DNA of 16,753 nt from contig SUPR01000075.1 of assembly GCA_005191425.1 (NCBI GenBank), positions 1-16,753 on the forward strand. Direction: 5' to 3'. Origin of the DNA: Candidatus Helarchaeota ASGARD archaeon Hel_GB_B (GTDB taxonomy: Archaea > Asgardarchaeota > Lokiarchaeia > Helarchaeales > HEL-GB-B). How positions within the stretch are numbered: position 1 is the first letter of the stretch; each line of letters opens with the position of its first letter. The notes under the pieces were generated by a model. It was given only the letters and a program-made list of their open reading frames with translations, had not been told where the DNA came from and searched no databases. Shown here piece after piece: positions 1 through 16,753 of this stretch. The position numbers and the translations under genes were made by a program.

Positions 1-87
1 CCTAAAAAGAAACCTAAAAAAAGTAAATCAAAAAGAGATCGAAAGAAATCAAAAAGAAGAAGAGGAAATAAATCTAAAAAATCTTGA
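1..87 (+). CDS. nop5: 3' end (partial) of Nop5 (Nop56/58-like) box C/D sRNP scaffold protein
   Basis: Frame 1 is open from base 1 and reads PKKKPKKSKSKRDRKKSKRRRGNKSKKS, ending at TGA 85-87. This Lys/Arg-rich tail sits directly upstream of fibrillarin, matching the conserved archaeal nop5-fibrillarin order. Only the tail is visible. Confidence 0.75.
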   Translation, partial: PKKKPKKSKSKRDRKKSKRRRGNKSKKS

Positions 88-780
88 GTGATTAAGATGA
101 AGTTTAAGAAAATTAAAGATATTGAAGGAGTCTTTGTTTATTATCAAAATGAATTGAAAAAGTTAGCTACAATAAACTTAATACCCGGAAAATCTGTTTA
201 TGGTGAAAATTTAATTAAAAGTGATGATCTTGAATATAGAAATTGGGCAATAAATAGAAGTAAATTAGCTGCAGCAATTTATAAAGGACTATCCAAATTA
301 CCTATTAAAACTGGCTCTGTTGTCTTATATTTAGGTGTATCGTCCGGGACTACTGCAAGTCATATCTCTGATATTATTGGTAATTCAGGTAGAATTTATG
401 GTGTTGATTTTGCTGAGCGTTCTATGAGAGATTTCGTTGCATTATGTGAAGAAAGAAAAAATTTAATCCCTATTTTAGCTGATGCTAGAATACCGGAATC
501 GTATAGGATGCTTATTGAAGAAGTCGATGGTATTTATATGGACGTTGCTCAACCTCAGCAAGCTAAAATATTAATTGATAATGCATTAATGTTTTTAAAA
601 CCAAAAGGATGGTTTCTATTATGTGTTAAATCCCAAAGTATTGATGTTACTAAAAAGCCATCTTTAGTTTTTGAAGAAGAAAAAAAGATTTTAGAAATAA
701 ATGATTTTGAAGTTAAGGAAGAAATAAATTTAGAACCGTTTAGTCTGGACCATGTATTATTTTATGGAATAATGAAATGA
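88..780 (+). CDS. flpA: Fibrillarin-like rRNA/tRNA 2'-O-methyltransferase (archaeal type, no GAR domain)
   Basis: Motifs PGKSVYGE, YRNW..NRSKLAAAI, VLYLGVSSGTTASHISDI, NLIPILADAR.P..Y, DVAQPQQA, LEPFSLDH. Start is GTG 88 or ATG 97. Confidence 0.96.
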   Translation: MIKMKFKKIKDIEGVFVYYQNELKKLATINLIPGKSVYGENLIKSDDLEYRNWAINRSKLAAAIYKGLSKLPIKTGSVVLYLGVSSGTTASHISDIIGNSGRIYGVDFAERSMRDFVALCEERKNLIPILADARIPESYRMLIEEVDGIYMDVAQPQQAKILIDNALMFLKPKGWFLLCVKSQSIDVTKKPSLVFEEEKKILEINDFEVKEEINLEPFSLDHVLFYGIMK

Positions 781-2373
781 TCAAGTTGTTTTATTTTCCT
801 CTTTTTCTGGTGAAATATAAAATCCACTATCAGCTACAAAATTAGGGTCAAATTTTGTTTTTATTTTCCTTAGCCAGATATGATAATTAGAGCATTGTGG
901 TCCATACCAATCGTGCATTTTGTCGCCTTCGATAAAAAATGGTATTCCTAAATGTTCTACTAAGTCTAATTTATTACACCTGTCCAAATATTCAACAAAT
1001 CCCTCAACACTTTCAACTTTTGTCTGGTCATACATTGTAGGGGTTTCTATATGATAAAAGTGTCCATGTTCATAACTTGTTGACCAATTACCTTTTCCTT
1101 CATCGTTCCCAATGAGCCCTTTATCTATATATTCTTTTTTTAAGGGTAGATTTCGTTCCATTAATACTCTACACAATCTTGAGGTATCCATAGAACCATG
1201 AGTTGATTGGAAAGCACCAGTTGCCAAAAATCCATGCATTCCTAATGCACTTCTTAAGGCTTCAGCATAGGCAATATTTGGTGGAATATATTTTCCGGTA
1301 GCTACTACATCTTTAACTTTTAATTCTTCAATTGCTGTTTTTAGTACTTTTTCCTTATATTCAAATTCTCGTTTAGTATTTGCCGTTATGAGTACTACTA
1401 ATGGATTTTTAATTCTCGGACTCGCCACTGCCCTGTTCATTAACTCTTCTTGAGTATTTGAAAAAATTGTATGAAGCCCATAAGTGGAGGTATGAAAACA
1501 CATAAATGTAATCCCCTCTTTTTCGATACGGTCAAAAGCAAGTTCAAGAGTTTCATAATTTTTACAAGAAATTAAATGGAATTGCATATAATTTGGTATA
1601 TCGAAATCATAGTTTGGTATTATATTTTTTATTTCTAATTGTTTTATATTACAAGGAAATGGAAATAACTTAATTGCAACTCTAGTAAATATTCCCAATC
1701 CAGATTTGGTACCGATAAATCCTCTCATAATTCCACGTAAGCTTGGTCCCGGGCCATCACCATGAAACCAATCTGAATTTTCTTTTAATGATAATGAACC
1801 TAATCTTAGAATCTCTCCAGTAGGGAGTACCCATTCAGTTCCTAGAACATTACGTCCACTAAAACCTGTTGATGATGAAGTAAAACCCGGCCCACACATT
1901 GAAGTGGAACTTGCTAATGGCGATACTTGTGGTCCTGCGCCTGGCATATGGCAATTTAATCCATATTTTAATAGTTCGGCTTGTAATTGTGCACCAGTAA
2001 CATATGGTTCTACGACACAATACATATTTTTAGGGTCTATTTTGACAATTTTATTCATTCGACGCAAGTCTACTACAATAACATCATCTTCCGATGGTTG
2101 ATTCCATGGACCAAGTCCGGTGCTTTGTGCTTTAAATTTTAAGTGATATTTATTGCATAATTTTACGAATTTTTGAACTTCTTCTGTAGTAGATGGCAGT
2201 ACAACGGCAATTGGTTTATGCCAAAATGGTATCGGGTCCTTACCTTCCATTACATTGATAAATTCAACACACCAATTATATGTATATGATTCAAGGATAA
2301 CTTCATTGTCAGTTGCGTTTTCCTTACCTACGATATCTTGGATCTCGTTCAAGATTTTTTTATCTATTTTCAT
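781..2373 (-). CDS. FAD-binding oxidoreductase, VAO/PCMH/GlcD superfamily (FAD_binding_4 plus FAD-oxidase C-terminal domain); substrate unknown
   Basis: PIAVVLPSTTEEVQKFVKLCN, VDLRRMNKIVKIDPKNMYCVVEPYVT, VLGTEWVLPTGE.LRLG, GTKSGLGIFT, C-terminal KIKTKFDPNFV. Confidence 0.85.
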   Translation of the reverse strand: MKIDKKILNEIQDIVGKENATDNEVILESYTYNWCVEFINVMEGKDPIPFWHKPIAVVLPSTTEEVQKFVKLCNKYHLKFKAQSTGLGPWNQPSEDDVIVVDLRRMNKIVKIDPKNMYCVVEPYVTGAQLQAELLKYGLNCHMPGAGPQVSPLASSTSMCGPGFTSSSTGFSGRNVLGTEWVLPTGEILRLGSLSLKENSDWFHGDGPGPSLRGIMRGFIGTKSGLGIFTRVAIKLFPFPCNIKQLEIKNIIPNYDFDIPNYMQFHLISCKNYETLELAFDRIEKEGITFMCFHTSTYGLHTIFSNTQEELMNRAVASPRIKNPLVVLITANTKREFEYKEKVLKTAIEELKVKDVVATGKYIPPNIAYAEALRSALGMHGFLATGAFQSTHGSMDTSRLCRVLMERNLPLKKEYIDKGLIGNDEGKGNWSTSYEHGHFYHIETPTMYDQTKVESVEGFVEYLDRCNKLDLVEHLGIPFFIEGDKMHDWYGPQCSNYHIWLRKIKTKFDPNFVADSGFYISPEKEENKTT

Positions 2374-2375
2374 TA

Positions 2376-3650
2376 TTATTCCTCCTTATCCTCCAAACTT
2401 TTTAATAATAATTCGCTCAAGTCATAAAATTTTAATTTTGAGCCCGAATCGTCAATTGCGTCTTTTAAATTGGTCGCACAAAATGGGCAAGCAGAAATTA
2501 AAGATTCTGCTCCTGTGGATTCTGCTTCATCAATTCGATTTTTAGCGGCAAATAGAGCAAAATCCGGATATTGAGCTTTAACTCCGCCTCCAGCTCCACA
2601 GCAATATGAATATTCTTTTATTCGTTCCATTTCTACAAAGTCAATTCCAGGTATTTTTTTCAGTACATTTCTTGGGGGTTCGTATGTCCCATTTGTACCT
2701 CGTCTAAGGGGTTTTGGTGGCACTGGAATGGAAATAAGTGGCATCACTTCGACCATCTTACCATTCCATTCAGGATATGGCTCAGAATCACGTCCTAAAT
2801 GGCATGGATCATGATAAGTTACTTTAATTTTTAGATTCTCTTTTAATTTTAATTTACCTTCATCAATCAATCTATTAAATAATTCTGATGTGTGAGTCAC
2901 CTTGAAATTATATTTTCGATAACGTGGATAATGTGCTTTAAATGTAGAATAACACCCTGCGCAGCTAAATACCACTTCTTCAATTCCTAAACTTTCAATT
3001 AGGTCTAGATTATGGTTCATTAATTCCAATGCTTCCTTTTTCATACCTGTCCTTAGTAAAGGACTTCCACAGCACCATTCATCTGAGCCTAAAAGTTGAA
3101 ATTCGACCCCTGCTTTATTTAATATTTTTGCTGTCGCCTTTGCAATTTCTTTTCTTCTATAAGATGATGTACATCCCACGAAATAAGCAATTTTAGCATT
3201 TTTACTTATTTTTATATCTTCTGAAACCCAGTCCATTCTTTGTTCTGGTGGTTCGTTATATGGATTATGTTTTTCCATAGCATATTCTGCATATAATTTC
3301 TGTTTAGGCATAGGTCCTATACCTTTTTCGACTAACAATTCCCGTAATTCATATATTATTTCAAGAGGTTCTAGCTTATTAAGATATTTACATGAAATTG
3401 CGCACCCACCACATGTAGAACATTTGTATACGATATCTGCAAGATCTTCACTTGGTTCAAGTCTATTTAAATATATCGATAAAGCAAGGATAATTTTGCC
3501 TCCTCCTGAATAAGTATGATAATTGTAATAATCAATAGATGGACAAATAGAGGCATATTTTTGACTTTTTATTTGAATCTGAGGAATCCACTTACATAAC
3601 GAACATCTTAAACATTTTTTAATTGTATCTTCATAATCTTCAAATGGCAT
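2376..3650 (-). CDS. HdrD/GlcF-like Fe-S protein (two ferredoxin-type motifs plus two CCG domains)
   Basis: CLRCSLC...CP and CSTCGGCAISC; CCG-domain motifs YFVGC, WCCGSP, FSCAGC, YHDPCHLGR, YCCGAGGG, SACPFC. Confidence 0.92.
   Translation of the reverse strand: MPFEDYEDTIKKCLRCSLCKWIPQIQIKSQKYASICPSIDYYNYHTYSGGGKIILALSIYLNRLEPSEDLADIVYKCSTCGGCAISCKYLNKLEPLEIIYELRELLVEKGIGPMPKQKLYAEYAMEKHNPYNEPPEQRMDWVSEDIKISKNAKIAYFVGCTSSYRRKEIAKATAKILNKAGVEFQLLGSDEWCCGSPLLRTGMKKEALELMNHNLDLIESLGIEEVVFSCAGCYSTFKAHYPRYRKYNFKVTHTSELFNRLIDEGKLKLKENLKIKVTYHDPCHLGRDSEPYPEWNGKMVEVMPLISIPVPPKPLRRGTNGTYEPPRNVLKKIPGIDFVEMERIKEYSYCCGAGGGVKAQYPDFALFAAKNRIDEAESTGAESLISACPFCATNLKDAIDDSGSKLKFYDLSELLLKSLEDKEE
2381..2387 (-). 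promoter_or_regulatory. Shine-Dalgarno site (AAGGAGG) for the 781-2373 gene, embedded in the last codons of the upstream gene
   Basis: Minus strand reads AAGGAGG-AATAATA-ATG (ATG at 2373). The SD is formed by the K-E-E codons before the TAA at 2378-2376. Confidence 0.75.
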
Positions 3651-3655
3651 ATTTT

Positions 3656-5104
3656 TTATTCCTCCTTAAAACATAATGCACCCCTGTTCATTATATTATT
3701 TGGGTCAAAAATTTCTTTTACTCTCCTTAATGCACTTATCGTTTCATTTGAAACTCTTGCATACATTTCATCAGCCCATAAACCATAGGGACGGTTGAAA
3801 AATGCTCCAATATCCATTAATTTTTTACTTATTTCAAGAAATGATTTCTTAATACTTCCTTCATTAGTGTCTGCCGGATTATAATACAAATCAAATTCGC
3901 AATGGACACCGCACCCTTGATTAATCGGTTGAATATATACGCCTAATTCTAAATCAGTCATCTTACTTACTAAATTATAATGTAATACTGTATTATCGAG
4001 AGTTGTTAGATAAAAAATATCTTGAAAACCACCCTTATATTTTAACCTCCATGATTCTTCGCAAGTTTCATGTATAATTTCAAAAATCTTACTATTATCT
4101 ATATTACCTAATGTTTCTGTCAATTTTATATTATAATCATTTATTACATCGTTTATGTCTGCCAATATATATGAAATCCTATCTTCTCCAAACTGTCCCA
4201 TTCCAGTAAAGTTTGTTATTAAAATCCAGTCCTTTAAATTGCTTAAATTTGAAATATCCGTTCCAAGCAGTGCAGCGAGATTAACTTTATTGACAATAAA
4301 TACCTCATCTGCAGTCCGATACTTTATCAAATAACGCATAAAATCAAAAAAATCTTCAAAATTGTCCGATTGGGAAAACATAAGTTTCTCAGTATCATAT
4401 AAATATTCGCACTTTATTGTCGCCCATGTAACTACACCAAAACAACCTTGTGCCCCTTGAATAAGTCTATAGGGACTAAATTGTGTTGGACCCATTGGAT
4501 TTTTTTGAGCCTGCCCACTTTCAATTTGTTCTTCAATAGTGCCCGGGCCAGCAGCTATACCAGTTCTAAAGTAATCTCCAGTTCCAAATATTACTTCAGT
4601 ACATAGTAAAGGGTCTGAACTATCCCATTGAAATCTTGGGACAATTGGGGGTTCTCGTTCAAGGGCACTTGATAATACCGATTTTGATTTTCTTGGGAAT
4701 AATGGATTTAGTAATCGTAAACCATTTTTTCCTGCTACATCTATTAATTCACCAAAAGTAACGCCTGGTTCTACCATAATTACTCTATTTTTTTTATCAA
4801 TTCGTAATATTTTGTTCATTTTTGATAAATTCATTATTATTGTATTATCCGATTTTGGGACTGTATCTCCATGAAAACGATATTTATTTGGCGAACTTAT
4901 AGGAATAATTGAAATGTTATTTTGATTAGCTAATTTAATAATATCTTGTACTTGATCTGTATTTTCTGGAAAAACAACTAGCAAAGGCTTAATTGGATCA
5001 ACCAAACTTTGATCTTTTGAATATTTCTCAAGGACTTCTTGGCCATCATTAACATTTTCTATGCCACAAATCTCGATCAATTTCTTTTTTATTTGATTAT
5101 TCAT
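3656..5104 (-). CDS. FAD-binding oxidoreductase, VAO/PCMH/GlcD superfamily; divergent paralog of 781-2373
   Basis: PLLVVFPENTDQVQDIIKLAN, MNLSKMNKILRIDKKNRVIMVEPGVT, GAQGCFGVVTWATIK, C-terminal RRVKEIFDPNNIMNRG. Confidence 0.87.
   Translation of the reverse strand: MNNQIKKKLIEICGIENVNDGQEVLEKYSKDQSLVDPIKPLLVVFPENTDQVQDIIKLANQNNISIIPISSPNKYRFHGDTVPKSDNTIIMNLSKMNKILRIDKKNRVIMVEPGVTFGELIDVAGKNGLRLLNPLFPRKSKSVLSSALEREPPIVPRFQWDSSDPLLCTEVIFGTGDYFRTGIAAGPGTIEEQIESGQAQKNPMGPTQFSPYRLIQGAQGCFGVVTWATIKCEYLYDTEKLMFSQSDNFEDFFDFMRYLIKYRTADEVFIVNKVNLAALLGTDISNLSNLKDWILITNFTGMGQFGEDRISYILADINDVINDYNIKLTETLGNIDNSKIFEIIHETCEESWRLKYKGGFQDIFYLTTLDNTVLHYNLVSKMTDLELGVYIQPINQGCGVHCEFDLYYNPADTNEGSIKKSFLEISKKLMDIGAFFNRPYGLWADEMYARVSNETISALRRVKEIFDPNNIMNRGALCFKEE
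3661..3667 (-). promoter_or_regulatory. Shine-Dalgarno site (AAGGAGG) for the 2376-3650 gene, embedded in the last codons of the upstream gene
   Basis: Minus strand reads AAGGAGG-AATAAAAAAT-ATG (ATG at 3650). The SD is again formed by K-E-E codons. Confidence 0.72.
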
Positions 5105-5445
5105 AAAACAACCCTTGCAAAATTTTAAAAATATAAGAATAATTTGATTGATAAATTTTCTCTTAAAAAAATAATTTATATTTTGACATTTGAGATTAAA
5201 TGGAACTCATTAAAATTTTTAAATATTTTCCCATCTCTATATATTTTTTAATTTTAATTTTACGATTATAGTAAAAAATAGATTAAAGAAAATAAAAAAA
5301 AATTATGATGGGTATTATTTTAATTATTATTTTTTTTTTGAGAATTTTAAAAGAAATTGTGGAACATCAAAAATTATAAAAATTAAAGTAATACACTTAA
5401 AAAATACCAAAAAATTAATTCACATTATCTAAAAAAAATTAGGCT

Positions 5446-6909
5446 ATGGCTCAAATGAAAAATTTTGATATGATCTTTATACATCCACCCAGAAATTTTG
5501 AGTATATGAAAAAAAATATCAAAACTAGAAGTTCATATATGATAATGCCAATGGGGATATTTGGATTGGCAGATTTATTAGACCGTGAAGGATATGCTAC
5601 CAAAATTATAAATTATATAATAGAACGTATAATTGACCCAAATTATTCCATAATCAAATTTTTGAAAAAAATTAATGTAAAAGTTATTGGGGTCGATTTA
5701 CATTGGGTTTTACATAGTGCTGGGTCGTTAGAGCTTTTAAGAGTGATAAAAAAGTATTTTCCATCTTGTTTTACTATTTTAGGTGGATTTACAGCAACAT
5801 ATTATGCTAAAGAAATAATGGAAAAATATAATTGGGTCGATGGAATAATTAAAGGTGATGCAGAAGAGCCCATCCTTAAATTAATGAAAAATCTAAATTC
5901 CTTAGATAAGGTTCCAAATTTAATTTATAGAGAAAATGGAAAAATTATCGATAATAAAATAACTTATGTAATAAGGGAATTAAACTCACTAAATTTTTCA
6001 AATTTAAAATTAATGGAACACTGGAATTCGTATTTAAATTATATTTATGATGTTATGCACATGGCATGGCCTGTCGAAATGGCTCGAGGCTGTATGTATA
6101 ATTGTGTTAATTGCGGGGGCTGTAATTATTCAAGCCAAGTTATTTCAAAAAGAAAATTTTATATTTTAAGACGCCCGGAACGTGTAGTAGATGACCTTAG
6201 AAATATAATGGAAATGAGCGATGTCAAGGGTATCTTCTATGGACATGGCGTTTATCCAAAAACCGAAAAATATTTTTTAAAAATTAATGAATTGATACGG
6301 AAAGAAAAACTTGATATTCATGCTGATTTAGAAATTTGGAGAATGCCCATAAGCAAAGAGTTTATTAAAGATTTTGCAAAAACATATATTATTGATAAAT
6401 CTCTACTCTGGTTCAGTGTACGTTCATTTTCTCAATATTATAGAAAAAAATATACCGAATATTTTGGGAAAATAGATAATGCCTTTAATTTCTCGGATAA
6501 AGATTTAAAAAACTTAATGAATCTTACAAAAAAATATAACGTAAAATTAAGGCTCTTTTGGGATGTTGGGAATCCATATGAAACAGGTCTTGATTTATTT
6601 GTTAATTTTCTCAAAGCATTTAAATTAATGGTCGAAAATATCTCTAAAAAAAGTAAGGTTGCTATGTGGTCTGAACCAATAAATTTATCACCGGGTTGTC
6701 TTGTAGAAATGTTTAGTGATGTCTTTGGTGTTAAAAAGCATATGAAAAATTTAAGCGATTATGTCGAAGCAGGTAAAAAGTCAAAAATGTTCCTTCCACC
6801 ACTTGATGTAAGCGTTAATTATAGCACCAATTATTTAACTAAAACTGGAATAAATCTAGCCAACAAATTAATGCTTTTAATAGATTTAATTTCTGTTATT
6901 ATGGACTGA
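5446..6909 (+). CDS. Cobalamin (B12)-binding radical SAM protein; substrate unknown
   Basis: N-terminal B12-binding-like region (PMGIFGLADLL, VIGVDLHW..H, TILGGFTAT, IIKGDAE), ARGCMYNCVNC (CxxxCxxC), RRPERVVDDL, VGNPYET. Confidence 0.88.
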   Translation: MAQMKNFDMIFIHPPRNFEYMKKNIKTRSSYMIMPMGIFGLADLLDREGYATKIINYIIERIIDPNYSIIKFLKKINVKVIGVDLHWVLHSAGSLELLRVIKKYFPSCFTILGGFTATYYAKEIMEKYNWVDGIIKGDAEEPILKLMKNLNSLDKVPNLIYRENGKIIDNKITYVIRELNSLNFSNLKLMEHWNSYLNYIYDVMHMAWPVEMARGCMYNCVNCGGCNYSSQVISKRKFYILRRPERVVDDLRNIMEMSDVKGIFYGHGVYPKTEKYFLKINELIRKEKLDIHADLEIWRMPISKEFIKDFAKTYIIDKSLLWFSVRSFSQYYRKKYTEYFGKIDNAFNFSDKDLKNLMNLTKKYNVKLRLFWDVGNPYETGLDLFVNFLKAFKLMVENISKKSKVAMWSEPINLSPGCLVEMFSDVFGVKKHMKNLSDYVEAGKKSKMFLPPLDVSVNYSTNYLTKTGINLANKLMLLIDLISVIMD

Positions 6910-6989
6910 TTTTTATTAAAAATTAACTAATAACTAATAAGAAATTCATCTTTTTAACAAAAAATATAATGAAATAACTATAAAAAATA

Positions 6990-7691
6990 TTAACGAGTTA
7001 GTATTTTATCGATACCATCACACAGCCAAAATATAGACAATCTCCAATCAATTTCAGCAAGATTTCTACGTTCTAACCATCGTAGATATTTTTTAGTTTC
7101 ATAAATACTTTTATTTAATTTAAATGCAGCTTTTTGAATTCCCTGTACTTCATCTTGAAATTCATAAAGAACTTTAAGCGTATCCTTAATATTATCAATC
7201 ACAGAAGTAATGATAGTTAAAATTGATTTTTCTATATTCTCACCAGTAATAGCACTGGTAGGAAATAATGGATAGTCATTCATAAAAGGAAAATATTGCT
7301 TAAGTTCATTAATAGATTTCTTCTCTTCTTCAGGAAGATCTTGTTTAGTAATTGCAATAACTTTTGGGATATTTGGAAGATAATCATCGAATTCTTTCCA
7401 AATTTTATTAACATCTGTAATATTCAAATCCGAAACGGGGTCTATAAGAAAAATTATACCATCTGCGCCATAAGATAAGATTTTTCTTACAGAATAGAAC
7501 CGTAAATGGCCTGGGGTCCCAAATAAGAATATTTTTAGCCCTTTAATATAAAGTACACCTAAATCTAACGCTACTGTAGTTTCATTTTTATCAATAGACA
7601 TTGCTGGATTATCTTTTCCGAACATTTCAGTAGCTTTTCGTACGAAACTACTTTTTCCAGCATGAAATGGCCCTGTTACTAATATTTTCAT
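6990..7691 (-). CDS. Small P-loop GTPase of the MglA/CvnD-like (COG2229-type) group with a C-terminal winged-helix-like extension
   Basis: G1 GPFHAGKS, G2 TTVALDLG, G3-equivalent FGTPGH.RF, G4 TKQD, G5 TSA. About 65 extra residues with a helix-turn-helix-wing pattern. Confidence 0.85.
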   Translation of the reverse strand: MKILVTGPFHAGKSSFVRKATEMFGKDNPAMSIDKNETTVALDLGVLYIKGLKIFLFGTPGHLRFYSVRKILSYGADGIIFLIDPVSDLNITDVNKIWKEFDDYLPNIPKVIAITKQDLPEEEKKSINELKQYFPFMNDYPLFPTSAITGENIEKSILTIITSVIDNIKDTLKVLYEFQDEVQGIQKAAFKLNKSIYETKKYLRWLERRNLAEIDWRLSIFWLCDGIDKILTR

Positions 7692-8099
7692 ATTTTTTCC
7701 CTTTTGTTAATTGAATTTTTGTCGGGAATTTAATATATTTTTTTAATTTTAATTATAATAGACTATTTGGTTTTTATTTATTTTTATTATCATTATTTTT
7801 ATTAGTAAATTAAATTAAAAGATATTAAAGAAATAAATCAATAAAAAATAAACATAAAATCCTTAATAAGACCTCAGATCATTAAAATTATCAAATTAAT
7901 AGGAACAATAAAGGAGATATTGAAAAGTTATATGCTCTATTTTATAAAGAATATCGGAAAAAACAAATTTTGGGATGTAAGGTATTGGACCAAGTATTAT
8001 ATAAAATTTTTTCAAATTTATATTATAATAATATAATTGAAATAAAAAATGAAATACTATAATGATTAAGAAAGCCGACAAAATTAAGTAATTCAGAAT

Positions 8100-9719
8100 T
8101 TAATGAGAATAAATATCTTCTTGTTTTTCCAAATCTTTAAATGAATTTACAACGTTGTCCGGATCTCCTATTTTTACTATTTTTCCTTGTTTCATAAGTG
8201 CGCACCGGTCACAGACAGCTGTCATAAAGTCTATGTCATGCGAAATTATAAAATATGTTTGGTGTAAATTTTTCCGAGCTTTTTTTATACTTTGGACTAT
8301 TTCCAACCGTGTCAATGGGTCTGCAGTCCCTGTTGGTTCGTCCAAGACTATTATTCGGGGCTCTTTTATAAAAACTCTAGCAATTGCAACTCTATGTCTT
8401 TCTCCCTCACTAATTTGATCTGGAAATTTATAGATTAGGTTGTCTATTTCTTTATTATTAAAGTTAACTGCTCTTAATGCTTCATATGCCTTTTTTGTTT
8501 TCATTTCTTCAGGCATAGGTGATTCTATAGCACCTATCAAATTGTCTAACACTGTTAAATGAGAAATTAGGCAATATTCTTGGTGGAGGATCTCCATATA
8601 TTTTGTTGCTCGCCCTCGTTCCTCAGGTCCGGGGACGCTCATATCAATCCATTCGTCTCCAATTTTTACAATAATTTTTCCCTTGGTGATCTTTTTCTCA
8701 CCGATCATCATCTGGACTAGTGACGTCTTTCCTGCTCCACTAACTCCAACTAATCCAAATATTTCTCCCTCATTTACATTAAATGAAACATCGTTCACAG
8801 CTCTAACAAGTCCACGGTCGTGCGTATAATATGTTTTCTTACAATTTTCAATTTTAATCAATGGTTTTGTGCAAACTTCTCTCTCAATTTCAATTTCACC
8901 CATTTTTGCCATAAATTCCGCTGCTATATCTTTTGATTTACCGATAGAAACCATTTCACCCATATCTAACAAAATTGCCTGGTCAGAAAGTTCAGCAACA
9001 GCAGCAGGCCAATGACTTGTAATTAATAGTGTTAGACCTTTTTCTTCTACAGATTTTTTCATGACATCATGAACGGTAACCGCTGTAACAGGATCTAAAG
9101 TACCAGATGGTTCATCAGCTATAAAAAGTAATGGGTCTTTAGCTAAACACATTGCAAAAACTGCTCTTTGCTTTTCACCGCCAGACAAATCTCGGGCTAA
9201 ATGCATTGCTCTATGACTAAGTCTAACATCTGACAAAAGCTGTAATGCTCTTTTATTAATGAGTTTATCTGGATAGTTTATATTTTTTAGTATTTTTTGG
9301 ATATTTGTAATTACGGGAAGTTCTCCATAAATACCAAAAGTTCTTTGAAACATAATAGCAATCCTGTTATATAGCGAGAAAGATATTGGAGTTAAATTTT
9401 TTCGTTCCTTCCAGTAGTCAATCTCTCTAAATTCTAATGTGCTTCCGCATTTATCACAGACTTCTCCTGCTTTACTGGGGTATTCTATCCAATTACAATT
9501 TGGACAGACTGCAACATTATAAATTACGCTTCCTGTCAGTGGGGCATGGTCTTTAGTACCCCGAATACAATTCATTAAAACAGATTTTCCTGAACCCGAT
9601 TTGCCTAATATTCCAAATGAAGCACCCTCATTTACTTCAAAATTGATTTGTTTGATGGCGGGTTCTCCTCGTACAAATTCTACTGATAAATCTCGTACTA
9701 TTAAAAACGGTCTGCCCAT
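8100..9719 (-). CDS. atwA: Methyl/alkyl-coenzyme M reductase system component A2 (AtwA-like double ABC ATPase with Zn-binding insert)
   Basis: Two ABC cassettes (GKSGSGKS/LSGGEKQR/IADEPSG and GVSGAGKT/ISEGERHR/VLDEPTG). The first cassette carries the insert YNVAVCPNC.WIEYPS..GEVCDKCG...IDYW, which I recognise as typical of component A2. No TM segments. ATG 9719 is preferred over the ORF-track TTG 9731. Confidence 0.85.
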   Translation of the reverse strand: MGRPFLIVRDLSVEFVRGEPAIKQINFEVNEGASFGILGKSGSGKSVLMNCIRGTKDHAPLTGSVIYNVAVCPNCNWIEYPSKAGEVCDKCGSTLEFREIDYWKERKNLTPISFSLYNRIAIMFQRTFGIYGELPVITNIQKILKNINYPDKLINKRALQLLSDVRLSHRAMHLARDLSGGEKQRAVFAMCLAKDPLLFIADEPSGTLDPVTAVTVHDVMKKSVEEKGLTLLITSHWPAAVAELSDQAILLDMGEMVSIGKSKDIAAEFMAKMGEIEIEREVCTKPLIKIENCKKTYYTHDRGLVRAVNDVSFNVNEGEIFGLVGVSGAGKTSLVQMMIGEKKITKGKIIVKIGDEWIDMSVPGPEERGRATKYMEILHQEYCLISHLTVLDNLIGAIESPMPEEMKTKKAYEALRAVNFNNKEIDNLIYKFPDQISEGERHRVAIARVFIKEPRIIVLDEPTGTADPLTRLEIVQSIKKARKNLHQTYFIISHDIDFMTAVCDRCALMKQGKIVKIGDPDNVVNSFKDLEKQEDIYSH

Positions 9720-9947
9720 ATTATCACACAAACAGATTATATTAAATTATTAATTTAATTTACTAAAAAGTTTTTCTTAAAAAAAATTTGGATATCACTA
9801 AATAAATTATCAATAAAAATATATTGAGTATTTAAGACCTTTTTCGTTTAAAATCTAATATATTAAAAATAAAATGAAAATTTAATTTATCATAATTATT
9901 TTTTGATGTCGAAAACAAATTATATAATATTATAAAATAGATTAATT

Positions 9948-10520
9948 TTATTTCGCACCATTTTTCTTTAATAAATTTACAATATTTTGATGATTAGAAG
10001 TAGATGCAAATTTTAATGCAGTAAAACCTGTTATTGTTTCTGCATATACATCAGCACCATTTTCAATAAGAAGTTTTACAATATCTTTAAACCCTCTCCA
10101 AGCAGCATACATTAAATTTGTCATATTATTTGTACCTTTAAAATTCATATCAGCACCACTTTCAATTGCCAATTTTGCAATTTCAAGCGACCCATTATCA
10201 CATGCGAACATTAATACCGAATCTTTATCATAAAATGATGCACCATTTTCCATTAAAACTTTTGCAGAACTTATATTTCCATTTTTGCATGCATAATCCA
10301 ATGCAGTATAATCTGAATTACTTATTTTATTTAAATCTGCCTTTGAAGCAATTAATATAACTATTATTTCGTCATGCCCTTGATATGCAGCATACATTAA
10401 CGCAGTGTGGCCATCTTCATCGCTATAATTAACATCTGCACCTTCACCTATGGCAAAAATTACTCCTTGAACATCTCCCGCTTTAGAAGCTTCAATTAAT
10501 TTTTCATTAATATTTTGCAT
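9948..10520 (-). CDS. Ankyrin repeat protein (about six repeats including caps)
   Basis: Repeats of [G/D/N]xT[A/N]L.YA...G...I.k.L...GAD.N, e.g. GHTALMYAAYQGH, DYTALDYACKNGN, NMTNLMYAAWRGF, GFTALKFAS. No other domain. Confidence 0.95.
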   Translation of the reverse strand: MQNINEKLIEASKAGDVQGVIFAIGEGADVNYSDEDGHTALMYAAYQGHDEIIVILIASKADLNKISNSDYTALDYACKNGNISSAKVLMENGASFYDKDSVLMFACDNGSLEIAKLAIESGADMNFKGTNNMTNLMYAAWRGFKDIVKLLIENGADVYAETITGFTALKFASTSNHQNIVNLLKKNGAK

Positions 10521-10657
10521 GTTGGCTAGATGGCTATTACTGGTCTAAAAATTTTTTGTAAAATAATTTCCTAATCTTACTATATTATCCACGTAATACT
10601 CAGACTATTATTTCTAACTTTACAAAAAGTAAGACAGGACATTAAAAAAAGTGAATA

Positions 10658-11752
10658 ATGATGTTTTCAATAGTAGATTCAATAATTGATGAGGAACGCA
10701 AGAAAAAAAATACTATAAATAACCCAATTAGCACTTCACAATCGATAAATCTTGAGCTTGAAGAAATTGTGAAACGAAGTCATGCAAGAATAATGATAGC
10801 TGGTGTTGGTGGTGCAGGAAATAATGCAATAACCAGGTTAATGGAATACGGAATTGATGATGCATTAACTCTAGCAATAAATACTGATGCTCAAGATTTG
10901 TTATATACCACATCCCATTATAAACTATTGATTGGAAAAGAGTTAACAAGAGGCCTAGGAGCAGGAAACCACCCACAAACTGGAGAAGCTGCTGCAAGAG
11001 AAAGTATAGAAGAAATTAAAAATCAAATTAAAGATGTGGATCTACTATTTATTACTGCTGGAATGGGCGGAGGTACTGGAACTGGAGCTGCACATGTAGT
11101 TGCAGAGATAGCCCAAGAATTAGGGGTTCTTACTGTATCAACTTGTACTCTACCATTTAATGTTGAAGGCAACAAAAAAAGACAAAATGCAATGTGGGGA
11201 CTAACTAAATTAGCAAATTCTTCTGACACGATTATAGTAATTCCTAATCAAAGACTTATTGAATTAGCACCGGATTTATCACTAGGAGAGGCATTTAGAG
11301 TTGCTGATGAAATTTTAATTCGCGGTGTTAGAGGTATCACTGAATTGATCACAAAACCAGGATTAGTTAATCTCGATTTTGCAGATATAAGGACCATTTT
11401 AAGCAGTAATGGTAAAGCAGGTGGCGAAGCAATTATTGGGCTCGGAGAATCTGATTCAAATAATCGGGCAGAAGTCGCAACTCGAAATGCATTAAATAAC
11501 CCATTACTTGACGTTAATTATATGAATGCAAAAGGTGCATTAGTAAATATTTGCGGCGATTCTAATCTTACCCTTCAAGAGGCTGAAACTGTTATGCGAA
11601 TTCTAACCGAAGAACTTAACCCTGATGTCGAAGTGATCTGGGGAGCTCTAATCAACCCAGACCTCAAAAATAAATTGAGAGTAACTTTAATATTAAGTGG
11701 CATTGATTCAAATAATTTTATTTCTAATGATTTGGAATTTAATCCATTATGA
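10658..11752 (+). CDS. ftsZ: Cell division protein FtsZ, archaeal FtsZ1 type
   Basis: GVGGAGNNA, AINTDAQDL, GLGAG, tubulin signature AGMGGGTGTGA, T7 loop NLDFAD, VIWGA. The N-terminal FSIVDSIIDEE helix and the position upstream of secE-spt5 fit the FtsZ1 clade. Confidence 0.97.
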   Translation: MMFSIVDSIIDEERKKKNTINNPISTSQSINLELEEIVKRSHARIMIAGVGGAGNNAITRLMEYGIDDALTLAINTDAQDLLYTTSHYKLLIGKELTRGLGAGNHPQTGEAAARESIEEIKNQIKDVDLLFITAGMGGGTGTGAAHVVAEIAQELGVLTVSTCTLPFNVEGNKKRQNAMWGLTKLANSSDTIIVIPNQRLIELAPDLSLGEAFRVADEILIRGVRGITELITKPGLVNLDFADIRTILSSNGKAGGEAIIGLGESDSNNRAEVATRNALNNPLLDVNYMNAKGALVNICGDSNLTLQEAETVMRILTEELNPDVEVIWGALINPDLKNKLRVTLILSGIDSNNFISNDLEFNPL

Positions 11753-11760
11753 ACTTAATT

Positions 11761-11800
11761 TCTTCTGAAATTCTTTTTAATTCTTTTTATTTTTTAATTT
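11761..11800 (+). terminator. Possible oligo-T archaeal terminator after ftsZ
   Basis: TTCTTTTTA twice, followed by TTTTTT, starting about 10 nt after the ftsZ stop. Weak evidence given the AT-rich background. Confidence 0.35.
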
Positions 11801-12063
11801 TAAGTCAAATAATTCAAAAAAAATAATTCAATAAATTACACATAAGTTTTTATTTGAGCGAAACGGTTTGTTCTATTATCTAAACTATGAAAAATATTCT
11901 AAATAATCCTTTAATTAAAAAAATTTAAATAACATGAAACTTTTAAATCGTTAATAATCGTCAAAAAATCAATTAATTTTCTAATATTCTTAAAATTTGA
12001 TGGAAACTAATAATTTTCAGAATAATTTTTAAATAAAATAAATAATGTTTGTGATGAATATAA

Positions 12064-12303
12064 ATGGTGAATATTAAGTTATTTTGGCAGAATGCAAAAA
12101 GAACTTTAAAATTAGCCCGTAAGCCAACTCTTAAAGAATTTAGAATGATAGCAAGAATTTGTGCACTTGGAGTTGTAATAATTGGCTTTATTGGTTATGC
12201 AATTCAGATGATATTCCAATTTCTAGTTATTCCATTCTTTACAAGTATGCCTAATCGTAGCCTATTAATTGATATTATAATGTTATTGATTTTATTGATA
12301 TAA
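12064..12303 (+). CDS. secE: Protein translocase subunit SecE / Sec61-gamma
   Basis: AKRTLKLARKPTLKEFRMIARI (amphipathic helix plus KP hinge), then TM ALGVVIIGFIGYAI. Lies between ftsZ and spt5. Confidence 0.93.
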   Translation: MVNIKLFWQNAKRTLKLARKPTLKEFRMIARICALGVVIIGFIGYAIQMIFQFLVIPFFTSMPNRSLLIDIIMLLILLI

Positions 12304-12324
12304 CCGAAGGGCAGTGATATTAAA

Positions 12325-12927
12325 TTGGTCGAAATTAATCTTAAAGAGCGTAAAAAAGAACAAGGGTCTTCTATATATGCAATTCGTACTACTATTGGGC
12401 AAGAAAAACTTGTTGCAAATGCAATACAACTCCGAGTTAAAAATGATAACTTAAAAATTAAAGCACTTTTAGTACCTCAAGTATTAAAAGGTTATTTATT
12501 TGTCGAAGCATTGGAAGCAGCTGTTGTCACTCAAGCTATCCGGGGAATTAAACATGTCCGAGGTTATAATGTCGTTGGTAAAGTCGATATCTCTGAAATT
12601 GAGCACTTCCTAATTCCAGCACCTCCAACAAAAGGATTAAATGTTAATGATATTGTAGAAATAATTTCTGGGCCGTTTAAAGGAGAAAAAGCTAAGATTA
12701 CTCGAATAGATTCTTCTAAAGATGAAGTTATCTTAGAATTGTTTGAAAGCCCTTATCCAATACCGATTAGAGTTCATGCTGATTTTATTAAATTGATCCA
12801 ATCATCATTAGAATCCGAAAAGAAAGAAGAGAAGAAAGTAAGTAAAAAAGAAACTACAGAAAAAAGCGAAGAAAAAGAAGTATCTGAGGAAGGGACTGAG
12901 GAAAAAGAAGTCTTCTTTAAAATATAA
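12325..12927 (+). CDS. spt5: Transcription elongation factor Spt5 (NusG family), NGN plus KOW domains, with charged C-terminal tail
   Basis: IYAIRTTIGQEK, LKGYLFVEA, IRGIKHVRG, KOW DIVEIISGPFKGEKAKI, PIPIRV. TTG start with SD-like AGTGAT at 12313-12318. Confidence 0.95.
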   Translation: MVEINLKERKKEQGSSIYAIRTTIGQEKLVANAIQLRVKNDNLKIKALLVPQVLKGYLFVEALEAAVVTQAIRGIKHVRGYNVVGKVDISEIEHFLIPAPPTKGLNVNDIVEIISGPFKGEKAKITRIDSSKDEVILELFESPYPIPIRVHADFIKLIQSSLESEKKEEKKVSKKETTEKSEEKEVSEEGTEEKEVFFKI

Positions 12928-13023
12928 TATTTCTCCATTTGAAATAATTTCAAAAAGGTTATCAACAATATTATTAAGTATTTTCTAACTTTTTCTTAAA
13001 ATTCAAATTTTATATTTTATTTC

Positions 13024-13545
13024 TTATCCTAAAGGTTCAACAATCAGTCCTGGTGTATCTACCTCTATAAACACTTGGTATTTTGAAGATTGTACACGCT
13101 TAATTTTTTCAGAAGGTGATTTTGACCTGATAATTATCCTTTTAGTAGGAAAATTTGTCAACTTACTAGAACTCTCTATTGAATATTTATATAAATTCTT
13201 GTTCAACATCTCTATTTTTTTCTTTAACTCGAAATTCTCTTTTTCAAGTTTTTTAACTTTTTCATATTGAATGTCTATAGTATTATTAGAAGTATTTTCG
13301 TCTTTTGCTTTAGATTCTAAGTTAGTCGAACCTATCCAATAAATTTTTGTACCATTTTTTTCTCGACTAGTTTTTATACTGTTCGAGGCTTTTAAAATCG
13401 CTATAATATCATATATCCGTCTTCTAGGTATTTCCAATTTTTTTGCAAGTTCAATATTATTAATTCCGTCAGTACCTGCCTTCTGTAATAAACTGATTGC
13501 TTCTTTTGCAATATCAACTAATTTCATTATTAATCTCTTATCCAT
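13024..13545 (-). CDS. E2F/DP-family-like winged-helix DNA-binding protein with leucine-zipper coiled coil and C-terminal beta-rich region
   Basis: ISLLQKA...ELAKKLEIP-RRRIYDIIAILKASNSI...IYWIG resembles the E2F DNA-binding domain as I recall it (VSLLQEA...AADTL..QKRRIYDITNVLEGIGLI...IQWKG). Heptad L100/L107/L114 follows. Family call is from memory, not from a search. Confidence 0.72.
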   Translation of the reverse strand: MDKRLIMKLVDIAKEAISLLQKAGTDGINNIELAKKLEIPRRRIYDIIAILKASNSIKTSREKNGTKIYWIGSTNLESKAKDENTSNNTIDIQYEKVKKLEKENFELKKKIEMLNKNLYKYSIESSSKLTNFPTKRIIIRSKSPSEKIKRVQSSKYQVFIEVDTPGLIVEPLG

Positions 13546-13790
13546 ATTTTTAAAAGAAATTATAGTCTATAATGATATTGTAATTCAAACTTAAAAAAAT
13601 TTATGAAAAAATAACTATATTTTCTTTTAACATTTTATATATTATTTTACAACATATTTTAACAATTATTAAAAATTCATTAAGTACCAACTTTACATCC
13701 TTTAAAAATATTATAATTATAATTTCCCTTTTTTTACAAATCAAAGAGAAAATTAAAATAAAAGTTCCATCTATTTATTAAAGAAAATAA

Positions 13791-14384
13791 ATGAAAATTT
13801 ATAAATTTAAATGCGTAAAATGCGGAAATTGTTGTAGAAATAAAAATCTAATAGTTACTATAACTCATTATGATTTATTAAAAATTTATTACACTTTAAA
13901 GCTTAATTCAATAGATGATTTATTAGATATTGTAGCATTTTACGAAATTGATATTAATGATAAAGAATTATTAAAAAGATTGATTTATCCAGAATTTATT
14001 ATAAATAATAAATATTGTATTCTGGGCCTAAATAAAAATAATGACGGTTCATGTATTTATTTAAAAGACAATAAATGTACTATTTATAAAATAAGACCAA
14101 AAATATGTCGAATTTTTCCATTTAATTTTATTGAAAAATCCAATAATCTACAACCACAAATTAACCCATTAGCAGTCGATATTTGTGAAGGACTTAATAA
14201 AGGAACAGTAGTGAATTTTAGTTTATTTAAAGAAATATATATTAAAATAAATGACGAAATGAAAGAATATAAAAAACTAATATCTTTATGGAATAATTTA
14301 GTAATTAATAAAGTAATTGAACCAAGTCCAAAAGTCTTTCTTAATTTTATTTCGGGAAATATTAATATAAAAGTTGAAAATTAG
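13791..14384 (+). CDS. YkgJ-family (CxxCxxCC) putative Zn/Fe-chelating protein
   Basis: FKCVKCGNCC, CIYLKDNKCTIYKIRPKICRIFPF, terminal CEG. Confidence 0.9.
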   Translation: MKIYKFKCVKCGNCCRNKNLIVTITHYDLLKIYYTLKLNSIDDLLDIVAFYEIDINDKELLKRLIYPEFIINNKYCILGLNKNNDGSCIYLKDNKCTIYKIRPKICRIFPFNFIEKSNNLQPQINPLAVDICEGLNKGTVVNFSLFKEIYIKINDEMKEYKKLISLWNNLVINKVIEPSPKVFLNFISGNINIKVEN

Positions 14385-14496
14385 GATTAGACTGATATGA
14401 TTTTATTTAATTTCATTAAAATCTACATGTTATCCTTTACAAACTCACAAAAAATTTATATTATTAATTAGATTAAAGTAATGTATTCTATTTAAT

Positions 14497-14502
14497 AGGT
14501 GA
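14497..14502 (+). promoter_or_regulatory. Archaeal Shine-Dalgarno site AGGTGA
   Basis: AGGTGA-AATTA-ATG supports ATG 14508 as the start, rather than the ORF-track GTG 14499. Confidence 0.65.
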
Positions 14503-14507
14503 AATTA

Positions 14508-14879
14508 ATGTCATTAGAAGACGAAATTAAAGAATTAGAAGAACAATTGGCTAAAAAAAAGTCTGAAGTAAAGGAACTTGAAGAAAAGTTGGAGCAATTG
14601 CGAGCAAAAACACAAGGGGCCAAACCAAAGACTGTATTAGGTGTCCCTATTAATACTAGCGGAACTGGTACTAAAAAGAAAGTTATTCAACAACGAATCC
14701 CTACAAGTGGTACCTCTCAAATTAAATATAGAGAAACATCTTTTCAATGCCCACAATGTGGTTCCTATTATAATATTGAAATTGATGACAAATCCAGAAT
14801 TTTATATATTGATGGGGCAGGAACAAGAATTTATGGTAAAAAACATAGATGTCTTAATTGTGGGAACGAATTTAGATAA
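14508..14879 (+). CDS. Hypothetical protein: N-terminal coiled coil, low-complexity linker, C-terminal Zn ribbon
   Basis: Heptads LEDEIKELEEQLAKKKSEVKELEEKLEQL; CPQC...CLNC ribbon with a long beta-hairpin insert (IEIDDKSRILY...IYGKKHRC). Confidence 0.85.
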   Translation: MSLEDEIKELEEQLAKKKSEVKELEEKLEQLRAKTQGAKPKTVLGVPINTSGTGTKKKVIQQRIPTSGTSQIKYRETSFQCPQCGSYYNIEIDDKSRILYIDGAGTRIYGKKHRCLNCGNEFR

Positions 14880-15110
14880 CAATAATAATTTTAAAAAAAA
14901 TATTGTAAATATTTTATTAATTTGCACCTTTACATTCTATTATATCTTGTTTTTCTTTTATTTTATAAATTTTAAATATTTTAAATTCAATCTAATTGAT
15001 TCTTATGTATACAAATAAAAAAATAACTATGATAATAATTATTACCCTTTTTAATTATGATATTTGAACTCATTGGTTTTTCTTGTAATTATTAAATGAA
15101 AAAAAGCCTA

Positions 15111-16283
15111 TTATGAATTTAAAATGTCCGTTAATTTATTTATTACGATTGCCAACGATTCTTTTTTTATGATTAATGGTGGTAGCATTCTAATTGTAGA
15201 TATTCCTGAAGTCAATAATAAAATACCCCTTTTGATAGCTTCTAATATAAATTTTTTGATTCTGATCCGGGTTTCAATAGCAACAAATAGACCTTTTCCT
15301 CGGATATCTCTAATTAATTTGGATTCTGATAAATTTTCTTTAAGTTCATCTAAAAGATAATCTCCTAGTTGTCTAGATTTTTCAGGTAATTTTTCATTTA
15401 TTACTATATCAATAACTGAGAGTGCCGCAGCACAAGCTAATGGATTTCCACCAAAAGTAGAAAAATGGTCTCCTTGACTTAATTTCGAATATATTTCATC
15501 GCTACTGACCGTGATTCCAATTGGTATTCCACCAGCAACTCCTTTTGCAAGACATAAAATATCTGGTTCAATCCCATAATGCTGAAAAGCAAATAATTTA
15601 CCTGTTCTGCCAAATCCTGTCTGAACTTCATCAATAATTAATAATAAATCTTTTTCATCACAAAGTTCTCGTAGTTCTTTATGGAATTCAGGTGGTGGTA
15701 ATATTACTCCACCCTCTCCTTGAATTATTTCAGTAATTATTGCACCTGTTTTTTTATTGATATTTGACCGAACATCATCGATATCACCGAACTTGGCATG
15801 TTTAAATCCAGGTACTAATGGTTCAAAAGGTCTTCGATAATTTATCTTCCAAGTTGCAGAAAGGGAACCAAATGTCCTGCCATGAAAACCTCCTGTCATT
15901 GATATAATTTCGTTTTTATCTTTTCCCTGATATTTTCTAACTAATTTAATAGCAGCTTCAACAGATTCTGTTCCAGAATTTGAAAAAAATGATCTTGTTA
16001 AATGTTTTGGGGTCAAGTCATTAATTTTTTTAGCTAACAAAGCTCTTTTATCATTAAAATATATAGTTGGACAGACCAATAATTCTGATGCTTGTTTTTG
16101 TATTGCTTTTGTTACTTTTGGGTGGCAATGTCCAACTAATGCAACTCCATTGCCTCCAGCGCAATCAATGTATTTCTTACCTTCAACATCCCAGACAAAT
16201 TCATCTTGGGCTTTTATAAGGACTATAGGACGTCTTGGGAATATAGCTGGGATATGATTATTTTCCATTTCAATAAATTCCAA
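15111..16283 (-). CDS. lysJ: Class III PLP aminotransferase, LysJ/ArgD type ([LysW]-aminoadipate semialdehyde / glutamate semialdehyde transaminase)
   Basis: YIDC.GG.GVALVGH, NSGTESVEAAIK, FHGRT, LSATW..NYRRPFEPL (LysJ-like), IQGEGG, DEVQTGFGRTG, LAKG..GG, STFGGNPLAC. TTG start with GGTGA at 16292-16288; alternative ATG at 16268. Confidence 0.85.
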   Translation of the reverse strand: MEFIEMENNHIPAIFPRRPIVLIKAQDEFVWDVEGKKYIDCAGGNGVALVGHCHPKVTKAIQKQASELLVCPTIYFNDKRALLAKKINDLTPKHLTRSFFSNSGTESVEAAIKLVRKYQGKDKNEIISMTGGFHGRTFGSLSATWKINYRRPFEPLVPGFKHAKFGDIDDVRSNINKKTGAIITEIIQGEGGVILPPPEFHKELRELCDEKDLLLIIDEVQTGFGRTGKLFAFQHYGIEPDILCLAKGVAGGIPIGITVSSDEIYSKLSQGDHFSTFGGNPLACAAALSVIDIVINEKLPEKSRQLGDYLLDELKENLSESKLIRDIRGKGLFVAIETRIRIKKFILEAIKRGILLLTSGISTIRMLPPLIIKKESLAIVINKLTDILNS

Positions 16284-16393
16284 AAAATCACCACATACTC
16301 TTCCATAGAATTAGTTCAATAATCTTTTGTTTTGTTTAAAACAAATATATACCAAATATGTTATGGATGAATTAAAAAGGATTAAATCGAGGA

Positions 16394-16753
16394 TTAAATC
16401 GGATGAATTCCAGGAAATACAAGGCCCATAGTTTCATCAAATCCGAACATTATATTCATTGATTGAACAGCAGACCCAGAAGCACCTTTGATCAAGTTGT
16501 CTAATGCAGAAAGAACTACAATTCTATTCATGGACTCGTCAATTTCAAATCCCACATCACAAAAATTAGAACCAATAACTATCTTGGGGTCGGGTAATCG
16601 AAAATTTCCAACTTTTTGTTTTATAATTCTGACAAATGGCTCATTATTATATTTTGCTCTAAAAAGTTTCCATAACTCTCTATCTTCTACAGTTCTATTA
16701 GTAAAAACTTGAATTGTGGTCAAAATGCCCCGTACCATACTAACACCATGAGC
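16394..16753 (-). CDS. lysY: 3' part (partial, runs off window) of LysY/ArgC-type N-acetyl-gamma-glutamyl-phosphate / [LysW]-aminoadipyl-phosphate reductase
   Basis: Frame is open to the window edge (AHGVSMVRGILTT). Motifs R.PDPK.V.GSNFCDVGFE, LDNLIKGASGSAVQ.MN and terminal FPGIHP fit the LysY subtype. Directly upstream of lysJ. Confidence 0.85.
   Translation of the reverse strand, partial: AHGVSMVRGILTTIQVFTNRTVEDRELWKLFRAKYNNEPFVRIIKQKVGNFRLPDPKIVIGSNFCDVGFEIDESMNRIVVLSALDNLIKGASGSAVQSMNIMFGFDETMGLVFPGIHPI

Follow-up and report, generated by a model that had tools for sequence, protein, structure and literature searches.

A component A2 (AtwA) kept beside a divergent MCR-like enzyme in a Helarchaeales archaeon where the other known helper genes are not detected

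The atwA gene of the analysed window, which is the entire 16,753-nucleotide contig C157 of the Candidatus Helarchaeota archaeon Hel_GB_B assembly (genome G000), encodes a true component A2 of the MCR system, as judged from sequence, motifs, fold and phylogeny. With a probability of roughly 0.7 it is a functional A2 of the ACR branch and the dedicated partner of the divergent MCR-like enzyme encoded on contig C103 of the same genome. The identity of the protein family was known already, NCBI and JGI label it as A2 in Helarchaeota MAGs. The new element is the setting, in which A2 and an MCR-like enzyme are kept without detectable copies of the other known helper genes.

The open reading frame occupies positions 8100-9731 of the minus strand and codes for 543 amino acids when read from a TTG start. 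In the alignment the orthologues start near M5, thus the likely coding sequence is 8100-9719, with the ATG at 9719 as the probable start and a product of 539 amino acids. The original prediction that this product is AtwA was borne out when the protein was scored against TIGR03269: it reached 678.6 bits (equivalog cutoff 517.1), while the next ABC family gave 230 bits, and it was the single A2 above the cutoff amid the 40 ABC-type matches of the genome. Chain K of PDB 8s7v was matched over the full length (513 bits, residues 24-540, 45% identity). The same chain was the top Foldseek match of the AF2 model (pLDDT 88.6), with TM values of 0.88/0.91 and an rmsd of 2.8 Å over 526 columns (E = 2e-60); the next match, DppD, followed at E = 4e-35 and EttA was also far poorer than A2. 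When the tree was rooted on double-ABC proteins devoid of the zinc motif, the protein was placed apart from these, inside the A2 clade, the ACR-type sub-clade and the A2 type named here after the window, each with 100/100 support.

The double-ABC architecture with a CPxC...CxxC insert and a second signature SEGERHR had been noticed before, and the coordinates of these elements, all on the minus strand, were verified. In nucleotide-binding domain 1, the Walker A motif GKSGSGKS is found at 9582..9605, its Lys being invariant in 62 A2 sequences, and the zinc-binding motif of the insert at 9447..9506, an exact CXXC-X12-CXXC (C76-PN-C79, 12 residues, C92-DK-C95) with all four Cys invariant in the same 62 sequences. 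The other ABC motifs were located by alignment and their coordinates checked: the first signature, LSGGEKQR (9165..9188), and Walker B with the catalytic Glu, LLFIADE (9111..9131), in domain 1; Walker A, GVSGAGKT (8724..8747), the A2-typical signature, SEGERHR (8391..8411), and Walker B with the catalytic Glu, IIVLDE (8337..8354), in domain 2. Walker A, Q-loop, signature, Walker B and H-loop are thus intact in both domains, and these sites are invariant or nearly so among the 62 sequences. [quoted passage not shown]

The genome carries its sole mcrBGA set on C103, in the order mcrB-mcrG-mcrA-SCP2, and its McrA, McrB and McrG matches are confined to that contig. In relatives the orthologues of the window AtwA stand fifth in the cluster mcrB-mcrG-mcrA-SCP2-atwA: A2 of the window's type directly follows mcrBGA-SCP2 in two genomes (G002:C15 and G006:C27) and on five metagenome contigs (L146, L148, L149, L156, L160), and at least three sub-lineages keep the five-gene set. 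A sample of 400 genomes of the phylum contained AtwA in seven and McrG in those same seven, which are all the Helarchaeales of the sample. Of the three AtwA types present in this order, that of the window is always paired with the divergent-pocket MCR-like enzyme. The pocket of this McrA is heavily rewritten and variable among the copies; in G000 the F430 axial-ligand position is occupied by Leu (Gln in the sister species G004) and the coenzyme-contact motif is rewritten. The search of the parent genome for mcrABG thus had a positive outcome, and the host proposed earlier, an Asgard archaeon of the Helarchaeales bearing MCR-like genes, is upheld by the shared occurrence of AtwA and McrG and by the presence of Hel_GB_A (G003) in the same order. 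Since there is one divergent MCR-like operon in the genome and the relatives keep the gene in-operon, this AtwA is not an orphan. The earlier reading therefore stands for the A2 identity and the host and falls for the alternative of an orphan AtwA with another client. Alkane oxidation by the host is unproven. Its MCR-like enzyme has the axial Leu and the rewritten motif, CfbD and CfbE were not detected, and the eight other helper genes are missing at family level.

There is no mcr gene on C157, where the neighbours of atwA (fibrillarin, FtsZ, Spt5, a small GTPase and an ankyrin protein) are archaeal and Asgard-like, as the original prediction of an Asgard-like context without nearby mcr genes had it. 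The gene lies between ftsZ, with the ankyrin gene in between, and the small GTPase gene, and the same layout is found in G004, L145 and L157. In the window's genus atwA has been relocated out of the mcr-like cluster to the side of ftsZ. The intergenic region upstream of it (9732..9947, minus strand) reads as AT-rich, has TATA-like runs lying 20-45 nt ahead of the probable start codon at 9719, and is probably atwA's own promoter. A sigma-70 promoter scan returned fewer sites than shuffled sequences, this model being inapplicable to archaea. The composition of both C157 and C103 agrees with the rest of the genome. The unlinked position of atwA in this genome counts against the partner assignment.

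Other genes around the two loci were also inspected. In G000 no QueG-like Fe-S protein was found in the two places checked, adjoining atwA and downstream of SCP2; the latter position holds a sugar-nucleotide enzyme fusion. B12 radical-SAM genes lie near both atwA and the mcr-like operon, and a link between them was rejected: the two share 24% identity, both have numerous further matches in the genome, and the contexts of the relatives retain neither. A corrinoid protein and a URO-D gene follow the in-operon atwA of relatives, and G000 has only distant paralogues of them (33-39% and 22% identity, respectively).

The gene content of the activation machinery was compared for the three species that have only the window-type A2 and the divergent enzyme (G000, G004 and G006; MAGs of 93-94% completeness). 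McrC, Mmp7, Mmp17 and Mmp3 gave no match at E <= 0.01 in any of them, while the control genomes were positive as expected. Mmp5, Mmp6 and McrD had no match either, and Mmp15 only sub-cutoff ones. When the Helarchaeales' own proteins were used as tblastn queries against G000, the missing helpers were not found even as fragments; an Mmp7-like match on C128 (E = 0.005) proved to be a protein-isoaspartate methyltransferase (PCMT). A2 is thus the sole detectable member of the nine known MCR helper genes, the eight others missing at family level. By comparison, McrC, Mmp7 and Mmp17 occur in all four typical-ACR genomes and Mmp3 in three of them, the exception being G003, which has typical ACRs, is 82% complete and lacks the Mmp3 cluster. 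Mmp5 and Mmp6 likewise occur among the typical-ACR genomes. McrC and Mmp7 were also found in 5/5 A2-bearing genomes outside Asgard, a 1.2-Mb Hadesarchaea MAG included. The joint absence of the helpers coincides exactly with a lack of typical ACR operons and of both further A2 types. In relatives the helper genes are grouped as Mmp15-Mmp17-Mmp7-A2-McrD-McrC and as Mmp3-Mmp6-Mmp5, so each genome should be counted as lacking about two independent loci instead of eight. All genomes being MAGs, the absence of the helpers in these three species is probable and not proven. CfbD and CfbE were not found in G000, and are missing too from three of the four typical-ACR genomes. The search for cfb and further marker genes, which had been suggested together with the prediction, has turned out to be the most telling.

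Comparison of atwA between G000 and G004 gave a pN of 0.065 and a pS of 0.82, which are reported separately and not as a dN/dS ratio because the synonymous sites are saturated. The identity of AtwA, 91%, is higher than that of SCP2 (85%), McrB (85%), McrG (84%) and McrA (75%). The substitution values and this high conservation indicate that atwA is under strong purifying selection. Its branch is 0.22 long, those of the in-operon copies 0.17 and 0.21, and it shows no acceleration. The presence and conservation of the gene raise the odds of a working MCR-like enzyme serviced by ATP, as opposed to a relic.

By analogy with the M. maripaludis complex and with A2 biochemistry, ATP-bound A2 would bind the MCR-like hexamer at its McrG face and help to hold the N-terminal latch of McrA, and contact-triggered ATP hydrolysis would then power a conformational change by which the enzyme is matured or activated. 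In this lineage the remodelling would proceed without McrC, Mmp7, Mmp17 and Mmp3, which make up the Fe-S electron path of the known complex. Since none of these was detected, either another reductant may be used, or the purpose of the remodelling may not be Ni(II)-to-Ni(I) reduction. The pattern hints that A2 is able to act apart from the remaining activation machinery. More tentatively, it may be proposed that in the three A2-only species the enzyme, its own A2 and the SCP2-like partner have remained under selection after the loss of McrC, McrD and Mmp3/5/6/7/15/17, and that ATP-driven remodelling has a role of its own, apart from the module that delivers electrons through Fe-S clusters. One candidate role would be to open the McrA latch, together with the SCP2-like protein, so that cofactor or a bulky lipid substrate can be loaded; another would be coupling to an as yet unrecognised reductant.

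These observations might also be explained by an ordinary, complete MCR/ACR activation system, whose McrC and Mmp genes were left unassembled or unbinned and whose A2 works as in methanogens. The MAGs are only 93-94% complete, with the missing genes in two clusters few losses would be needed, and the typical-ACR genome G003, at 82% completeness, is also without the Mmp3 cluster. This explanation is nevertheless unlikely. Three species of two families, each assembled separately, show the same full absence, and it tracks exactly the lack of both the typical ACR operons and the two further A2 types; McrC, Mmp7 and Mmp17 are present in every typical-ACR genome, tblastn gave no fragments with Helarchaeales queries, and even the 1.2-Mb Hadesarchaea MAG has McrC and Mmp7. 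As for a mistaken assignment, Pfam does give only the general ABC_tran domain in a genome with 40 ABC-type matches, but a generic ABC transporter or ABC-F ATPase can practically be dismissed in view of the 678.6 bits for the A2 equivalog against at most 230 for any transporter family, the zinc motif, a fold far closer to A2 than to DppD or EttA, and the 100/100 support of the A2 clade.

That atwA is unlinked from mcr, in a layout with ftsZ and the small GTPase gene conserved in G004, L145 and L157, could suggest that after leaving the operon A2 was repurposed for a new client, tied for instance to one of these two neighbours. We consider this quite improbable, since A2 and the MCR-like enzyme co-occur perfectly across the 400 genomes of the phylum, the nearest relatives of the window A2 remain in-operon, its branch is about as long as theirs (0.22 vs 0.17 and 0.21), and the McrA-latch patch and the zinc motif are retained. 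It is still harder to regard A2 and the MCR-like operon as decaying, non-functional leftovers of a lost alkane metabolism. The McrA pocket, heavily rewritten and differing among copies, and the failure to find F430-synthesis and other helper genes would fit such a remnant; the reading frames are intact, however, pN is 0.065 with synonymous sites saturated, all catalytic residues invariant in the 62 sequences are retained and the five-gene set persists in at least three sub-lineages. A functional A2 dedicated to the C103 enzyme remains the preferred reading.

How MCR is switched on has been a long-standing gap, recently addressed by the structure of the activation complex in 2025 (PMC12176620) and by A2 biochemistry in 2026 (bioRxiv 10.64898/2026.03.18.712670). 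In those systems A2 is inseparable from the Fe-S subunits for study, while a lineage in which A2 and an MCR-like client are kept and the rest of the helpers are missing provides a two-part minimal system in which A2's own function can be probed. For ecology, the case is a warning that in Asgard MAGs atwA by itself should not be taken to mark canonical alkane or methane metabolism.

In the M. maripaludis MCR activation complex A2 is chain K of PDB 8S7V/9H1L (Ramirez-Amador et al. 2025, PMC12176620). The window protein, at 45% identity, resembles it in its two antiparallel ABC domains, the Zn-binding loop of domain 1, the set of motifs and the P396/F399-aligned patch, here P-x-x-M. The M. maripaludis A2 works with McrC, Mmp7, Mmp17 and Mmp3, proteins that contain three [8Fe-9S-C]-like clusters, whereas none of these proteins is detectable in G000, and the presumed client of the window A2 is, unlike that of M. 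maripaludis, a divergent MCR-like enzyme whose axial-ligand position is Leu. The A2 of Methanosarcina acetivorans was studied by Adler and Nayak (2026), whose preprint (bioRxiv 10.64898/2026.03.18.712670) describes an assay of anaerobic ATPase activity stimulated by MCR binding, and the window protein shares with this A2 the CXXCX12CXXC motif and both nucleotide-binding domains. According to the preprint, this motif separates A2 from a zinc-less double-ABC paralogue, the MA_3967 type of M. acetivorans, which served as outgroup. The paralogue has the tandem ABC architecture and a length similar to that of the window A2; it has no Cys4 insert, and its representatives match in pieces, at no more than 255 bits, and fall outside the A2 clade. 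The Cys4 insert, the score and the tree position thus rule out that the window protein is of this type. The preprint calls A2 universal among archaea that have MCR or related enzymes, and the parts of it consulted contain no description of lineages that retain A2 without the other activation genes.

Within the Helarchaeales, the typical ACR cluster is mcrA-atwA-SCP2-mcrB-mcrG (e.g. contig C94 of Hel_GB_A), and another A2 type adjoins Mmp7/Mmp17/McrC (e.g. SUPS01000198.1 of Hel_GB_A). The window A2 is 56-62% identical to the other two types and forms one clade with them (87/92 for Helarchaeales), and its pairing with an SCP2-like gene is shared with the typical ACR clusters. The other two types accompany ACRs with the axial Gln and YMSGG(V/I/L)GF, and are found only in genomes with McrC, Mmp7 and Mmp17 (Mmp3 in 3/4), while the window type accompanies the rewritten-pocket enzyme and persists without the helpers. 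The existence of three A2 types, each tied to its own gene set, fits the picture given by Adler and Nayak that A2 co-evolves with its MCR/ACR partner and that two enzyme types go with two A2s.

The atwA gene is one open frame of 543 aa (minus strand, 8100-9731); since its orthologues start a few residues later, the ATG at 9719 is the probable start in the orthologue alignment and would give a protein of 539 aa. The product has two ABC domains with a complete set of catalytic motifs (coordinates verified), an insert after the first Walker A consisting of C-PN-C, 12 residues and C-DK-C, and SEGERHR as the second signature. Its score against the component A2 equivalog TIGR03269 was 678.6 bits (cutoff 517.1), the best transporter family reaching 230 bits. 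The top solved relative, at 513 bits across residues 24-540, was A2 from the M. maripaludis MCR activation complex (PMC12176620), chain K of 8S7V/9H1L. The AlphaFold2 model (pLDDT 88.6, pTM 0.77) matched 8S7V chain K with TM scores of 0.88/0.91 and E = 2e-60, followed by DppD with E = 4e-35. According to a preprint, a CXXCX12CXXC zinc motif separates A2 from a zinc-less paralogue (bioRxiv 10.64898/2026.03.18.712670), and, in contrast to that paralogue, the insert of the window's protein matches the A2 motif exactly. The four Cys, both Walker A Lys, both Walker B Asp-Glu pairs and the Q- and H-loops were invariant or nearly so in 62 diverse A2 sequences and are all retained here. The original prediction, that this double-ABC ATPase with a Cys insert and SEGERHR is AtwA, was thus borne out by family score, motifs and fold, and the gene is a real, correctly identified A2 of a Helarchaeales genome. 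The gene call itself is not new: NCBI and JGI annotate the protein and its relatives in Helarchaeota MAGs as 'MCR system component A2'. A 591-aa open frame on another contig of this genome (C20, 7830-9530) matched TIGR03269 only piecewise (best 134 bits) and may be a zinc-less double-ABC paralogue of A2.

The host MAG, G000 (3.54 Mb, 182 contigs, 93.7% complete, 4.9% contaminated; the window is all of contig C157), belongs to an order of 7 species-representative genomes. One of these, G003, is Ca. Helarchaeota Hel_GB_A, as identity across 3,283 nt indicated, and its family differs from that of the host, which is therefore a Helarchaeales archaeon of another family. Contig C103 of G000 carries four consecutive genes: mcrB (382 bits, under the canonical cutoff), mcrG (236 bits, over its cutoff), mcrA (362 bits, far under the cutoff of 768; ORF of 607 aa) and an SCP2-like gene. 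The tetranucleotide composition of both contigs fits the genome (r = 0.997 for C157 and 0.999 for C103). Among 400 genomes sampled from the phylum, over-cutoff AtwA and McrG occurred in the same 7, namely all 7 Helarchaeales. Because of this co-occurrence and the genes on C103, the suggestion of an orphan AtwA in an mcr-less genome is refuted; the host is one of the MCR-like-bearing Helarchaeales. Two further A2 sequences, on a contig deposited as 'Bacteroidaceae bacterium' (L076, CAVDAS010000010.1; 48% identical to the window's protein) and in protein P0181, deposited as 'Candidatus Deferrimicrobium sp.' (62%), probably come from mis-binned archaeal contigs.

The 7 genomes contain 12 A2 genes of three types. 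The window's type (identity to the window's protein 91% in G004, 72% in the G002 copy G002c and 69% in G006) is the fifth gene of mcrB-mcrG-mcrA-SCP2-atwA, and directly follows mcrBGA-SCP2 in G002 (C15), G006 (C27) and metagenome contigs L146, L148, L149, L156 and L160. The second type (56-60%) belongs to mcrA-atwA-SCP2-mcrB-mcrG, and the third (60-62%) adjoins Mmp15-Mmp17-Mmp7, McrD and McrC; the third presumably serves the mcrBGA-SCP2 ACR operons that have no atwA of their own (G005:C3, G001:C138, G003:C8). The contigs of the matching operon in G001 and G004 (C97) stop immediately past SCP2. The G004 atwA is on C335, where a small GTPase gene is next after it, as in the window; ftsZ is on the other side of atwA in metagenome contigs L145 (99% identity) and L157 (85%), and a 217-nt AT-rich spacer with TATA-like runs precedes the window's atwA. 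Set against the in-operon relatives, the layouts of the window, G004, L145 and L157 show that atwA left the operon in the ancestor of the host's genus or family. An ankyrin-repeat gene (9948-10520) separates ftsZ and atwA in the window and reads as two ORFs in L145 owing to a 1-nt indel; since none was detected in the ~445-nt ftsZ-atwA gap of L157, the gene is an insertion that varies at this position. A cassette at 781-5104, 3 kb from atwA, encodes, in this order, a GlcD-like FAD-oxidase, an HdrD- or TfrB-like CCG iron-sulfur protein and a further FAD-oxidase. In principle, a CoM-CoB-type heterodisulfide might be a substrate of the HdrD-like protein; no linkage of the cassette to atwA or the mcr-like operon was found.

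The enzyme that goes with the window's A2 type is divergent. Both the axial Gln (GGAV-x-QEHM) and YMSGG(V/I/L)GF are kept in methanogen McrA and in the McrAs that accompany the second and third A2 types. Of the 9 McrA chains that accompany the window's type, all have the latter motif rewritten and 8 have Leu as the axial residue. In the F430 axial-ligand column of the alignment G000 (C103, L060) reads AGGTVSLDQ, with Leu, and its sister G004 (C97, L059) AGGIVLQEQ, with Gln; the Gln-to-Leu change has thus not reached fixation even among the species of this genus. Lemaire and Wagner had already pointed out Helarchaeota/Lokiarchaeota sequences that carry such a Leu along with drastic substitutions (PMC9118554). 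A2 is the most conserved member of this set and McrA the least conserved subunit: identities to G000, taken against G002 (G001 for McrB) and G006, were 72 and 69% for A2, 67 and 68% for SCP2, 69 and 55% for McrG, 59 and 53% for McrB, and 53 and 44% for McrA. The atwA gene is under strong purifying selection, with a pN of 0.065 and saturated synonymous sites (pS 0.82) between G000 and G004, and the tree branch of the window's A2 was not accelerated relative to the in-operon copies. Immediately before mcrB, in the same orientation, is a ~231-aa gene without a Pfam match (G000:C103:26575-27267; 6576-7268 in L060); six of the eight loci with this type of operon have it (those of G000, G004 and G001 and three on metagenome contigs). 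In-operon atwA of the window's type is followed by genes for a corrinoid-binding protein (B12-binding_2 + B12-binding) and a URO-D-family protein (4551-6294 in L055, from G002:C15; 10388-12151 in L148; 10632-11682 in L149). The MtaA/MtbA methylcobamide:CoM methyltransferases belong to the URO-D family, and this arrangement hints at a remaining link between the divergent operon and CoM-thioether chemistry. The G000 counterparts of both proteins are distant paralogues only.

Helper genes were scored by family-level matches in the 7 genomes, McrD-like and Mmp15 in five of them (G000, G004, G006, G002, G005). The genomes with the rewritten-pocket enzyme only, G000 and G004 (family f1) and G006 (f3), have exactly one A2 and one McrG each, and McrC, Mmp7, Mmp17, Mmp3, Mmp5/6, McrD-like, Mmp15 and CfbD/E were all undetected, Mmp15 giving sub-cutoff matches only (~135-141 bits vs 455.75). 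McrC, Mmp7 and Mmp17 are present in every typical-ACR genome: G001 (f2; two A2, four McrG) also has Mmp3 and Mmp5/6, as does G002 (f2; three A2, two McrG), which has McrD-like and Mmp15 in addition; G003 (f2; two of each) has neither Mmp3 nor Mmp5/6, probably explained by its 82% completeness; and G005 (f3; two A2, three McrG) has the whole set with CfbD/E. The McrD-like matches of G002 and G005 were also under the family cutoff. Since three of these four genomes are without CfbD/E, the absence of the latter is non-discriminating. A tblastn search of the whole G000 assembly with Helarchaeales McrC, Mmp7, Mmp17, Mmp3, CfbD and CfbE found nothing; one marginal match was a PCMT methyltransferase. 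McrC and Mmp7 were both present in 5 of 5 A2-bearing non-Asgard genomes (Hadesarchaea, Halobacteriota, Bathyarchaeota, Methanolliviera, Nitrososphaerota), one a 1.2-Mb MAG, McrC being in two adjacent pieces in the Bathyarchaeota genome. In typical-ACR Helarchaeales these genes are grouped as Mmp15-Mmp17-Mmp7-(A2)-McrD-McrC and Mmp3-Mmp6-Mmp5 (G002:C247:3890-18957 and G002:C115:9005-11447), two clusters in all, so the absences, as read from MAGs, correspond to about two independent loci per genome. A2 is thus the last detectable MCR helper in G000, attached to a divergent MCR-like enzyme; the setting is unusual and the gene ordinary. In the literature searched we found no description of Helarchaeales keeping A2 without the other activation genes.

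In canonical systems A2 with ATP bound occupies the back of MCR and makes electrostatic contact with McrG, without touching the other activation subunits (PMC12176620; bioRxiv 10.64898/2026.03.18.712670), and A2 and Mmp3 hold the unfolded McrA N-terminal helix via P396/F399 (PMC12176620). According to the preprint, A2 hydrolyses ATP only upon MCR contact under anoxic conditions. The patch aligned with P396/F399 is P-E-E-M in the window's protein, P-x-x-hydrophobic being common to all three Helarchaeales types. The window's A2 would accordingly be expected to bind the C103 enzyme at the gamma-subunit face and to remodel it with the help of ATP. Since the Fe-S path (McrC, Mmp7, Mmp17, Mmp3) is missing, remodelling would couple to another reductant or serve another step, possibly latch opening for loading of the cofactor or a bulky substrate. 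In two operon types atwA is always accompanied by an SCP2-like gene, a suggestive association though not proof of how the two would work.

In the tree, the A2s of ACR-bearing archaea (Syntrophoarchaeum/Alkanophaga, Hadesarchaea/Bathyarchaeota BA2/Methanoliparia and Helarchaeales) form a 100/100 clade separate from methanogen A2s, within which the window's type is itself a 100/100 clade of three sub-lineages; the phylogeny proposed as a check on AtwA identity therefore agrees with it. Unlike A2 of the canonical activation complex, that of G000 stands without detectable McrC, Mmp7, Mmp17 and Mmp3, and the grouping in the tree is in agreement with the co-evolution of A2 and its enzyme partner described in the preprint (bioRxiv 10.64898/2026.03.18.712670).

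Follow-up and report, generated by a model that had tools for sequence, protein, structure and literature searches.

The G1/S switch of eukaryotes consists of Rb and the E2F-DP transcription factors, and its origin is part of the question of eukaryogenesis. The locus described here lies on a contig of the archaeon Candidatus Helarchaeota ASGARD archaeon Hel_GB_B (SUPR01000075.1; "the window" below means the whole stretch of 16,753 nucleotides that was analyzed). It encodes a small protein with an E2F/DP-type winged helix, and it raises the question of how far the kinship with the eukaryotic factors reaches: does it end with the DNA-binding domain, or does it also take in the part by which E2F and DP pair?

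The presence of the E2F/DP DNA-binding domain in Asgard archaea is already accepted. Homologs have been described across most Asgard groups (Eme et al., 2023, Nature, PMC10307638, Suppl. 4.1.5); they were first noted by de Mendoza and Sebe-Pedros (2019; ref. 44 of Eme et al.) and were taken up again in a 2024 review (PMC7617429). An earlier interpretation of this locus, made from the letters alone (the sequence-only reading), overestimated its novelty, since Asgard homologs had been published in both 2019 and 2023. The gene is confirmed as a member of this already described family, whose small proteins carry PF02319 at the N terminus and have kept the base-contact residues. In the ESP sequence table of Eme et al. 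(arCOG02749), the Sifarchaeia entry has the layout seen in five homologs (P0013-P0017) that match our protein at E 1e-19 to 1e-21. According to Eme et al. (2023, Suppl. 4.1.5), homology to E2F/DP ends at the DNA-binding domain, and the Asgard proteins are without a dimerization domain. Our analysis departs from this description at one point: the C-terminal half is conserved and is predicted to be just such a domain, resembling that of E2F-DP. A marked-box-like dimer module in the Asgard homologs is an unpublished reading, plausible but unproven.

The Gene and Its Product

The features of the locus are collected in Table 1. Although the open reading frame allows 173 residues, the true start is probably M7 (nt 13527), giving a product of 167 aa, because the homologs (beginning MKL or MRL) and an identical database entry (P0002, 167 aa) start there; residue numbers below are those of the longer translation. 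All of the motifs that the sequence-only reading had named are found in this translation where it had placed them, RRIYD included: ISLLQKA at residues 17-23, RRRIYDIIAIL at 41-51 and IYWIG at 68-72, followed by a coiled-coil heptad core (a/d positions V97, L100, N104, L107, I111, L114 and L118) and the strand-rich tail RIIIRSKSP...KYQVFIEVDTPGLIVEPL (residues 136-172). AlphaFold2 models the full protein as three helices (9-23, 30-37 and 41-53), two wing strands, a long helix (87-120) and four strands, which in a model of the C-terminal half run from 136-141, 148-153, 158-162 and 167-172; the protein ends one residue past the last of them. The AT-rich region between this gene and its divergent neighbor presumably holds the promoters of both.

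Table 1. Features of the E2F/DP-like gene and of its upstream side (window coordinates).
Feature	Position	Strand	Basis or remark
E2F/DP-like open reading frame	13024..13545	-	173 aa + stop (translation)
E2F_TDP-type winged-helix DNA-binding domain, residues 12-72	13330..13512	-	Pfam PF02319; AlphaFold2 pLDDT 86-88
RRIYD (RRxYD motif of the recognition helix), residues 42-46	13408..13422	-	Translation; aligns with RRIYD of E2F4 and E2F8
Low-confidence polar linker, residues 73-86	13288..13329	-	pLDDT ~50; length and sequence differ between homologs
Long helix, predicted parallel in-register coiled coil, residues 87-120	13186..13287	-	AlphaFold2 helix, pLDDT 85-93 (C-terminal model)
Beta tail of four strands, residues 136-172, interleaved in the prediction with that of a second chain	13030..13140	-	pLDDT 87-92
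AT-rich spacer separating the divergent E2F-like and CxxCxxCC genes	13546..13790		GC ~15%
CxxCxxCC (PF03692) gene	13791..14384	+	Pfam E 5e-14

How Far the Homology Extends

The C-terminal half can be read in two ways. It may descend from the same ancestor as the coiled-coil/marked-box (CC-MB) module of E2F and DP; or homology to E2F/DP may end at the winged helix, the coiled coil and tail being an Asgard-specific dimerization module that came to look like CC-MB by convergence. We take this second explanation seriously, although we hold it to be less likely than not; the sequence tests, all of them negative, speak in its favor. The Pfam models of E2F_CC-MB (PF16421) and of DP (PF08781) did not match our protein (P0001) at E up to 10, and PF16421 exceeded its cut-off in none of the 301 genomes of the phylum; the weak matches listed across those genomes are scattered and of coiled-coil type, none of them at an E2F_TDP locus. 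When the Asgard tail alignment was compared by hhalign with 65 CC-MB regions of bird E2F2, a shallow set (Neff 1.6) restricted to that one protein, P was 0.53. A Smith-Waterman alignment of the tail with the E2F2 marked box scored 19.7, against 20.2 for shuffled and 22.1 for reversed sequence (z -0.7), and a tail HMM run against the sequences of the PDB returned coiled-coil noise only. The sequence-only reading had recognized a marked box in the tail by eye, a recognition that neither the Pfam models nor these alignments bore out. By such tests homology would stop at the DNA-binding domain, in agreement with Eme et al. (2023), who give the same limit. Convergence would also be easy to picture, in that two chains can dimerize simply through a helix and a small interleaved sheet behind it and that archaeal regulators of the TrmB type, too, combine a winged helix with a dimerizing helix; TrmBL2 aligns with our full model over 138 columns.

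Against convergence stand the predicted structure and the rankings drawn from it. For residues 87-173, modeled from purely archaeal sequences and without the winged helix, the prediction shows one long helix and four strands at a pLDDT of 86. Among 350,542 PDB chains searched with Foldseek, the first seven matches were E2F/DP CC-MB chains (5TUV, 2AZE, 5TUU; E 0.39-4); among 550,129 Swiss-Prot models of the AlphaFold database the first three were the CC-MB regions of Drosophila E2f1, Arabidopsis DPB and Drosophila Dp; and among 2.3 million AlphaFold database clusters E2F/DP entries stood at ranks 3, 9, 15, 17 and 18, all of these E-values being non-significant, with TM-scores of 0.3-0.43. The VIA Z for 2AZE_B was 4.9 (rmsd 10.1 over 81 residues). 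The structure comparison that had been proposed as a check on the locus came out on both sides: CC-MB chains ranked first among PDB chains and Swiss-Prot models, but at E 0.4 or worse and TM below 0.45, figures on which the convergent explanation draws. Language-model features likewise placed PF16421 clusters first, both for residues 87-173 (0.77) and for the tail alone without the coiled coil (126-173; 0.79), scores that, being below 0.9, are leads only and that may carry winged-helix context in the embedding of a part. Two of 28 family tails touch PF16421 (E 0.035 and 0.37), and these weak matches are collinear and reach beyond the zipper (profile positions 6-69 and 3-85 of 96).

The argument for a marked box is therefore that several rankings, each below its threshold, converge on one rare family in independent libraries, and that the zipper, parallel and in register, and the order of the domains are as in E2F-DP. 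The four-strand tail is predicted to be marked-box-like in architecture; whether coiled coil and tail together are homologous to the CC-MB module is, judged from these models, a question on which we would lay about even odds. Of the compact E2F/DP architecture that had been claimed for the protein, the domain order and the coiled coil stand as predictions, and the marked box finds no support in sequence.

A Predicted Homodimer

Two copies of residues 87-173 were predicted to pair with a score of 0.56, against 0.00 for the best of three controls, although solved E2F-DP complexes have a similar shape, so that such resemblance, and not binding, may lie behind the pass. The pass mark is reached by 20 of 30 proteins with a solved one-chain pair and by 1 of 23 with a solved single chain, a calibration that is rough here since our own alignment was used. 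The runs share at least 97% of their contacts, with a partner pLDDT of at least 78; the self-contacts are in register at residues 97, 100, 104, 107, 111 and 114 (11, 14, 18, 21, 25 and 28 of the fragment), and further contacts are predicted between the strands of the two chains.

The genome, which is 93.7% complete, contains a single E2F_TDP gene, and a search of it with Rb and DP-domain models gave no match (RB_A at E up to 1). Because the self-pairing prediction passed, because there is one E2F_TDP gene and because no DP-domain or Rb model was matched, a homodimer is the likeliest state of the protein as modeled. This was also the expectation of the sequence-only reading, as was a protein without an Rb-binding/transactivation tail, which agrees with a chain that stops directly after its last strand in a genome with no RB_A match.

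Comparison With Known Systems and Possible Origin

The closest points of comparison are the typical eukaryotic E2F1-6 and DP1/2 (PF02319 plus PF16421 or PF08781; 1CF7, 2AZE, 5TUU, 5TUV), with which the Asgard protein has the RRxYD winged helix in common and, as predicted here, the succession of winged helix, parallel coiled coil and two-chain beta module. Yet E2F-DP is a heterodimer of paralogs, whereas here one gene product is predicted to pair with itself. The Asgard protein is also much shorter (~170 aa against 280-470 aa), has no N-terminal arm for the T-rich half-site, carries Ala in place of the Asn of DxxNV, shows no detectable sequence similarity in its CC-MB part and lacks the transactivation/Rb-binding tail, no Rb gene having been found. 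As there is no N-terminal arm, no partner paralog and no Rb-binding tail, its control would have to differ from that of eukaryotic E2F.

The atypical E2F7 and E2F8 (4YO2) provide the best PDB sequence match (E2F8, E 0.0023) and, like the predicted dimer, act without DP and bring two RRxYD winged helices to each site; they do so with tandem winged helices in one chain and no coiled coil, whereas here two chains would be joined through a coiled coil. TrmB and TrmBL2 (PF01978; 5BPD) are archaeal and have a winged helix followed by a long dimerizing helix, but their recognition-helix motif is different, and TrmB ends in a large C-terminal domain that bears no relation to the 40-residue tail.

It is an evenly balanced possibility that the Asgard homologs have the whole E2F/DP core as a homodimer, and that the eukaryotic heterodimer arose by duplication and divergence of this pre-existing archaeal homodimer. 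If the C-terminal half is indeed the ancestor of CC-MB, the pairing architecture is older than eukaryotes. The marked-box platform, later bound by the C-termini of Rb-family proteins, would then have been part of an archaeal homodimer, and the steps to be explained would be duplication into E2F and DP and the recruitment of Rb, not the invention of the dimer. There would have been no later fusion of a dimerization domain, contrary to the account of Eme et al. (2023, Suppl. 4.1.5). Small (~170 aa) and single-copy, the protein makes oligomeric state, structure and DNA motif directly testable in vitro.

Proposed DNA Binding and Candidate Targets

Our main reading, to which we give a probability of roughly 0.7, is that the protein is a small sequence-specific DNA-binding regulator acting as a symmetric homodimer. 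Each chain would bring an E2F_TDP winged helix to the DNA, its RRxYD recognition helix reading bases; the parallel, leucine-zipper-like coiled coil (~90-120) and the interleaved tail (136-172) would join the two winged helices; and such a dimer would favor a palindromic or near-palindromic site.

The canonical E2F core provided no lead to targets: SGCGCS is not enriched between the genes of this genome (19 intergenic occurrences, ~210 within genes), its intergenic/genic ratio resembling that of other GC-only hexamers, and it does not occur in the window, upstream of the E2F-like gene or upstream of most homologs. Nor was any link of the protein to cell-cycle control found. A conserved element, TTCGAAAAATCG, lies upstream of Thor-type homologs (L010 1797-1824; also upstream of L006, L011, L013, L015, L019 and L020), sometimes in tandem at a distance of 16 nt, and precedes a conserved TATA-like stretch. 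In one genome (G075) it occurs 35 times at no more than one mismatch, against 2 for the reversed control. As a lead to targets it was set aside: the genes with the best sites in that genome are unrelated (EMC3-like, VWA/VIT, nuclease, permease), and the window does not contain the element.

The first candidates for targets are better sought next to the gene itself. The CxxCxxCC gene, which encodes a putative metal-binding protein, is divergent from the E2F-like gene in the window and co-oriented with it in a Helarchaeota contig, and it directly adjoins the E2F-like gene in several Asgard lineages besides (L002, L003/L004, L007, L012, L017, L018). A cyclophilin-like gene (PF04126) adjoins the E2F-like gene, mostly tail to tail, in L003-L007, L010-L015 and L017-L020; it does so in four contexts of different lineages and at 10 of the 12 genome loci of two further families; the present genome has three PF04126 genes, all on other contigs (C8, C48, C172) and none in the window. 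These two genes are the best candidates to start from.

A regulator of particular genes is not the only kind of protein that would fit these observations. A DNA-binding protein without gene specificity, associated with the nucleoid or with replication origins, would explain why no enriched candidate site was found and why neighbors vary by lineage with no coherent regulon, and the full model matches a chromatin protein, TrmBL2, in structure. We nevertheless consider this unlikely, as the invariance of the base-reading RRxYD residues speaks for a sequence-specific mode of reading, and as local regulators of prokaryotes usually look like this, with a single-copy gene and a conserved divergent or adjacent neighbor (here the CxxCxxCC gene).

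The Winged Helix and Its Family

Membership of the winged helix in the E2F/DP family is established by profile search, and what had been proposed from the letters, a prokaryotic homolog of the E2F/DP winged helix, holds on a contig that is archaeal. Pfam E2F_TDP (PF02319) scores 33.6 bits on residues 12-72, above its gathering score of 25.7 bits (E 3.2e-8; profile positions 8-65 of 65), and a six-frame search of the genome returned the same locus at 35.5 bits. The proposal could have failed on a generic archaeal winged-helix family as the best profile match, and that is the one alternative still to be weighed for this half: a regulator of the TrmB, MarR or ArsR type in which RRxYD arose by chance. 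TrmB (PF01978) does match weakly (17 bits, E 0.0053), below its cut-off of 25.6 bits. E2F_TDP, by comparison, is 16 bits better, is the sole Pfam family above its gathering score in the protein and is over the cut-off in every relative tested; the best PDB sequence matches are E2F8 and then E2F4; the only non-archaeal proteins identified among the matches of an exhaustive HMMER search (below) are eukaryotic E2F (P0051, P0053); and RRxYD is invariant in the family. A generic regulator is thus very improbable.

A winged-helix fold is predicted with confidence (three helices and a two-strand wing), and RRxYD lies within the third helix. R42, R43, Y45, D46 and the Trp W70 are invariant across 28 family members, and PRRRxYDIIAI shows no variation among the 16 closest homologs. 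The replacement of the Asn of DxxNV, which had been noticed before, is visible in the alignment to E2F4 and E2F8 (DIIAIL here, DITNVL and DIVNVL there), and Ala49 is likewise invariant in the 16 closest homologs; this Asn is conserved in eukaryotic E2F and DP and is not a criterion of the Pfam family. Winged-helix folds are too similar for structure to tell families apart. The structure search with the full model returned generic winged helices only (Z-alpha, ArsR, MarR, TrmBL2), a result to be expected of this fold and one that does not discriminate.

The family is small and, in the searches made, restricted to Asgard archaea. The exhaustive HMMER search of 1.84 billion representatives gave only 40 matches, the named relatives being proteins of Loki-, Hel- and Promethearchaeota MAGs. 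At the level of genomes, E2F_TDP is present in 123 of the 301 species genomes of the phylum, across many families, and in none of 14 control genomes. Within the class its distribution is patchy: the family to which this genome belongs has it, as does one genome from the same order, but searches of two other families of the class (69 and 7 genomes, many of them 95-100% complete) did not find it. The family HMM covers most homologs end to end, so that winged helix, coiled coil and tail are kept together as a three-part layout across Asgard lineages. Two variants depart from this layout. In one (L009 834-1190, reverse strand; 119 aa) the winged helix passes into the beta tail with no coiled coil in between, and in the other (L016 1495-1950, forward strand; 152 aa) the C-terminal half is a different one, unmatched by the family HMM.

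The Contig and the Gene Neighborhood

The E2F-like gene shares its contig with genes for fibrillarin, a Ras-like GTPase, an ABC-F ATPase, an ankyrin protein, FtsZ, SecE, Spt5 (NGN-KOW) and the CxxCxxCC protein. The contig is archaeal, and eukaryotic contamination, which the sequence-only reading had named as a possible undoing of its proposal, is excluded. E2F_TDP is otherwise a eukaryotic family, but a stray eukaryotic sequence or a recent transfer from a eukaryote has next to no probability in view of archaeal flanking genes whose order recurs on a 92-kb contig of another metagenome, a GC content of 22-35% throughout, a gene without introns and the wide spread of the family over the phylum.

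A conserved link of the E2F-like gene with ftsZ-secE-spt5 and the ankyrin gene was considered and rejected, as it was found only in the close relative L002 and is absent from Hel-type, Thor-type and other loci. Several genes of the neighborhood have features of their own. The Ras/Roc-like small GTPase gene (6990-7691, reverse strand) is kept in L002. The gene for a protein made of ankyrin repeats only (9948-10520, reverse strand) is divergent from ftsZ; in L002 the stretch from the ABC-F gene to ftsZ lacks an ankyrin gene. Spt5 (12325-12927, forward strand) carries a Lys/Glu/Ser-rich tail of ~45 residues past its NGN and KOW domains and is longer than both domains require; its relative in L002 has 226 aa. 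Finally, two overlapping frames follow the CxxCxxCC gene on the forward strand (14499-14879 and 14641-15018), one of which has sub-cut-off matches to SlyX and to a small zinc finger (HVO_2753-like).
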